Assembly (NCBI GenBank): GCA_046482545.1
Contig: JAWOEX010000024.1
Coordinates: 51,879 to 115,878, forward strand
DNA from: Candidatus Thorarchaeota archaeon
Lineage (GTDB): Archaea > Asgardarchaeota > Thorarchaeia > Thorarchaeales > Thorarchaeaceae
DNA: 64,000 nucleotides
Direction: 5' to 3'
The notes under the pieces were generated by a model. That model was not told the DNA's origin. It was given only the letters and a program-made list of their open reading frames with translations, and made no database searches. A program made the position numbers and the translations under genes. Of the stretch, positions 1 through 64,000 are shown in pieces; the first letter of the stretch is position 1, and the number at the start of each line of letters is the position of its first letter.

Positions 1-51
1 TGCTCCGGGGAAAATCAAGAACTGAATCACTAAGATAAATTCTTCCATCAT
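1..51 (-). CDS. N-terminus of a NuoH/EchB-like membrane subunit (runs off the window edge)
   Basis: Reverse strand reads ATG ATG GAA... = MMEEFILVIQFLIFPGA. The LIFPG start is typical of NuoH-family hydrogenase subunits. GGAG RBS upstream; lies directly after the small-subunit gene. Confidence 0.6.
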   Translation of the reverse strand, partial: MMEEFILVIQFLIFPGA

Positions 52-67
52 CTATGTTCTACTCCCT

Positions 68-541
68 TTAGTTCTCGAGCTCTGGAATCCGCTCCGGTGC
101 CTCATCCTTTTCGGCGGAATCTCCCCGCTTTAGCTTCGCAAGGAGTTTTGAAACTCCATCTATTATTGCCTCGGGCTTTGGTGGACATCCGGGCACATAT
201 GCATCCACAGGAATCACCTTGTTTACCCCGCCACATATACTGTAACACCTTTGGAAGGGTGCACCACTGCTTGCACAGGCCCCGATTGCTATCACGAATT
301 TGGGCTCAGGCATCTGCTCGTAGATACGTTTGAGTCGTTTCTCATTTTGGAGGGTAACAGGACCTGTTACAACTAGAATATCTGCATGTCGTGGACTTCC
401 CTTCAGTACTGCCCCGAATCGCTCTAAATCGAATCTTGGCATAAGAGCTGCTACTAGTTCTATGTCACAGCCGTTACATCCACCACTTGGGAAATGTAAT
501 AGCCAAGGACTAGATACTTGTGCCCATTTCAAGATTCCCAT
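68..541 (-). CDS. Group 4 [NiFe]-hydrogenase small subunit / NuoB-like Fe-S protein
   Basis: GGCNGCDIE, SPRHADILVVTG, GACASSG and VPGCPPKP motifs. CNGC rather than the NuoB CC points to the hydrogenase type. Confidence 0.92.
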   Translation of the reverse strand: MGILKWAQVSSPWLLHFPSGGCNGCDIELVAALMPRFDLERFGAVLKGSPRHADILVVTGPVTLQNEKRLKRIYEQMPEPKFVIAIGACASSGAPFQRCYSICGGVNKVIPVDAYVPGCPPKPEAIIDGVSKLLAKLKRGDSAEKDEAPERIPELEN

Positions 542-542
542 T

Positions 543-881
543 CTAGGAAACCCTCCTAGAATATACGAGCAATGAGGTCGCTGCTAGTAAAATCATCGAA
601 TAGATGGCTGGCCTAAATCCCGCTGATGGTGGGCTTATTACCAGCATGAAGATGAGCACATCAAAAATCAACAAGTAGACTGCAAAGATGTAGAAGTACC
701 TCATCTCAATCTGAATATCCTCGGTGGGAAAATCTTCTCCACAAGCATAGAGGCTTCTCTTAGCTTCAATATCCTCGGAGGTGGCATCGGCTGAAATCCT
801 TCCACCATACGAGTAGATAAGCAAGGCAATGGCAATTGAAAGTCCAAAAACTACGGGTAAGAGATGTACGAGAGTCGACAT
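543..881 (-). CDS. nuoA: NuoA-like membrane subunit (112 aa; start at ATG 881 rather than 1082)
   Basis: Three TM segments, loop motif YACGE and LIFDV motif of NuoA/ND3. The ORF extension upstream of 881 is the divergent promoter region. Confidence 0.8.
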   Translation of the reverse strand: MSTLVHLLPVVFGLSIAIALLIYSYGGRISADATSEDIEAKRSLYACGEDFPTEDIQIEMRYFYIFAVYLLIFDVLIFMLVISPPSAGFRPAIYSMILLAATSLLVYSRRVS

Positions 882-1075
882 TGCACACCCTGATGTTAGA
901 GCAATTCCGTAGTATCTTAAAGTTGGCGGTCTATCACTCACCAGAAATCCTTTGCCCTTGCCCTTGTTTGATTGTGGTACTTCACTGACTTTCTTCAGGG
1001 AGACCCCCTTTGAGAAGGTTTTTATCCTACTCCTTGGGTCTGCAAAAGCGGCGGTCTGTAACGCAGGAGTTTGCC

Positions 1076-1330
1076 TTGACACTCGGTGATATCCTCATTA
1101 TTCTTCTAATGCTTTTGATTTTAGGGCTTGCATTGGCAACAGTAGAGGTAAGGGACCCTCTTTATAGTATTCTCTCATTCTGTGGAATGAGTATTGGGAT
1201 AGGGATGTTATACTGGCTTCTTATGGCTCCGTACGTAGCACTTTACCAACTTCTCGTCTATGCGGGAGCTGTTGTAGGACTATATCTTGCTGCAATCATG
1301 CTGACAACTCGAAAGGAGGCTATAGAATAA
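1076..1330 (+). CDS. nuoJ: NuoJ-like membrane subunit, N-terminal part
   Basis: QLLVYAGAV motif of NuoJ/ND6; TTG start after GGAG RBS. Confidence 0.8.
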   Translation: MTLGDILIILLMLLILGLALATVEVRDPLYSILSFCGMSIGIGMLYWLLMAPYVALYQLLVYAGAVVGLYLAAIMLTTRKEAIE

Positions 1331-1331
1331 T

Positions 1332-1619
1332 ATGAGCTATGATAGAATGCAGATTATAGGTTCAGTCTTAGTTCTGCTGGCAATCGTGACTTTGAGTGCA
1401 CTTCTTATCCAAGTTCCTTTTCCAGCGTTCGAATATGCACTCTCCGATGATAGTTTGATTGAGATAACGAGACCAATTGGCGAGGAAATGAGCGAATTCA
1501 TGTGGAGCGTAAGAAACATTGACTTACTGGCTCAGGCGTTTGTTCTCTTTAGCACTGCTGTAGGATCCTTAGCTGTTCTTTTCGAAATCGAACACATGAA
1601 TGCGGAGGAAACCGAATGA
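1332..1619 (+). CDS. Small membrane subunit (NuoJ C-terminal part / MnhB-like)
   Basis: Two TM segments and W..R.IDLL.QAFVLF pattern; sits between nuoJ-N and nuoK. Confidence 0.65.
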   Translation: MSYDRMQIIGSVLVLLAIVTLSALLIQVPFPAFEYALSDDSLIEITRPIGEEMSEFMWSVRNIDLLAQAFVLFSTAVGSLAVLFEIEHMNAEETE

Positions 1620-1930
1620 TTCCTCTATCGTACTTTCTAGCCTTCTCAGCAGGCCTATACATCATTGGCATTTATTGCTTGGTATCTAAACGAAATATGA
1701 TTCGGCTTGTTTTAGGTATAGAGATTATACTTAATGCTGCAAATATCAACTTCATTACTTTTTCAATATTCCGGAGTGACGGTTTCGTTGACCCCTTTGC
1801 TCAATCCTTGGTGGTCATATCAATAACCTTGGCGAGTTGCGTGAGTGCAGCAGCGCTTTCCTTGGTTATCTACGCTTACCGACATTATGAAACCTTGGAC
1901 GTACGAGAACTTCGCAGACTTCAAAAGTAA
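1616..1930 (+). CDS. nuoK: NuoK-like subunit
   Basis: KRNMIRLVLGIEIILNAANIN motif, three TMs, ATGA overlap with the previous gene. Confidence 0.88.
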   Translation: MIPLSYFLAFSAGLYIIGIYCLVSKRNMIRLVLGIEIILNAANINFITFSIFRSDGFVDPFAQSLVVISITLASCVSAAALSLVIYAYRHYETLDVRELRRLQK

Positions 1931-1946
1931 CGAGGGAGAAATAAAG

Positions 1947-3404
1947 ATGTTCACGTTGCCACTTAACCTACTTTTCATCTTTGCAGTAACGACTCCCCTT
2001 ATTGACTATTTGATTACGAAATATGAGCAGAAGTATCTGTGTGGAGTCTATCCTCTGATAGGAATGACACTCACAGGATATGCAGTGTACAGCCTATGGC
2101 TATCTGTTTCCGCAGGCGCATACGTGTTTCCACTTGATGCCACCCCTTTCTTCGCATGTTTCAGAATTGATACACTCAGCTTTTTTATGGCATTCATTCA
2201 AATTGGTTTGGGTTTCTTTATTACCCTCTATTCCATTCGTTATATGGAGAAGGATTGGCCCATACCTCTCTACTATTCCTTACTATTGTCCATGGTTGCC
2301 GGCATGGTTGGTGTGGTCTTCGCCGGAGATTTGTTTACGCTCTTTGTCTTCTGGGAGCTGATGTGTCTTAGCTCGTACATGCTCGTTGCTTTCAGAAGGG
2401 AGAGATGGGAGGCTATTGAAGCTGGATTGAAATACCTCCTAATGAGTTCTGTAGGGTCCGCAACTTTCCTATATGGTATATCCCTCATCTATGGATTCAC
2501 TGGTTCACTACACTTTACTACCATAGCCGCAACTATGGGGCAAGCTCCGACAAACATATGGTTCAACTACACCTTCTTGCTCATTTTCATCGGTCTTGGA
2601 ATCAAGGCTGCAATCGTTCCTCTGCATACTTGGTTGCCAGATGCTTACTCTGCGGCTCCTACACCTATATTGGCCTTAAGTTCAGGCATAGTCATTGAGA
2701 CTGGTCTCTATGTCATGTTTCGTGTTTTCTTCATGGGTTTCCCTCTAGTTCGTGCAGAATGGGCACCCATCTTCGCACTTTTTAGTATCGCCACCATGAC
2801 TATAGGCAATATCTCGGCCCTTTTACAGACTGACTTGAAGAGACTACTGGCATACTCCAGTATCGCGCACGTTGGGTACATGCTCGTTGGTTTAGCAGCA
2901 GGTAACGAATCGGGGCTGACAGGTACCTTTTTACATATCCTCAACCATGGTTTGATGAAGAGTACCGCTTTTCTCTGTCTTGGTGCCATTATATGGAGGC
3001 TAGGAGAGAGAGATATAGAGCATCTAGAGGGTGTAGGAAAGAAAATGCCCTTTACAGTCACAGCTTTTTCGATATCGCTTCTTGCACTATTAGGTATGCC
3101 TGGTCTGAATGGATTTGTAGGCGAATTGATTTTATTCTTTTCAACTATTCAACAGAACCTATTCTGGTTAGGGATTGCAATGATTCTCAATACCGCCATA
3201 TCCGCAGGATACTACTTGAGAATAATGTACAGAATGATGCAAACGACTCCTTCGGAGTTGGTTGAAGAGGCTGAAGAAGTGCCAGTCAGCATGCTGGTAC
3301 CTATTTACGTGATGACTGTATTCATTGTGCTGTTTGGTATTTGGCCTGATTTAGTACTCGACTTAGCGAGACAAGCTGCAGCAGGACTTCTGTTTATGAT
3401 TTAA
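1947..3404 (+). CDS. Antiporter-like membrane subunit (NuoN/MrpD type)
   Basis: FVFWELM, EAGLKY, GIKAAIVPLHTWLPDAY and KRLLAYSSIAHVGY motifs; ATG 1947 follows GGGAG RBS. Confidence 0.9.
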   Translation: MFTLPLNLLFIFAVTTPLIDYLITKYEQKYLCGVYPLIGMTLTGYAVYSLWLSVSAGAYVFPLDATPFFACFRIDTLSFFMAFIQIGLGFFITLYSIRYMEKDWPIPLYYSLLLSMVAGMVGVVFAGDLFTLFVFWELMCLSSYMLVAFRRERWEAIEAGLKYLLMSSVGSATFLYGISLIYGFTGSLHFTTIAATMGQAPTNIWFNYTFLLIFIGLGIKAAIVPLHTWLPDAYSAAPTPILALSSGIVIETGLYVMFRVFFMGFPLVRAEWAPIFALFSIATMTIGNISALLQTDLKRLLAYSSIAHVGYMLVGLAAGNESGLTGTFLHILNHGLMKSTAFLCLGAIIWRLGERDIEHLEGVGKKMPFTVTAFSISLLALLGMPGLNGFVGELILFFSTIQQNLFWLGIAMILNTAISAGYYLRIMYRMMQTTPSELVEEAEEVPVSMLVPIYVMTVFIVLFGIWPDLVLDLARQAAAGLLFMI

Positions 3405-3417
3405 GGAGAAAGAAGAA

Positions 3418-5445
3418 ATGCTACTTGATATCAACCTACTTGCTTGGCTTTGTTGGATATTTCCCTTGGTGGGTGCAACAACCTCTCTGCTCATGTCACG
3501 AGTGAAGGAACAGACTCGCGGATATGCGGCTGTTCTGTTTTCTTTCTTGGGCTTCCTCATGGCACTTCTTATGCTTCCGGAGGTATTTTCCCCTCAAGCC
3601 ATTGATAACACTGCATTCTGGGTAATCCTGCCCGGTGGTATCTCTGTATCTATTGGCATGCTCATTGATCCACTTGCAATCATCTTTGCGAACATCGTCA
3701 GTTTTCTGGCCTTTCTGATAATGGTCTACTCTGTCAAGTATGTTGAAGATGAGCCTAGCAAGACTCGCCTCTGGTTCTTCATGTCTCTTTTCATCGCTAG
3801 CAAATTGCTACTCGTGCTGGCAGATAACTTCATTCTGCTCTTTGTAGGCTGGGAGCTGGTTGGTGTGTGCAGCTATGCACTTGTCGGTCACTGCTATAGC
3901 GACAAAGACGAGCAGTTGATTGACGGCTCCTCTCCATTCCTGAAACCTTCAAGGGCAGGATTGAAGGTGCTCCTTTTCACAACGTTCGGAAATATTTCCC
4001 TTCTTGGCGGGATGATCCTCATCTATACGTACTCGGGAACATTGAATTTCATTCAGCTCTATACGACTGTGTCTGTATGGCTTCCTGCTATGGCTGCTAA
4101 TCCGGGAATACTGACGCTTGCGTCGGTCTTGGTTCTCGGTGGTCCTATTGCCAAGTCAGCTCAATTCCCTCTGCACGAATGGTTGCCAGATGCAATGACT
4201 GATCCCGCTCCTGTTCCAGCGCTGCTACATGCCGCAACGATGGTGGCAACCGGTGTATACTTTATTGCTCGGATGGTTCCAATTTTCTTCTATGGTTATT
4301 GGGTTGGTGGTTTCCCTGAAGCGGGTACCTTCTTCTTGATAACTGCAGCAGTTGGAGCATTTACTGCATTTCTTGCTGGTACGCAAGCGATGGTAGCTCT
4401 TGAACTGAAGAAGATACTCGCCTTTTCCACTATGAGCCAGATTGGCTACGTGACACTTGGTCTAGGAGTAGCAGGTTTGACCCCTCAAGCATTTACTGGT
4501 GGCCTTACCGCGGGCATCTTCCACTTGGTGAGCCATAGTATTTTGGAGGTGACACTATTCCTTTCAGCAGGCTTCATCCTTCACGCCACTGACACAATCT
4601 ACATATCTGAGATGAACCTTTCAAGGACGCGACTGAAGCTCACTTGGGTAGCCATGTCGATAGTCACACTCTCGTTGATGGGTGTACCACCGCTTTCAGG
4701 ATTCTGGAGCAAGGAAGAGATCTTGACCGTTTGCCTTAATAGTGGTCATTTCATCCCATTTGCTTTTGCTCTATCTACGGTTGCCATCACTGCGTTCTAT
4801 TCAGTCCGCTTTGTAGGGATGGTCTTTCATGGTCCACAAGAAGAGAGCTCTTCTCATGATGAGGCGCATCCGATAATGCTTGCTCCATATGGCATTCTTG
4901 CCATCCTTACCATGGGTTTTGGCATAATTGGTCCTTGGTTCGGTGAGAGCCTCCATCATCTATTCGAGGAGTACTTTGTTCATACACTGGGCTTCGAAGT
5001 AGTTGCAGAAGCTGCTACCATTACCCCCTCCATGGCCCTTTCCGAATCAATACCGTTTTTGGTGCCTATCCTTTCGCTTTCTATGCTTCTTCTTGGTGCC
5101 ATTCCTGCTTACAGGTTGTATATATCTCGGCAGAACCACCCTGAGGATGTAATTGGAACTGAAGGTGTACTCAAGAAGATACACTCCTTCCTCTGGAACC
5201 GCTGGTACATCAATACAGCCTATCTGGCAATAGTTGATGGGGTATTTTCTATGCGAGAACCATTGAAGAAGTATGTAGAACGCCCCATGGACCGTGCTTT
5301 GAACGATGGTATTCCTAATCTCTTCTCTGCGATAAGCAAGAAGGTGGGGAAAATTCAAACGGGCATCTTCTCAATTAATATGCTTTACATGTTCATTTTG
5401 TTAGTGCTGGCTGGAATCGTGATTCTAGTAACGGGGGTGCCCTAA
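3418..5445 (+). CDS. nuoL: Antiporter-like subunit NuoL/MrpA type
   Basis: GWELVG, KSAQFPLHEWLPDAM, LLHAATMV, KKILAFSTMSQIGY and FWSKEEI motifs; C-terminal helix plus TM. Confidence 0.9.
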   Translation: MLLDINLLAWLCWIFPLVGATTSLLMSRVKEQTRGYAAVLFSFLGFLMALLMLPEVFSPQAIDNTAFWVILPGGISVSIGMLIDPLAIIFANIVSFLAFLIMVYSVKYVEDEPSKTRLWFFMSLFIASKLLLVLADNFILLFVGWELVGVCSYALVGHCYSDKDEQLIDGSSPFLKPSRAGLKVLLFTTFGNISLLGGMILIYTYSGTLNFIQLYTTVSVWLPAMAANPGILTLASVLVLGGPIAKSAQFPLHEWLPDAMTDPAPVPALLHAATMVATGVYFIARMVPIFFYGYWVGGFPEAGTFFLITAAVGAFTAFLAGTQAMVALELKKILAFSTMSQIGYVTLGLGVAGLTPQAFTGGLTAGIFHLVSHSILEVTLFLSAGFILHATDTIYISEMNLSRTRLKLTWVAMSIVTLSLMGVPPLSGFWSKEEILTVCLNSGHFIPFAFALSTVAITAFYSVRFVGMVFHGPQEESSSHDEAHPIMLAPYGILAILTMGFGIIGPWFGESLHHLFEEYFVHTLGFEVVAEAATITPSMALSESIPFLVPILSLSMLLLGAIPAYRLYISRQNHPEDVIGTEGVLKKIHSFLWNRWYINTAYLAIVDGVFSMREPLKKYVERPMDRALNDGIPNLFSAISKKVGKIQTGIFSINMLYMFILLVLAGIVILVTGVP

Positions 5446-6933
5446 GTGGAAATTCCATTCTTGCTTCTGCAAACGGTGCTCATCCCAGTACTATCCATGC
5501 CAGTCATGGCATTGCTTGGCAGAAAAATAGGCACACGTGTCGGCTGGGTTGCTGCAGTAGTCCTATCGTATACCACGATTCTTCTCCTCCTCGGTGGTAT
5601 TGATTTTTGGATTAGCGGGTCACCTCTCATTGAGCACTATTCTTGGAGTACAGCAGTATTGAATATCGAGTTCGGATTCTTGGCCGACGGCCTCAGCTAT
5701 CCAGTTGCCATTCTCATGAATATCATCTCAACCGTGGTCGTCGTCTATTCCATTCGATATGTTGAGCATCCCATAGAGGAGATTCACGACGAGAAAGAGA
5801 AGGGCCTAAATGAGCTCTATTTTTCCCTCTTTATGCTTTTTCCCACAGGACTCCTAGGGGTATCATTTGCAACTAACTTGGTAGAGATTTACCTATTTCT
5901 CGATATCCTTCTGATACCTCTCTATTTTATCATAAGCTACTTTGGACTTATCCAGCGAAATCGGATTGCAACAATGGTATTCATGTGGGGTTTCATAGGC
6001 GGTTCGCTGTTTCTCATCGGATCAGTAGTCGTTTATTCCCAAATAGGAAGCCTAATGGTTTCGGATTTGCCCGCTCTCGTGGGGTCCCCTCTTGCCCTCT
6101 GGGCAACCGTTTTCATGCTTGTAGGCATACTCATGAAGATGGCTGTTTTTGGTTTTCATGTATGGCTACCTTGGGTGCATTCAGGAGCTCCGACACCGGT
6201 ATCTGCCATACTGACAGTTTTTGTTGGTATCATGAGCTATCTACTGGGTAGGATTTTTGTCCAGAATCTTGCGGTCATCATCCAGTCGTTTTCTAGACCG
6301 CTTATGATTTGGGCATTGATTACTATGCTTTATGGGGGACTTCTCACCCTTGCTCAGGACGATATCAAGCTCGTGTATGCTTGCTCTACGATAAGCCAGA
6401 CCTCGTATTCCCTCCTTGGATTGGCAAGTCTTACAGCTACTGGAGCCGCGGGTGGTGTGTTCTACTTCCTGAGTCATTCTCTCGGGAAGGTCATCCTATT
6501 CTCGTGTGCTGGTATGGTCATACTCAGGACAGATGTCAGAAATATCAACAAGATGGGCGGCCTTGCAAAGAAGATGCCGGTGACGGCAATACTTTGTGTG
6601 ATTGGCTCTCTTATCCTGTCTGCTATTCCTCCATTCAGCGGACTACCAGCAGAATGGATTATGTTCATGGGTATTTTCGAATATGGCATTACAGCTGGCT
6701 CCCTTCTGGACATAGTGATACCGATTGCAGGCATATTCATCACCTTCATATCTACCGTCTATACATTCTGGCCTGTGATGCGAATATTTTTTGGTCCTCT
6801 ACCTGAGTCCATGAAAGATGTACGAGAAGCGCCACTTCAGATGATTATACCCACTGCAGTTCTTGCCCTGATATCTCTCCTGATTGGTGTCTACCCTGAG
6901 TTGGTTATGCGTTTTCTGTCTACTGCATTCTAA
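5446..6933 (+). CDS. nuoM: Antiporter-like subunit NuoM type
   Basis: KMAVFGFHVWLP, APTPVSA, QDDIK..YACSTISQ and MGGLAKKMP motifs. Confidence 0.88.
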   Translation: MEIPFLLLQTVLIPVLSMPVMALLGRKIGTRVGWVAAVVLSYTTILLLLGGIDFWISGSPLIEHYSWSTAVLNIEFGFLADGLSYPVAILMNIISTVVVVYSIRYVEHPIEEIHDEKEKGLNELYFSLFMLFPTGLLGVSFATNLVEIYLFLDILLIPLYFIISYFGLIQRNRIATMVFMWGFIGGSLFLIGSVVVYSQIGSLMVSDLPALVGSPLALWATVFMLVGILMKMAVFGFHVWLPWVHSGAPTPVSAILTVFVGIMSYLLGRIFVQNLAVIIQSFSRPLMIWALITMLYGGLLTLAQDDIKLVYACSTISQTSYSLLGLASLTATGAAGGVFYFLSHSLGKVILFSCAGMVILRTDVRNINKMGGLAKKMPVTAILCVIGSLILSAIPPFSGLPAEWIMFMGIFEYGITAGSLLDIVIPIAGIFITFISTVYTFWPVMRIFFGPLPESMKDVREAPLQMIIPTAVLALISLLIGVYPELVMRFLSTAF

Positions 6934-7063
6934 GTCACTAGCTACATACTCATAGACCGTTTCTTTCCAATAAACCATTCCTTCGGATGTTTCCATAGAA
7001 CAAGTCTTTTATCTCGTTGCTCTCCTAGGACAATTGTCGGATAAATAGGTCTGAGGAAAAGTC

Positions 7064-7906
7064 ATGACCCAAGCACAAACTACTCTGAAGCATCCTATGG
7101 CGAAATACATACGCGAAGACCGTCAACCGTGGATATATTGCCCTGGCTGTAGTATTGGCATCGTCACCAATATGGTTGCACGGGCAATCGATAATCTTGG
7201 TCTAGATTACCATGACGTGGTAGTAGTCTCAGGTATTGGTTGTACTGGACGCACTTCTGGATACTTTGAAACAGGTTCTTTTCATACCACTCACGGTCGT
7301 GCTATCGCCTTTGCAAGCGGTGTGAAGATTGCTAACCCGGATTTGGAGGTCATTGTTGTATCTGGAGATGGTGATATCGCAGCTATTGGAGGGAACCACC
7401 TAATCCATGCCTGCAGGCGAAACGTTGGCATAACTGTTGTTTGCGTCAATAACTTCAACTATGGTATGACTGGTGGACAATTCGGACCAACTACTGAACA
7501 CGAAAGATACACTCAGACATCACCAAGGCCAATTGGCAATATTGAGCACCCCTTCAACCTTGTCAAGCTAGCGGCTTCGTCAGGAGCGACTTTCGTGTCT
7601 CGTTGGACTGCAGTCCAGGCACGCAGAGCCACAAAATCCATACAGAAAGGCATAGCAAAGGATGGCTTTTCCTTTATCGAAATTGTCGGTGCTTGTCCTA
7701 CTGCGTATGGTAGGCGGAACGATATGGGTACCGGCCTTAAGATGCATCAGCATCTCCTTGAAGTAGCAGAAATACAGAATGGGCTCCCAGCCCATGAAGC
7801 AGAACTGGATTATGATAACAGAATTGTGTGCGGAGAATTCCTAGACATAGACAAACCTGAGTATACTGCGATATTGAAGGCCGCGCGTCAGAAGGTAACG
7901 AGGTGA
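7064..7906 (+). CDS. korB: 2-oxoacid:ferredoxin oxidoreductase beta subunit (TPP-binding)
   Basis: YCPGC, SGIGC, HGRA, and GDGD...NNFNYGMTGGQ TPP motif. Confidence 0.92.
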   Translation: MTQAQTTLKHPMAKYIREDRQPWIYCPGCSIGIVTNMVARAIDNLGLDYHDVVVVSGIGCTGRTSGYFETGSFHTTHGRAIAFASGVKIANPDLEVIVVSGDGDIAAIGGNHLIHACRRNVGITVVCVNNFNYGMTGGQFGPTTEHERYTQTSPRPIGNIEHPFNLVKLAASSGATFVSRWTAVQARRATKSIQKGIAKDGFSFIEIVGACPTAYGRRNDMGTGLKMHQHLLEVAEIQNGLPAHEAELDYDNRIVCGEFLDIDKPEYTAILKAARQKVTR

Positions 7907-8478
7907 TTATCTTGGCACGTTTCGAAGTACGCATGGGTGGTTTTGGAGGACAGGGTATAGTCACTATGGCTGTTGTGCTTGGTGAGACAGTATCATTAAT
8001 CGAAGGAAAAGAGTGCGTACAGACACAATCCTACGGTCCCGAGGCCAGAGGAGGAGCAAGTAAGAGCGAGGTGGTAATCAGCGATAAGTCGGAGGTTGAT
8101 TATCCGAAAGTCATTGCTCCTGATGTCTTTATCGCCCTGAGCAGGGCTGCCTATCTGTCCTACAAGGATGACCTGAAGGATAATGGAACACTCATCGTTG
8201 ACGAGGACCTTGTTGAGATCGAGGGTAATCTTCCAAAGGGCGTCAAGGTATACAAGATTCGTGCTACCCATATTGCCGACAACGAAGTGGGCTCCAAGCT
8301 GGCCACGAACGTCGTTATGCTCGGGGCTTTCTCAGCGATTACAGGCGAAGTCACACTCGATGGCCTAAGGGAGCGAGTAGCCCAGCGCTGGCCTCGTTTC
8401 AAGGATACTAATCTGAAAGCTCTTGAACTTGGTTTTGAAGCTGGTAAGAAGGCAGTAGAAAAGGCAGGCAATGCTTGA
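7903..8478 (+). CDS. korC: 2-oxoacid:ferredoxin oxidoreductase gamma subunit
   Basis: GFGGQG, QSYGPEARGG and NVVMLGA motifs. Confidence 0.92.
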   Translation: MIILARFEVRMGGFGGQGIVTMAVVLGETVSLIEGKECVQTQSYGPEARGGASKSEVVISDKSEVDYPKVIAPDVFIALSRAAYLSYKDDLKDNGTLIVDEDLVEIEGNLPKGVKVYKIRATHIADNEVGSKLATNVVMLGAFSAITGEVTLDGLRERVAQRWPRFKDTNLKALELGFEAGKKAVEKAGNA

Positions 8479-8635
8479 GTCCTTTATTTGGGTGACGGCT
8501 GATGTATCTGGTTTGACTACATCTTAATTTGACCGTATGTCGAACAAGAATTCTGAAACACAAAGAAACTACGAGTGGATACCATGTGACTTCTGGACGG
8601 AATTGCCGCTCAGGTTGATAGGATTTCTTCTTCCT

Positions 8636-9856
8636 TTACTGGTGCTCATCGTACCATTTGTTTGCCCTCACCCTGAGCTGCTCCTTTGATACAATTTCGA
8701 TTGAATCGTCTTCTGCATCAACAAGGGCAATCCGGTCTGTGCAGCTGTAGCATGGGTCTATTGCGGCCAATATGATTGGTGCGTCTGCAATCTGGTAGCC
8801 TTTCAAGGTATGCTCCATCGATACCCAGTTGGCATGTGTTGGGGCGCGTATCTTAACTCTTTCTGGCTTACTTGTGCCATTAGTGATCAGGTAGTGTATG
8901 AGTTCCCCACGTGGAGCCTCGTGTCTAGCCAGTACCTCGTTTGGTTGAATCCTTGCACCCATTTTCTTGCTTATAGGTCCATCAGGCAGGTTCTCAATAA
9001 GCCATCGTGACATCTGAATTGCCTGAACAATTTCCTTCAATCGTACAATTGTCCTTCCCGCGACGTCACAACGTTTTGACAGAATCACGTTAAAATAGTC
9101 GATATCATTGAGATGGGGATAAGCTTGTGTAGGATCGGTGAAGCGTACGTCTGTGGGGACGTTACTTCCTCTAGCTGTAGGGCCTACAGCTCCATGGCTT
9201 CTTGCCACGGCAGTCTCAAGGATACCGACGTCCTCAACACGATTCAGTAGGCTTCTGTCGTTCATTGCTGTGTTAAGGTAATAGTCCATCCGCTCCTCAA
9301 GCTTATCTAGACGCTTGATGAGACTCTGTGCCAGCTCGTCTGAAATATCTCTTCTGACTCCACCAATGGTATTCATATCATGATGTATACGTGCTCCGGA
9401 TAAATCCTCCAGCATATCAAGAGCTAGTTCACGATCTCGCCAAGCGTACATGAACAACGTTTCGAATCCAATTTCGTGACATGCAACGCCGAACCAGAGC
9501 ATATGTGAGTGAATCCGGTCCATTTCCCATGTCAATGTTCGGATGAACTTGGCGCGTTCAGGAGGCTCCTCCTCAGCAGCGAACTCAACTGCTTGGGCGT
9601 AGTTGCCATTATGTGTTGCAGAACAGATACCACAGATTCTCGCCAGCAAGTACAGATTCTGAGTGTGAAGATTCCCTTCCGTTGCTTTCTCGATACCTCT
9701 GTGGTTATAGGAGATATTGACTTCTGCATCCACAATACGTTCACCCTCCAACGTGAGCTTGAACATGCCCGGCTCTTTCAGAGCCGGATGTTGTGGTCCG
9801 ATTGGGATGGTAACCCGTGGCGGTACGATGGTCTTTCGTTGTTCACTTCTGGTCAT
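8636..9856 (-). CDS. Group 4 [NiFe]-hydrogenase catalytic large subunit
   Basis: GPQHP, HRGIEK, L1 motif RICGIC, EAPRGE, and L2 motif DPCYSCTDR followed by a C-terminal extension. Confidence 0.93.
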   Translation of the reverse strand: MTRSEQRKTIVPPRVTIPIGPQHPALKEPGMFKLTLEGERIVDAEVNISYNHRGIEKATEGNLHTQNLYLLARICGICSATHNGNYAQAVEFAAEEEPPERAKFIRTLTWEMDRIHSHMLWFGVACHEIGFETLFMYAWRDRELALDMLEDLSGARIHHDMNTIGGVRRDISDELAQSLIKRLDKLEERMDYYLNTAMNDRSLLNRVEDVGILETAVARSHGAVGPTARGSNVPTDVRFTDPTQAYPHLNDIDYFNVILSKRCDVAGRTIVRLKEIVQAIQMSRWLIENLPDGPISKKMGARIQPNEVLARHEAPRGELIHYLITNGTSKPERVKIRAPTHANWVSMEHTLKGYQIADAPIILAAIDPCYSCTDRIALVDAEDDSIEIVSKEQLRVRANKWYDEHQ

Positions 9857-9857
9857 C

Positions 9858-10421
9858 TTATTGCTTCTCCCTTTTTCCTACCGGTGGTCTCTTTGCCCTC
9901 TCCATAACTCCTCTCGGATCATCCCAGTCTTTCCTGAGAGGATGCTCATCCTCGGGCCAATCTTCGGGAAGCTCAACCCTGTGCTTCTTTTTAAGGCCCA
10001 CAGGAATTATCCCATACATCTCATGAAGCTCATTTTCAACATACTCGAAACCAGGAAAGAGGTCAGTAATTGATGGATATTCGGGATTGCTTCGCGGCAC
10101 ATTTACCCGAACTGTTAGGGCAATCCTCTTGTTCCTCAGAAAGAAATGATAACAAGCTTGGAGGTCATCCCCCAAATCCCTACCCGAAACCGTTGAACAT
10201 TGCCAAACATTGAGTTCTTCCTTCAGGTATTTTGCAAAATCTCGGAATTTATCCTTTCTTACCTGAAGAAAAATCCTGCCTGGTTGCTTGTGAACATATG
10301 AACCCTCTTCAATCGTAGCTTCTGGATTATCATTTACCAAGGTCTCAAAAAACTCGTATTCTCTTTCGTGACTTTCCCTATCAGCGGGGTGGTGTTCATC
10401 TTGTTCTTCCTTTTGACTCAT
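9858..10421 (-). CDS. NuoC/EchD-like hydrogenase subunit
   Basis: PSITDLFPG..YVENELHEMYGI and HPLRKDW motifs. Confidence 0.88.
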   Translation of the reverse strand: MSQKEEQDEHHPADRESHEREYEFFETLVNDNPEATIEEGSYVHKQPGRIFLQVRKDKFRDFAKYLKEELNVWQCSTVSGRDLGDDLQACYHFFLRNKRIALTVRVNVPRSNPEYPSITDLFPGFEYVENELHEMYGIIPVGLKKKHRVELPEDWPEDEHPLRKDWDDPRGVMERAKRPPVGKREKQ

Positions 10422-10652
10422 AGCTTAGCAGCCTCTTTGAGCTAGCTAGATTGTGCCGTCAACTTTCAGCACTGGAGAGTCGTTGTGGGCTGCACCCGTT
10501 GCTTCCTCTCTCTCATATAATTAATTTGGTTCATTACTAATCAACTCATGGATATGCCTCTGTAGAAATTTCCATAGGACGATCAAAATGCTCAAAGCAC
10601 CAACCATTGGGATGTATCTGCTCCACAATAACAGCAGATTGCACCTATCTAC

Positions 10653-11426
10653 TCACTTGAGCGATAACAAAGCTGCGCCCAGAGCTCCTGTAAATTGAGC
10701 TCTCTGTGGTACCAGTACCTTTTCCTCAAGTGACTGCTCCAGATACTGAACGAATGCTGGATTAAGGGCAACTCCACCTGTTGCCACGACTGGAGAGACA
10801 ATACCAACTCGCTTTGACATGTTTGCAATCTTGCTTGCCATGGATAAGTTAACTCCCGCTGCTATATCCTCCGGAGTTTCACCTGAACTTATCTGACTGA
10901 TGACCTCACTCTCAGCAAAAACGGTACAGGTGCTGCTGATTGAACACGGATTTTTGGACCGAAGAGCTAGTGGTCCCAGATCCTCGATTCGTACATCCAA
11001 CACACTTGCCATAACTTCAAGAAAGCGACCCGTTCCAGCTGAACATTTGTCATTGAGTTCAAAATCGATGGGCCTCCCATCTGCTCCAACTCGTATTGCC
11101 TTTGAATCTTGTCCACCAACATCTATAACGAGCTGTACTTGTGGGAACAGATGATGTACTCCGAGACTGTGGCATGTGATTTCAGTCACATTCCTGTCTG
11201 CAAGTGAAATGAGCCTGCGTCCATAGCCGGTACTGACAATTGATTCATCTACGGTTCTGCCATATTGATTCTCTATTTCATCCAAAACAGTTTGAACTGC
11301 TTTGTTTGCAGATGCACCAGTGGGGTGAATAGATGAAGCTAGAATCTCGCCGTCACTGTTAATGATGACCCCTTTCGTGGTAGTGGAACCAACATCAATA
11401 CCGATGCCTATTTGCTCATGGCTCAC
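10653..11426 (-). CDS. Acyl-CoA dehydratase activase / BadF-BadG-BcrA-BcrD ASKHA ATPase
   Basis: GIDVGSTTTK, TGYGR, EITCH, DVGGQDSK, NDKCSAGTGRFLE and CTVFAESE motifs. Confidence 0.93.
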   Translation of the reverse strand: MSHEQIGIGIDVGSTTTKGVIINSDGEILASSIHPTGASANKAVQTVLDEIENQYGRTVDESIVSTGYGRRLISLADRNVTEITCHSLGVHHLFPQVQLVIDVGGQDSKAIRVGADGRPIDFELNDKCSAGTGRFLEVMASVLDVRIEDLGPLALRSKNPCSISSTCTVFAESEVISQISSGETPEDIAAGVNLSMASKIANMSKRVGIVSPVVATGGVALNPAFVQYLEQSLEEKVLVPQRAQFTGALGAALLSLK

Positions 11427-11436
11427 GCGTTTTCAC

Positions 11437-12654
11437 CTACTCAACCATCTCAATCAGGGCATCGATTCTTGTCTGTATCTGGGCGTCATTGAAGAGCCGA
11501 CTGTCAACCATGTCTCCTTCTATGACCACACCCGGAACTCCTGTTCTTTCCGTCACCAAGTCCTTTGACACAAGCTGACCGAGGGAATACCTCTTACATG
11601 ATCTAACTGAAAACATGACAAAACCGTCCAAGTCATACTCCTCGATTAAACCACACATTTTGCTTACTTTCGCTCGTAACCCTTTGTTGAGATAAACGTT
11701 GGAATAGATGTCTACCAATCGGTCTAGAATCTCATCACCTTCCAATGAACCCGTCCATGCATGTGTGTATGTATCAGCAGGAAAAACTACCCCTCTCTTC
11801 GCTAGGCCATTGAAGAATTTGTAAATGCTGAACCAAGGTGGAATATTATCCCAGAGCAAGCGAATACTTTCGTCTCGAATGGCTCCAATGCCTTCTGCTA
11901 CCCGATTTTTGACCTCATCAAGAAGTTCCTCATAATACTCTAAGATATGCTTCTTCCCCCGCATGGAAACTACTGGAGCCATTGCGAGAAACCTGTCGGC
12001 ACAATTGAGTGGTGATGGCTTATTCTTGCATGCTTCAAGGGACTTGGTCCAAAGATCGATTGCTCTCGTGGAATTTGATGCTACATCTTGAAGTTTCTCT
12101 TCTTCGAGACTGGTATCGAACTCCTCACCCAAGAAATCTATCAGCTCTTCAAGACCCGCTCTCACGTAACTCTTATGATGGGATGGTTGCCTCCGTTCAA
12201 CTGGTGGTGTATCGAGAAGAAATACCGGAGCACCTGTAAGCTCAGAAACAGCTTCATACCAGCGAAGAACCGTCCCGCAAATATTGTTACAGGCCAGCAG
12301 TACCTGAGGCTCAGGAAGACCTCCTAAGGGGCTATCATCTGGTCTATTTGTAGATCCGATACCAGCTCGAGCATATGAGCACAGTTCCTGTGAGTATCCG
12401 AGCTCCTCAGCAAATCCGCAAACTTCAGGTCCTGCCTTTTCGGAGCCCACAACAGCAGTATACTGCTCTGGATAGCTGACTCCTAGGTCCATCGCCAAGG
12501 GAATTTCCACGGGAAAGCCGGAAGTCACCCATGCAAGCTTTCCCTCCTCGCTCGCAGCCTGAGCCTCAAGCATGTATCTGAACATCGTTTGCTGCAAAAG
12601 GCTACTCGACTCAAGCTTCCTGTATGCTTGTTCTTTCCCATTACTCCTTGCCAT
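11437..12654 (-). CDS. 2-hydroxyacyl-CoA dehydratase / benzoyl-CoA reductase family subunit
   Basis: LCSYAR, CNNICG, RSCK and IEGD motifs, C-terminal TRIDALIE. Confidence 0.9.
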   Translation of the reverse strand: MARSNGKEQAYRKLESSSLLQQTMFRYMLEAQAASEEGKLAWVTSGFPVEIPLAMDLGVSYPEQYTAVVGSEKAGPEVCGFAEELGYSQELCSYARAGIGSTNRPDDSPLGGLPEPQVLLACNNICGTVLRWYEAVSELTGAPVFLLDTPPVERRQPSHHKSYVRAGLEELIDFLGEEFDTSLEEEKLQDVASNSTRAIDLWTKSLEACKNKPSPLNCADRFLAMAPVVSMRGKKHILEYYEELLDEVKNRVAEGIGAIRDESIRLLWDNIPPWFSIYKFFNGLAKRGVVFPADTYTHAWTGSLEGDEILDRLVDIYSNVYLNKGLRAKVSKMCGLIEEYDLDGFVMFSVRSCKRYSLGQLVSKDLVTERTGVPGVVIEGDMVDSRLFNDAQIQTRIDALIEMVE

Positions 12655-12656
12655 CT

Positions 12657-13874
12657 TTAGACCTCCACCTCAGGAGACAGTGTTTCTAAGAAACTCTGCA
12701 CTCTTCCTTCTAACCGAGCCCTATCGGAGAACTCCGCATCCACTGGTAGCCTTAAGGTAGGGACTCCAGTTTCTTTTGCAGCTTTCATCAGTGAAGGTGT
12801 TTCAAACTCATCCGGATCACAGAACGACATCTCGGAAATGATTAGACCATCAATCGAGAAGTTTCGGAGTAGATTCTTGAGAAATGCTACTCGCGATGCG
12901 AGCCCTTTCTGTGTGGGTGCAGAAGGAGCTCCAAGAATGCCCCTTGCAAGATCCTTGAACATGTGTTCGCCAAGATTCACAGCTGGCCTGAAAACCATCC
13001 TGTAGCCAAGAGACAATAGATCAAGTACAATAGCCGCATCAGATTGATTTGCCACAGCATCAAACAGCTCACCAATGCGAACAAGGTCAGTCATTCCTCC
13101 TGCCACAACAATCCGCGCGGGGGGCGACTTTACTGGAAAGCCCATCTGATTCATAGGAGTATGGAGAAGAGCTTGCCTTATTTCAGAAGCAGTATTTGGT
13201 CTTTTTACCATGCTCTTGACCCTGCGATGGACGCTTTCTATCTCTTCTAGGCCCACAATAGATGGCGCCTCCAGGAACGAATATAGCAATTGAGCGAACT
13301 CTGTATATCGGAGAAGATCTGGTTGGAGCACTCTTGCTGCATAAATCTCTTGACACATGCTTCGAAACCAATCGAATACATTCAGCGCTTTTCTGAGTCT
13401 CATCATGTTAAGCGAATGGTAAACTATACCTTGAACACTTGCGCTCAGTTTTCCGAGTTCTCCTGCCAGATATTCCACAGACTTTTCCCCAGCTTCAACA
13501 ACAGGATATCCTACCCGTAAAACATTGTCTCTTGGGAACTCCACTTCCCAGATATCGTGAAGATTTTGCATTGAATCACACATATTGCTTGGAAACAGCA
13601 GCCCCTCGAGATTTGAAAGGTTTCCTTTTGTTCTCTGACTCAGAAGGTTCCGGCTGAAGGAGCATGCAAATGTCTGTAAACTCGCTTCGAAACCAGTACT
13701 TGTTCCTCCGGTAGACCTAACAAGGGACGGTATTGCTTGATGGGCTACAATCATCTCAAGTGGGGCGCGATGATCGAAATAACCGACGGTAGGCATTTGA
13801 GATTCGTCAGACGTGGGAAGTATCTCCTTGGCCTCAAGCAGAACTTGGTCTCCGCTCAATCTCTTAGTTTTCAT
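12657..13874 (-). CDS. BcrC/BadD/HgdB-family second subunit (divergent)
   Basis: FACSFSR, NMCDSMQN, FCDPDEFE and RVQSFLE motifs; in operon with the first subunit and activator. Confidence 0.82.
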   Translation of the reverse strand: MKTKRLSGDQVLLEAKEILPTSDESQMPTVGYFDHRAPLEMIVAHQAIPSLVRSTGGTSTGFEASLQTFACSFSRNLLSQRTKGNLSNLEGLLFPSNMCDSMQNLHDIWEVEFPRDNVLRVGYPVVEAGEKSVEYLAGELGKLSASVQGIVYHSLNMMRLRKALNVFDWFRSMCQEIYAARVLQPDLLRYTEFAQLLYSFLEAPSIVGLEEIESVHRRVKSMVKRPNTASEIRQALLHTPMNQMGFPVKSPPARIVVAGGMTDLVRIGELFDAVANQSDAAIVLDLLSLGYRMVFRPAVNLGEHMFKDLARGILGAPSAPTQKGLASRVAFLKNLLRNFSIDGLIISEMSFCDPDEFETPSLMKAAKETGVPTLRLPVDAEFSDRARLEGRVQSFLETLSPEVEV

Positions 13875-14052
13875 TTAACGTCCCAACAATTCACTGTTAC
13901 ACTTGGCTGTCTTATAGGTTGCGGCCGGGCTAGATGTGCCGCTGCCAAGAGAAGAAGTTATCAGTCTTGGTTACAAAACATTGACGATATACCTTGGCCC
14001 ACTTGGGGAAAAAAATGGACCAAGGAAAGAGAAAGTAGAGGAGAAACGCATT

Positions 14053-15801
14053 ATGGATGAAATGTTATGGCACAAACACAAGTGGCCGGCGGATGCACCG
14101 AAGAGCATAGAGTATCCGGAGGAGTCTCTTTTTGCGATGCTAGACCGATCCGCTGAGAAGTGCGGTGATCAACCCTTTACCCTATGGGAAGGTAAATCAC
14201 GGACTTTTGCTGAGGTAAGAGACGACGCGAACAGGATTGCTAACTTTCTGGCAAGCAAGGGAATTGGTGAAGGTGATACGGTAGCAGTTTTCCTACCTAA
14301 TACACCCCACTTCCCAGTAATCTTCTTTGGTATTCTGAAAACGGGAGCAAGGATTTGCACCTGCAACCCGATGTACAAGACTGCCGAGCTCAATCACCAA
14401 CTCAATGACAGCGGCGCAGTTGCCGTTTTTGTCCTTGACCACCCGACATTTACACCAACCTGCTATGAAGCGGTCAAGAATAGTGATGTAAAAACAGTCG
14501 TGGTATGTAGTGTCAAGAGCTTCCTACCGAAAATAAAGGCAATTCTTGGAGGTCTGCTTGGCAAGATTCCGAAGAGCCCGTCTTACGAGGAAGACAAGAC
14601 AGTCTTCTATGATGAAATAATGGACAACTACGAACCCGTTGCTCCTGATGTAGATGTGGACCCGCATGAGATTGCACTCATACTCTACACAGGTGGAACA
14701 ACTGGGACACCAAAAGGAGCAGCACTTACGCACCGCAATATGGTGGCTAATGTTAAGCAGGTTTACCAATACGTTAATCTAGATCCTGAGGACATGGATG
14801 CTCCGAGAAAGATTGTGTACGGGGAGGAGGTCTTTGTTGGCGCACTACCATGGTATCATAGTTACGGTCTAACACTCACTATGTTGATGGCAACGGAATA
14901 TGCTGGGCAGCTTATTTGCATACCTGATCCGCGGGATGGTGACCCGCCTCTCTCCGTTCTTCTAGAAGACATCGAGAAGTATGGTGGTACTATTCTGAAT
15001 GCAGTCCCTGCCTTGTATGCAGGAATTGTTGAACATCCCAATGTAAGTGATTACGATTTGAGTTCGATTAAGATTTGCAGTTCTGGTGCTGCACCTCTTC
15101 CTCCTGAATTGGCGAAGAATTTCGAGAAAGTAACTGGAGCTGTCATTTTTGAGGGCTACGGTCTAAGCGAGACCTCTCCAGTCACCCATGTTAATCCCAC
15201 CAACAGAAAGGATCGGAAGTTCGGATCCATAGGTCTACCCGTTCCAGACACTATCGCCAAGATAGTCGATATTGAAACAGGAACCCGTGAACTCCCTCAG
15301 GGAGAAACTGGGGAAATTGCTGTTTACGGACCACAAGTGATGGACGGATACTGGAACAAGCCTGAAGAGACAGAGAATGTCATGCGTGAATTCGACGGAA
15401 AGCGGTTCTTCCTAACAGGTGACATTGGACACATGGATGAGGAAGGCTTCTTCGTCGTTTCAGATCGCAAGAAGGACATGGTAAATGTGGGCGGCCTCAA
15501 GGCATATCCGCGAGAAATCGAGGATTATCTCTATGAACATCCCAAAGTAGCCATGGCTGCAGCTATTGGTGTCCCGCGGGAGGAGGATCCAAGCAATGAA
15601 TTTGTTAAGGCGTTCATTGTGCCGAAAGAGGGAGTTGATGCTACGCCTGAGGAATTCATCGAATGGGCTCGGGAGAAGATGGCAGGGTACAAGCGACCAC
15701 GGGAAGTAGATCTCGTTGATGAACTTCCTCTCAGCAGTGTGGGTAAGGTCTTGAGAAGAGTACTCAGAGAACAGGAGCTGAAGAAGAGAGGTATGGACTA
15801 G
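14053..15801 (+). CDS. fadD: Long-chain-fatty-acid/acyl-CoA ligase (AMP-forming)
   Basis: YTGGTTGTPKG, EGYGLSETSP, TGDIG and LPLSSVGKVLRR motifs; likely start ATG 14053. Confidence 0.92.
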   Translation: MDEMLWHKHKWPADAPKSIEYPEESLFAMLDRSAEKCGDQPFTLWEGKSRTFAEVRDDANRIANFLASKGIGEGDTVAVFLPNTPHFPVIFFGILKTGARICTCNPMYKTAELNHQLNDSGAVAVFVLDHPTFTPTCYEAVKNSDVKTVVVCSVKSFLPKIKAILGGLLGKIPKSPSYEEDKTVFYDEIMDNYEPVAPDVDVDPHEIALILYTGGTTGTPKGAALTHRNMVANVKQVYQYVNLDPEDMDAPRKIVYGEEVFVGALPWYHSYGLTLTMLMATEYAGQLICIPDPRDGDPPLSVLLEDIEKYGGTILNAVPALYAGIVEHPNVSDYDLSSIKICSSGAAPLPPELAKNFEKVTGAVIFEGYGLSETSPVTHVNPTNRKDRKFGSIGLPVPDTIAKIVDIETGTRELPQGETGEIAVYGPQVMDGYWNKPEETENVMREFDGKRFFLTGDIGHMDEEGFFVVSDRKKDMVNVGGLKAYPREIEDYLYEHPKVAMAAAIGVPREEDPSNEFVKAFIVPKEGVDATPEEFIEWAREKMAGYKRPREVDLVDELPLSSVGKVLRRVLREQELKKRGMD

Positions 15802-15859
15802 TAGGAGGGCTTTTCGTCGTTCCTCTTACAGCAAGAAGGAACTGGATATGGCAGTACCT

Positions 15860-16372
15860 TCACAATTGGTCTCTGTAAGACCTTCCTAGCTCAACATAGA
15901 CCTTTGCACCGGTCATGAACGAATCCTTGAGTTCATCAGAGACCTTCTTCTTTACCTTCCCTGGAATTCCCAGCACCAGCGATTCTGGGGGGATTTCAGT
16001 ATTCTCGGTAACTACAGACCCTGCACCAATCACACTATCATGTCCTACCTTTGCCCCAGTCAGCACTATTGCCCCAATTCCTACAACCACCCTATCTCCA
16101 ATCTTGGCACCATGAATGACACAGTTGTGACCCGCGGTGACGTAATCACCAATGTGAGTTGGGTGAGTGATTTCCGTATGAACAGTACAGTTATCCTGAA
16201 TCGAAGTCCCCTTTCCTACAGTTATCCTATTCATATCCCCTCTGAGGACTGCCGATTCCCAGATACTCGAATCAGATCCGATTTCAACATCTCCGATGAC
16301 TGAAGCCCGTGGTGAAACATAGGCTTCATCGCTAACAACTGGCATTTTACCTTTGAATTCGTAAAGTCCCAA
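15860..16372 (-). CDS. Gamma carbonic anhydrase family protein
   Basis: Hexapeptide repeats with LRGD, IQDNCTVH and GHNCVIHG His ligands. Confidence 0.92.
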   Translation of the reverse strand: MGLYEFKGKMPVVSDEAYVSPRASVIGDVEIGSDSSIWESAVLRGDMNRITVGKGTSIQDNCTVHTEITHPTHIGDYVTAGHNCVIHGAKIGDRVVVGIGAIVLTGAKVGHDSVIGAGSVVTENTEIPPESLVLGIPGKVKKKVSDELKDSFMTGAKVYVELGRSYRDQL

Positions 16373-16499
16373 ACTCTACACCTTTGCCTAGAGGGAAATA
16401 AGCCACTTCATAAGGATATTGTACGATTATATGTTTACAAGAATTTCAATAATTCAAACAGCTAGATTCTATAATCTAGACGGAAGGACAAATGTCACT

Positions 16500-17069
16500 A
16501 TGCCTTTCACCTTATTTCACTACTCGGTTGCCTATGCTATGCATAGGGCGGACAAGAGACTTCCTCTTCCAGCCCTAGCGGTGGGATCCGTCATTCCCGA
16601 CATTGAAGTTCTCATACTGACTTTCTTCTTTTCAGGCATTTTGCCGGACCATCTAGTACTTCATAGTCTAATAGGAGGTTTGACTTTGGGCACACTTGGT
16701 GCGGTTCTGACAACGCTATTCATTTATCCTCAAATAATGTCAGTTCTGTTCGGTATTGAGAAAGAACGACTAGTAGAAGCGTGCAGAATCTCACCTCTAA
16801 TGGTACTATCATGTGTTATAGGTATCCTTGGGCATATCCTACTCGACTACCCTATGCATTGGTACAATGCCATATTCTGGCCATGGGTGGAACCCACAGC
16901 TGTGGTCGGGCCGCTTGTACTCTATTTCTCTTCTATTGGTGAGATCTCTGGCATTGCTTTCACTCTTGCAAACGGAACAGCAAATCTCTTGATGCTACTC
17001 ATATTCGTGTACATTCTGGCACAAGAAAGGGAGGAGAGATGGCTACATGTATGGCTTGGCAAAGACTGA
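16500..17069 (+). CDS. DUF4184 / metal-dependent hydrolase-like membrane protein
   Basis: MPFT.FH, GSVIPD, HSL and HILLD.PMH motifs. Confidence 0.75.
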   Translation: MPFTLFHYSVAYAMHRADKRLPLPALAVGSVIPDIEVLILTFFFSGILPDHLVLHSLIGGLTLGTLGAVLTTLFIYPQIMSVLFGIEKERLVEACRISPLMVLSCVIGILGHILLDYPMHWYNAIFWPWVEPTAVVGPLVLYFSSIGEISGIAFTLANGTANLLMLLIFVYILAQEREERWLHVWLGKD

Positions 17070-17082
17070 TTGACTTCACTAT

Positions 17083-18042
17083 TTACGAGGAAGGCAATGT
17101 TGAGGCAGGGACAAACCATTCCTCCAGCGAGATTTGCGACTTGGTGTCAAGTACGTTCTCATTCTGATAGAGCGTCCTGAGAAATCTGTTATACTCATCA
17201 ACGCTGGCAGCCCTCACAGTAGCAAACAGACAGTATTCTTCCCCGGTACGATGCAGGTCCCAAACTTCGTCCATCGAACTTACATACTCTGCTGTCTCGC
17301 CTATTGTTCCCGGTGAAGGCTTAATTTGAAGGAAGAATTTGACAGGCAATCCTACATAACTGAAATCAAGATCTATGGACTGTCCTATAATGACATTTTT
17401 GTCGATTAGGTCTGAAATTGTTTTCGAAACTGATGGTTGACTGATTTCTGGACTCATCTTCTGACCGATTTCACGCTGTGATAAGCTCGATGGGTGTCTT
17501 TCGGTAGGCTGTTGTCGATGGATGACATTGAGAAGATTCCATTCCTTAGCGGTCAACGGCGTAATTGGGGTATCATCCACATCAAGTTTGAAACCATGGG
17601 TCTTGTAAGTGGTTAGTACCTGAACAAGATTATACGTCTTCGCTTCTGACCTTGCGACAATCTCATCTATTCGGTCAAGAAAATCAGAGAACGCACCAGC
17701 TTGCCGAAAACGAAAGAGCCCGAGAAGTGAATGTTCTCCCGATATTCCATCAAGCGACTCTAGTTCTGACATCTGAAGCAGCAGTCGACTTATGACCTCT
17801 TCACGAGGATTTGATTTCAGAAGCAGAATCGTACTGCTTTCAGCATATACTTTCGCAGGATTGAATACTGTGATGTAGGCCCTCAGTATTCTTTCATTTA
17901 CCAGTTTCTTGATTTTTCGAGCTACCCAGTTACGCCCCTTTTCGAGTTCCTCACCTAATTCTGATGTTGTACTTCGCGAATCGTGCAATAGCAATGCAAG
18001 TAGCTGTTGTTCTTTTGGCTTAAGTGGCCTGATAGATTGCAT
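17083..18042 (-). CDS. Tandem-domain Lrp/AsnC transcriptional regulator
   Basis: Two wHTH plus ligand-binding (SGEHSL, TGEEYCL) repeats. Confidence 0.8.
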   Translation of the reverse strand: MQSIRPLKPKEQQLLALLLHDSRSTTSELGEELEKGRNWVARKIKKLVNERILRAYITVFNPAKVYAESSTILLLKSNPREEVISRLLLQMSELESLDGISGEHSLLGLFRFRQAGAFSDFLDRIDEIVARSEAKTYNLVQVLTTYKTHGFKLDVDDTPITPLTAKEWNLLNVIHRQQPTERHPSSLSQREIGQKMSPEISQPSVSKTISDLIDKNVIIGQSIDLDFSYVGLPVKFFLQIKPSPGTIGETAEYVSSMDEVWDLHRTGEEYCLFATVRAASVDEYNRFLRTLYQNENVLDTKSQISLEEWFVPASTLPSS

Positions 18043-18492
18043 CGATATATTCCTCTAAACGTACAATCTATTATTCGAAATGATTAGTGTCTCATAAAAG
18101 TTAGGGTGCATAATGTGAAGCAATCTAATATGCAATAGAATCAGTATTCGCTTGCAGGGGAGAACCGTTCAAGCAATTCACGGATCTCCCCGAATAAAGC
18201 TTTCAGCCTCTTCTTCTACTTAGTTTTCCTTAAGGTTAAATCTTGTCGTCCTACTCGAGCTTTTCTACCAATTCTTTGATTGTAGCCACACCATCTCTAA
18301 TCTGACACAGTAGCATCAGCATTTCTTATTGGACGGTTCATTCGAACTCTCTTGCTGGGCAATGCGATATTTGAGACACTATTCAATGCATTGCGACTTC
18401 ACTTGTTTTTCTTATCGGACTAGTCATGACAAGGGCTGGTGTGACGAGCCTGTCGCGTCCAGACTAATCATGAACCTCATTCTGTTTTTTAA

Positions 18493-19017
18493 GATACAGC
18501 CATATTTACAAAGAAATGGGAAAGATTCGTAGGGCAGCTAGAGAGAAGCAAGCGTATGAAAGTTGATGCATCTAATCGAAGGGGTTTCAGACTGCAGTTC
18601 TATACCAGAAGTACAAAATTGGTTGCACGGAGAGCAATGCTTCTGGGGGACGCAGCAGGGTTAGCATCGCCCATATCAGGTGAAGGCATCTATTATGCAA
18701 TCCGGTCAGGAGCAATAGCTGCCCAAGTCGCAAAAGAGACCGTTGAGATGAAACGAATTTCACATGTCAATTCATATGAACACAGAATCAGAGAAGAGAT
18801 TGGAAGAGAACGTGAAATTCAGAAATTCATAGCAAAGACCCTCTTCGAGTCCAACGACACTGTAGAACGGATATTGAGACTGCTCTCCAAGGATGAAGTT
18901 CTACAGCGCTACGCAAAACAGATTATTTTAGGTAATCAGAACAAGAACATAAAACAAAAAATCATACGGAGAATACTAACTAAACATCCCTTGAAAGGAC
19001 TTCGTTTCGCTATCTGA
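18493..19017 (+). pseudogene. C-terminal fragment of a geranylgeranyl reductase-family flavoprotein
   Basis: LLGDAAGLASPISGEGIYYAIRSG signature present. N-terminal GxGxxG domain absent; in-frame TAA at 18490-18492. Confidence 0.72.
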
Positions 19018-19028
19018 GGTGATGCATA

Positions 19029-19970
19029 TCATGGGCGGAGTATTTGCTGATTGCCATCCGTATCCATCTTGATACGCATCAAATCTTCAGCAACGATTGA
19101 GTTGGAGAATATCTCCTGAGCATCATGTGCGACTTGTGTACTATTCTCATATCTAGGGCTATAATGAGTCAGCACCAATAGATTGACTCCTGCTTTCTTT
19201 GCAAGCTGTGCAGCTTCTGCTGCTGTCATATGACCGCGAGGGTCGGCTAAATCCGCGTGTTCTGAAGTATACATCGCTTCGGAGATGAGCACATCTGCGT
19301 TTCTTGCGGCTTCCATCAACGTATCACAGTATCTTGTATCACCGGAATAGACAATTTTCATGGGTGGAGGTTTGGGGCCCGTGACCTCCTCTGGTTCTAT
19401 AACTCGACCATCCTCCAGCTCAATATTCTCACCAGAAGATAGCTTGCCCCATAGTATCCCCTCCGGTATTCCAAGATTTCTAGCCGTTTCGGGAATAAAC
19501 GGGCCTGTAGGTCGCTGATACGTAAGAGAGTATCCGAGAGCAAATCCACGGTGATCCACTTCAAAGGCGCTAATAGACAGGTCATCAATATCCAGAACCG
19601 GACCATCTTCGATTCCGTACACAGTTGTTTCGAACGTTGTTCCTAGATGTATTGTATCCTGCCATGATTTCACGTATTCAATTAATGGCGGAGGACCGTA
19701 TATTTGTAGAGGTTTAATCCTGCCAAGCAATGAGAATCTGAGCAGAAGTCCCGGCAGGCCCAAGATGTGATCCGCGTGCATATGGCTTATGAAAACAGCC
19801 ATCTTCTTGTTGAGTCCCAAATTAGCCCGTTGGAATTGTCGTTGAACATCTTCTCCTGCATCAAACAGGAAAACCCACTCTTGAAACCTCACAGCGATTG
19901 CGGGAAGATTGCGACCTTCGGTTGGCATGGATCCGCCGGTTCCCAAGAAAACAATCTCAAACATGGTCAT
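19029..19970 (-). CDS. rnz: Ribonuclease Z
   Basis: FLGTGG, FDAGE, SHMHADH, exosite GIPEGILWG, YSGDT, HMT and THYSPRY motifs. Confidence 0.95.
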   Translation of the reverse strand: MTMFEIVFLGTGGSMPTEGRNLPAIAVRFQEWVFLFDAGEDVQRQFQRANLGLNKKMAVFISHMHADHILGLPGLLLRFSLLGRIKPLQIYGPPPLIEYVKSWQDTIHLGTTFETTVYGIEDGPVLDIDDLSISAFEVDHRGFALGYSLTYQRPTGPFIPETARNLGIPEGILWGKLSSGENIELEDGRVIEPEEVTGPKPPPMKIVYSGDTRYCDTLMEAARNADVLISEAMYTSEHADLADPRGHMTAAEAAQLAKKAGVNLLVLTHYSPRYENSTQVAHDAQEIFSNSIVAEDLMRIKMDTDGNQQILRP

Positions 19971-20031
19971 GGCATCCTTCGCATGGAGTCAAAACAATCT
20001 AGGTAGCCAAATATTCATTGTGATTCTAATG

Positions 20032-21375
20032 TTACCAAGTCAAATCGAGAGGAATATCTTCAGGAGATGCGCTTCGTCTAAGCGTTCTGTACCCTACAGC
20101 ATCAAAGAAATTATTGTCCCAAGCCCAAGCGCCTTTCTTGATATCATACATTGTCTCAACAGAAACACAATCCGAAATCCCGCTTTGCAGTCTATGAACA
20201 ACGACGTTATCGACAAGCGAAGTAGCACGAAGTGCTAGATTTTTCATCTCGGCTGTCGACCCCTTTTTGCAGAATGACAGCAGTAATATTCGCTGCTCCG
20301 ACGTCTCTAGATTCTCTATTCGTGAAATGTACGTTAAAGGCAGGTAACGAGATGCAGCAAGCAGGTCTCCTGCTGCGTCCGACATGTGAAAAATAAGCAT
20401 TTCGCGTAAGGTGGGAATCCGCAATCTTGGACGGGGAAGCACAACCCGCTCGTTAAGTAGACGCAAGCGTGTGTCTACGACCGTGGTTTCCGATAGACCG
20501 GTTCTGGATGAAATTTCTGAGACTGCCATATCATAGTATTGTAGAAGAACCTGCAGAATCTTGGGCTCAGAGTTTGCCAGCGTAACCTCATTGTCACCGA
20601 CATTACGACTTGATTCACCAAAAACTAGTTCTTGACCTCCTTGCCTAAGCAGCATGCCGAAATGCAATGGTTCGATGTCCCATGATCGTTTATCCTTCGA
20701 GTAATAAGATGGGCTAAAATGAAGCGTACCTCTAGAAAGCTTATAGGCAGTGACACTTCTAGCGTCTGTACGCAACGAACGAACCATATTTAGAAAATCC
20801 GACTCCTTTTGCTTCGGTATCGTCGCAACAATGAAAACCTTCTGAGCTGATGCAGTGAATAGGAATTTGTGGAAATACGGACTTGAAGGAATGAGGTTCG
20901 GGGACTCGAGAACAATCAGGTATCGCTGTAGTCCAAGCTTGGATGCGTTCAAGAGACCACGAACTGCATAGATGCCAGTTTCTCTAAGGCGAGACATAGC
21001 ACGCCGGACCTGGTTATAGCTGAGATTGGGAATCTTCTCGCTCATCTGTTTCATAGATATGCTAGGTTTCTGGACAGCCACCGACAGGACCTGTAATTCT
21101 GGTTCTCGTAGAATCGATGCATTCTCGCCCATAATCTCGGTAACAATAGACCAGATATCGCGTTCGGTGACAAGTTGAACACCACCAGGATTTAACACTT
21201 CTTTGAGCCGATTGATTACAGCATCATGAAGGTTCCCCCTGTAATTCTGGACTATTTCTTGAAGCCGCATATGTTGCTCTCTCACAGTGTCACTATCTTG
21301 AGAATACTGAAAGTGCCGAATTGTATCAATGAATGCTTGGGCGTTCGGCGTGAGCTTCGGTTCTAATTCAACCAT
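20032..21375 (-). CDS. Multi-wHTH (Lrp/AsnC-like) protein of unknown function
   Basis: 447-aa ORF with two HTH-like segments (ISMKQMSEK..SYNQVRRAMSRL; VSEISSRTGLSETTV) followed by LNASKLGL and PRPRL linkers. Confidence 0.6.
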   Translation of the reverse strand: MVELEPKLTPNAQAFIDTIRHFQYSQDSDTVREQHMRLQEIVQNYRGNLHDAVINRLKEVLNPGGVQLVTERDIWSIVTEIMGENASILREPELQVLSVAVQKPSISMKQMSEKIPNLSYNQVRRAMSRLRETGIYAVRGLLNASKLGLQRYLIVLESPNLIPSSPYFHKFLFTASAQKVFIVATIPKQKESDFLNMVRSLRTDARSVTAYKLSRGTLHFSPSYYSKDKRSWDIEPLHFGMLLRQGGQELVFGESSRNVGDNEVTLANSEPKILQVLLQYYDMAVSEISSRTGLSETTVVDTRLRLLNERVVLPRPRLRIPTLREMLIFHMSDAAGDLLAASRYLPLTYISRIENLETSEQRILLLSFCKKGSTAEMKNLALRATSLVDNVVVHRLQSGISDCVSVETMYDIKKGAWAWDNNFFDAVGYRTLRRSASPEDIPLDLTW

Positions 21376-21448
21376 TCTTGAACACCTTAGAACTTACAGT
21401 GGATAGTCCTCAGAAAGTTGTCCTTATCGAGTCTAAAAAGCTCATGTA

Positions 21449-22207
21449 TCAAGTGGGAGCAGTACTTTCTTGCCATAGTGAATCGAAGTAAGCGTTTGCA
21501 ATAGCTGCAAACACCGCATGCGAAGAATAAACACCGACAAAACTGGTTTCATCTTCTCCACCCACAATGATGATTAGCGTCTGTTCAGAATCTACAACTA
21601 GCCCAGCACCGAAAACCCGATCACGTGTTCTTACTTCAAAGTCTCTCGGTATAGAAGGTTCAATCGCTTCATCCACATTTGCTGTTAGAATTCGTACTCG
21701 TTTTGCCTTCAGCTCGAGAACTCGTTTAACAACAGCATCGAGATTCTCAAGTGATAAATCTAGCTCCGGCAGAGATAACTTCACTTCGTCCCTCGCCTGC
21801 TCAAGCATTTCTATCGCTTTGGCAAGGATAGCTGCTCGACCATGAAGTACCCACACATCGCGCGTTGTAGCCTGTGTATCTTTCTCGAAACGCGGTTGAA
21901 GCTCTTCCACTACCCGCTCTGAATGTTTTTCCAGACGCCGTTCCCATTCCAGTCGTACTAAGCGAACCACCTCTGTCGGGGCCTTCGCCACATAGATAGT
22001 CGGCCGCCCCCCTCGGACTTGAATGAATCCTTTGTCTTCTAGGCGGTTCAACACATCATAGACCCTGCTGTAGGGCACATCGGAAGCCGAGCTCACTTCA
22101 GAGGCGGACATCTCACCACCAGAAACTAGAGCTACGTAAGCTTGTAGCTCATACTCAGTTAGGCCTAATTCTTTCAATGCCTTCTTCGTAGCTTCACTAA
22201 CAGACAT
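21449..22207 (-). CDS. TrmB family transcriptional regulator
   Basis: LGLTEYE, VPYSRVYDVLNRLEDKG and GRPTIY motifs. Confidence 0.9.
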   Translation of the reverse strand: MSVSEATKKALKELGLTEYELQAYVALVSGGEMSASEVSSASDVPYSRVYDVLNRLEDKGFIQVRGGRPTIYVAKAPTEVVRLVRLEWERRLEKHSERVVEELQPRFEKDTQATTRDVWVLHGRAAILAKAIEMLEQARDEVKLSLPELDLSLENLDAVVKRVLELKAKRVRILTANVDEAIEPSIPRDFEVRTRDRVFGAGLVVDSEQTLIIIVGGEDETSFVGVYSSHAVFAAIANAYFDSLWQESTAPT

Positions 22208-22243
22208 ATACCACCACTATGAATGGTAATATTATTTAGGTAT

Positions 22244-22807
22244 TTAAGTTGTGTACCAATCCAAGAATTGAGTGAAAGCCCGCGTGCGGTGAGAAATTTT
22301 CACTTTTTGTGAAAAGCCAAGCTGGGCGTATGTGCGCTCGAAACCTTCTGGTATGAAAATTGGGTCATATCCGAATCCTCTGCCTCCAGCTTCCTTTGTC
22401 CCTATTCTACCCTCCATAACACCTTTGAAGGTCTTGGTCTGCTCCCCGTTATAATATCCAACACAAGTAACGAATCGTGCGTTTCTGTTGGTAGTGTCTT
22501 CCATGAGCTTCAGGATGCCCGCGGTGCCAACTGTATCAAAGACAAAAGCCGCATAAGCACCGGGAAAGCCGTTGAGATAATCGATATAGAATCCCGTATC
22601 ATCCAAGACTACTGGACACTTGAGAGAATCATATGCAAATTTTGCAGCTTTCCTCGCAATGACTTCCACACTTTGCGAGCGAACTTCCTTTTTTTCTAAT
22701 GAGGATGTTTCAAACTCAACATCATACCGCCCGAATAATGGGATGAGTTCTTTCAGTTTATGTTCATTCTGCGTAACCAGTACGAGTCGTTGATTATTCC
22801 TTGGCAT
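22244..22807 (-). CDS. rdgB: XTP/dITP diphosphatase (HAM1/RdgB)
   Basis: TQNEHK, DDTG, GFPG, GFGYDPIF and SHR motifs. Confidence 0.93.
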   Translation of the reverse strand: MPRNNQRLVLVTQNEHKLKELIPLFGRYDVEFETSSLEKKEVRSQSVEVIARKAAKFAYDSLKCPVVLDDTGFYIDYLNGFPGAYAAFVFDTVGTAGILKLMEDTTNRNARFVTCVGYYNGEQTKTFKGVMEGRIGTKEAGGRGFGYDPIFIPEGFERTYAQLGFSQKVKISHRTRAFTQFLDWYTT

Positions 22808-23918
22808 AGGAAAGTACTTGCTTCAATATACTGTAAGAGTCTTTGGTCTTGTCCAAATCGAACATACCCGTGGAATTCCAAAGAATGATATGCTGCAGAC
22901 CTTGCTTCTGGTACTCCTCAAGAGCTGATATTATGTCTTCAGCAGAACCATGTAGATAGAACTCTTTGAGAATTTCGAGCGGTACTTGCTCAATGGCCTT
23001 CAGTGTAGTTTCGCGGTCAAGTTTTTGGGGAATGTAGTCACGCAGAGAGTAGAAATCATCTCCTAAGGGATGTGAAAAGCTGTGTTTTTGCCACTCCGAA
23101 GCGGGGTAGAGAAGAGTGAAAGCCTTGGCAAGTGGAGTGTCCATCATCTCTTCGCAAACCGATGGCTCGTCATCCAAGATGCACCAACTCCACAACGCAG
23201 GTGTGAAATCTCCCTGCTTGTCGATGCGATCCCTATGATTCTCGATTATCTTCAAGCGTTCTCCATACTGCTTAGGTTTGAGCAGTGTAGGTATCCATCC
23301 ATCAGCAAACTCAGCAGTTATCTCTAGCATCTTCGGTCCATGCGCCCCAATCCAAATCGGAGGTGGATGACCCTCTCTCGCAGGTCTCAGAGACATCACT
23401 GCATTCTTCAGCTTCCAGAAGTGGCCATCGAAGGAGATAGGCTCATGTGTTTCCCAAATCATATGGATTATCATCAGGGCTTCTCGGAGCTTGCCAACCT
23501 GAGCTGAATACGACAGGCCATACGGCTCGATATTCTCAATCTCTCCTGCCCCGAGTCCCATGATGGTGCGACCTTGGCTAATATGATCCAATGTCAAGAA
23601 CGTCTGAGCAAGCAGAAAGGGGTGCCTTCGGATGGGTTCGGTCACTGCAGAGATTAATTTGACTCTTTCAGTCACTACCGCACAGGCAGACATTATGCTA
23701 CTAAGCTCGAAGTAGGTGTGCGGGGATTGTTGAATGAGTGCCAACGGGGTTATATCAGGTGTCCATATGCTGTCAGGGACAAAGCCCGCAAAATGGTCCG
23801 GAAACGCCATACTATCATAGCCTAATGAGTCAATTAAGCGGGCATTTTTCTTCACGTTACTCCATGGTGGAAGAAATGGGCCCGGGGCGCCTATCTCCAA
23901 GTTGGAAAGAGATCTCAT
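22794..23918 (-). CDS. LLM-class (probably F420-dependent) oxidoreductase
   Basis: GYDS..FPDH, VTEPIRRHP, TLDHISQGR..GLGAGE and PPIWIGAHGPKML motifs. Confidence 0.88.
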   Translation of the reverse strand: MRSLSNLEIGAPGPFLPPWSNVKKNARLIDSLGYDSMAFPDHFAGFVPDSIWTPDITPLALIQQSPHTYFELSSIMSACAVVTERVKLISAVTEPIRRHPFLLAQTFLTLDHISQGRTIMGLGAGEIENIEPYGLSYSAQVGKLREALMIIHMIWETHEPISFDGHFWKLKNAVMSLRPAREGHPPPIWIGAHGPKMLEITAEFADGWIPTLLKPKQYGERLKIIENHRDRIDKQGDFTPALWSWCILDDEPSVCEEMMDTPLAKAFTLLYPASEWQKHSFSHPLGDDFYSLRDYIPQKLDRETTLKAIEQVPLEILKEFYLHGSAEDIISALEEYQKQGLQHIILWNSTGMFDLDKTKDSYSILKQVLSYAKE

Positions 23919-25112
23919 TTACGCACTCCTCTCTGCGAATCGTATAAGGAGATTCTTTACTTTATCAAAATCGGCCAACCGCATGAATTCGTCAACCCCA
24001 TGGAAGTTGCAATCTCGAGCTATTACACCATAGCAAACAGTAGGTATGCCAACCTTGCTGAAGTATGTTCCGTCATTTCCACCGAGTTCTCCACACAGTG
24101 TGATATCCGGACTTACTACGGCTTTGGCCGCATCATGGAAAGCGGTAACCAAGAAGTGTTGCGGGTCTGTACACCATCCGTCAATTTGGTGCTCGATTTC
24201 CAGACTTGCGTCGACAAAGGTTTCTTCCTTGACTAATTCGAAAAAGCTCCGGAATTCGGCGATGATTTCATCAGCACTTTCTTCGGGGATCAAACGAAGA
24301 TCGAAGTGAACCTCCGCCTTGCCGGGGATTATGTTGGTCTTTGTTCCGGCATGATACATAGTAATGCTGAATCGGCCCCAGAGATTCCGGTGGGGCGAAC
24401 CTGGCGGAGCGGGAACCATGGACTCCACATTCTGCCTTGTATCAGAAAATCGCATTATCCCATCTAGGAATGGTAGTGAAAGGTGTATAGCATTTCTAAA
24501 CATGAAAGGGTAACCGGCATGGCCTTGCTTACCTTTGATGGTAATTCCTCCAGCGACTACCCCACTTGCACCTATACTGACAAATTCTGGTCCACTATCC
24601 ACGACCACCGCAAAATCGCCACGAATTTTTGGTGGCCCGTTGATTATGTAGTCAATACCAAGCTCACCTCCGACTTCTTCATTTGGTGAGACAAGTATCT
24701 TCAGATTCACTTTAGAAGTCCCTTTCTCGACGAGTTCTTTTGCAGCACTGACAGCAGCGACAACATTGCCCTTATCATCGCTAACACCTCTACCGTATGC
24801 CTTGTCTTTTTCAATGGTCAGAGTAAAGGGGTCCCTTATCCATTCGTCCAAATCTCCAGCCGGTACAATGTCATAATGTGTGCATAACAGTACAGTCTGT
24901 TCAGCGCCTGCATCCATGGTGGCAACGATATTTGGTTGAGATATTCCACCTCCCTCAGAATCGAATACTTCCACTTCTAGTCCCGCATCTTTACAGTAAT
25001 CCATCAATACTTCTGCACACTGAGGGTAGTTTACTTTCTCAATACTGTTAGTATCTAGTTCAACCAGCTGCCGGAGAAACTCAGTTTCCCACTGATTCAT
25101 GTGTCTTGTCAA
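23919..25112 (-). CDS. M20 family metallo-hydrolase (DapE/ArgE-like)
   Basis: THYDIVP, GRGVSDDKG, NEEVGG, GKQGH and HGVDE motifs. Confidence 0.9.
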   Translation of the reverse strand: MTRHMNQWETEFLRQLVELDTNSIEKVNYPQCAEVLMDYCKDAGLEVEVFDSEGGGISQPNIVATMDAGAEQTVLLCTHYDIVPAGDLDEWIRDPFTLTIEKDKAYGRGVSDDKGNVVAAVSAAKELVEKGTSKVNLKILVSPNEEVGGELGIDYIINGPPKIRGDFAVVVDSGPEFVSIGASGVVAGGITIKGKQGHAGYPFMFRNAIHLSLPFLDGIMRFSDTRQNVESMVPAPPGSPHRNLWGRFSITMYHAGTKTNIIPGKAEVHFDLRLIPEESADEIIAEFRSFFELVKEETFVDASLEIEHQIDGWCTDPQHFLVTAFHDAAKAVVSPDITLCGELGGNDGTYFSKVGIPTVCYGVIARDCNFHGVDEFMRLADFDKVKNLLIRFAERSA

Positions 25113-25252
25113 CCCTGTGAATGGTGCATCTTATAGCAAATTGGCATAAATTACTTGTGAGAGAAGGTCGTGAAGGGAATTGTTCATATATTCTTCCAAC
25201 ATCGGTTGCACGAAAAGGGGCCGAAGGTCTCAAACACAGAATGGGAATTTGA

Positions 25253-25876
25253 ATGTCTGAAGCGGTGGTTTACTATATTGTCAAGGGCAGACTCATTCGC
25301 ATGCCCAGAAAAGGAGCATTCGGAAAGAGTGATTGTTACTTGGTAGATGCAGGTGAAGAATTGTATCTTTGGGTAGGCTCTGAACAGGAGACAGAAGAAC
25401 ATACACTAGCTCAGGCAGCGGAAGTACTCAAACAGATGAAAGAGAAAGATATCGAACTACTTCGTCTTCCAGCCGGACACGAACCTCGAGAATTCCGAGA
25501 TCTTTTTCCAGCCTTTCGCGTAACTACAGAAAGTGCAGAGAGGTTCGTACAAGAAGTAGCTACTAGGCGGCATGAACACAGGCTCTGGATGGTGCACAAG
25601 ATAGAAGGTGAAGTCTGGTTTCGCGAAGTACCCGCACACGAAGATTCGCTCGAAAGCGATAGCGTTTTTGTTCTTGATACGTGGGAGAAATTCTACATCT
25701 GGAGAGGAAAAGATGCAGATACAGCCGACTTGGATCCAATGGTCATAGTTAGAGGCTATGATGCCCGTAGAATTGGACCGCGGGACGTCTCCGTAGTGGA
25801 TGAAGGTGAAGAATCAGAGGGTTTCAAGCAGGATCTCATTACAGATCAAGAAGAAAAGCTCTATTCCAACATGTAA
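25253..25876 (+). CDS. Two-domain gelsolin-like protein (Asgard 2DGel type)
   Basis: Two gelsolin repeats: F.KSDCYLVDAGEELYLWVGS...GHEPREF and SLESDSVFVLDT.EKFYIWRGKDA...VDEGEESEGF. Confidence 0.85.
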   Translation: MSEAVVYYIVKGRLIRMPRKGAFGKSDCYLVDAGEELYLWVGSEQETEEHTLAQAAEVLKQMKEKDIELLRLPAGHEPREFRDLFPAFRVTTESAERFVQEVATRRHEHRLWMVHKIEGEVWFREVPAHEDSLESDSVFVLDTWEKFYIWRGKDADTADLDPMVIVRGYDARRIGPRDVSVVDEGEESEGFKQDLITDQEEKLYSNM

Positions 25877-25880
25877 ATCG

Positions 25881-27335
25881 TTATACCAATCTGTAATGGC
25901 CGGACCGTGGTTCATAAGCCGCAGCGTCCTTTTTCATTTCCTCAAGCGTTCTTGCAGCGACTTGAAGTTCTACCTCAGCTTCATCAGCAATCTCTTGCAA
26001 AGTGGGCCCTAGCGAGTTCGCCTTACCAGTATCAAGACTTCGTAATGCACGGTGTACCTTGGTATTATAGCGATGTAGCGGACGGCCTTTACCCCAATCG
26101 GCCTCCGCACCCTCTCTAAGTGCAGCAATCTCAGCGAATTCCTTCAGAGCGGGTTCCAGTATATTGTCCCATGCCCGCTTCAAATCCTTAGCGGTTACTT
26201 TTGTGTCCCAGTCGGCCCGGGCCGTAGACCGCGCTAATCGTATTGTACTCAGAGGTCGCCCCATCCGGTCAGCATCTAGTAGATGACCCCGTCCCAGAAC
26301 CGATTTTTCAAAGCCGAAACTATCTCTCAACAGCTGTAATCGGGAAACTACATGTTCTGTAGCAGACTCTATGGCTCTCTCAGAAATTTGGGGCGTCAAA
26401 AGCTGGTAGGTTATAGATGATTTCAGAATTGGGAGGCTCAAAGCCTCCGCATTACTACTTTCAACCCAGAAGTCCTCCGTTGCCAATGCCAATGGGACAT
26501 CAGGGAGTGCTGCAGTTTCGCTATCGGTGAGTGCTCCCATCGACACTTCGCGGAACCCGGAAGGGTCAATCCGTTCGACACAGAGCTTTCTAATTTTGGA
26601 TTTATTCGTCTTTCCTACATCAAGACGCCAGCGTCTAGGAGTAGTTACCTGCAGTCCACGGACATTCCTGTTAACAGGCCAATTTCCTCGAAGAGTGGGT
26701 GGAACAGCCTTTTTCATGAATGAGAATAGGCGGCGCACCTGTTTCTTGGATGCGATGGCTTGGATACCTGTGGCTAAACCCCCCACAGCATCCTGAAATG
26801 GCGGACTTGATACGAAAAGACGAGCGAAAACTCGCTTACTGGCTTCAGCCATACCCACATCCTTGAACAGCAACCCAGAAAGGTCCTTGAGTGACATCGG
26901 TGGCTGAATCTCCGAAAGAAAATCGAAGTCGACTGTCTCCAAAGCCTCAGCTGAAATCGCCCTCACAGTCTCATCTGACTGCTGTAGGACCGAAGGAACG
27001 GCTATGTTCCTGCCTTCCACCTCTACTATGGCTCCGTCTGGAGGCTGTGTTTGATTCTCGTGGAGATATACAAAAACACCCCCAAGCATGTAAGGACTTG
27101 GAGAAAGCAGGAAAACCGAATCATTGGCGGTATGCCGTACGAATCCCTTGTATCTCCTCCGGCGACTGCTGACCTTTTGGCTGAATTCCCTGTGGAATCT
27201 GTGCTCCCATGCAGTGAGCTGCGAACCGAATTCTCTATCGAATATATCAGCTGCTGTTGAGACATCAGCCAATCTATCACGCGGCTTTCCGTAATCCTCT
27301 ATCAGGTCAATCGGTTCCAGAATGACCACCTTCAT
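25881..27335 (-). CDS. Degenerate (ATPase-motif-less) MCM-like protein
   Basis: MCM-like OB segment PDGAIVEVEG; lid TPQISERA...RPLSTIRLARSTARA...VTAKDL; C-terminal wH ending YEPRSGHYRLV. No Walker A/B. Confidence 0.65.
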   Translation of the reverse strand: MKVVILEPIDLIEDYGKPRDRLADVSTAADIFDREFGSQLTAWEHRFHREFSQKVSSRRRRYKGFVRHTANDSVFLLSPSPYMLGGVFVYLHENQTQPPDGAIVEVEGRNIAVPSVLQQSDETVRAISAEALETVDFDFLSEIQPPMSLKDLSGLLFKDVGMAEASKRVFARLFVSSPPFQDAVGGLATGIQAIASKKQVRRLFSFMKKAVPPTLRGNWPVNRNVRGLQVTTPRRWRLDVGKTNKSKIRKLCVERIDPSGFREVSMGALTDSETAALPDVPLALATEDFWVESSNAEALSLPILKSSITYQLLTPQISERAIESATEHVVSRLQLLRDSFGFEKSVLGRGHLLDADRMGRPLSTIRLARSTARADWDTKVTAKDLKRAWDNILEPALKEFAEIAALREGAEADWGKGRPLHRYNTKVHRALRSLDTGKANSLGPTLQEIADEAEVELQVAARTLEEMKKDAAAYEPRSGHYRLV

Positions 27336-28308
27336 ATCGCTTGTTTGTATTTTGATTCTCGCGCTGCGCATAAACTTCATAGGCTTTGGGATATTTTTCG
27401 GCCAACTCTTCTATTGATGGAAGCCTGTCTTTGTAAGGCTTATACAGCTCGCCTAAATCTCTACGAGAAAGTTCGGACTGGATAATCGGTTGCAGTTCAT
27501 CATTGATTTCATAGCCAAGATAATGGCGGTAACCTGTCTTGCATGCAGCTGCAGTGGTTCCATTTCCCATGAACGGGTCTAGGACTAGGTCCCCAGGCCG
27601 AGAAGAGTAGTCGACGCATCTCATAACCACTTCTAAAGGCAAGCGAGTTCCGTTCTTGGCGCAACCAGCACGATACTGCCGGTTCATATTCCAGACATCA
27701 AGTGGATAATGCTGAATTTTATTGAAGAAGTATGATTGTGGGTACTTCACGAAAAGAAGTACATGATAGTGGCTAGTAACGAACTTTTTGCGGGTGAAGA
27801 CACCGAATGGATATTTCCAGATGACATGATTGAGAATCGAAAGGCCCGCTAGGCGTCCTCCCCTAAGAATGGATTCTAGGTTGCTCCAACCACTGAACAC
27901 GTATGCCGAACCATGCTTTTTCAGGAGGCGTGGTATCTCAGCCATCCAGTGCCTCGTGAAATCCATATATGAACCATTAATTTCCTCGTAACCATCTACC
28001 ACATGTTCTTGATTTCGATTGTAGACACTGCTTTTCCCGTCAAATTCTATCCCAAAAGGCGGATCAGCGATTACCAAATCTGTGCACCCATCTGGGAGTT
28101 TGCTCATCGCCTTGACACAATCTTGGTAGTGTATCCTGTCACAAATGTCTGATGGAATCTCTTCGGCTTTTTGTTGGTATAGGTTTCTCGCTTCATCCAC
28201 AGTCCAGTCATAGGTCGGTTCGAAATAGAATTCGGCAAGATTTGGAACATAGCCTGAGCTACTTGCGTCAGAACTACTGCTATCATTGTTGCCATCGTTT
28301 ACAGTCAT
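27307..28308 (-). CDS. Site-specific DNA methyltransferase (N6-A/N4-C, beta class)
   Basis: Motif IV IADPPF precedes motif I LDPFMGNGTT. Confidence 0.9.
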   Translation of the reverse strand: MTVNDGNNDSSSSDASSSGYVPNLAEFYFEPTYDWTVDEARNLYQQKAEEIPSDICDRIHYQDCVKAMSKLPDGCTDLVIADPPFGIEFDGKSSVYNRNQEHVVDGYEEINGSYMDFTRHWMAEIPRLLKKHGSAYVFSGWSNLESILRGGRLAGLSILNHVIWKYPFGVFTRKKFVTSHYHVLLFVKYPQSYFFNKIQHYPLDVWNMNRQYRAGCAKNGTRLPLEVVMRCVDYSSRPGDLVLDPFMGNGTTAAACKTGYRHYLGYEINDELQPIIQSELSRRDLGELYKPYKDRLPSIEELAEKYPKAYEVYAQRENQNTNKRYEGGHSGTD

Positions 28309-28370
28309 ATTCCAAGCCGCTAAGACTATCTTCGTACTTTCTCTTTAAAATATACGCAGGTATTCCAAAA

Positions 28371-28763
28371 TTAGGTATGTTTCCAGTGTGCCTTCAGATT
28401 GTCCACTCTTGTACGAAGGGGTGGGACGTAAGGATAAACTATGTACAGAATGGCAACAAGGCACCAAACAATCCACAATCCCCCGTAAATGAAAACGGTA
28501 TAAACGAAAGCATCAAGGGGACTAAGCGGACTTACCATAGGAGTCCACGAACCGAAATCCCTTGGTATGGGGAAAAGCACCATATTGGGTCTAGGCCAGA
28601 AGAACCCATTGAGCGGGTCGCCCATTATCATCCTTCCAAACCATACCATACCAATTAAGTCAAGCAACAAAGCTACGACTATGAGTCGCCGAACCTTGGC
28701 CAAACGGCTTAGCCCGTTCTTAGATGAAAGCCACGCATTTTGAGGGTCAGAATCGTCAGCCAA
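28371..28763 (-). CDS. Hypothetical membrane protein (2 TM)
   Basis: 130-aa ORF with two hydrophobic segments, co-oriented upstream of the methyltransferase. Confidence 0.6.
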   Translation of the reverse strand: MADDSDPQNAWLSSKNGLSRLAKVRRLIVVALLLDLIGMVWFGRMIMGDPLNGFFWPRPNMVLFPIPRDFGSWTPMVSPLSPLDAFVYTVFIYGGLWIVWCLVAILYIVYPYVPPLRTRVDNLKAHWKHT

Positions 28764-29306
28764 AGTCCATCAGCCTTTGTTCATTGTGTTCGCTCTTAGA
28801 AACATAAGGCTTGGCTTCAGTGCTGCCATTCTCTATGAACAGAAAGAAACTAATTCACATTATGTTTCAGAGGGCGATTTATTGTCCATTAAAATCCACT
28901 GGAGTTCTTCAATTGAAATCTTCCTGAAGTCCCTCTCTTGGCGTCGAGCATTATCTATCTCAAATCCCTTTACTGTTACTTTGACTAATGCTCTATTTTC
29001 CGCTTATTCTCTTGTTTGATTTTTGTCCAAGTAGAAGTTTCACAGCACCCTACACCCTTGAAAAGTACAGACCCTCGTGTCTCGGTCCAGCTGCGTAGCA
29101 TCATAGACGGTGTTACCGTTACCTCATATGTCTGCTGTTTATCCTTTTGAGCACATTTCAAGAGTGCCTTGGACCGGCGTGAAAATCGAACGAGTGAGAC
29201 CTAGGGTTCGAGTTGTTCATTCAAATCCGTCTAATTATTCATTGCGAAATATTAATACTGAGCACTCCTGTCGAAGACAAGAGATATCTTGCAAAGATTG
29301 CTGTGA

Positions 29307-29870
29307 GTGGAATACATGACAGAAGAAGCGACAGAAAGGAGAGAACCTATATCACGTCGGCCGGCTAGGGTCGACCCAGAATTCAAGCACGAAGTGTTGA
29401 GAGAGCCGGGTGGCGAGAGCCTGAAACAGTGCTTCCAGTGTGGTACGTGTACAGCAGGATGTATCATCGCAGAACATAGTAAAGAGTATCAAGGACCTCG
29501 AAAAATCATAAGGATGGCTCAACTTGGTCTAGTTGAAGAACTTCTCTCAAGTCCTGAGCTCTGGTACTGTAGTACCTGTTATTCCTGCACAGAGGTCTGC
29601 CCACAGGGAGTCACGGCCAAGGACATCATCAGGGTGCTTCAGAACATAGCTGTGAAACGGGGTTACGTGCCCAAGGGGTATCAGAAGATAGCTGAGAGTA
29701 TCCTGAAAACCGGCTGGGCACAAAAGGTCAGTAGATTCAAGCTGAAGAAGAGGGAGAAACAGGGGCTTCCACCGCTCCCCGATACGGATCGGGATGAGGT
29801 TGAGAAGCTAATGAAGACCACCGGGCTAGATGAGATTGCTGGAGCTGAAGAAGCGGAGGAAGAAGAATGA
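29307..29870 (+). CDS. hdrC: Heterodisulfide reductase subunit C
   Basis: CFQCGTCTAGC and WYCSTCYSCTEVCP motifs; start may be ATG 29316. Confidence 0.93.
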   Translation: MEYMTEEATERREPISRRPARVDPEFKHEVLREPGGESLKQCFQCGTCTAGCIIAEHSKEYQGPRKIIRMAQLGLVEELLSSPELWYCSTCYSCTEVCPQGVTAKDIIRVLQNIAVKRGYVPKGYQKIAESILKTGWAQKVSRFKLKKREKQGLPPLPDTDRDEVEKLMKTTGLDEIAGAEEAEEEE

Positions 29871-30817
29871 GCAGTACAGAACCAAAGGACATCTCGATTC
29901 CTGAAGTAGAGGAGCATACTGAGCCCATCAAATACAGCTTCTTTTTGGGCTGTGTTATACCAAACAGAGAGGTTGCCTATGAAATCTCTACACGACGTGT
30001 GTGCAAGGAACTGGGAATTGAGCTTCTCGACATGAAAGGCGCAAGCTGCTGTGGTCTTCCTGTGGACACGGTTAGTCATGAGTCTTCATTGGCACTTGCT
30101 GCTAGGAATCTGACTATTGCTGAGGAAATGGGGCATGATATTTTTACTATTTGTACTGGCTGCACAGGAACACTCGCAAAGGCAAATTGTCAGTTGAAAG
30201 AAAACAGAAGAACCCGGGAACGCGTCAATGCGGAGCTTGGTGAGATTGGCCGAGAGTTCAAGGGTACGATCGAGGTCAAGCATCTCGTTCGGAGCCTTGT
30301 GGAAGATTTCGGTCTGAACAACCTTAGGAAACGAATCAAGCGCCCTCTGAAGAGCCTGAGGATTGCGGGACACTACGGCTGCCATGTACTGATGCCCAGC
30401 AAGTATCTCCGTTTCGATGATCCAGGGAATCCCCACATTCTGAATGAACTGATTGAACTGACCGGGGCAGAGTTGGTGCGATATGAGGGCGAGCGGGACT
30501 GTTGCGGAGCCATGATACTCACGGTCAATACAGACCTCCCCAGTGAGCTTGCTGCAACTAAGCTACACAACGTGAAAGGGGCGGGAGTAGACGCACTCAC
30601 CACGATTTGTCCGTCGTGTCACCGTCAGTACGACGGTAACCAGCGAGCTGCAGAGAAGAGGTATGACGAGGAATTTGGCGTTCCAGTCTTGCACTACCCA
30701 CAGCTACTCGGGCTTGCTCTGGGTATCCCGCCAGAGGAGCTCGCGCTTAATGATCTGAAGGTCAAACCCACATCTCTTGTGGACAAACTGGAAAGAGAAC
30801 GAGAACAAGACAGTTAG
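29867..30817 (+). CDS. hdrB: Heterodisulfide reductase subunit B
   Basis: FLGC, two CCG motifs, HYGCH, CPSC..QYD and PVLHYPQLLGLA. Confidence 0.94.
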   Translation: MSSTEPKDISIPEVEEHTEPIKYSFFLGCVIPNREVAYEISTRRVCKELGIELLDMKGASCCGLPVDTVSHESSLALAARNLTIAEEMGHDIFTICTGCTGTLAKANCQLKENRRTRERVNAELGEIGREFKGTIEVKHLVRSLVEDFGLNNLRKRIKRPLKSLRIAGHYGCHVLMPSKYLRFDDPGNPHILNELIELTGAELVRYEGERDCCGAMILTVNTDLPSELAATKLHNVKGAGVDALTTICPSCHRQYDGNQRAAEKRYDEEFGVPVLHYPQLLGLALGIPPEELALNDLKVKPTSLVDKLEREREQDS

Positions 30818-30829
30818 GAGCTCTGTATC

Positions 30830-31351
30830 ATGTGGAACTACCATGCCGTCTGGAAAGTTTTGGAAGAGTTACTGGGCGACCTGAAGCAAAGGGAGGCTGA
30901 GATACCTGAAGACTTCTTGACGAAACTGAAAGCAGCCCATGGGAATATCAACATCATGAAGGCCGACCCTACTCATGAAGACATCATGGACAAGGTAGAA
31001 GAGCAGTTGAACAATCTGGAGGGACAACTAATCTATCTCGCTGAGGACAGAGTCGGTCCCGACTATGCCGACAAATGGATAACCAAGATTAAAGAGGCCA
31101 GAGAATCAGAGCCTGAGGTATCAAGGGCAAAACCATTCTCTCCAGGAGTTCCACGGGCAGACTACTGGATTCGCCTCACAGTAGGAGATGTGATAAAACG
31201 TCCGGACATAGAGAAGATGGCCTCAGAACTGGGTCTCTCAATAAAAGAGGATGCTGCTAGTACAATCATAGTCCATGGCGATGAAACCAAGGTGAAAAGT
31301 CTGGTAAAGGTCATGACTAGAAAGATGGGGGAAGAGAAAGGCAGAGAATAG
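30830..31351 (+). CDS. DUF2096-like archaeal protein
   Basis: W.VL.ELL.DL N-terminal pattern; co-transcribed with hdrCB. Confidence 0.6.
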   Translation: MWNYHAVWKVLEELLGDLKQREAEIPEDFLTKLKAAHGNINIMKADPTHEDIMDKVEEQLNNLEGQLIYLAEDRVGPDYADKWITKIKEARESEPEVSRAKPFSPGVPRADYWIRLTVGDVIKRPDIEKMASELGLSIKEDAASTIIVHGDETKVKSLVKVMTRKMGEEKGRE

Positions 31352-31368
31352 TCTCTGCCAAACTCGTT

Positions 31369-31860
31369 CTATTGCTCTGCTTCTGAGGCTTCAGCTGCTG
31401 TAATCCGTGCGGTGGTTGCAGCTATTCGAGATTTCCTTGCTGTGGTCTCTCGGGTCTGCAACGAGAGGGCCTCCACCGGACAGGCCTCTATACACTCTGG
31501 TTCCCCATCACAGAGATCACAGGCGATGGCTATGCCGTCAGGATTAATCGTGATGGCACCGAAGTCGCATGCCTCAACACACCAACCACATCCATTACAC
31601 TTGTCCTCATCAACAATAATATGACCATCTTCCTCACTTTGCTGCAAGGCATCTCTTGGACAAGCGATGACACATGGAGCGTCTTCGCACATCATACAAG
31701 TTATTGAGAGATTACCGCTCGGATAGACACGAACAGCCCTGATTCGAGACCTGAGGGGATTGAATACACCCTCTTTCTCAAGGGAACACACATATTCACA
31801 GACAGTACAACCTGTACAAAGATCTGGGTCACAACCCACAAACTTGTGTAATTTTGCCAT
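31369..31860 (-). CDS. 4x[4Fe-4S] DmsB/HydN-type electron-transfer subunit of AOR
   Basis: Four Cys clusters: CTGCTVC, CMMCEDAPC, CNGCGWC and CDLC...C. Confidence 0.9.
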   Translation of the reverse strand: MAKLHKFVGCDPDLCTGCTVCEYVCSLEKEGVFNPLRSRIRAVRVYPSGNLSITCMMCEDAPCVIACPRDALQQSEEDGHIIVDEDKCNGCGWCVEACDFGAITINPDGIAIACDLCDGEPECIEACPVEALSLQTRETTARKSRIAATTARITAAEASEAEQ

Positions 31861-31873
31861 TTTCTTACCTCCA

Positions 31874-33784
31874 CTATCCCTTTGTTTTCTTCTTCTTTGA
31901 TGATTTCTTTTTCCCGTCTTTCTTCTTCTTTGAAACAGCCTTCTTCACGTCTTCTAGGTATTCTGCATAATCCATGAGTCCCAACTCCTTGAGCTTGGCA
32001 TTTGTTGGAATACCCTCTTTCGACCAGCCTCGCGTTTCATAGTAGTCATCAAGAAGGAGGTCTAGTTCTTCCTGAGTGACAAGCGAACCCTTTGCGATTC
32101 CCGATTTGATGGGATCTTTCATGCATCGAATTGGCAATGTGTCCTCCTCACGACCAATCCCCTCTCTGAGGTTGTAGATCTTGCCCAAGTTGCTAATCCG
32201 CTCACCACAGCGTTGCATCTCCTCGGCAGTCATCGGAATACCGGTAGCCAGAGAGTACATCTTTGCATACATCTCGTAATCCCAAATGCGTCTTGAGAAC
32301 TTGCATATGATAAGAGAGTCCATGATGCTGTAGAGGTCCTCTCCATCAATGACCAGTTGCCCTCTTCCCTTTTCAGCCTTGAAACGGTCGACTTGACCTT
32401 TCAAATCCGGTCCGTAGGCGCCATGTCGCTGATGGTCTGCGCCTCTGCGGGATACCGCATAACCCAAAGCACAGGTCTTAAGGCCTCGTACGTCATAACC
32501 CGTCATCTCTACACCTTTGATATGCATGGCGAACTTCTCTGAGCCCTTTCCTAGCTTCGCAGCTGCACGTTTCACACCCCCAGCCAAGAGATCACCAATA
32601 TCTTCTCTGAGGGCAATCTTCTCTACCATTTCACACATGCCTTCGGCGTTACCGAACTCAAGCTCGATACCACCTGTATCCTTCTTGGTGATGATGCCTT
32701 TCTCATAGGCCTCCATAGCAAATGCGATTACAACACCTGTGGATAGAGCATCTGTTCCATAGAGATCACAGAGCTGTACTGCTCGAACGATGGCATCTGG
32801 TCTGTCGACACCTGTGCACGAACCAAAAGCATAGGTCGGCTCATACTCGATACGACCGATTGCACCTTTGAAGGGCCCCTCTCTTACAATGGCGACATGC
32901 TCACAGCGCATTCCACAGCTGTCGCAGGCCTGTATTTTCTCAACGTGCATTTCATTGAGAGCCTCTCCGCTGATTTTGTCCGCCTTTTCGAATACTGCAT
33001 CCTGCCAGTTTCTCGTGGGCATGGCAGCCTGTTTGTTCAGTGCTAGAACGTTGGCAGCAGTACCAAGATTCCGGTACTTCTCTGTGGCAGGTCCCTTTGC
33101 CTCCTCATAGATTTCAGATGTCATTTCTTTGAAGCCTTCAACATCTGCAATCTCAACATCATTAAACCCTCTTACTGCGAGAGCCTTGAGGTTCTTAGAT
33201 CCCATTACCGCGCCCATTCCGGTGCGGCCAGCTGCCCTGAGTCGGTCATTAATAATGGCTGAAAAACGGACGAGATTCTCTCCTGCTGGACCGATTGATG
33301 CAATTCTCACCCCGGGATCTCCCAAGTCCGATTTGATCGTATCCTCCGTTTCCCAGTTACTCTTACCCCACAGGTGGCTGGCGTCCATAATCTGCACGCT
33401 CTCATCCTCCAAGTAGAGATATGACGGGCGCTCAGCTCTTCCTGTCACCATCACGATATCATATCCAGCTCTGCGGAGCTCTGAACCAAAAAAGCCAGTT
33501 GAATATGCCTCGCCAAGTCCTTGGGACTGGGGAGACTTCGCTGCGACACCCCACTTACTGGCGCTCCCGGGTATCATCATGCCACAGAACGTCCCGCACG
33601 AGAATACTATCGGATTCTCGGGGTCGAAAGCATCTGTACCAGGTCGCTGGTGATCTGTAATCATTTTAATACCGAATCCAGCACCGCCAAGGAATTTCTT
33701 AGCCATTTCCTCGCCGAGCGGTTTGGTCTTCGTCTTTCCAGTGCTCAGGTTAACGTACAAGATATTGTTCGCGTATCCTTTCAC
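31874..33784 (-). CDS. aor: Tungsten-dependent aldehyde:ferredoxin oxidoreductase family protein
   Basis: AAKSP, SIGPAGEN, GRTGMGAVMGSKNLKA, CDSCGMRC, EYEP, CDLYGTD and LIICKF motifs; GTG start at 33784 (or 33793). Confidence 0.93.
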   Translation of the reverse strand: MKGYANNILYVNLSTGKTKTKPLGEEMAKKFLGGAGFGIKMITDHQRPGTDAFDPENPIVFSCGTFCGMMIPGSASKWGVAAKSPQSQGLGEAYSTGFFGSELRRAGYDIVMVTGRAERPSYLYLEDESVQIMDASHLWGKSNWETEDTIKSDLGDPGVRIASIGPAGENLVRFSAIINDRLRAAGRTGMGAVMGSKNLKALAVRGFNDVEIADVEGFKEMTSEIYEEAKGPATEKYRNLGTAANVLALNKQAAMPTRNWQDAVFEKADKISGEALNEMHVEKIQACDSCGMRCEHVAIVREGPFKGAIGRIEYEPTYAFGSCTGVDRPDAIVRAVQLCDLYGTDALSTGVVIAFAMEAYEKGIITKKDTGGIELEFGNAEGMCEMVEKIALREDIGDLLAGGVKRAAAKLGKGSEKFAMHIKGVEMTGYDVRGLKTCALGYAVSRRGADHQRHGAYGPDLKGQVDRFKAEKGRGQLVIDGEDLYSIMDSLIICKFSRRIWDYEMYAKMYSLATGIPMTAEEMQRCGERISNLGKIYNLREGIGREEDTLPIRCMKDPIKSGIAKGSLVTQEELDLLLDDYYETRGWSKEGIPTNAKLKELGLMDYAEYLEDVKKAVSKKKKDGKKKSSKKKKTKG

Positions 33785-34022
33785 GTTGTCCACTCTCAGG
33801 CAATCCGTGACGTATATATTGGGGATGAAGAGAAAGTCAATCCATGATAAAGGTATCGAAGCCCGACCACTCAATTATCAATACAGTTAACCTCGGATTA
33901 GCAATGATATGAGTCGTCGATTCAACAACCTCTAAGATGAAACAGAGATTCGTGTGACATGCAGGTACCCATTCATGATTGAGAGTCACAAACGTCGAGG
34001 ATTATACACAAGATTATCCATC

Positions 34023-34056
34023 TCTGTTTTGGCTTCTTACAAAACAGATTTAATAT
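34023..34056 (+). promoter_or_regulatory. Inverted repeat (candidate operator) abutting the TATA box of the fwdF-hdrA operon
   Basis: TCTGTTTTG-N8-CAAAACAGA (34023-34048) immediately followed by TTTAATAT. Confidence 0.5.
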
Positions 34057-34119
34057 ATCCAGCTTTGCGAAACGCATCACGGTCACGACACAGCAAGCCA
34101 ATAAAGGGAGAATAGACAT

Positions 34120-34986
34120 TTGCCGCTACGACTGAAAAAGACAGAAACCGATTATAGTCTGGTCATCGAACGAAACCTCTACACGAAGCGCTTTCTGCTT
34201 ACCGTGGACAGAGAAAAGTGCAGAGGCTGTGGTATATGTGAAACAGTCTGCCATTCTGATGCAATCTCCCTCGTCAACAGAGAGAAGACAGTGGTTGATG
34301 GGGAAGAGGTCACGCAAAGAGCTATCGTTGATATTGACGAAAACCTTTGCGACCACTGCGGTATGTGTGAAGCGATATGTCCGTTTTGGGCAATCGAGCA
34401 TACCGTCAATGGTGAGCCGGTCGTGTGTGTCCATGAAACAGAGAGTTTTCCGCAGTATATTCGTGAGATTCGAGTGGACGAAGAGGAGATATCTCCATAT
34501 CTGGAAAAGGCAGATGAGTTATGCCCGTTGAATCTCGTCTCAGTGGAAGACGGAGAACTGTTCATTGATGAGAAATCGTGCCCTTGCTGTAGGCAGTGCG
34601 AAGACAGGACAAACGGTGCGATTCTAGTTCGTCCCATCTTCATGGGTTCTATCATTATCAATCAGGAAGTGTGCCCCGAAGACTGTAAGAGCTGCTTAGA
34701 TATCTGTCCTGTCGAGGCTCTGGAACTCCACGAGGACGGCAAGGTCTATCCCTTGGATAGATATTGCGTCTACTGTGAGGCCTGCATCAAGGTCTGTCCA
34801 GAACCGGACGAGGCACTTATTGTCACGCGGACATCAGTTCGACACACCCCTGTGAAGTCTGGGGCGTGGAACAAAGCATTAGAAAAACTAGCGACGTCTG
34901 ATGCGTTCGAGCGTGAAGTTCGGACAAAAAGGACAAGCAAAGTTGCGGAGGCCATGAAACGACGAAACTTGGGCGGAGGAAAGTGA
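34120..34986 (+). CDS. fwdF: FwdF/FmdF-like polyferredoxin
   Basis: Multiple CxxCxxCxxxCP repeats and C-terminal HTPVKSGAWNKALEKL, which resembles the FwdF tail TTPIRSKAW (recalled). Confidence 0.75.
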   Translation: MPLRLKKTETDYSLVIERNLYTKRFLLTVDREKCRGCGICETVCHSDAISLVNREKTVVDGEEVTQRAIVDIDENLCDHCGMCEAICPFWAIEHTVNGEPVVCVHETESFPQYIREIRVDEEEISPYLEKADELCPLNLVSVEDGELFIDEKSCPCCRQCEDRTNGAILVRPIFMGSIIINQEVCPEDCKSCLDICPVEALELHEDGKVYPLDRYCVYCEACIKVCPEPDEALIVTRTSVRHTPVKSGAWNKALEKLATSDAFEREVRTKRTSKVAEAMKRRNLGGGK

Positions 34987-34992
34987 TTAACG

Positions 34993-37509
34993 TTGAATGA
35001 CAAACAGACCGAAGAAAATGATGAGAAACTCGTGGCGGAAGAACCCCGAATTGGCGTCTTCATCTGTCACTGCGGCTCGAACATAGCCGGCACTCTGGAC
35101 ATCGACGCGCTGGAGGAATATGCTAAAACACTTGATTCTGTTGTCTACGTGAAGCAGAACCGATACACATGTGCTGATCCTGGTCAGGAGGAGATTCGTG
35201 AAGGAATTAAGGATTACAAACTCGACAAGGTGGTGGTAGCTGCATGTTCGCCCCGGATGCATGAACCCACCTTCAGGGTCACGGTCTCCGAGGCAGGAAT
35301 GAACCCGTATAACTTCATTATGGCCAATATCAGGGAACACTGCTCATGGTGTCATGAGGAAAGTGAAGACTCTTTGCAAAAGGCAAAAGAGATAATCAGG
35401 ATGGCTGTTGCGAAGGCTGCACTATCCGTTCCCCTCGAGAAGTTTGAAGTGCCTGTGACGGACAGGGCCATGGTCATTGGAGGTGGAGTTTCCGGAATAC
35501 ACGCTGCTCTTGACCTCGCCAATATGGGCTACAAGACCTACCTTGTTGAGCGTGATGAGAGTATTGGCGGTCACATGGCTCAACTCGACAAAACTTTCCC
35601 TACACTAGACTGTTCAATCTGCATCGAGGGGCCAAAGATGGTCGAGGTGGGCAGACACCCCAACATCGAAATTATCAGTTTCTCTGAAGTTGTAAATGTT
35701 GATGGTTACGTCGGAAACTTTAAGGTGAGAATCCGAAAGAATCCCCGATACGTCATCCAAGATAATTGTACAGGCTGCGGCGAGTGTTCAGATGTCTGCC
35801 CAGTCGAGTATCCTAATGCGTGGGAACAGAATCTCGGAACACGAAAGGCAATTTCCGTCCCATTCCCACAGGCTGTCCCTCTCGTGTACACTATAAATCG
35901 CGACCACTGTATCGAGTGTTACAAGTGTGTTGATGTCTGTGGCGAACGGCAGGCTATCGACTTCGAACAGGAGCCTGAAGAGATTGAAGTGGAGGTGGGG
36001 ACTATCACAGTGGCCACGGGCTACCACTCCATGTACGAACCTGTCAGTGGCGGTGAGTTTGAGTCTGCCCAAGATGGTTATTATGGCTACGGTCGGTTTG
36101 AGAACGTTGTCACGGGCCTTGAAACAGAGCGACTTGTCTGTGCGGGAGGACCTACGGGAGGCGAGGTCATTCGTAGGTCTGATGGGAAGCATCCTCATCG
36201 TGTAGGCTTCATCCAATGTGTGGGCTCTCGAGATGTCAATAAGTACGAGTATTGCTCCAATTTCTGCTGCATGTACACTCTGAAGAATGCCATTCTCATC
36301 AAGGAGCACGAGCCTGATACTGAGATATTCATCTGGTATATCGACATGAGGACTCCTGGAAAGGGGTATGAGAACTTCTACACCAGAGCAAGAGATGCCG
36401 GTTTCACCTTCATCAAGGGGCGACCATACGAGGTCATCGAGGACCCGGAAACCAAGAACCTGATTGTACGTTCTGAAGATGTGCTTCTCGGGAAAGAGGT
36501 AGAGGTAGAGGTCGATTTGCTAGTCCTAGCTACAGCCTGCGAACCAAGTTTCGGAACTGGAGATCTTGGTGGGAAGCTTCACATCACCAGAAGCGCCAAC
36601 GGATTCTTTATGGAGGCGCACCCGAAGCTCAAGCCTCTGGATACACCTGTTGACGGGATTACCCTGTCGGGGGCTTGCCAGGGTCTAAAGGACATCCCTT
36701 ACTCAGTATCATCTGGTAGCGGTGCAGCGTCACGGGCTGCGACCATCCTGTCGAAAGATACCGTTGAGATTGAGCCCATTGTAGCTGTGGTTGACCCTGA
36801 CAAGTGCATGAATGTGGACCGGAACTGTGGCATCTGTGTGGACAAGTGCCCCTACGTAGCTATCACGGCTGTCGAAGGTGAGGCTGCTGCAGTAAACGTC
36901 GCCAATTGTCATGGTTGTGGAACATGCGTTGCTTCCTGTCCCCACGATGCTATCGACCAGATGCATTTTACTGACTCCATGATCTTTTCACAAATCAGAG
37001 CAGCGTTGGATGACAAGCCTGAGGAGAAGATTTTGGTCTTCGCCTGCAACTGGTGCTGCTATGGAGGATCCGACCTTGCGGGAACGAGTCGATTCACCTA
37101 TCCTCCCAACACCCGCATCATCAGAGTGATGTGCTCTGGTCGGGTTGATACTGACTTTGTCGCTGAGGCCTATAGGCTGGGTGCTGGAGCGGTCATGGTG
37201 GGTGCGTGTCACAGACCTACAGACTGTCACTACATCAGTGGAAACCACGTTGCATATGAGAGATTCCAACGATATCAAAAACGACTTGAAAGAGCAGGCA
37301 TCAGCCCAGAGAGATTTCTCTGGAAGGAAATATCTGCCGCGGAGGGGCTTATCTTCGCAAAAACAATGAAAAGACTGAACGAGAACATTCAGGACATAGG
37401 AATCGACAGAATCAAGGAAGAGAATGAACAGGCTCGAAAGAGAATTTCAGCTTCTCTAAAGCGGAAGGGCCTCATCCCGGAGACAGAGAAATCTAACCAA
37501 GAGGAATAG
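34993..37509 (+). CDS. hdrA: HdrA fused to C-terminal MvhD domain
   Basis: CHCGSNIAG, AACSP, NIREHCSW, IGGGVSG, LDKTFPTLDCSIC and QCVGSRD motifs, then MvhD motifs CNWCCY, RVMCSGR and CHY. Confidence 0.95.
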   Translation: MNDKQTEENDEKLVAEEPRIGVFICHCGSNIAGTLDIDALEEYAKTLDSVVYVKQNRYTCADPGQEEIREGIKDYKLDKVVVAACSPRMHEPTFRVTVSEAGMNPYNFIMANIREHCSWCHEESEDSLQKAKEIIRMAVAKAALSVPLEKFEVPVTDRAMVIGGGVSGIHAALDLANMGYKTYLVERDESIGGHMAQLDKTFPTLDCSICIEGPKMVEVGRHPNIEIISFSEVVNVDGYVGNFKVRIRKNPRYVIQDNCTGCGECSDVCPVEYPNAWEQNLGTRKAISVPFPQAVPLVYTINRDHCIECYKCVDVCGERQAIDFEQEPEEIEVEVGTITVATGYHSMYEPVSGGEFESAQDGYYGYGRFENVVTGLETERLVCAGGPTGGEVIRRSDGKHPHRVGFIQCVGSRDVNKYEYCSNFCCMYTLKNAILIKEHEPDTEIFIWYIDMRTPGKGYENFYTRARDAGFTFIKGRPYEVIEDPETKNLIVRSEDVLLGKEVEVEVDLLVLATACEPSFGTGDLGGKLHITRSANGFFMEAHPKLKPLDTPVDGITLSGACQGLKDIPYSVSSGSGAASRAATILSKDTVEIEPIVAVVDPDKCMNVDRNCGICVDKCPYVAITAVEGEAAAVNVANCHGCGTCVASCPHDAIDQMHFTDSMIFSQIRAALDDKPEEKILVFACNWCCYGGSDLAGTSRFTYPPNTRIIRVMCSGRVDTDFVAEAYRLGAGAVMVGACHRPTDCHYISGNHVAYERFQRYQKRLERAGISPERFLWKEISAAEGLIFAKTMKRLNENIQDIGIDRIKEENEQARKRISASLKRKGLIPETEKSNQEE

Positions 37510-37923
37510 TCTTTCCTGCAAAATGGTCCAAGTTTCAGCATTTTCTCCTTGGATGACCTATGGAAGTGAGGTCTATGATACTGTCTGACGTGCTGTCCAA
37601 ATTCAGCAAGTTATTTATCTCATCATCACAGATTGCTCCAATTTGACAGCTGCCAAGATTCTGCCTTCTGCAGCTAGAACAAGATTCTCTTCAATGCGGC
37701 CGCCACCTAGGATGATGTAGCCACGGGCCCGCTGAAGACACATCCGTTTTGACCGCCAGAATCTCAAATTCCATATGGCCCCAGCCATCACTTTCCAAAC
37801 CATTTACCGTTTATCGCTTTCAGGAGAGGGTGTCTGTGGAATTCCATTTCATAAAGTAAAGTAATAAGCCAAACATGTAGAGTACTATCTGAGAACCTTC
37901 CCGGTAAAATATACTGAGAGAAG

Positions 37924-38643
37924 ATGATAATGGAGAACGAACAAAGGTCAGATTTTCGACCGGAGCCCCTAGACCTGGTCATAGCGATTATTGCAGCATT
38001 TGGACTGCCAATTTTCAGCGGATATCTCTATGCCACCATGGGAGCACTACCTGTTCTTGTAATCTATTACGGGGTCTTCTGCATTGGGCTTAGAAAATGG
38101 CGATACGGAAACTTGGGATACAAGTTGGAGAAGGGCAGCATCATTGAGCAGTTTAAGGGCTACACCACGAAACCATTCATTATTGCATTGGTTGCCCAAA
38201 TCGGTCTCGTTATCGATAGCTGGATTGTGGTGGAACATGTCACCAATAGCACCCTACTGGGATTTTTGGGAACCTTATTGCTATGGGCCCCCATAAACGC
38301 CTTCTCAGAACAGCTTTCGTGGTTGTATGTCTTTGAATCGTTCTCAGAATTTTCTGATGAAAAAACAAAACGGCGGATTGGCACGGCGATTGGGATACTT
38401 CTGTATGTGGCGTATATAGGTCTGATACACGCGCTTTTCTGGGGTCGATTTCTTCTGGGTAGTGTAATTATTTCACCCTTCACCGAGATTTTCTTCATTC
38501 TACAATTTGTGGTGTCACTCTGTTACTTGGCAATTTACAGACAATCAAGGAGTATGTGGCCCATTGGTCTTATCCATTTTCTTCTTAATTTCACTAGTGT
38601 CCTCTTCTCAGGTTATTCGATGGTTCCGTATCTAATCAGATAG
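37924..38643 (+). CDS. CPBP/Abi-like intramembrane protease family membrane protein
   Basis: Multi-TM protein with degenerate SEQLSW, IHALF and SRSMWPIGLIH..N motifs. Confidence 0.55.
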   Translation: MIMENEQRSDFRPEPLDLVIAIIAAFGLPIFSGYLYATMGALPVLVIYYGVFCIGLRKWRYGNLGYKLEKGSIIEQFKGYTTKPFIIALVAQIGLVIDSWIVVEHVTNSTLLGFLGTLLLWAPINAFSEQLSWLYVFESFSEFSDEKTKRRIGTAIGILLYVAYIGLIHALFWGRFLLGSVIISPFTEIFFILQFVVSLCYLAIYRQSRSMWPIGLIHFLLNFTSVLFSGYSMVPYLIR

Positions 38644-38644
38644 A

Positions 38645-40087
38645 ATGGGGAAAAAACAAGTCATGAGTTCCATTGTTGTTACTGACGGCATTCTTGTAAC
38701 GCCTAGTCCGAAAGGAGTTAGGGTCATTGAAAACGGTGCTGTTGCCATAGAGGATGGGCGAATTGAGGATGTTGGAAAATCTGCAGAAATGAAAGCAAAG
38801 ATTTCTGCGGAAATTGTGATTGACGCCAAGGGCAAGGCGATTCTTCCAGGATTCATTGATGCTCATGTCCACAGTCCATTGAGCTTATTCAGGGGTCTTG
38901 CGCAGGATGTACCTGAATCCGAGTGGATGACCAAAACAATTGACCCTCTAGCTAACAAGATGACAAAAAAGGCGGCAATTGTAGGTTCCAAGCTGACCGT
39001 CATAGAAGGGCTGAAAGCTGGAACTACATGCTTCTGCGATTTTTCCACGTCAATGGTAGACCTCATCAAGAACGTCTACTTGAGTGCTGGTGTCCGTGCC
39101 AATGTTTGCTCTACGATCAATGAGGTTGGTGCAAAGAAGGAAGGAAATGGAGTATTGTACCCATTCGATAGGACTCTTGGTGAGAAGAGACTTCAAGAGA
39201 ATATCGAATTGGTGGAGAAATGGCATGGAAAGGGAAATGGCCGGATTACATGTCTATTCGGTCCCCAAGCTGCTGATATGCTGAGCAAGGAGCTTCTTCT
39301 ACAAGTCAGAGATACTGCGATTGAATATGATTTGCCAATTCACACCCATGTCGCTCAAGGTGGAAGAGAACGCAAACAGATGATGGAGCGATACGGGAAG
39401 TCAACAGTAGAATTCTTGGATGAGATAGGGTACTTGGATAACCGGTTGATTGCAGTTCATTGCCATGATACCACTAGAAAAGAACTAGAAATTCTTGCAA
39501 ACAGAAACGTGAGAATGGTGGGCTGTCCGGGTTCCATTGGTATGATAGACGGCATTGTACCACCATTGGCAAGTTTCAGTGGATTTGGAGGTGTTACAGG
39601 ACTTGGCTCAGACCAATGCCCGCCTGATGGACATAACATGTTGAGAGAAGCTAAGTACGCAGCAATCCTATCAAAAACCAAACACCAAAATCCAACTATC
39701 TTACCAGCCGGAGAAGTCTTCAGAATGGCAACCATTGGTGGGGCCATGTGCCACAGTCTTCACAGGGAGATCGGGTCACTCGAACCAGGCAAGAAGGCGG
39801 ATCTCATACTGATTGATATCGAACGACCAAATCTCGTACCAATCCTAAATTCGCCCGTTAGAACCATCATCCCAAATTTGATGTACCATGCTATGGGCCC
39901 TGAAGTTGTTACTGCACTTGTTGATGGACAGATAGTGCTAGAGAACGGCAAGGTCACGACGATGGATGAAGGAGCCGTTGTGAAGGAAGCACAAAGGATC
40001 GCTTCTGAACTAGCGGAAGAGGCAACCGATGATTTCATGACGGCTGGGTCAGAGCTAACAGATTTACAGAATAGAGGCCTCCTATGA
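38645..40087 (+). CDS. Amidohydrolase (MtaD/AtzA-like deaminase family)
   Basis: PGFIDAHVH, HTHVAQ, VHC, GLGSD and IGSLEPGKKAD motifs. Confidence 0.88.
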   Translation: MGKKQVMSSIVVTDGILVTPSPKGVRVIENGAVAIEDGRIEDVGKSAEMKAKISAEIVIDAKGKAILPGFIDAHVHSPLSLFRGLAQDVPESEWMTKTIDPLANKMTKKAAIVGSKLTVIEGLKAGTTCFCDFSTSMVDLIKNVYLSAGVRANVCSTINEVGAKKEGNGVLYPFDRTLGEKRLQENIELVEKWHGKGNGRITCLFGPQAADMLSKELLLQVRDTAIEYDLPIHTHVAQGGRERKQMMERYGKSTVEFLDEIGYLDNRLIAVHCHDTTRKELEILANRNVRMVGCPGSIGMIDGIVPPLASFSGFGGVTGLGSDQCPPDGHNMLREAKYAAILSKTKHQNPTILPAGEVFRMATIGGAMCHSLHREIGSLEPGKKADLILIDIERPNLVPILNSPVRTIIPNLMYHAMGPEVVTALVDGQIVLENGKVTTMDEGAVVKEAQRIASELAEEATDDFMTAGSELTDLQNRGLL

Positions 40088-40222
40088 TATAATGCTGAAA
40101 CAAGTATATTGGAGCCTGATTCCTAATTGATGAGACGAGTTTATCACACTCGAAATGAATGATAATAGGAGAGCACAAAATCGGTTCTAACCCAGATCCA
40201 TTAGGACCTGCAACAAGGAGCG

Positions 40223-40930
40223 ATGCTAGTGGTCAAAGTCCTGAGGAAAAGCGACTTGGTGTATCTCTCAGGTCGGGCTAGATTCTTCCATAATGAAGCC
40301 ATAGTACTGCTGATTGTTGGTTCCATAATTATGTTTGCAGTTCCTTATGTCGGTTTTCTGCTGGGTCTAGTAATACTAACATTGGCTACGGCATACTGGA
40401 AGCAGTATACTGATTATGACACAGGCATTCAGGGGGAGCAATTGGTAAGTCAAACGCTGAAAGAACTAGATGAAGAGTACTACCTTCTTGAGGATGTCAA
40501 TTTGCTTTCCGTAAAAGGAAATATTGACCACGTTCTAGTTGGCCCAAATGGTATTTTCGCAATAGAAGCAAAGAACTACAGCGGGAAAGTATCCTGTCAC
40601 AAGGATATGTGGTATCACACGAAACGGTCAGGAATGCATAAGACGGAGATACAGAGCGTCAGCATTCAAGTAAAAAAGAATGCTGCTAACCTGAATAGAA
40701 CACTTACGAATTTTCTCGGCACTCAATTCACAAATCGGCTTTTTGTGGAACCAGTAGTTGTTTTCACTGATGATAAGATGGAGCTCAAGACCAAGGAGCC
40801 AACAGTCCTTGTTGCCAGAGTGGACAGCCTGCTGGATATCCTTCAAAGACACAGAATGCAGTATCATTATAGCACGAATCAAGTTGATACGATAGCACAA
40901 GCTGTCCCAGGCGCTTGTGGAGGAAGATAA
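40223..40930 (+). CDS. Membrane-anchored NERD-domain nuclease-like protein
   Basis: Two TMs, then G.QGE..V, NIDHVLVGPNGIFAIEAKNYSG and Q...NA. Confidence 0.85.
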   Translation: MLVVKVLRKSDLVYLSGRARFFHNEAIVLLIVGSIIMFAVPYVGFLLGLVILTLATAYWKQYTDYDTGIQGEQLVSQTLKELDEEYYLLEDVNLLSVKGNIDHVLVGPNGIFAIEAKNYSGKVSCHKDMWYHTKRSGMHKTEIQSVSIQVKKNAANLNRTLTNFLGTQFTNRLFVEPVVVFTDDKMELKTKEPTVLVARVDSLLDILQRHRMQYHYSTNQVDTIAQAVPGACGGR

Positions 40931-40960
40931 TATCAACCTATCATGGAACAATCTATCTAA

Positions 40961-41752
40961 GTGGAGAAATATAAAATGAGCAATGAACTAGATGATAAAA
41001 TCAAGAAGAATCTATTGGAATTCGCGGTTAGGAGTGCGGAACAAGCTGGTGATCTAACCCTAGAATACTTTCGTGCATCTATTGACGTAGAAAGGAAAGA
41101 TGATGAAACTCCGGTAACGGTAGCGGACAAGCACTCCGAGCGAATACTTCGTGATGCTATAGAAGCGGAATATCCTAACCATGCCATTCTTGGTGAAGAA
41201 TACGAGAACAAGAACACCGACTCATCCTTTAGATGGATTCTCGACCCTATTGACGGTACACAGTCATTTGTACGCGGTGTGCCTTTGTATGCGGTTTTGG
41301 TTGCTCTTCAGTATGAGGGAAATCCCCTTCTAGGAGTCATTCACATTCCACCGCTCCACGAAACAGTTGCAGCGGCGATTGGAGTGGGATGTTTTCATGA
41401 TCATAAACTATGTCATATAGCTGAGACCAAATCACTCTCAAATGCGTGGGTACAGGTCACCGATGTGGTGTCGCTGGCAAAACACAGACCGACTCTTCTT
41501 GAGCGTCTTCTAGCGGAAGTTGGTTTTCTGAGAACTTGGGGGGATGCTTATGGGTACCTGCTTCTTGCTACTGGCCGAGCTCACGTTATGATTGACCCAG
41601 TCATGGAAATCTGGGACATCGCCCCCTTGATGCCAATCATAACCGAAGCAGGAGGATGGTTCGGAGATCTCGACGGTAAAGCCAACGCTTTAGGAGAATC
41701 AGCTCTGGCTTGTGTGCCTTCCCTTCGTGAAAGTCTATTGACCCTTTTCTGA
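40961..41752 (+). CDS. Inositol monophosphatase family / histidinol-phosphatase HisN-like
   Basis: PVTVAD, GEE, WILDPIDGT, WGDAYGY and WDIA motifs. Confidence 0.88.
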   Translation: MEKYKMSNELDDKIKKNLLEFAVRSAEQAGDLTLEYFRASIDVERKDDETPVTVADKHSERILRDAIEAEYPNHAILGEEYENKNTDSSFRWILDPIDGTQSFVRGVPLYAVLVALQYEGNPLLGVIHIPPLHETVAAAIGVGCFHDHKLCHIAETKSLSNAWVQVTDVVSLAKHRPTLLERLLAEVGFLRTWGDAYGYLLLATGRAHVMIDPVMEIWDIAPLMPIITEAGGWFGDLDGKANALGESALACVPSLRESLLTLF

Positions 41753-42178
41753 AAAGGGGCGAAACTCAAAACCAATATGTGGTAATCAAGGTGAGCTATG
41801 TGTTCTCTATTTCACTTAGTATCTTAATTAACATCACAACTTCGATTCCAATCTTCTCAAACTCATCGTAATCACCGTAAGAACGGGCTGATATCAATTT
41901 GGCTCCTCAAAAGGCGCTGTTGCAATACGCAAGAACCTCAGCCAGCCAATCATAATACCTAGCCCACCAAGATTGAGTATGATTCCAAGATTAATCTTCT
42001 CAGCTGTAATCAGAATCAATACAATTGACACAAGAATATGGCTTCCACCCAAAGAGAATCTCATTTCACCCTATACCATTGGAGCCCTTTTGAAGGAATA
42101 ATGTTCCAATGCATATGAATACTGTCAGAGACTACTGTTGTGATGAAGGACAGTCTTTCTTGGTTTTCTGGCTCACAT

Positions 42179-42220
42179 AGAAAAAGGAGATTTGAAGGAG
42201 GGCATTGCAGCCCATCCTTC
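42179..42220 (-). terminator. Hairpin plus T-tract terminator after actin
   Basis: GAAGGA(T)GGGC-loop-GCCCTCCTTC stem (42194-42220) followed on the minus strand by CTCCTTTTTCT. Confidence 0.55.
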
Positions 42221-42239
42221 TGAAACTAATTGCCTTGCA

Positions 42240-43385
42240 TCAGATACAGCGGTGAATGACTTCCGGCCCAGCTTCTTCGAACTCTTTCTTGCTGACCCAC
42301 ATCTTCTGGAAGGTCTTAAGTGAAGCAAGAATGGAGCCGCCAATCCAAACTGAGTACTGTCTCTCAGGAGGAGCAATGATGCGAACCTCGAGGTTCTCAG
42401 GTAGTTGTTCAGAGACCTCCTTGTGGAGCCTCTCCTTGAGACCTGGGAACATGGTTGAACCACCAGACATTACGATGTTGGCATAGAGCTCACGTCGCAA
42501 GTCAACGTCACACTGCTTAATTGACTCGACAATGTGATCATCCATCGGGATGGTATCAAGTCCAATTGCGCTCGGATTGAAGAATAGCTCTGGCGCTTGG
42601 AACCGTTCTGCGCCTATGGTAATTGTTTCACCATCAGGCAACATGTAGGGTTTGTCTACGCCGGCCTTGTCGGCAACCTGTCTTTCCTTCTCAGGATCAA
42701 GTGCAACGTAGCATAGCTTCTCCTTGATATCCCTCACAATTTCCTTCTCCGCACCACTTACGAAGGTATAACCACGCTGTCTCAGGAGTCTCCGGAGGTA
42801 TTCAGTTATGTCACGACCTGCCAGATCGATTCGCCTGATTGCATGAGTAATAGCAAAACCCTCGTAGATAGGTACAATGTGAGTAACACCATCTCCTGAG
42901 TCAATAACAAGCCCTGTGGTTCTGCCTGATGCATACAGTGATAAGACAGCTTGTGTCGCCACGTAAACCGCAGGAACTCCAAAATTATCAAACATGACAG
43001 ATGCCATGCGCTCTCTATTCTCTCGTGGATTGAATGGTGCTTCAGTAAGCAGTACGGGATTCTCGCTGGGGTCAACCTTCAAGTCATTATAGAATGTGTA
43101 TGACCATATCTTCTCAATTGCATCCCAGTCATCAATCACACCGTGTGTAATAGGATACACCAGTCGAAGGACACCACGTAGGTTGATTGCCTCTTCACCG
43201 ATATAGTAGTCCCGAGTGTAATGGTCAACATCAGTCATTATTGACTCATACCGGGGATACCCAATCAGTGTAGGCCAAACACTACGGGGCTGGTCTTCTC
43301 CCGCGTATCCGTTCTTACTCAGGCCTGTACCGTTATCAATCACAATGGGCTTCGCGCCCAAGTACTCGTCTTCCGCCAAATTCAT
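42240..43385 (-). CDS. Asgard actin (Lokiactin-like)
   Basis: [75 protein letters not shown] and C-terminal GP.VIHRCI motifs. Confidence 0.97.
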
Positions 43386-43681
43386 CAGTCCTCTTTTTTA
43401 TTTTTGATTCGTGCTAGAACAGGATTTCCAAAACCATTTGCGAATTAACAGTTCGTAATGCCGTATTTAAGCCTTGTTTGCATGCTTTCGATAAATCGCC
43501 AATTACTTTCAATACCTATATGAACTATATATGAATGACAGGAAGAGGAAATGCACGGGTTCAAATCAACCCTCACCTTATTGTTGAAATGATATTAGAA
43601 GTGTTCTGGAGTGTGTATTCTCTGGGTATTACTGTCAGTAATATCAGCATAGCAAAGCCGTGTATCCTGAGAGGACATCAC

Positions 43682-43700
43682 AATATCATATATAGATATT
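43682..43700 (+). promoter_or_regulatory. Palindrome overlapping the TATA box of the wHTH-CARF gene
   Basis: AATATCATATATAGATATT is the perfect palindrome AATATCTATATAGATATT with one extra A; it ends 28 nt before ATG 43729. Confidence 0.45.
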
Positions 43701-43728
43701 ATATTCGTCTTACGAATTGGAGTGTCTG

Positions 43729-44511
43729 ATGTTAATAGAGTCTCCTGAAGAAATCATTCGTGAAGAGGTTTCAAGTGTCCGTGCGAGAAAAATCATTCTA
43801 GAGGAACTACAACAGGGACAGAGGACTGGTACTGAGCTCAGAGAAGCAATAAGGGAAGACTTGATTGCTCGAGAAGAAGAAAAAGGCAATGGTCAAGAAG
43901 AGGTAAAGGTAACCGATCCAAAGCTCTACTTCAATACTAAGCATCTTGAGAAGAAAGGAATAATCTCTAGTTCTAAGAAGGGGCGACAGAGGATATATCA
44001 GCTTTCTCCTAAAGCGATTCACCCAGTTCGAAGAGTTCTCAATTTCGGTAGGCCTAATCTACTCATCACATCCGTAGCAATGCCCGATGACCAACGACCT
44101 CTTGCTAAGTGGTTAAGCCGAGATAAACGAATAGATGTCAACATAGTTAGAGTGTTTGTCAGTGAGCGTCGTTTTTCCAGAGGTGTCCAGAGAAGCTTGT
44201 CGCGATTCGTGCCAAACGACTGCAAGAAAAAGTGGGAAACTAGTTGGCACGAGATACCAGACAGTCTGCTTGACAGCACCGTCGTTGAAGGTCATGGCAA
44301 TCTCAAGGGAATCTATGAGTATATGGAAAACGTGGTTCTTGAAGATATGCAGGAATATAGTCTAATTGTCGATGTCTCGATGGGGCCAGCAGTTATCGTC
44401 TTAGCTCTTTTTATGTTAGCATTTGATTATTCACTCGAAGCATTATACCTAGATAGAACAGAGAGAGGAGAATTCCGTACCTTTAAACTACTCCCGAGAG
44501 GATCGCCTTGA
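43729..44511 (+). CDS. N-terminal ArsR-like wHTH + C-terminal CARF-like (Csa3-like) domain protein
   Basis: wHTH segment KLYFNTKHLEKKGII...GRQRIYQL; Rossmann-like C-half from NLLITSVA to LIVDVSMGPAVIVLAL...ALYL. Confidence 0.65.
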   Translation: MLIESPEEIIREEVSSVRARKIILEELQQGQRTGTELREAIREDLIAREEEKGNGQEEVKVTDPKLYFNTKHLEKKGIISSSKKGRQRIYQLSPKAIHPVRRVLNFGRPNLLITSVAMPDDQRPLAKWLSRDKRIDVNIVRVFVSERRFSRGVQRSLSRFVPNDCKKKWETSWHEIPDSLLDSTVVEGHGNLKGIYEYMENVVLEDMQEYSLIVDVSMGPAVIVLALFMLAFDYSLEALYLDRTERGEFRTFKLLPRGSP

Positions 44512-45200
44512 TTTCAAACGACCCTACACATCAGCTTCGATGGATACAAATCGGTCTTGAAAGAAAGATACATGTCATCAAAGAAATTATTCGAGATAAG
44601 CGAAGAAAAACTCCTAGAAGAAACACCAGAACTCTTGAGAAGCTAAACCACTGGGAGAACTCAATAGAATATATCGAATCGAAGCTTACCGACATAGAAG
44701 GTACATTAGGGCCAAAGCTGGAGGAAGAACTGGGCATTGATTTCAAAGATAACGAGCTCCTGCAGATTGCGATGTTTCAGCCAAGTACAAAGAATATCTT
44801 CCTTGAGATTGAGACAGAATATCGCTATGATAGAAACTGCCCCTTGTCAAGACAGGATTTCGAGAATCTAGTCAACGTCCCCGAGATGGCGCAGGCCCTT
44901 GCCTTAGTAGGAGATGCTGCTATTGACATGTCGGTACTCCATCATTTGTGGGAACCTACTGCTGCGGATGTCGGAATGCTAACACAGCGCAGGGCAGATA
45001 TTGTTTCAAATGAACATCTGGCAGATGTCTGCAATAGCTGGGGGCTGTATGAATATAGAATACACTTTGATCCAAGCCATCCTAGCACAGCTGAAATGCA
45101 ACATGACAAGGGCACGTTACTGGAAGCGGTATATGGTATCATCTACGTAGAATATGGGTTTGAAGCAGTGGAGAGAGAAATAACACACATTCTCCGTTAG
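44508..45200 (+). CDS. Ribonuclease III-family protein lacking dsRBD (Mini-III-like active site)
   Basis: LEEELGIDFKDNELLQIAM, ALALVGDAAI, VSNEHLA and GTLLEAVYGIIY.EYG motifs; TTGA overlap with the upstream stop. Confidence 0.85.
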   Translation: MISNDPTHQLRWIQIGLERKIHVIKEIIRDKRRKTPRRNTRTLEKLNHWENSIEYIESKLTDIEGTLGPKLEEELGIDFKDNELLQIAMFQPSTKNIFLEIETEYRYDRNCPLSRQDFENLVNVPEMAQALALVGDAAIDMSVLHHLWEPTAADVGMLTQRRADIVSNEHLADVCNSWGLYEYRIHFDPSHPSTAEMQHDKGTLLEAVYGIIYVEYGFEAVEREITHILR

Positions 45201-45769
45201 ATGATGGAGCACCCAGATTGTTCGATTTTCGTGTTTCCTTTGCACATATTCATCTTGTCTTGACGAAGGGTAGTCACAAAACACGAAGCCATGAAGAAAG
45301 GCCAGAGGAAAGACCAAGTCTTGTTGACGGATATCGCCACTCTCTACCAACCGGACTGCATTAGCTCCCGGAGAGTTCGCGGCTGTTCACCCTGTTCAAT
45401 CGAGCTTTTCTGTCCTCGGTGGCGATATCAGGGAGATAATTATGACTGAGGCGTGGGAAAGACTGTGGGATACCTCTCTATAGCTGAAAGTGATGTTTTA
45501 GCAGAGTACACAGGAAGATGAAGCTGGGATCGTGGGGATGATTCCATTCCAAGGAACACGGACAAAGTCCATACTGACTCAGAAGCATTCGGGTGTTCTG
45601 AGGGCGGTGATATTGGCAGGATGGGTGGAACACAGAATTTTCACGCAGTTGGGTTCACTCAACTGGTTAGAAATTGATTATCCAGAAACTGTCTTTATTT
45701 GTACACTTTGAATCTTAGCATTGGAAAGGAACAGGATTATTAGGCAAATCCAAGCGAAAAATAGCTGTA

Positions 45770-47551
45770 ATGTTACCCGTATCAACTGAACTAGCGATAC
45801 TATTTATTGTTTTAGCTGTTGTACTTGTCCTGTTTGTTATTGGACGTTGGCGTTATGACATCATTGCGTTGTCCGGTTTGTTGGCACTTACAGTTACCGG
45901 CATAATTCCTCTGGACCAAGTGTTTTTGGGATTTGTTCATCCTGCAGTGGTCACGGTGGCAGCTGTATTAATTATATGTTGCGGCCTGAACAATTCGGGC
46001 GTCGTGGATATTATTGTTAGAGAGATGTCTCGGGTTGGAGATAATACACTCATTCAGCTATTGGCACTTACAGGATTAGTTATTGTGCTTTCTGCTTTCA
46101 TGAATAACATAGGTGCTCTAGCGCTCCTAATACCCGTGACAATCAGAATGGCTAGGAGGAGCGATAAATCACCATCGCTTCTTCTCATGCCGCTTGCGTT
46201 TTGTTCCATACTAGGAGGGCTGATAACGATGATTGGCACTCCTTCAAACATCATAATTGCAACATTCAGAGCCCAAAATGGCCAAGAGCCTTTCCTTATG
46301 TTTGATTTTCTTCCAGTTGGCTTGGGAGTTGCCGTAGCCGGTATGTTGTTCATGTCATTGGTTGGGTGGCGCTTAATTCCTCAGCGTGAGGGAGCGGCAG
46401 ATGCGGATTTGTCTCTGGTTGATGACTATATTACTGAGGTTCACATACCTGAAGAATCGAAAATGGTTGGAAAACGAATCTACGATTTGGAATCAGCCTC
46501 TGAGGCAGACATAGCAGTAGTGGCACTCTTACGAAAAGACGAACGTTTTAACACACCTCACAGCTTGAGGAGCTTGAAAGCGGGTGACCATCTAATAGTC
46601 AGGGGAGAAACTGAAGACCTGAAGATACTGGTTGAAGCTACTGAGCTGGAGCTTGCTGAAACCAAAAGAAGCAAAGAAGACATTCTGCAAACAGATGATG
46701 TAACTATCATTGAGGTTGTGATAGCAACTAACTCGATAATGGATGGGAAAAGTGCACGAAGATTGAACTTGCATGGCCGCTATGGGGTCAATCTGCTCGC
46801 CGTCTCTCGTCAAGGTAGACGATTAAGAGCTCAAATAGGTGACATCCGGCTGCGAATAGGAGATGTGTTATTACTTCAAGCTCCAACAGCGGAATTGAAT
46901 GAAACTCTCTCAGTCCTTGGCTGCTTGCCCTTGATTGAAAGAGAAATGAGGTTTGAAAAGCCTCATCGCACACTTCCTACTATAGGCATCTTCACAGCAG
47001 CATTGCTAGCTTCTGCTGTGGGCCTGCTACCCGTTCAGATAGCATTCGTTATGGCTGCGTTAGCCATAGTGGTCGTGGGAGTCGTTCCACCCGATGAAGC
47101 TTACAAGGCCATTGATTGGCAAGTAATTGTCCTACTGGGAGCTATGATTCCAGTCGGACATGCTTTGGAAACCACAGGAGGGTCACAGCTGATTGCCACC
47201 ATGCTTGTTCAGATAGGAGGTGCTGGTTCTCCATTTTTTGTCCTGACAATGCTACTAGTCATTGCCGTACTTCTATCATGTATCGTGCATAACGCGGGCA
47301 TAGCAATTCTTTTGGCCCCCATAGGTATGAATATTGCACTACAACTTAGTGTATCAATGGATCCGTTTCTGATGGCAGTGGCAGTTGGCTCGGCAAGCGG
47401 CTTTCTCACGCCTATTGGGCATCCCTCAGAGTTATTGGTCATGGGGCCCGGAGGCTACATGTTTGGTGATTACTTTCGAGTTGGTTTCTTATTGGAAATC
47501 ATTGTGATTATATTAACAATTATGTTGATTCCACTGTTCTGGCCCTTCTAA
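45770..47551 (+). CDS. SLC13 family permease with two TrkA-C domains
   Basis: SAFMNN, GG..T.IGTPSN, central RCK-C repeats and FLTPIGHP...VMGPGGY.FGD motif. Confidence 0.92.
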   Translation: MLPVSTELAILFIVLAVVLVLFVIGRWRYDIIALSGLLALTVTGIIPLDQVFLGFVHPAVVTVAAVLIICCGLNNSGVVDIIVREMSRVGDNTLIQLLALTGLVIVLSAFMNNIGALALLIPVTIRMARRSDKSPSLLLMPLAFCSILGGLITMIGTPSNIIIATFRAQNGQEPFLMFDFLPVGLGVAVAGMLFMSLVGWRLIPQREGAADADLSLVDDYITEVHIPEESKMVGKRIYDLESASEADIAVVALLRKDERFNTPHSLRSLKAGDHLIVRGETEDLKILVEATELELAETKRSKEDILQTDDVTIIEVVIATNSIMDGKSARRLNLHGRYGVNLLAVSRQGRRLRAQIGDIRLRIGDVLLLQAPTAELNETLSVLGCLPLIEREMRFEKPHRTLPTIGIFTAALLASAVGLLPVQIAFVMAALAIVVVGVVPPDEAYKAIDWQVIVLLGAMIPVGHALETTGGSQLIATMLVQIGGAGSPFFVLTMLLVIAVLLSCIVHNAGIAILLAPIGMNIALQLSVSMDPFLMAVAVGSASGFLTPIGHPSELLVMGPGGYMFGDYFRVGFLLEIIVIILTIMLIPLFWPF

Positions 47552-48042
47552 GGAAAGATGCTGGGCAAAATTGCAGTGCCACTCATCTCACATAGAGAGT
47601 ACATATTATATATTGAAGCTTGGCCTTCATGGCATCAAAATCACTATCTTCTGGGCAGTGCGCTTAATATACCATACGAGCCGATTCAAGATGTTTCACA
47701 AAACGGAGTCTCAGCATCTCCCAAGGGAGATTAAATCGAGCTCCCATGGTGCAAAGAGATAGGTTCGTGAAAAGGGCATTGGATTGCTTTCTGTCGTGTG
47801 AGTGGTTCACCAATGTCAAGAAGGCGAACATGGTTCTCATATTGCTATGTTATTTACGCCCATTTCTCATCACCCGATAACTTAGCGGACAAGAGGACTT
47901 CTTCCGGCATATCCGTGATTCAGATGATTTTTACAAAATCCTAACTGATACTGTCAGGAATCTTCGTTATGACCGGCCTAGTTACAGGTGTGAAGAAGGC
48001 CTGTGGATAAAGAGTATGCTTTCTAGGAGACTATTTCTGGCC

Positions 48043-48582
48043 TTATTCCAGCGCACGGTCATGTTTCACTTTCAGCCTCGCCTTCTGATACTCCAAGGTA
48101 TTATCTGTCATCATGCCTCGGCAATATCGATTTGGATTACAATAGCCCCATTGACGTAGACTCTTACATGAAGGAGATGACCTTACAGAATAGAATGGGG
48201 GGGTGAGTAGATTTGCTGCAACTAAGAAATTGACAACGGTTCTTATATTATTCTTGGTAAAGGCTAGCCTGATACAGGGTGGGGCTTTTCTGACATTTTT
48301 CCACGTTACAAGATCAAAGAGATGATACCAGAGTTTGCATTTTTTTGCCTTGTACAAAAGATTACAATTCCTGCAAAAGCCACCATGGATTGACACGTCG
48401 CATAGCTCATCTCGCGTTGTGGAGGTGAGGCCGGAGCCCTTCAATAGATGGAACTTCACCTCGATGAACCATTCAGGTGTAAAAGAACCAAACTCCTCGA
48501 TGAATGAGCCGAGCTCCTCGCCTAACTTATCGGGAGTCGTATTCCATTCTGAGCTAAGGTGGGGAATTGCATTCTTGTTCAT
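48043..48582 (-). CDS. Cys-rich protein with primase large subunit C-terminal Fe-S-like motif
   Basis: PPCI...NFL...Y...PSCKSLRQWGYCNPNRYC, plus an upstream C/H cluster. Confidence 0.55.
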   Translation of the reverse strand: MNKNAIPHLSSEWNTTPDKLGEELGSFIEEFGSFTPEWFIEVKFHLLKGSGLTSTTRDELCDVSIHGGFCRNCNLLYKAKKCKLWYHLFDLVTWKNVRKAPPCIRLAFTKNNIRTVVNFLVAANLLTPPFYSVRSSPSCKSLRQWGYCNPNRYCRGMMTDNTLEYQKARLKVKHDRALE

Positions 48583-48818
48583 TTTTCAACCGTCTGCTGG
48601 TACTTCTTTCTATAAAGCAACAATTTTCAGGGTTCTATCAACTGTTTTACAGTAGATGGTTCCTACAAATAGTTCTCTGTCAGAAACTTATAAAGACACT
48701 ATAACGCCTAAAACAATATCAAAGAGAAACACCCCCTCATTCCACTAACGGCCCGGACAATTCTTAAATTGAGATTCATATGACCTGATATCTAGCCAAT
48801 CTCTGAGGTTGTCACCAT

Positions 48819-49832
48819 ATGCCCCAATTGAATATTAGAGCTAAAATCCCATTCAAAGAAGTGCTTACCAACATACGAATAGCCGACTTGGATGGTAGCG
48901 GGGTAGAAACGCTTGTTATGTCAACTATGGGTGGAGACATCAGAGTAATCGAGTTTCAAAATATAGAAACTGGGCAATTTGAAGAAAGATATCGGGCGCG
49001 TGATCTTCCTCCGCACTCAGCACTAGCATTAGGCGATGTGAATGGAGATGAAAACATTGACTTCGTCATCGGAGGGTTAGACAACCAACTGAGGGTTCTA
49101 TCCATCATCGACGGGGATTTGAAAATTCATGCAGAAACACCAGTAGGAACACTGCCAACAGGCATTTGTATAACAAATCTCTCGGGAACGGTGGCAGAAG
49201 AGGTTCTTGTGGGGTCCAACGATAAAGCCCTCAGGTGTTACGGCTGGTTCGATCAATGTCTCGATAAGATTGCCCATAAAGTGGTTGACATGCCAGTCTT
49301 CTCCATAGTCCCTTTGCGGTCGGAAGGCATGTCATACAATAGATTTGTTTTTGGCGATGAATCTACCAACTTGTATGCTTACAGATACGCTGATGATAGG
49401 TTACATGAATTGGTCAGACGAAAGACCAAAGGAAGCGTCGAATTGGTGGCCACAGGGGATATTACTGGGAATGGTATTGACGAAGTCGTCTCTGTATCTG
49501 ACGGAAAGTACCTTGGTCTCTATGCTGTCGTCAAGAGAGGTTTTGACAAGTTTGATGGTCTTACTGCACCACAGGAAATAACCTCGATATACGTAGGCAA
49601 TCTCTTTCCAAACAGTGATGGGGAAGGGCATCTGGTTGTCAGTCATGCTGATTCTTTGATTGCATTATTCGAACTAGATGGGCGGAGGCTGGTTCAAAAG
49701 GGATCAGTTAAAGCTATGAGTAACGCTGTTGATTCCATGGTCAGCTGTGGGGATCTAGATGGTAATGGAAAGATTGAGATAGCTCAAGCGGTTGGGCATC
49801 ACTTGAATATTATCGAAATTGAAGAGGATTAG
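48819..49832 (+). CDS. Seven-bladed FG-GAP-type beta-propeller without signal peptide
   Basis: Seven approx. 45-aa repeats with D(L/V)(D/N)G(D/N)G loops (ADLDGSG, GDVNGDE, GDITGNG, GDLDGNG). Confidence 0.8.
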   Translation: MPQLNIRAKIPFKEVLTNIRIADLDGSGVETLVMSTMGGDIRVIEFQNIETGQFEERYRARDLPPHSALALGDVNGDENIDFVIGGLDNQLRVLSIIDGDLKIHAETPVGTLPTGICITNLSGTVAEEVLVGSNDKALRCYGWFDQCLDKIAHKVVDMPVFSIVPLRSEGMSYNRFVFGDESTNLYAYRYADDRLHELVRRKTKGSVELVATGDITGNGIDEVVSVSDGKYLGLYAVVKRGFDKFDGLTAPQEITSIYVGNLFPNSDGEGHLVVSHADSLIALFELDGRRLVQKGSVKAMSNAVDSMVSCGDLDGNGKIEIAQAVGHHLNIIEIEED

Positions 49833-49837
49833 TTCCC

Positions 49838-50254
49838 CTAATCGAGTTTGGGCATGTATACCTCGGAGGGCCGCTGTACACGGATTTCCTGAACATCGAC
49901 CCTTTTCTTGATACGCGGAACAAATTCTGATTCAATCCAATTCTTTACCTTCTCCCGGGCTGAATCAATCGTCTCTGCTTCCGCATTGACATCTACTCTA
50001 ACAAAAAGATTGTAGGGTTCCCGATCAGTGACCTCTTTCTTTATCATTCCCCAGAAAGCCTTCGATCCTTCAGGAATTGCGATACGGCCAGATATCTCGG
50101 ACCAGTGCTTGCCTTCGAATTTCCTAGATACCAACGCCATATCTTTGAGTTCGGGTATAGATTCCAAAGCATCCAAGACTTTTTTGCCATCAGCTTCTAG
50201 GTTGGGTTGGTTCAATTCCGCGGTGATGTAATGATCGGCTCTGAAAATCGCCAT
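49838..50254 (-). CDS. Hypothetical protein
   Basis: 138-aa ORF with normal composition, ATG start and upstream TTTAA element. Confidence 0.65.
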   Translation of the reverse strand: MAIFRADHYITAELNQPNLEADGKKVLDALESIPELKDMALVSRKFEGKHWSEISGRIAIPEGSKAFWGMIKKEVTDREPYNLFVRVDVNAEAETIDSAREKVKNWIESEFVPRIKKRVDVQEIRVQRPSEVYMPKLD

Positions 50255-50325
50255 TCTAGACTAGAACTCCACTGATTTCTGGCAACGGGTATCTGGCGGC
50301 GCTCTTAAACGTGATGGTTGGTCGG

Positions 50326-50958
50326 TCAACCCGTGGAAATCGATTTGTCTTCAGCAGAAGAGGTGGTCTCAAGTATAGCTGAATAGTGATAAAACCTGTA
50401 GGCGGCAGTCAAGATTCCTACCAATGTCACCGCAATCAATCCATAGAGAAGCAATCCTAATACCGAAAAAATAACGAGAATCATAAGGCGCTCCGACCGT
50501 GCTCCAAGACCAACATCGAGATCTTTAACGCCGAGTCCTTCCGCTCGAGAGCGGGTGTAGCTTGTCATGAGCCAACTTGCAGTACACAATAGGACCCACA
50601 AAGGAACATACAATGAGAACAGGTCTTTACAAGGATATGCAAGAGCTATTGCAAGCAGAATAATGAACTCCGAAAGCTTGTCGCTGACAGAATCTATGAA
50701 GGCACCTTCAGTTGAGGCTCTGTCTTCTAATCTAGCAACAGCTCCGTCTACCCCATCAAGGAAACCAACAAGGAAAACAAGTATACCATATAACCACTGA
50801 AAACCGTTGAGATTGAGAGAAAGAAACGCTGTAAGGGACACCAAGACCGCGAGATAGGTAATTGCATTGGGCGATACATTCGTACTGGCAAGCGGCCTTG
50901 CTACAGCAAGTATTGGCCTTCTGAACACTTTCCTCAATCGATACTTGCTAGGGGACAT
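50326..50958 (-). CDS. CDP-alcohol phosphatidyltransferase (archaetidylinositol-phosphate synthase-like)
   Basis: SPNAIT, DGVDGAVAR...GAFIDSVSD, SYTRSRAE and R.ER motifs. Confidence 0.9.
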   Translation of the reverse strand: MSPSKYRLRKVFRRPILAVARPLASTNVSPNAITYLAVLVSLTAFLSLNLNGFQWLYGILVFLVGFLDGVDGAVARLEDRASTEGAFIDSVSDKLSEFIILLAIALAYPCKDLFSLYVPLWVLLCTASWLMTSYTRSRAEGLGVKDLDVGLGARSERLMILVIFSVLGLLLYGLIAVTLVGILTAAYRFYHYSAILETTSSAEDKSISTG

Positions 50959-50960
50959 AT

Positions 50961-52019
50961 CTAGTCCTCCGCGTAGAGGATTTCAGACCCATAAACGACC
51001 CCACCTTGTACTTTCATATTTGTGTTTAGTTTTGCCTGGTGAAAGAGGACTGCATTATCTATGATGCACCCTGCCCCAATTCTAGTTCCTTTGCCCACAA
51101 CGACATCCGGGCCAATTTGCGTATTTCCTTGAATATGAGAATTCTTTTGAATCAAGACTGGACCTTCAAGTGACACCCCGCGTTCTATGAATACATCTCC
51201 TGGTAGTGTGAGTGTTTCACCGAATTCCATACTATCGCCCGGAAGTATTAGGATGGCTGTATCATCTGACTCCCGCATATGATGTAAAACATATTGATTT
51301 GCCTGTAGCATATCTTCAACAGTATCGATATCAAACCAGTGTTCTTCTACTTGCAAAGAACCCACCTGTACACCATTATCAATAAGATGGTTCAATGCAT
51401 CTGATAGGTTCCTCATTCCGCTTTTTGACGATTCAATTAACCTCCTGTAAGCATCTTTTGAGATAATCATCAACATTGCAGAACGCGCCTTGAAATCATA
51501 CTCTGTAATAGGCATGCCAAGCCCGGCTACTAGGTCGTCCTTTTTCAGGAATACTTCTGTCCCCTTTTCCACAGAAAGGTCAGTTACCAGCATGATATCT
51601 TCAAGCAATTTTTTGTCTTGGAGGTCTTCTAAGGCTTCAGTAACAAGTTTCCTGTCCATTATTTCGTCTACAGGCCCAACAATTACGCAATCATCTTCAA
51701 CTGTCTTCAAAGCCGTGACCAGCGTAGTTAGTGGCCCGTCTTCATAATTAGGAACAGGCACTATATTGATGTTCAATTCGGAGTGTGTTTTGTGTAGGTG
51801 TTTTCGAAGCAAATCACCTTGCCAACCTATCCCCACAGTGAAAGAAGCAACTCCGGCCTTTTGATAGGTATCAATGAGTATGTCGATTAGTGGTGCGCCG
51901 CCTATCGGAACAAGAGCTTTGGGCAATCTCTGAGTTATAGGTCTTAGTCGTCGTCCTTTTCCTGCAGCAAGTATTAGTGCTCTGATTTGTGAGCCTCCTG
52001 GCATCTTTGTACGCACCAT
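50961..52019 (-). CDS. Sugar-phosphate nucleotidyltransferase with C-terminal LbH domain
   Basis: ALILAAGKGRRLRP...PKAL, WFDIDT and hexapeptide repeats. Confidence 0.88.
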   Translation of the reverse strand: MVRTKMPGGSQIRALILAAGKGRRLRPITQRLPKALVPIGGAPLIDILIDTYQKAGVASFTVGIGWQGDLLRKHLHKTHSELNINIVPVPNYEDGPLTTLVTALKTVEDDCVIVGPVDEIMDRKLVTEALEDLQDKKLLEDIMLVTDLSVEKGTEVFLKKDDLVAGLGMPITEYDFKARSAMLMIISKDAYRRLIESSKSGMRNLSDALNHLIDNGVQVGSLQVEEHWFDIDTVEDMLQANQYVLHHMRESDDTAILILPGDSMEFGETLTLPGDVFIERGVSLEGPVLIQKNSHIQGNTQIGPDVVVGKGTRIGAGCIIDNAVLFHQAKLNTNMKVQGGVVYGSEILYAED

Positions 52020-52195
52020 TCTAAGCTATAACATTCTTGAGATACCTATGAGACTTCTTATAAGACATAGTCTTCATTGAAAATGCGAAACAACTAGGCA
52101 CAGAATCATTCGGATTCATTTGAATTAGAAACATTTTATCACCAAAAAACACAAGCGCCATATATCGATTTGTTACTGTAACGGTAGGGATGTAG

Positions 52196-52882
52196 TTGAC
52201 AGCACGAACCCTGGACTTGTCAGATACAGAAGATATCGATTCGGTCGTAAAGGAAGCAGCATCGATTCTTGAATCAGGCGGATTAGTAGTCTACCCGACC
52301 GACACCAGCTATGGCTTGGCTTGTAATCCAAACAATCAATCTGCCCTCGAAAGACTGATTGAAGTCAAGAGAAGGGATCCTGACTTGGGTGTTCCCCTGC
52401 TCTTTTCGGACTACGAGCAGATTAAGAGCTATCACGATTTTGGTAATCTTGAACACATAATAGCCAAATTCTTCTGGCCAGGAGCGCTCACGCTTGTAGT
52501 AACTGCAAAAAAAGAAATTCCCGAATACGTATCTGGAAAAAGATCCACAATCACTGTTCGTGTTCCGGATCATTCCGTTCCCCAAGGCATTGCAAAAGAG
52601 ATTGGAGGACCAATTGTAGGAACAAGCGCAAACAGAAGCGGAGGAGAGACTCCCTTCGAGGTTTCGGTAGCGCAAGAACAACTTGGTGATGAAGTCGATC
52701 TATATATCGATGGAGGAAAATCGGAGGCTGAGAAGAGCTCAACCATAGTGGGGGTATCAGGCAGTGATATCAAGGTCTATCGCGAAGGCGAGTTGAGTGT
52801 TGAGAGATTAAGCAACAGCCTGAAAGTAGATACAGACGCCTTGAGATATTGGACCGCACGCATCATATACCCCGAAATGTAA
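52196..52882 (+). CDS. sua5: L-threonylcarbamoyladenylate synthase (single-domain TsaC/Sua5)
   Basis: YPTDTSYGL, K.R, WPGALT, RVP, TSANRSG and STIV motifs. Confidence 0.93.
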   Translation: MTARTLDLSDTEDIDSVVKEAASILESGGLVVYPTDTSYGLACNPNNQSALERLIEVKRRDPDLGVPLLFSDYEQIKSYHDFGNLEHIIAKFFWPGALTLVVTAKKEIPEYVSGKRSTITVRVPDHSVPQGIAKEIGGPIVGTSANRSGGETPFEVSVAQEQLGDEVDLYIDGGKSEAEKSSTIVGVSGSDIKVYREGELSVERLSNSLKVDTDALRYWTARIIYPEM

Positions 52883-52898
52883 TTACGCGAGGGATTGT

Positions 52899-53426
52899 TT
52901 GCAAGATTTCAACCTGCTAGTTAGCACACCGCGAAATAGAGAACGAGCAGCAATATCAGAAGTAAGGTATTTTGTTGCCGATTTGCTTGAAGATGACGAA
53001 TTGGAAATAGAACAGACTAACGTTTCGGGTCTCGTCACTTGCAAAACCTCACTTGATCCCTTTGAAGTGGTACATAAGCTGGAAGAATTCGCAGAGCAGA
53101 ATCCATTCCAATTCCGTTTCGCTATCAAGTTCACCCCTCTTGAAATCTGTGTTGAGTCTGACATAGACAAAATGGTTGAAGCGACCGAAAAACTGCGGAA
53201 TAAGATAGACGAGAATGAAACATTCCGCGTTACTGTTAGGAAGCGATACTCTGATTTGGCTCATATGGAAATTGTTGATGAAGTGGCAGAGGTTATTTCC
53301 AATGAAGTCGACCTAGAAGAGCCGGATAAGACGGTATGGCTTGAGGTTATTGGCGATAGAACAGGCATATCTGTCTTGAGTGAAGAACAAGACATCCTTT
53401 CCATTATGCCAATGCGAGATGAATAG
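52899..53426 (+). CDS. THUMP domain protein
   Basis: FNLLVST.R..E, TFRVTVRKR and VDLEEPDK motifs. Confidence 0.88.
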   Translation: MQDFNLLVSTPRNRERAAISEVRYFVADLLEDDELEIEQTNVSGLVTCKTSLDPFEVVHKLEEFAEQNPFQFRFAIKFTPLEICVESDIDKMVEATEKLRNKIDENETFRVTVRKRYSDLAHMEIVDEVAEVISNEVDLEEPDKTVWLEVIGDRTGISVLSEEQDILSIMPMRDE

Positions 53427-53476
53427 GACGTCCGTGTCAAGAAATTTAGTTGGATAATTTAATCGTAATGAACAAT

Positions 53477-54073
53477 CTAAGCTTCAAGTGCAACCATAGA
53501 CACCCTACTCATCACAGATTTCTTGACAGCATCATATCTATGCTCCAGATTGGTCGATGATGTAATTGCATTCAATTCGGTATCAGCGATACTAAAATGC
53601 TCACAGATATGTTGTATTCTGTCCTCACTTACTTGGAAAGGTGGACTTATTCTCCTTCCAACTCTCTGTTGAGCCCGGGCAATAGATTTCTCTACCTGTT
53701 CCTTCAGTTTTCCTATTACTACAAGAGCAACCGATTCCAGTCCGTCAATCGTTCCGATGTCCTCGAGTGCTTTGTCTATTTGCCGCTGAGCAGAAGCATA
53801 CAGAACAACCTCGATATCTAGGTTTCTACTAATCATATACCCTCCTTGCCAAGCGTTGATGGCGTTCTCTGAGGCAGAAAGAAGATGCTCAATTCCAGCG
53901 ATGAAATCAGTTCTCATGAACTGCACGACCAAGAGACCTTCAGCCATCTGAGACGCCAAATCAACAAAACCCTCTTTGGTCAATTTCTGTTCGTTTTGTA
54001 GCTCAGCTATACCAATAAAATATTCCCAATCTCTTGAGCCAAGAGTTTCAATCAATGGACTATTCAACCTCAC
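53477..54073 (-). CDS. cgi121: KEOPS complex subunit Cgi121
   Basis: HL..A...A, ISRNLDIEVVLYASAQRQI..AL motif. Confidence 0.88.
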   Translation of the reverse strand: MRLNSPLIETLGSRDWEYFIGIAELQNEQKLTKEGFVDLASQMAEGLLVVQFMRTDFIAGIEHLLSASENAINAWQGGYMISRNLDIEVVLYASAQRQIDKALEDIGTIDGLESVALVVIGKLKEQVEKSIARAQQRVGRRISPPFQVSEDRIQHICEHFSIADTELNAITSSTNLEHRYDAVKKSVMSRVSMVALEA

Positions 54074-54081
54074 ACTACTGA

Positions 54082-54672
54082 CTAGAGCCTCTTCATGAAG
54101 TAATCAGCTGTAGTTGGCTCGAAACCAACTTCGAACACAAGCTTCTTACGGATTTCTTGCATCGAGAAATGAGGTTCTTCCTGTTTGAACTTTTTTACCA
54201 AGGCGATTATGGATTCACGATGTTCCCACGGATAGACCGTCCAAGCTTCGACTTCACGTATGAAGTAATCCGGTCTCACCTTAGAGCCCGGTTTGAGATG
54301 GAGAACAGCAGACCGTACTTCTTCAACCCCCAGAGCTTCGATATGCTGGATAGCATGTTCTAGAGTGTCACCTGTGTCCGTGACTTCATCGACCAGCAGA
54401 ATTCTCTTGTCTTCAATTGATACCGAGATAGGCTGGGTTATCTTGGGTTCTCGACCTGCAACACCTACATCTGAGTAGTATTCGATGCGCACGTTCCACA
54501 TCGTATTCGCATATAACACATCTGAGAGTATTCGGGCCGGAATCCAACCACCTCTGGCAATACCCACAATGACATCCGGCTTAAAGTCGCTATCTACAAT
54601 ACGCTCAGATAGCTGCAGCGTCAGGTTGTAGACTTCTTCCCAGCTGAGAATAAGATACTCCATTATAGTCAA
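54082..54672 (-). CDS. Type I purine phosphoribosyltransferase
   Basis: GIARGG, ILLVDEVTDTGDTL and W.VYPWE motifs. Confidence 0.9.
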   Translation of the reverse strand: MTIMEYLILSWEEVYNLTLQLSERIVDSDFKPDVIVGIARGGWIPARILSDVLYANTMWNVRIEYYSDVGVAGREPKITQPISVSIEDKRILLVDEVTDTGDTLEHAIQHIEALGVEEVRSAVLHLKPGSKVRPDYFIREVEAWTVYPWEHRESIIALVKKFKQEEPHFSMQEIRKKLVFEVGFEPTTADYFMKRL

Positions 54673-54779
54673 TCCGCCCGCGATAGAATGTTAAGGGAGA
54701 CTGCTAGACGTCTTCCTTTAACAGTATTGGTGAATGGAAAGCGTAACCTACATCTAGGCCCTTTTCTAAGCCTAATTAG

Positions 54780-56051
54780 ATGAGCTGTATGAAACCCGAT
54801 TTGGTATTGACAAATATTGGTCAACTTGCTACTCTGGCGGGAAATAGTAAAGAGCCAAAGACAGGAGGGGATCTCAGAGACCTCTCCATTATCGAAGATG
54901 GTGCGGTAGCCATAAAGGATGGGAAGTTCATTGCGGTAGACACCACAAGGCGGGTGCTCTCAGAGATAGAAAGTGATGAAGTAGACAAGCTTGAATTTCC
55001 TAATATGCTTGCACTGCCGGGTTTCATTGATAGCCATACACACTTAGTGTTTGGAGGATCCCGTGAACACGACTTTGCAATGAAGCTTGCCGGTAAGAGC
55101 TACATGGAGATACTAGAGGCTGGAGGAGGTATTCTAAACACACTAAGAGCCACCCGAAAGGCAAGTTGTGCCACGTTATGTAAGAATGGCTTCAGCTATG
55201 CAAACAATATGTTGGCACATAGCACTACAACATTGGAAGCAAAAAGCGGCTACGGCCTCAATGTCGACGATGAGATGAAGATACTTAGAGCTATCAAAAA
55301 TATCGATGACAGAATGCCGATGGAAATCATTCCTACATTCCTCGGCGCACATGCGATTCCGCCTGAATACAAAGACCGAACTGAGGATTACGTCGATTTA
55401 GTCGTAGATGAGATGATACCAGATGTAGCCAAAAATAATCTTGCGGAGTTCTGTGACGTATTCTGTGAAGAAGGGGTATTCAGTTTGGAGCAATCTCGGC
55501 GGATTCTCAAAGCGGCAAGAGAAGTGGGAATGAAACTGAAAGTCCATGCTGATGAAATCGTCCATCTTGGAGGGGCAGGCTTAGCGGCAGAACTCGATGC
55601 AGTATCAGCAGACCATCTTCTCCAAGCATCTGAATCAGACTTAGAGGCAATGAAGAAAGCGGGAACCATAGCAACTCTTCTCCCAGCTACCGCCTTCAGT
55701 CTTGATACCGAATATGCAGATGCACGAAACATGATCGAGATGGAGCTTCCCATCGCCCTAGCGACGGACTTTAATCCGAACTGTGCAAATGAATCAATGT
55801 TCTTTACAATCGCGCTTGCTTGCTATAAGATGAAAATGCACCCTCGAGAGGCCATATCCGCCGCTACAATAAATGCTGCTCATGCGCTAGATCGGGGAGA
55901 AACCTTGGGAAGCATTGAAGTGGATAAGAAGGCGAACATGATTATTCTCGAATGTCCCAATCCCGAATATCTCTCCTATCGATTTGCTATGAATCTCACG
56001 CATACTGTTCTCGTGAATGGTCAAGTGGTAAATACGAAAATAGGTCCCTGA
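54780..56051 (+). CDS. hutI: Imidazolonepropionase
   Basis: DSHTHLVF, GGGI..T, KSGYGL, FLGAHA, DVFCE, HADE, SADHL and ATDFNP motifs. Confidence 0.95.
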   Translation: MSCMKPDLVLTNIGQLATLAGNSKEPKTGGDLRDLSIIEDGAVAIKDGKFIAVDTTRRVLSEIESDEVDKLEFPNMLALPGFIDSHTHLVFGGSREHDFAMKLAGKSYMEILEAGGGILNTLRATRKASCATLCKNGFSYANNMLAHSTTTLEAKSGYGLNVDDEMKILRAIKNIDDRMPMEIIPTFLGAHAIPPEYKDRTEDYVDLVVDEMIPDVAKNNLAEFCDVFCEEGVFSLEQSRRILKAAREVGMKLKVHADEIVHLGGAGLAAELDAVSADHLLQASESDLEAMKKAGTIATLLPATAFSLDTEYADARNMIEMELPIALATDFNPNCANESMFFTIALACYKMKMHPREAISAATINAAHALDRGETLGSIEVDKKANMIILECPNPEYLSYRFAMNLTHTVLVNGQVVNTKIGP

Positions 56052-56058
56052 ATACTTA

Positions 56059-56538
56059 TCAGCTCGCTAGCTTTTGCCTGTCATCTGCACAGTCAGGAGA
56101 TCGTGCACCTGTCTCTTGGTATTCTCGGAAGTGAGTGAGCCACTTCGGACTTTTCGGTGCTCCCTGCACCCATTCGGCAAATTGAGTCAACTTTTTGACG
56201 GTTTCAGGACGAACTATATGCTCGATTTCGCATGCGTCTTCATCAGCAGTCTCTTCATCAACGCCAATCAGTTTTAAGAACCATCTCAGTGTTTCGTGGA
56301 TGTGTTCAAGCCGCTTTGCGACTTTCATTCCTTCAGGGGTAAGAGTCACACTGCGATATTTCTCATAATTGACCAAGCCGGCATCACCAAGCTTCTGAAG
56401 AACATAAGTAACACTAGGAGCTTTCACATTGCGGGCTTCCGCAATGTCAGTGACTGTGGCAAAGCCATCCTTTTTCTGTAAATCGTATATTGTCTCAAGG
56501 TATTGTTCCATGGTTTTCGTTGATTCATTCTCTGACAA
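56059..56538 (-). CDS. DtxR/MntR family metal-dependent regulator
   Basis: MEQYLETIY, V.APSVT, YEKY...LT.EG and ACEIEH motifs; start TTG 56538 or ATG 56511. Confidence 0.9.
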   Translation of the reverse strand: MSENESTKTMEQYLETIYDLQKKDGFATVTDIAEARNVKAPSVTYVLQKLGDAGLVNYEKYRSVTLTPEGMKVAKRLEHIHETLRWFLKLIGVDEETADEDACEIEHIVRPETVKKLTQFAEWVQGAPKSPKWLTHFREYQETGARSPDCADDRQKLAS

Positions 56539-56644
56539 TACCGAACACAACCAATTGGTGAACGCACTATGTAAACTTGACTTGGGACATTTAGCATGAA
56601 GGGTCCTAGACAAATAAGTCTTCATCCATGGCAGATATAGTACT

Positions 56645-58177
56645 CTACTCCTCTAGAAGGAGACCAGTTTCATTCTCTACAGCAGAGACGATTTGGCCGG
56701 AATCCATAAGGCCCCTGATTTGCTCTATGTCACTGCTAAGTGAGCGATCATCGCGGAGTCGAGTCACAGATTCACGAATCGCCCTGTGTGCAGCTTCCAA
56801 TGGAATAGAGGGCTTGAGAGGTGCAAGCAAATCCAACCCTTGGGCCGCACATAGATATTCAATCGCAATTACGGTCTTTGTATTGTCTAGGATTTCACGT
56901 GCATGTCTAGCTGAAATCATTCCCATGCTAACGTGGTCTTCTTGGCCTGCGCTCGTAGGGATTGAATCAACGCTTGCAGGATGTGACAGTGTTTTGTTTT
57001 CCGAAACAAGAGATGCCGCCGTATATTGAGGAATCATCATACCTGACTGCAGTCCGCTCTTTTCTGTAAGAAAGGGGGCCAGCCCACTGACTTTTGAATC
57101 GGTGAGACGGTAGATGCGCCGTTCAGAGATGTTGGCAATCTCAGAGAGTGCAGTAGAAAGAAAATCCATTGCAAGGGCCACTGGTTGGCCATGGAAGTTC
57201 CCTCCTGAGAGCACATCGTTTTTCTCCGGAAAAATAAGGGGATTATCTGTAGCCGAGTTTATTTCGGTATCCAGAACTTGCTTGACATATCCTATTGCAT
57301 CAAGTGAAGCACCGAGAACTTGAGGGGCACAACGTAGCGAATACGCATCTTGTACTTTCCCACAGTCTGCATGTGATTGGTTGATCTCACTATCTCTGAG
57401 CACCTTCATCAGAGCACGGGCAATCGCAATCTGGCCTTTATGCGGTCGAATTTTATGAATTCGTTCATCAAAGGCAGTTCGCGTTCCGCGCAGGGCTTCA
57501 AGGCTCATTGATCCAGCAATAATTGCGTCCTTAACCAGATTGAGGGTGTCGTGAATGGTAAGAACACCCACCGCAGTCATTGGTTGGGTTCCGTTTATGA
57601 GGGCTACACCTTCCTTCGCCCCAAGTGTAAGGGGCTTAATCCCTGCACGCTGCAGTGCCCTACTGCCCTCCATTAGTTCACCCTCATACTCTGCGGTGCC
57701 TTCTCCAATGAGAACAAGTGCCATATGAGCCAATGGAGTCAGATCTCCGCTAGCTCCAACAGACCCCTTCTGAGGTACTACTGGAACGACGCCCTTGTTA
57801 AGCATAGATAACAGGGCCTCTACTACCTTCACACTCACACCAGAGAACCCCTTTGCTAAAGCATTTGCCCGCAGGAGCATCATAGCCCGGACAACATCGG
57901 TCGGGAAAGGAGATCCAACCCCCGCACTATGACTTCTAAGAAGATTGACTTGTAGATTTTCCAAATCATTTTCGTCAATCGCTACACGCGCAAGGTCCCC
58001 AAAACCAGTATTTACGCCGTAGACGGTCTTGCCCTCTTTTACAGCTTTCTCAACCACATCTCTACTTCGAAGCACTCGTTGCTTTGTATCTTCAGTTAGA
58101 GAAACTTTCTCGCCATCCCTTGCCACTCTTACAACATCAGCAAGAATCAAATTTTCTCCATCTACTTGGATTACCAA
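56645..58177 (-). CDS. hutH: Histidine ammonia-lyase
   Basis: YGVNTGFG, SHSAGVG, MIO-forming ASG (SVGASGDL), QDAYSLRC, GGNFHGQP and QEDHVSMG motifs. Confidence 0.95.
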   Translation of the reverse strand: MVIQVDGENLILADVVRVARDGEKVSLTEDTKQRVLRSRDVVEKAVKEGKTVYGVNTGFGDLARVAIDENDLENLQVNLLRSHSAGVGSPFPTDVVRAMMLLRANALAKGFSGVSVKVVEALLSMLNKGVVPVVPQKGSVGASGDLTPLAHMALVLIGEGTAEYEGELMEGSRALQRAGIKPLTLGAKEGVALINGTQPMTAVGVLTIHDTLNLVKDAIIAGSMSLEALRGTRTAFDERIHKIRPHKGQIAIARALMKVLRDSEINQSHADCGKVQDAYSLRCAPQVLGASLDAIGYVKQVLDTEINSATDNPLIFPEKNDVLSGGNFHGQPVALAMDFLSTALSEIANISERRIYRLTDSKVSGLAPFLTEKSGLQSGMMIPQYTAASLVSENKTLSHPASVDSIPTSAGQEDHVSMGMISARHAREILDNTKTVIAIEYLCAAQGLDLLAPLKPSIPLEAAHRAIRESVTRLRDDRSLSSDIEQIRGLMDSGQIVSAVENETGLLLEE

Positions 58178-58282
58178 GATATTCACAACCTCTGCAGTAT
58201 GAGAATACGTTCTGCCGTACTTATATTGGTTCCAATGGAGCACAAGTTGTCATTCAAAGAACAATCTAAGCTACTTTGTTAG

Positions 58283-59101
58283 TCATCCCTCAGCTATTGA
58301 AGAACGTAGGCGTGAAGACAGGTCAAAATAGTGATTGATGAGCATCGCCGCCGCCAGAACAACCACACCAGCAATCGAGACCACAAAGATTGTGAGATTT
58401 GATGGAGGCGCTGGAAAAGCATGAGTGATGCTTAGTCCAATGAATGCCCATATGCCAACTCCAGTGAATATGTAGTCTCTTCTGAATAAGAGAAAGGCTA
58501 GATACACTACCAGAGCAACTATGGCAAGCGCAATAGTCCACTGCAGCTCGGTGAACGGCAAATTTTCAAATCCTGTGTATACAAGCCCAGTTGTACTGTT
58601 CACCAGAGTAGCGACTGTTACCCAGCCTGCGTACATACTCCAGCTTGAAGTGATAAACAACCGTTCTTTTTTCGTGCGTTCATGAAGGTTGATATCAAGC
58701 CGGAAATAAGCGGCAAGTATTGTAATGAGGTAGATAATCATTGCAGCTACTGAGCCCCAAATCATTCCGGAGGTCCACGTAACAAACCAGACTGTGGCCA
58801 TGACAGAAGAAAGCAGGAAGAAGACACTCACCTGGCGGACGAAGGGCATTTCGATTTCTTTTTTCTCTGGAATCAGATCCCTAGCCTGATAGAAGTAGAA
58901 TAGTCCAAGCAAAAAGAAAATCGGGCCCCAGATGGCGAAGGTTATAGGCGCAGGCGTAAGCAGTTTCGTGAGCGAGTCTTCAACAAACACATCCTCCCAA
59001 TTTCCGGAGCTTCCTCCGAATACTAGTGCTATAGCTCCAGCTATAAAGGGCGCTAGAAGATTCAAAATCTGGAGATATCTTTTCTGTTGCAATCGTTCCA
59101 A
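58283..59101 (-). CDS. TspO-related multi-pass membrane protein
   Basis: TPA..TFAIWGPI and Y.GWVTVA..N motifs. Confidence 0.7.
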   Translation of the reverse strand: MERLQQKRYLQILNLLAPFIAGAIALVFGGSSGNWEDVFVEDSLTKLLTPAPITFAIWGPIFFLLGLFYFYQARDLIPEKKEIEMPFVRQVSVFFLLSSVMATVWFVTWTSGMIWGSVAAMIIYLITILAAYFRLDINLHERTKKERLFITSSWSMYAGWVTVATLVNSTTGLVYTGFENLPFTELQWTIALAIVALVVYLAFLLFRRDYIFTGVGIWAFIGLSITHAFPAPPSNLTIFVVSIAGVVVLAAAMLINHYFDLSSRLRSSIAEG

Positions 59102-59349
59102 GGGCTTAATCCTCCTTTGCTCACTAGATACCTTTCACCATATCATACTTCCGAATGAGTCGAAAAAGTAAACATCGAGCTTCTTGTTTGCTTGACCGTC
59201 AGAACGAAGAGCTTATGTCCCGGTTTTCTTCATGAATTTTGTGAATACGAACACTATTATGAAATGAACGCTCCAGTCACCTACGCTGTACATGTCTGCC
59301 ATGGAGATGTTAGAGTAAGAACCAGTATTCGTAGAATAGAGGAGTTAAG

Positions 59350-59775
59350 ATGAGGCAAGAATTAGATTTTGAGCCGCGTATAGTGGCATTTCTCTGCAAC
59401 TGGTGTAGTTATGCCGGTGCAGATTTGGCTGGTACAAGCCGTGTACAGTATTCGCCAACGGTACATAATATTAGAGTGAACTGTTCAGGTCGGGTAGACC
59501 CGGTTTTCGTGATTCACGCACTCCTGAATGGCGCGGACGGGGTGCTCATTGCCGGGTGTCATCCAGGAGACTGCCACTATAAAGTGGGTAACCTCTACGC
59601 TAGAAGGAGGATGATGATACTCAGGGAGGTTTTGGAAACTGTGGGGATACCCCCGGATAGATTACGGTTGGAATGGGTATCTGCATCAGAAGGTAGCAGA
59701 TTTGGCGAGGTTGTTGATGATTTCGCTGAACGGATTAGAGAGCTTGGGCCTAATCCAGTCAATGGAGGGGCTTAG
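59350..59775 (+). CDS. mvhD: Hydrogenase/Fdh iron-sulfur subunit MvhD
   Basis: CNWCSYAGAD, CSGRVD, GCHPGDCHY and WVSASEG motifs. Confidence 0.95.
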   Translation: MRQELDFEPRIVAFLCNWCSYAGADLAGTSRVQYSPTVHNIRVNCSGRVDPVFVIHALLNGADGVLIAGCHPGDCHYKVGNLYARRRMMILREVLETVGIPPDRLRLEWVSASEGSRFGEVVDDFAERIRELGPNPVNGGA

Positions 59776-61803
59776 ATGCTTCATTATGAGCCGACTATTT
59801 GTCCGTATTGTAGCTGTGGTTGCGGACTATATCTGGTGATCAAGGACGGCAAAATCATCGGTCAAGAGCCATGGAAAGAACACCCGGTGAACGAGGGGAG
59901 CAATTGTCCCAAGGGAATGAACGCCTATCAGTTCTTGTATGCTGAAGATAGGCTGACAACACCACTCATAAGAAAGAATGGTGAGTTGAAGGAAAGTACA
60001 TGGGACGAGGTTCTTGATTTAATCGCAACCACATTAGGAAACACCAAATCAGAAGACTTTGGTATGCTGGCGTCTGGTAAGAATACAAATGAAGATGCAT
60101 ACGTATTGCAGAAGTTCACTCGATTGATAATGGGAACCAATAATATCGAATACTGTGGTCGTCTGTGTCATTCACCCAGTGCGGCGGGTCTAAGTTCAAC
60201 AGTAGGATCTGGTGTCATGCCGATTTCTGAACTAGATATTGACAAAGCTGATTGTATTTTCTTGGCTGGAATCAATCCGAAAGAAACATTTCCTATGATA
60301 ACAAGGAGAATACTGCGTGCAAAAAAGAAAGGAGCAAAAGTAATCGTATTGGACCCGAGAAAGTCAGTCACTGCAAAAGACTTGGCTGACCTTCACCTTC
60401 AGCACAAATCTGGAACGGACATTGCAGTACTCAATGCTATGATGAAAACTATCCTTGAGGAGGGGCTGGAAGACAAGGAATTCATCAGTTCAAGAACAAA
60501 GGGAATAGATGACCTAAAATCTTACCTTTCTTCTCTCCATTTCACTGAATTGGAGAAAATTTCGGGGGTATCCGTTCAAGAAATGCAACAGGCAGCCCAG
60601 TGGATAGCAGAGGCTAATACCTGCAGTTTGGTTTTCAACCAAGGACTCAACCAGCATTCATCAGGCTCAGAAAACGTCAAAGCCATTTCTACTCTTGCAC
60701 TATTGACGGGACAATACGGAAGAGCAGGTGCTGGGGCGTGTCCCACTCGCGGGCAAATCAATGGGGAGGGCACAGGCGATATGGGTTGCTTGAATGTGTT
60801 CTATCCTGGATTCAAGAAAGTAGGTACAGGCGCTCATGAGATATTTGAGGAACTTTGGGGAGTGGCTGATTTACCTTCAGAACCTGGCCTACCATATACC
60901 AAACTGCTACAGGAAACCAAGTTTCTATGGGTTGTAGGAACCAATCCAGTCATGGCGGCTCCGGATGCCAATACAGTAAAGAAAGCCCTACAAGAGAAGG
61001 ATTTGTTTATCGTGCAAGATATCTTTCTCAATGAGACCGCTGAGTTAGCAGATGTTGTGCTACCAGCAGCAACATGGGTAGAACGGCAAGGAGTCCATGC
61101 CTACATTGACAGACGAGTACAGAAGATAAACAAAATAGTGGAGCCACCAGGAGAAGCGAAACCAGACTGGTGGATTGTTTGCCAAATTGCAGAAAGAATG
61201 GGATATGGAAACAACTTTGACTTTTCTTCTTCAGAGGAAATATTTGAGGAGATAAGGCAGTGTGTCCCTTCATACAGCGGCATAACCTATGCAAGACTTG
61301 ATGATACCATAGGAGGTATTCAGTGGCCATGTCCTAGTGAAGAGCACACTGGAACACCCACCTTCTTTACTGAGAAGTTCAATACCCCGGATGGTTTAGG
61401 CCACCTTCAAACAGTTGGGTGTACATCTCCCGCTGAAACCCCGGATGATGACTACCCGTACACCCTAACAACTGGCAGAAGTATCTTCCATTATCATACC
61501 GGCACGATGAGTCGAAGGACTCCGAAGCTCGATAATGAGGTTCCAAAATGCTTCTGTCAGATTAACCCAAAGGATGCAAACGTGGAAGGGATTGAAGATG
61601 AGGACTTGGTTGTTCTAAGTACCAGGCGCGGCAGTATAGATGCAGTAGCTCACTTAACGGAAGAGGTACCGAAAGGGATGCTGTTTGTTCCTATTCATTT
61701 TGGTGAATCAAATGCCAATGAACTAACAAATCCCGTATTAGATCCGGCGTGCGGGATGCCGGAGTACAAAGTTTCCGCTGCTAGAATCGAGGGAGAAAAA
61801 TGA
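59776..61803 (+). CDS. fdhA: Formate dehydrogenase alpha subunit (Cys-type Mo/W-bisPGD)
   Basis: CPYCSCGC...CPKG, active-site RLCHSPS, RGQ, VQDIFLNETA..ADVVLPAA, LTTGR..HYHTG and PEYK motifs. Confidence 0.92.
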   Translation: MLHYEPTICPYCSCGCGLYLVIKDGKIIGQEPWKEHPVNEGSNCPKGMNAYQFLYAEDRLTTPLIRKNGELKESTWDEVLDLIATTLGNTKSEDFGMLASGKNTNEDAYVLQKFTRLIMGTNNIEYCGRLCHSPSAAGLSSTVGSGVMPISELDIDKADCIFLAGINPKETFPMITRRILRAKKKGAKVIVLDPRKSVTAKDLADLHLQHKSGTDIAVLNAMMKTILEEGLEDKEFISSRTKGIDDLKSYLSSLHFTELEKISGVSVQEMQQAAQWIAEANTCSLVFNQGLNQHSSGSENVKAISTLALLTGQYGRAGAGACPTRGQINGEGTGDMGCLNVFYPGFKKVGTGAHEIFEELWGVADLPSEPGLPYTKLLQETKFLWVVGTNPVMAAPDANTVKKALQEKDLFIVQDIFLNETAELADVVLPAATWVERQGVHAYIDRRVQKINKIVEPPGEAKPDWWIVCQIAERMGYGNNFDFSSSEEIFEEIRQCVPSYSGITYARLDDTIGGIQWPCPSEEHTGTPTFFTEKFNTPDGLGHLQTVGCTSPAETPDDDYPYTLTTGRSIFHYHTGTMSRRTPKLDNEVPKCFCQINPKDANVEGIEDEDLVVLSTRRGSIDAVAHLTEEVPKGMLFVPIHFGESNANELTNPVLDPACGMPEYKVSAARIEGEK

Positions 61804-63044
61804 ACGAAGATATGTATTTGGTTTGTTCTTCAGACACTAACAGAGCTAACAAGGGGGAACACGGTGGTGCTGTTACCTCCATCCTGAAGTTTGTGTTAGA
61901 AACAGGATTGGTTGATGGCGTGGTCGCGGTAAAGGCTATGAATGGTGACAGATATGCAGGAGTACCAGTTCTGATTACAGAATCGGAAAAACTGGATGAT
62001 ACTGCCGGATCACTTCATTGTTCCACTCCGAATATTGCTCGCTTTGTGAAGACGTACCTTGATGAATTCTCTATCACAAGTTTGGGTATAGTAGGCAAAC
62101 CCTGTGACATCAGAGCAATCATAGAATTAAAGAAGAGAAACCAGATTGAATTGGACAAGCTGATTCTCGTAGGGTTGAACTGCACAGGATCTCTCTCACC
62201 AACAATAGCCAAAGAGATGGCCATCAATGAATTTGAAGTCAATCCAAACGAAATTGTGATGGAAGACATAGATGATGATGAGTTAGTCATCACGCTTAAA
62301 GATGGAACCGAGAGATTTAGGCCTCTCTCAGAGCTTGAAGAGAAGGGTTATGGACGCCGAGAGAACTGCAGAAGGTGTGAATTCAATATCCCAACGATGG
62401 CGGACCTTGCCTGTGGAAAGTGGGGAACTGAGAACATCGCTGGCCACTGGACCTTTGTTGAGGCATGTTCTGATACAGGTAAGGCATTGATACAAGAAGC
62501 TGCAGAAAACGGCTTCATTCAGGTCAAATCTCCTGATAAGCAGAGTATTGAAATTCGTGAGAACAAGAATCAAGCCGAAATCGAACATGCGCAGCAATGG
62601 ATTGAACGTGATTTGAAACCTTTGGAGAATCTGAGTCAACAAGAGAGATTCGACTATTGGATAAGTGAGTTTAGAAAGTGCGTGAAATGTTTTGGATGTA
62701 GGGAGGCTTGTCCAATCTGTTATTGTGACCACTGCGTCCTAGAGGCGGATAGAGGTTATCTGGAAAAGGGCGTCGTACCCCCAAATGCTTTGTTTCCATT
62801 GACTCGACTCTCGCATGTTGCTGATTCTTGTGTCAACTGTGGTCAGTGCCAAGACGTATGTCCAGTAGAATTGCCCCTGTCTAAATTGTTCACAATTCTA
62901 CACAGAAGACTCAGCGATGTGTTTCAGTATACGCCGGGTATTGATGTGGAAGAACACCCACCAGTCATAGGTATAACGGATGAAGAAAGTAGCGTGGATG
63001 ATACATTCCTAGACCTCTCTTCGATAGAGTCTCATAAACGGTAA
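61800..63044 (+). CDS. fdhB: F420-reducing formate dehydrogenase beta subunit (FrhB family)
   Basis: GGAVT, GSLHC, KPCD, GLNC, RRENCRRC, CGKWG and two C-terminal ferredoxin motifs. Confidence 0.9.
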   Translation: MNEDMYLVCSSDTNRANKGEHGGAVTSILKFVLETGLVDGVVAVKAMNGDRYAGVPVLITESEKLDDTAGSLHCSTPNIARFVKTYLDEFSITSLGIVGKPCDIRAIIELKKRNQIELDKLILVGLNCTGSLSPTIAKEMAINEFEVNPNEIVMEDIDDDELVITLKDGTERFRPLSELEEKGYGRRENCRRCEFNIPTMADLACGKWGTENIAGHWTFVEACSDTGKALIQEAAENGFIQVKSPDKQSIEIRENKNQAEIEHAQQWIERDLKPLENLSQQERFDYWISEFRKCVKCFGCREACPICYCDHCVLEADRGYLEKGVVPPNALFPLTRLSHVADSCVNCGQCQDVCPVELPLSKLFTILHRRLSDVFQYTPGIDVEEHPPVIGITDEESSVDDTFLDLSSIESHKR

Positions 63045-63494
63045 AGTCTTTCCCATAGCAGGGGGAACAAAGAAGAAGCGCACTCTTACCCGATGGCTGT
63101 TGAAGCGAGAGATTCGAAAATACTACCTCCAGTTCCAACTGCTCATCAGCAGATTGTACGAGGGGTTGCGGTAGCTTGTGAAAAAGGTCAGTTGACTGAA
63201 GAGAGAAAACAAGAAGATTGCGAACACTAACCGTTTGTTGAAAATAATCTGTGTTCTATCTTATTTCTCATTTGAATTATATTGAACTATTATCAAAAAG
63301 AAGATCTCAATTGACTTGTTGAGGGTCACTAGAACACGTGTAACAAATTTTGCATTAATTTGAGCCTAGAATGCCCGGCACCTTGTCCTTCATCGCAATC
63401 ACGCAAGCGTTAGTATTCGCAGTTGTGGAATTTCAGTTACTGCCAACCAGCTCTAATTCACTGCTTATACCGCCACGCCAATTCTTAAAGATAG

Positions 63495-63842
63495 ATGACA
63501 ATACCAGAAGATTACCACTTTGGATCGATGAAGATGAAAGACTGGTGTGTTATGATTGGTGGACCTTGTCGTGGCAAGAATTGCGATTTTTGGGCGCAAA
63601 TCAAAATCAAGAAGAAGCCAGTTGAGGAAATGGTTGAAGATATTCTCACTAGAGTGGAAACTCAGAATGAAGAAAGTTTTCCCACACCTAAAGAGACCAT
63701 TCAAGAGTACTGGGATTGTCTTGGTGTCAAGAACCTGAATCGGCTTCGCAAGGAAAAACCTGAGATTTTTGCGAAGATGAAGGAAGTGGAGCAGCTGGTT
63801 CTCAATCGAATCCAGAGAGTTAGAAATCTTACAAAATCCTAA
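63495..63842 (+). CDS. Hypothetical protein with N-terminal C-x6-C-x4-C-x2-W motif
   Basis: 115-aa ORF with ATG start. Confidence 0.6.
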   Translation: MTIPEDYHFGSMKMKDWCVMIGGPCRGKNCDFWAQIKIKKKPVEEMVEDILTRVETQNEESFPTPKETIQEYWDCLGVKNLNRLRKEKPEIFAKMKEVEQLVLNRIQRVRNLTKS

Positions 63843-63949
63843 ATAAATCGGCACATAGAAGTGTAAAATATCTGTAAGATTTCCTGTATGCCTTCTTATG
63901 ACCAAGGGCGAGGGGAGTTTATTAGGCCTAGTAAGAAATCCGAGTCTAG

Positions 63950-64000
63950 TAGGACTAGGGCGGTGGGCCACTCCCAGCGGGGTACGAGCCCAGCCCCGAA
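63950..64000. ncRNA. Edge of a possible structured RNA gene (SRP RNA is one candidate), truncated by the window end
   Basis: Abrupt GC-rich non-coding stretch GGACTAGGGCGGTGGGCCACTCCCAGCGGGGTACGAGCCCAGCCCCGAA after an AT-rich spacer. Confidence 0.25.

Follow-up and report, generated by a model that had tools for sequence, protein, structure and literature searches.

An operon of Thorarchaeaceae that encodes a wHTH-CARF transcription factor and an RNase III-fold nuclease is more likely to control actin expression as a switch than to serve in antiviral defense, because the operon is located back-to-back with the eukaryote-like actin gene and two conserved palindromic boxes are common to both. 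The reading that we favor, with somewhat better than even confidence, is that the regulator uses one of these boxes (site A) to activate actin and the other (site B) to repress its own operon, the nuclease being a co-transcribed housekeeping enzyme. The locus was analyzed in a 64,000-nucleotide stretch of DNA (hereinafter the window) from Candidatus Thorarchaeota archaeon (assembly GCA_046482545.1, contig JAWOEX010000024.1, positions 51,879 to 115,878 of the forward strand), the genome of which is 3.05 Mb in size and 98.9% complete. Unless another locus is named, coordinates are those of the window.

Organization and conservation of the operon

The genes for the regulator (260 aa; 43729-44511, plus strand) and the nuclease (230 aa, TTG start; 44508-45200, plus strand), both identified by profile matches and predicted structures, share the start/stop signal TTGA at 44508-44511, and each start is preceded by an SD-like stretch (GGAGTG at 43719-43724 and GAGAGG at 44496-44501, respectively). 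The original prediction took this overlap for translational coupling, and the comparison of related genomes agrees that the two genes are linked and probably co-translated: the overlap is 4 nt in 19 of the 50 distinct junctions, and in the others with an identified start, no more than 17 nt separate the genes. The regulator is present in 80 and the nuclease in 81 of the 87 genomes of the class, both essentially as single-copy genes; in the set of 86 genomes compared for cas10, the regulator is present in 79. They are adjacent and in the same order in 78 of the 79 Thorarchaeaceae genomes that have both, the one exception being broken by contig ends, so that the predicted linkage holds across the family; the counts come from related genomes, which are non-independent samples. 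The pair is a core single-copy locus of Thorarchaeaceae and does not follow the pattern of defense islands.

The operon belongs to a conserved block of housekeeping genes (comB, pgsA-like, NTP transferase, sua5 and THUMP genes). The dN/dS values of the pair are 0.09-0.10 (0.10 for the nuclease against a same-genus genome), similar to those of pgsA and sua5 and indicative of purifying selection. The same block, kept across Thorarchaeaceae, encodes a stand-alone FG-GAP/BBS2-like beta-propeller protein (48819-49832, plus strand). In most relatives, a gene for an HD hydrolase of about 500 aa converges on the 3' end of the nuclease gene, often overlapping it (for example, L181:10407-11918 and L183:9170-10708); in the genome analyzed here, a gene for an SLC13/TrkA-C transporter takes its place (region 45200-48043).

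Divergent from the regulator lies the gene for a Lokiactin-type actin (381 aa; 42240-43385, minus strand), the putative target. Lokiactin is a conserved cytoskeletal protein present in all Asgard classes (PMC9834061). Each genome yields a single actin match at E<1e-100, with 88-99% identity across Thorarchaeia. In Thorarchaeaceae, at least 72 genomes show actin and the regulator in head-to-head orientation. The head-to-head arrangement was found in 10 Asgard families, in nine of which the nuclease is absent (f2, f3, f4, f5, f6, f14, f16, f28 and f29, including families with proteins named Freyarchaeia/Jordarchaeia, Hermodarchaeota and Baldrarchaeia). Elsewhere, actin and the regulator are in tandem (f17), 3.3 kb apart (f19) or unlinked (f15 and f18); the large Loki-type and Heimdall-type families have only distant paralogues or none, and Lokiarchaeia and Heimdall-type families keep actin with no adjoining regulator. 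In the tree of the regulator, sequences group by family, with Thorarchaeaceae on a single supported branch (98/99), a topology that fits vertical descent. The most parsimonious scenario is that the actin-regulator divergon is ancestral and that the nuclease entered it in a single insertion.

Two RNA features of the actin gene itself were observed. In many Thorarchaeaceae (L001-L060), the actin leader (approximately 43386-43446, minus strand, in the window) contains a short, conserved hairpin that has CAGAG/CTCTG as its core and includes an internal loop, with z-scores down to -5 in genus g12; this hairpin is weak in the genome that contains the window. Six loci (L016, L017 and L185-L188, in genomes G007, G003, G008, G009, G016 and G027) carry a 30-nt insertion near the 3' end of actin, after the TFQ codons and mostly with an in-frame stop, that is missing from the genome of the window. 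The insertion folds into a 4-bp helix with two flanking 3-nt bulges around a 9-bp hairpin; compensatory changes are present, and its excision at bulge position 2 gives back the normal C-terminus in all six cases; to judge from the sequences, it is a candidate EndA-spliced intron in an Asgard actin mRNA.

Palindromic sites in the actin-regulator spacer

The spacer between actin and the regulator is 343 bp long. The original prediction placed a near-perfect palindrome over the promoter of the operon, and such a palindrome, AATATC-N7-GATATT, is indeed present at 43682-43700. Its exact form is not conserved, the right arm reading GGTAAT in both same-genus genomes, and we rejected it as the conserved operator register; the operator-like dyad that is conserved at this place is offset, at 43685-43707. 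In the non-redundant spacers, the pattern ATATA-N7-TATAT occurs in 12 of 23, compared to 0.1 in shuffled sequences, and refinement yields a 23-bp dyad, GAYMTAYAT-N5-ATRTAKRTC, with symmetric outer G/C positions. The spacer length of this dyad is not sharply fixed (information of 16-18 bits for spacers of 5-9), being poorly resolved because the tracts are AT-rich and alternating.

A matrix trained without the genus of the window matches two positions in the spacer. Site A (43513-43535), the candidate activator site, ranks 1-2 among 3.05 million positions. It lies upstream of the actin TATA box, at a distance of about 42 bp; this box, TTAAATA (43464-43470, minus strand), is a predicted element with a conserved purine-rich BRE-like stretch in front of it, and Thorarchaeaceae loci preserve it at about 70-130 nt before the actin start. 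Site B (43685-43707), which overlaps the palindrome and covers the likely TATA element of the operon, is the candidate autorepression site; it scores 9.6 in the genome of the window and 17.2 in both same-genus genomes, and is found about 32-55 nt ahead of the regulator start codon in most Thorarchaeaceae genera. The spacer ranks first among the 618 intergenic regions of the genome, whether these are ordered by their best site or by two sites (26.0 versus 14.6). Both sites recur in the held-out genera g4, g7, g9 and g15, and where the TATA box was located in these genera, site A is 29-40 bp upstream of it, mostly 31-32 bp.

A genome-wide pattern search with one mismatch exceeded the control only modestly and revealed no clear wider regulon; among the exact matches listed, seven of eight fall in the actin-regulator spacer, partly by construction. 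The Thorarchaeaceae matrix fails to match most other classes. Separately, an inverted repeat at 43625-43645 (GGTATTAC-N5-GTAATACC, the second arm being GTAATA(T/C)C), seen in the same-genus comparison, has perfect 8-bp arms with differing spacers in two same-genus genomes and is a possible second operator.

Archaeal regulators that bind upstream of BRE/TATA activate transcription, and those that bind at or downstream of it repress (PMC4158304). By this rule, a regulator dimer, as expected from CARF biology, that binds the 23-bp dyad at both places in the spacer would most likely activate actin from site A and repress the CARF-RNase III operon from site B, over its own promoter. The level of the nuclease, which is translationally coupled behind the regulator, would therefore follow the same feedback.

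Passive linkage has to be weighed here because the housekeeping neighbors are also syntenic over long distances. The regulator could control only its own operon, with actin a passive neighbor in an old block that rearranges slowly and site A a second autoregulatory or looping site. The conservation of the comB, pgsA-like, NTP transferase, sua5 and THUMP block across Asgard classes fits such an arrangement, as do the several lineages in which actin is apart from the regulator. However, the distance from site A to the actin TATA box is fixed and helically phased: in the training set, the distances cluster at about 31, 41 and 51 bp, that is, with a 10-10.5-bp period (nominal p of about 0.0005, an overstated value given that the sequences are related), whereas the distance from site A to the regulator start varies from about 130 to more than 400 nt. 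Furthermore, genus g12 keeps site A although site B is lost; a variant site A, typically at 31 bp from the actin TATA box, was kept in seven of the 10 loci read, with a different distance in one of them. Taken together, these observations make control confined to the operon unlikely.

It is improbable, too, that the dyad is read by another factor, of a general or chromatin-type, or consists of AT-tract promoter elements, the regulator having other targets. Alternating AT runs do yield dyads at several spacer lengths, and the left half of site B may double as a TATA element. Against this interpretation, the motif is rare, with only 0.8% of the intergenic regions reaching the score of site B and none other than the actin-regulator spacer exceeding 14; the outer G/C positions are symmetric; and the motif changes in g12, the genus with a changed recognition helix (TSPKLYHN versus TDPKLYFN), albeit in a single event.

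The regulator: a CARF protein with a remodeled pocket

The structural model of the regulator (mean pLDDT 87) comprises a winged helix (residues ~6-104; ~43744-44040, plus strand) followed by a Rossmann domain (residues 107-258; ~44047-44502, plus strand). The proposed CARF identity of the C-terminal domain was borne out by structure comparison, in which CARF domains took all of the first six places. VC1899 came first (Z 15.0, rmsd 2.4, 129 residues aligned); further matches are Cdn1 and Can2 (both Z 13.3), Csm6 (Z 12.9) and Csa3 (6wxq, Z 12.1), and Foldseek also finds CARF (E 2e-5). The PADLOC-DB profile PDLC01987 (CARF_m5) matches the regulator with E 1.6e-22, covering positions 9-191 of the 195 in the profile; in view of this full-length match, the family is already catalogued. 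The Thorarchaeaceae members carry about 20 additional residues and no basic ligand residue. Named homologues of the regulator and of the nuclease are mostly from Thorarchaeota. The second match in the ESM Atlas (TM 0.62) is a cluster of 157 proteins, mostly from Bathyarchaeota, with the same wHTH-CARF layout.

The closest characterized counterparts are Csa3a and Csa3b of Sulfolobales, which consist of the same two domains. In Csa3, the CARF domain is N-terminal and the wHTH C-terminal; the regulator has the reverse order, as noted originally. Furthermore, unlike Csa3, the regulator is not linked to cas genes, and its proposed target is actin. The palindrome proposed as the activating site of Csa3a sits 12 bp upstream of BRE/TATA, a placement like that of site A; in vitro, Csa3a bound its own palindrome non-specifically (PMC8699464).

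Neither motif 1 nor motif 2 of the Csa3 pocket for cA4 is preserved. In motif 2 of Csa3, Leu-X2-Gly-h-Arg, the Arg contacts the cA4 phosphates (PMC8699464); in the regulator, the place of G-h-R is occupied by G219-P220-A221, within the ligand loop D215-V-S-M-G-P-A221 (44371-44391, plus strand), in accord with the Pro-Ala replacement pointed out earlier. Alignment of orthologues shows that an Arg or Lys is present at this position in 31 of 33 sequences from outside Thorarchaeaceae, compared to two of 51 Thorarchaeaceae sequences. Because this residue was lost in Thorarchaeaceae, binding of cyclic oligoadenylate (cOA) by the regulators of this family appears unlikely. The CARF domains of the family also contain about 20 extra residues, with an invariant Trp and Gly in the insertion. 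The pocket is thus remodeled, and the domain probably either senses a ligand other than cOA or is a mere dimerization module.

The nuclease: an RNase III domain without a dsRBD

The RNase III fold of the second protein was supported by the match to PF00636 (49.4 bits, cut-off 27), whereas the score with TIGR02191, 40.8 bits, is far under the 166-bit cut-off of that model. The structural model (pLDDT 91) consists of an N-terminal helical hairpin (residues 17-75, pLDDT >90) and an RNase III domain, and given that the chain stops directly after the catalytic domain, at residue 230, the protein lacks a dsRBD, as initially proposed. Two of the catalytic acids are kept, D136 (44913-44915, plus strand) and E206 (45123-45125, plus strand), and A132 and T203 stand for the other two. 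D136 and N168 are invariant in 70 of 70 sequences, and so are E206 and K201 in each of the 69 that extend over these positions. We consider the protein to be, probably, an active Mg-dependent dsRNase of routine RNA processing or turnover.

The original description of the protein as Mini-III-like holds in part. The absence of a dsRBD is common to the nuclease and Mini-III (MrnC, class 4 RNase III), and the reduced acidic site, with A132 and T203, presumably resembles that of Mini-III. However, canonical RNase III (Z 14.3) and the Drosha or Dicer domains match best; for canonical RNase III and Drosha, the rmsd is 2.1-2.5 over 134-151 aligned residues, with profile E-values of 2e-18 to 2e-11, and Mini-III is a weaker match (Z 10.9, profile E 0.007). 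Mini-III is made up of the RNase III domain alone, whereas the nuclease has a conserved N-terminal hairpin in addition. Mini-III also has a helix, alpha-5b, where other enzymes carry a long alpha5-alpha6 loop (PMC4357697); at this position, the model of the nuclease shows a loop with a short turn (residues 179-193), as viewed in the model and not by residue-level superposition. Thus, by the features that could be tested, namely the weaker match and the extra N-terminal domain, an assignment to Mini-III was ruled out. The two main catalytic acids align with those of class 1 bacterial RNase III (Rnc) and Drosha, but class 1 Rnc has a C-terminal dsRBD and a four-acid site, and does not have the additional N-terminal hairpin of about 60 residues. 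The Asgard rnc-Argonaute-helicase clusters, in which an RNase III with a dsRBD adjoins an Argonaute (bioRxiv 10.1101/2023.12.14.571608), share the presence of RNase III with the present locus, but no Piwi match was found in this Thorarchaeote genome and, with it, no Argonaute partner for the nuclease.

Several RNAs can be considered as substrates. The genome showed no long hairpins of the kind that would readily suggest themselves as substrates. We rejected the hypothesis that the nuclease serves mainly to mature rRNA in place of the splicing endonuclease: EndA genes are present, and the 23S precursors of Thorarchaeaceae retain the canonical bulge-helix-bulge. The 23S flanks (L124, L152, L153, L157, L158 and L160) also form a distal helix of 12-21 bp past the bulge-helix-bulge, with a conserved GGATG/CATCC core, and this helix is a possible substrate. 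Other candidates are the actin leader hairpin and the stretch that the nuclease gene shares with the convergent HD gene of most relatives. An elaboration of the actin switch, in which defense-type parts make up a two-level controller, with the re-purposed CARF protein setting transcription and the co-dosed nuclease processing structured or antisense-paired RNA of the locus, such as the actin leader hairpin, strikes us as quite improbable. Among the rRNA loci, one contig end (G000:C2:1-1487, L121) contains a short 16S match (1230 nt) after a very GC-rich sequence unlike the remainder of the genome and is possibly chimeric.

The regulator and the nuclease might also act as a complex, in which the remodeled CARF domain restrains or switches on the nuclease in response to a signal other than cOA, such as an RNA end, as is the case for RtcR. 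The genes are translationally coupled, and the ~20-residue insertion with its invariant Trp and Gly and the loss of the basic residue coincide with the gain of the nuclease. Yet, in other Asgard families, the nuclease subfamily occurs without such a regulator, nine families have the regulator without the nuclease, and the sister family f2 lost the basic residue but has no nuclease, all of which leaves a complex doubtful. A prediction for two regulator and two nuclease chains scored 0.00 and has no weight either way.

CRISPR, cyclic oligonucleotides and the case for defense

As described at the outset, the window contains no CRISPR-Cas, but this does not extend to the genome: other contigs carry a type I-D cas operon (cas10d, cas7d, cas5d and cas3d) and two CRISPR arrays with related repeats (G000:C44:1-9574, L150, and G000:C36:60-1060, L151). 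No cas1 was found in the assembly. Type I-D systems are not known to make cOA. Searches of this genome for type III cas10, and for DAC, SMODS, mCpol and Piwi, found none.

The original prediction saw in the operon a second-messenger-controlled module for defense, toxin-antitoxin or RNA processing, and one can envisage a cOA-controlled defense or toxin-antitoxin system with a nuclease that destroys viral or host dsRNA. The CARF fold is typical of antiviral effectors, and outside Thorarchaeaceae the nuclease subfamily is patchy, occurring in about 20 of 314 genomes. At several of these loci (L062, L065, L073 and L075), the nuclease adjoins Schlafen AlbA_2, DUF3800 or Cdc6 genes, and the context suggests a mobile or accessory life; the regulator was not found beside it in any of the 19 loci read. 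Within Thorarchaeaceae, however, the patchy distribution and mobile context expected of defense or type II toxin-antitoxin systems are not observed, the locus being universal, single-copy and fixed in a housekeeping block, and the older and wider partner of the regulator is the divergent actin gene. Control by cOA fares no better: it is precisely the nuclease-bearing family that has lost the cOA-contacting residue, and only 12 of 86 genomes have cas10. No relatives of the nuclease were found in viral contigs. A defense or toxin-antitoxin function of the pair is, on these grounds, very improbable.

Implications for actin regulation in Asgard archaea

The proposal that the regulator switches actin expression implies a vertically inherited housekeeping divergon. 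The actin-regulator pair would be ancestral in Asgard archaea, and in the ancestor of Thorarchaeaceae an RNase III without a dsRBD would have been inserted right behind the regulator, then fixed and translationally coupled. The parts are of known kinds, and the regulator family already has a profile; our literature search, which did not cover the source of the CARF classification, found no work on the regulation of actin genes in Asgard archaea, on a link between actin and CARF proteins, or on a CARF-RNase III operon. The locus supplies a candidate transcription factor for actin, two predicted sites at defined coordinates and a prediction of which promoter is activated and which repressed. If this reading is correct, it would place a CARF domain in a housekeeping role and make RNase III part of the core of an entire archaeal family, even though rRNA processing in that family keeps the bulge-helix-bulge signal.
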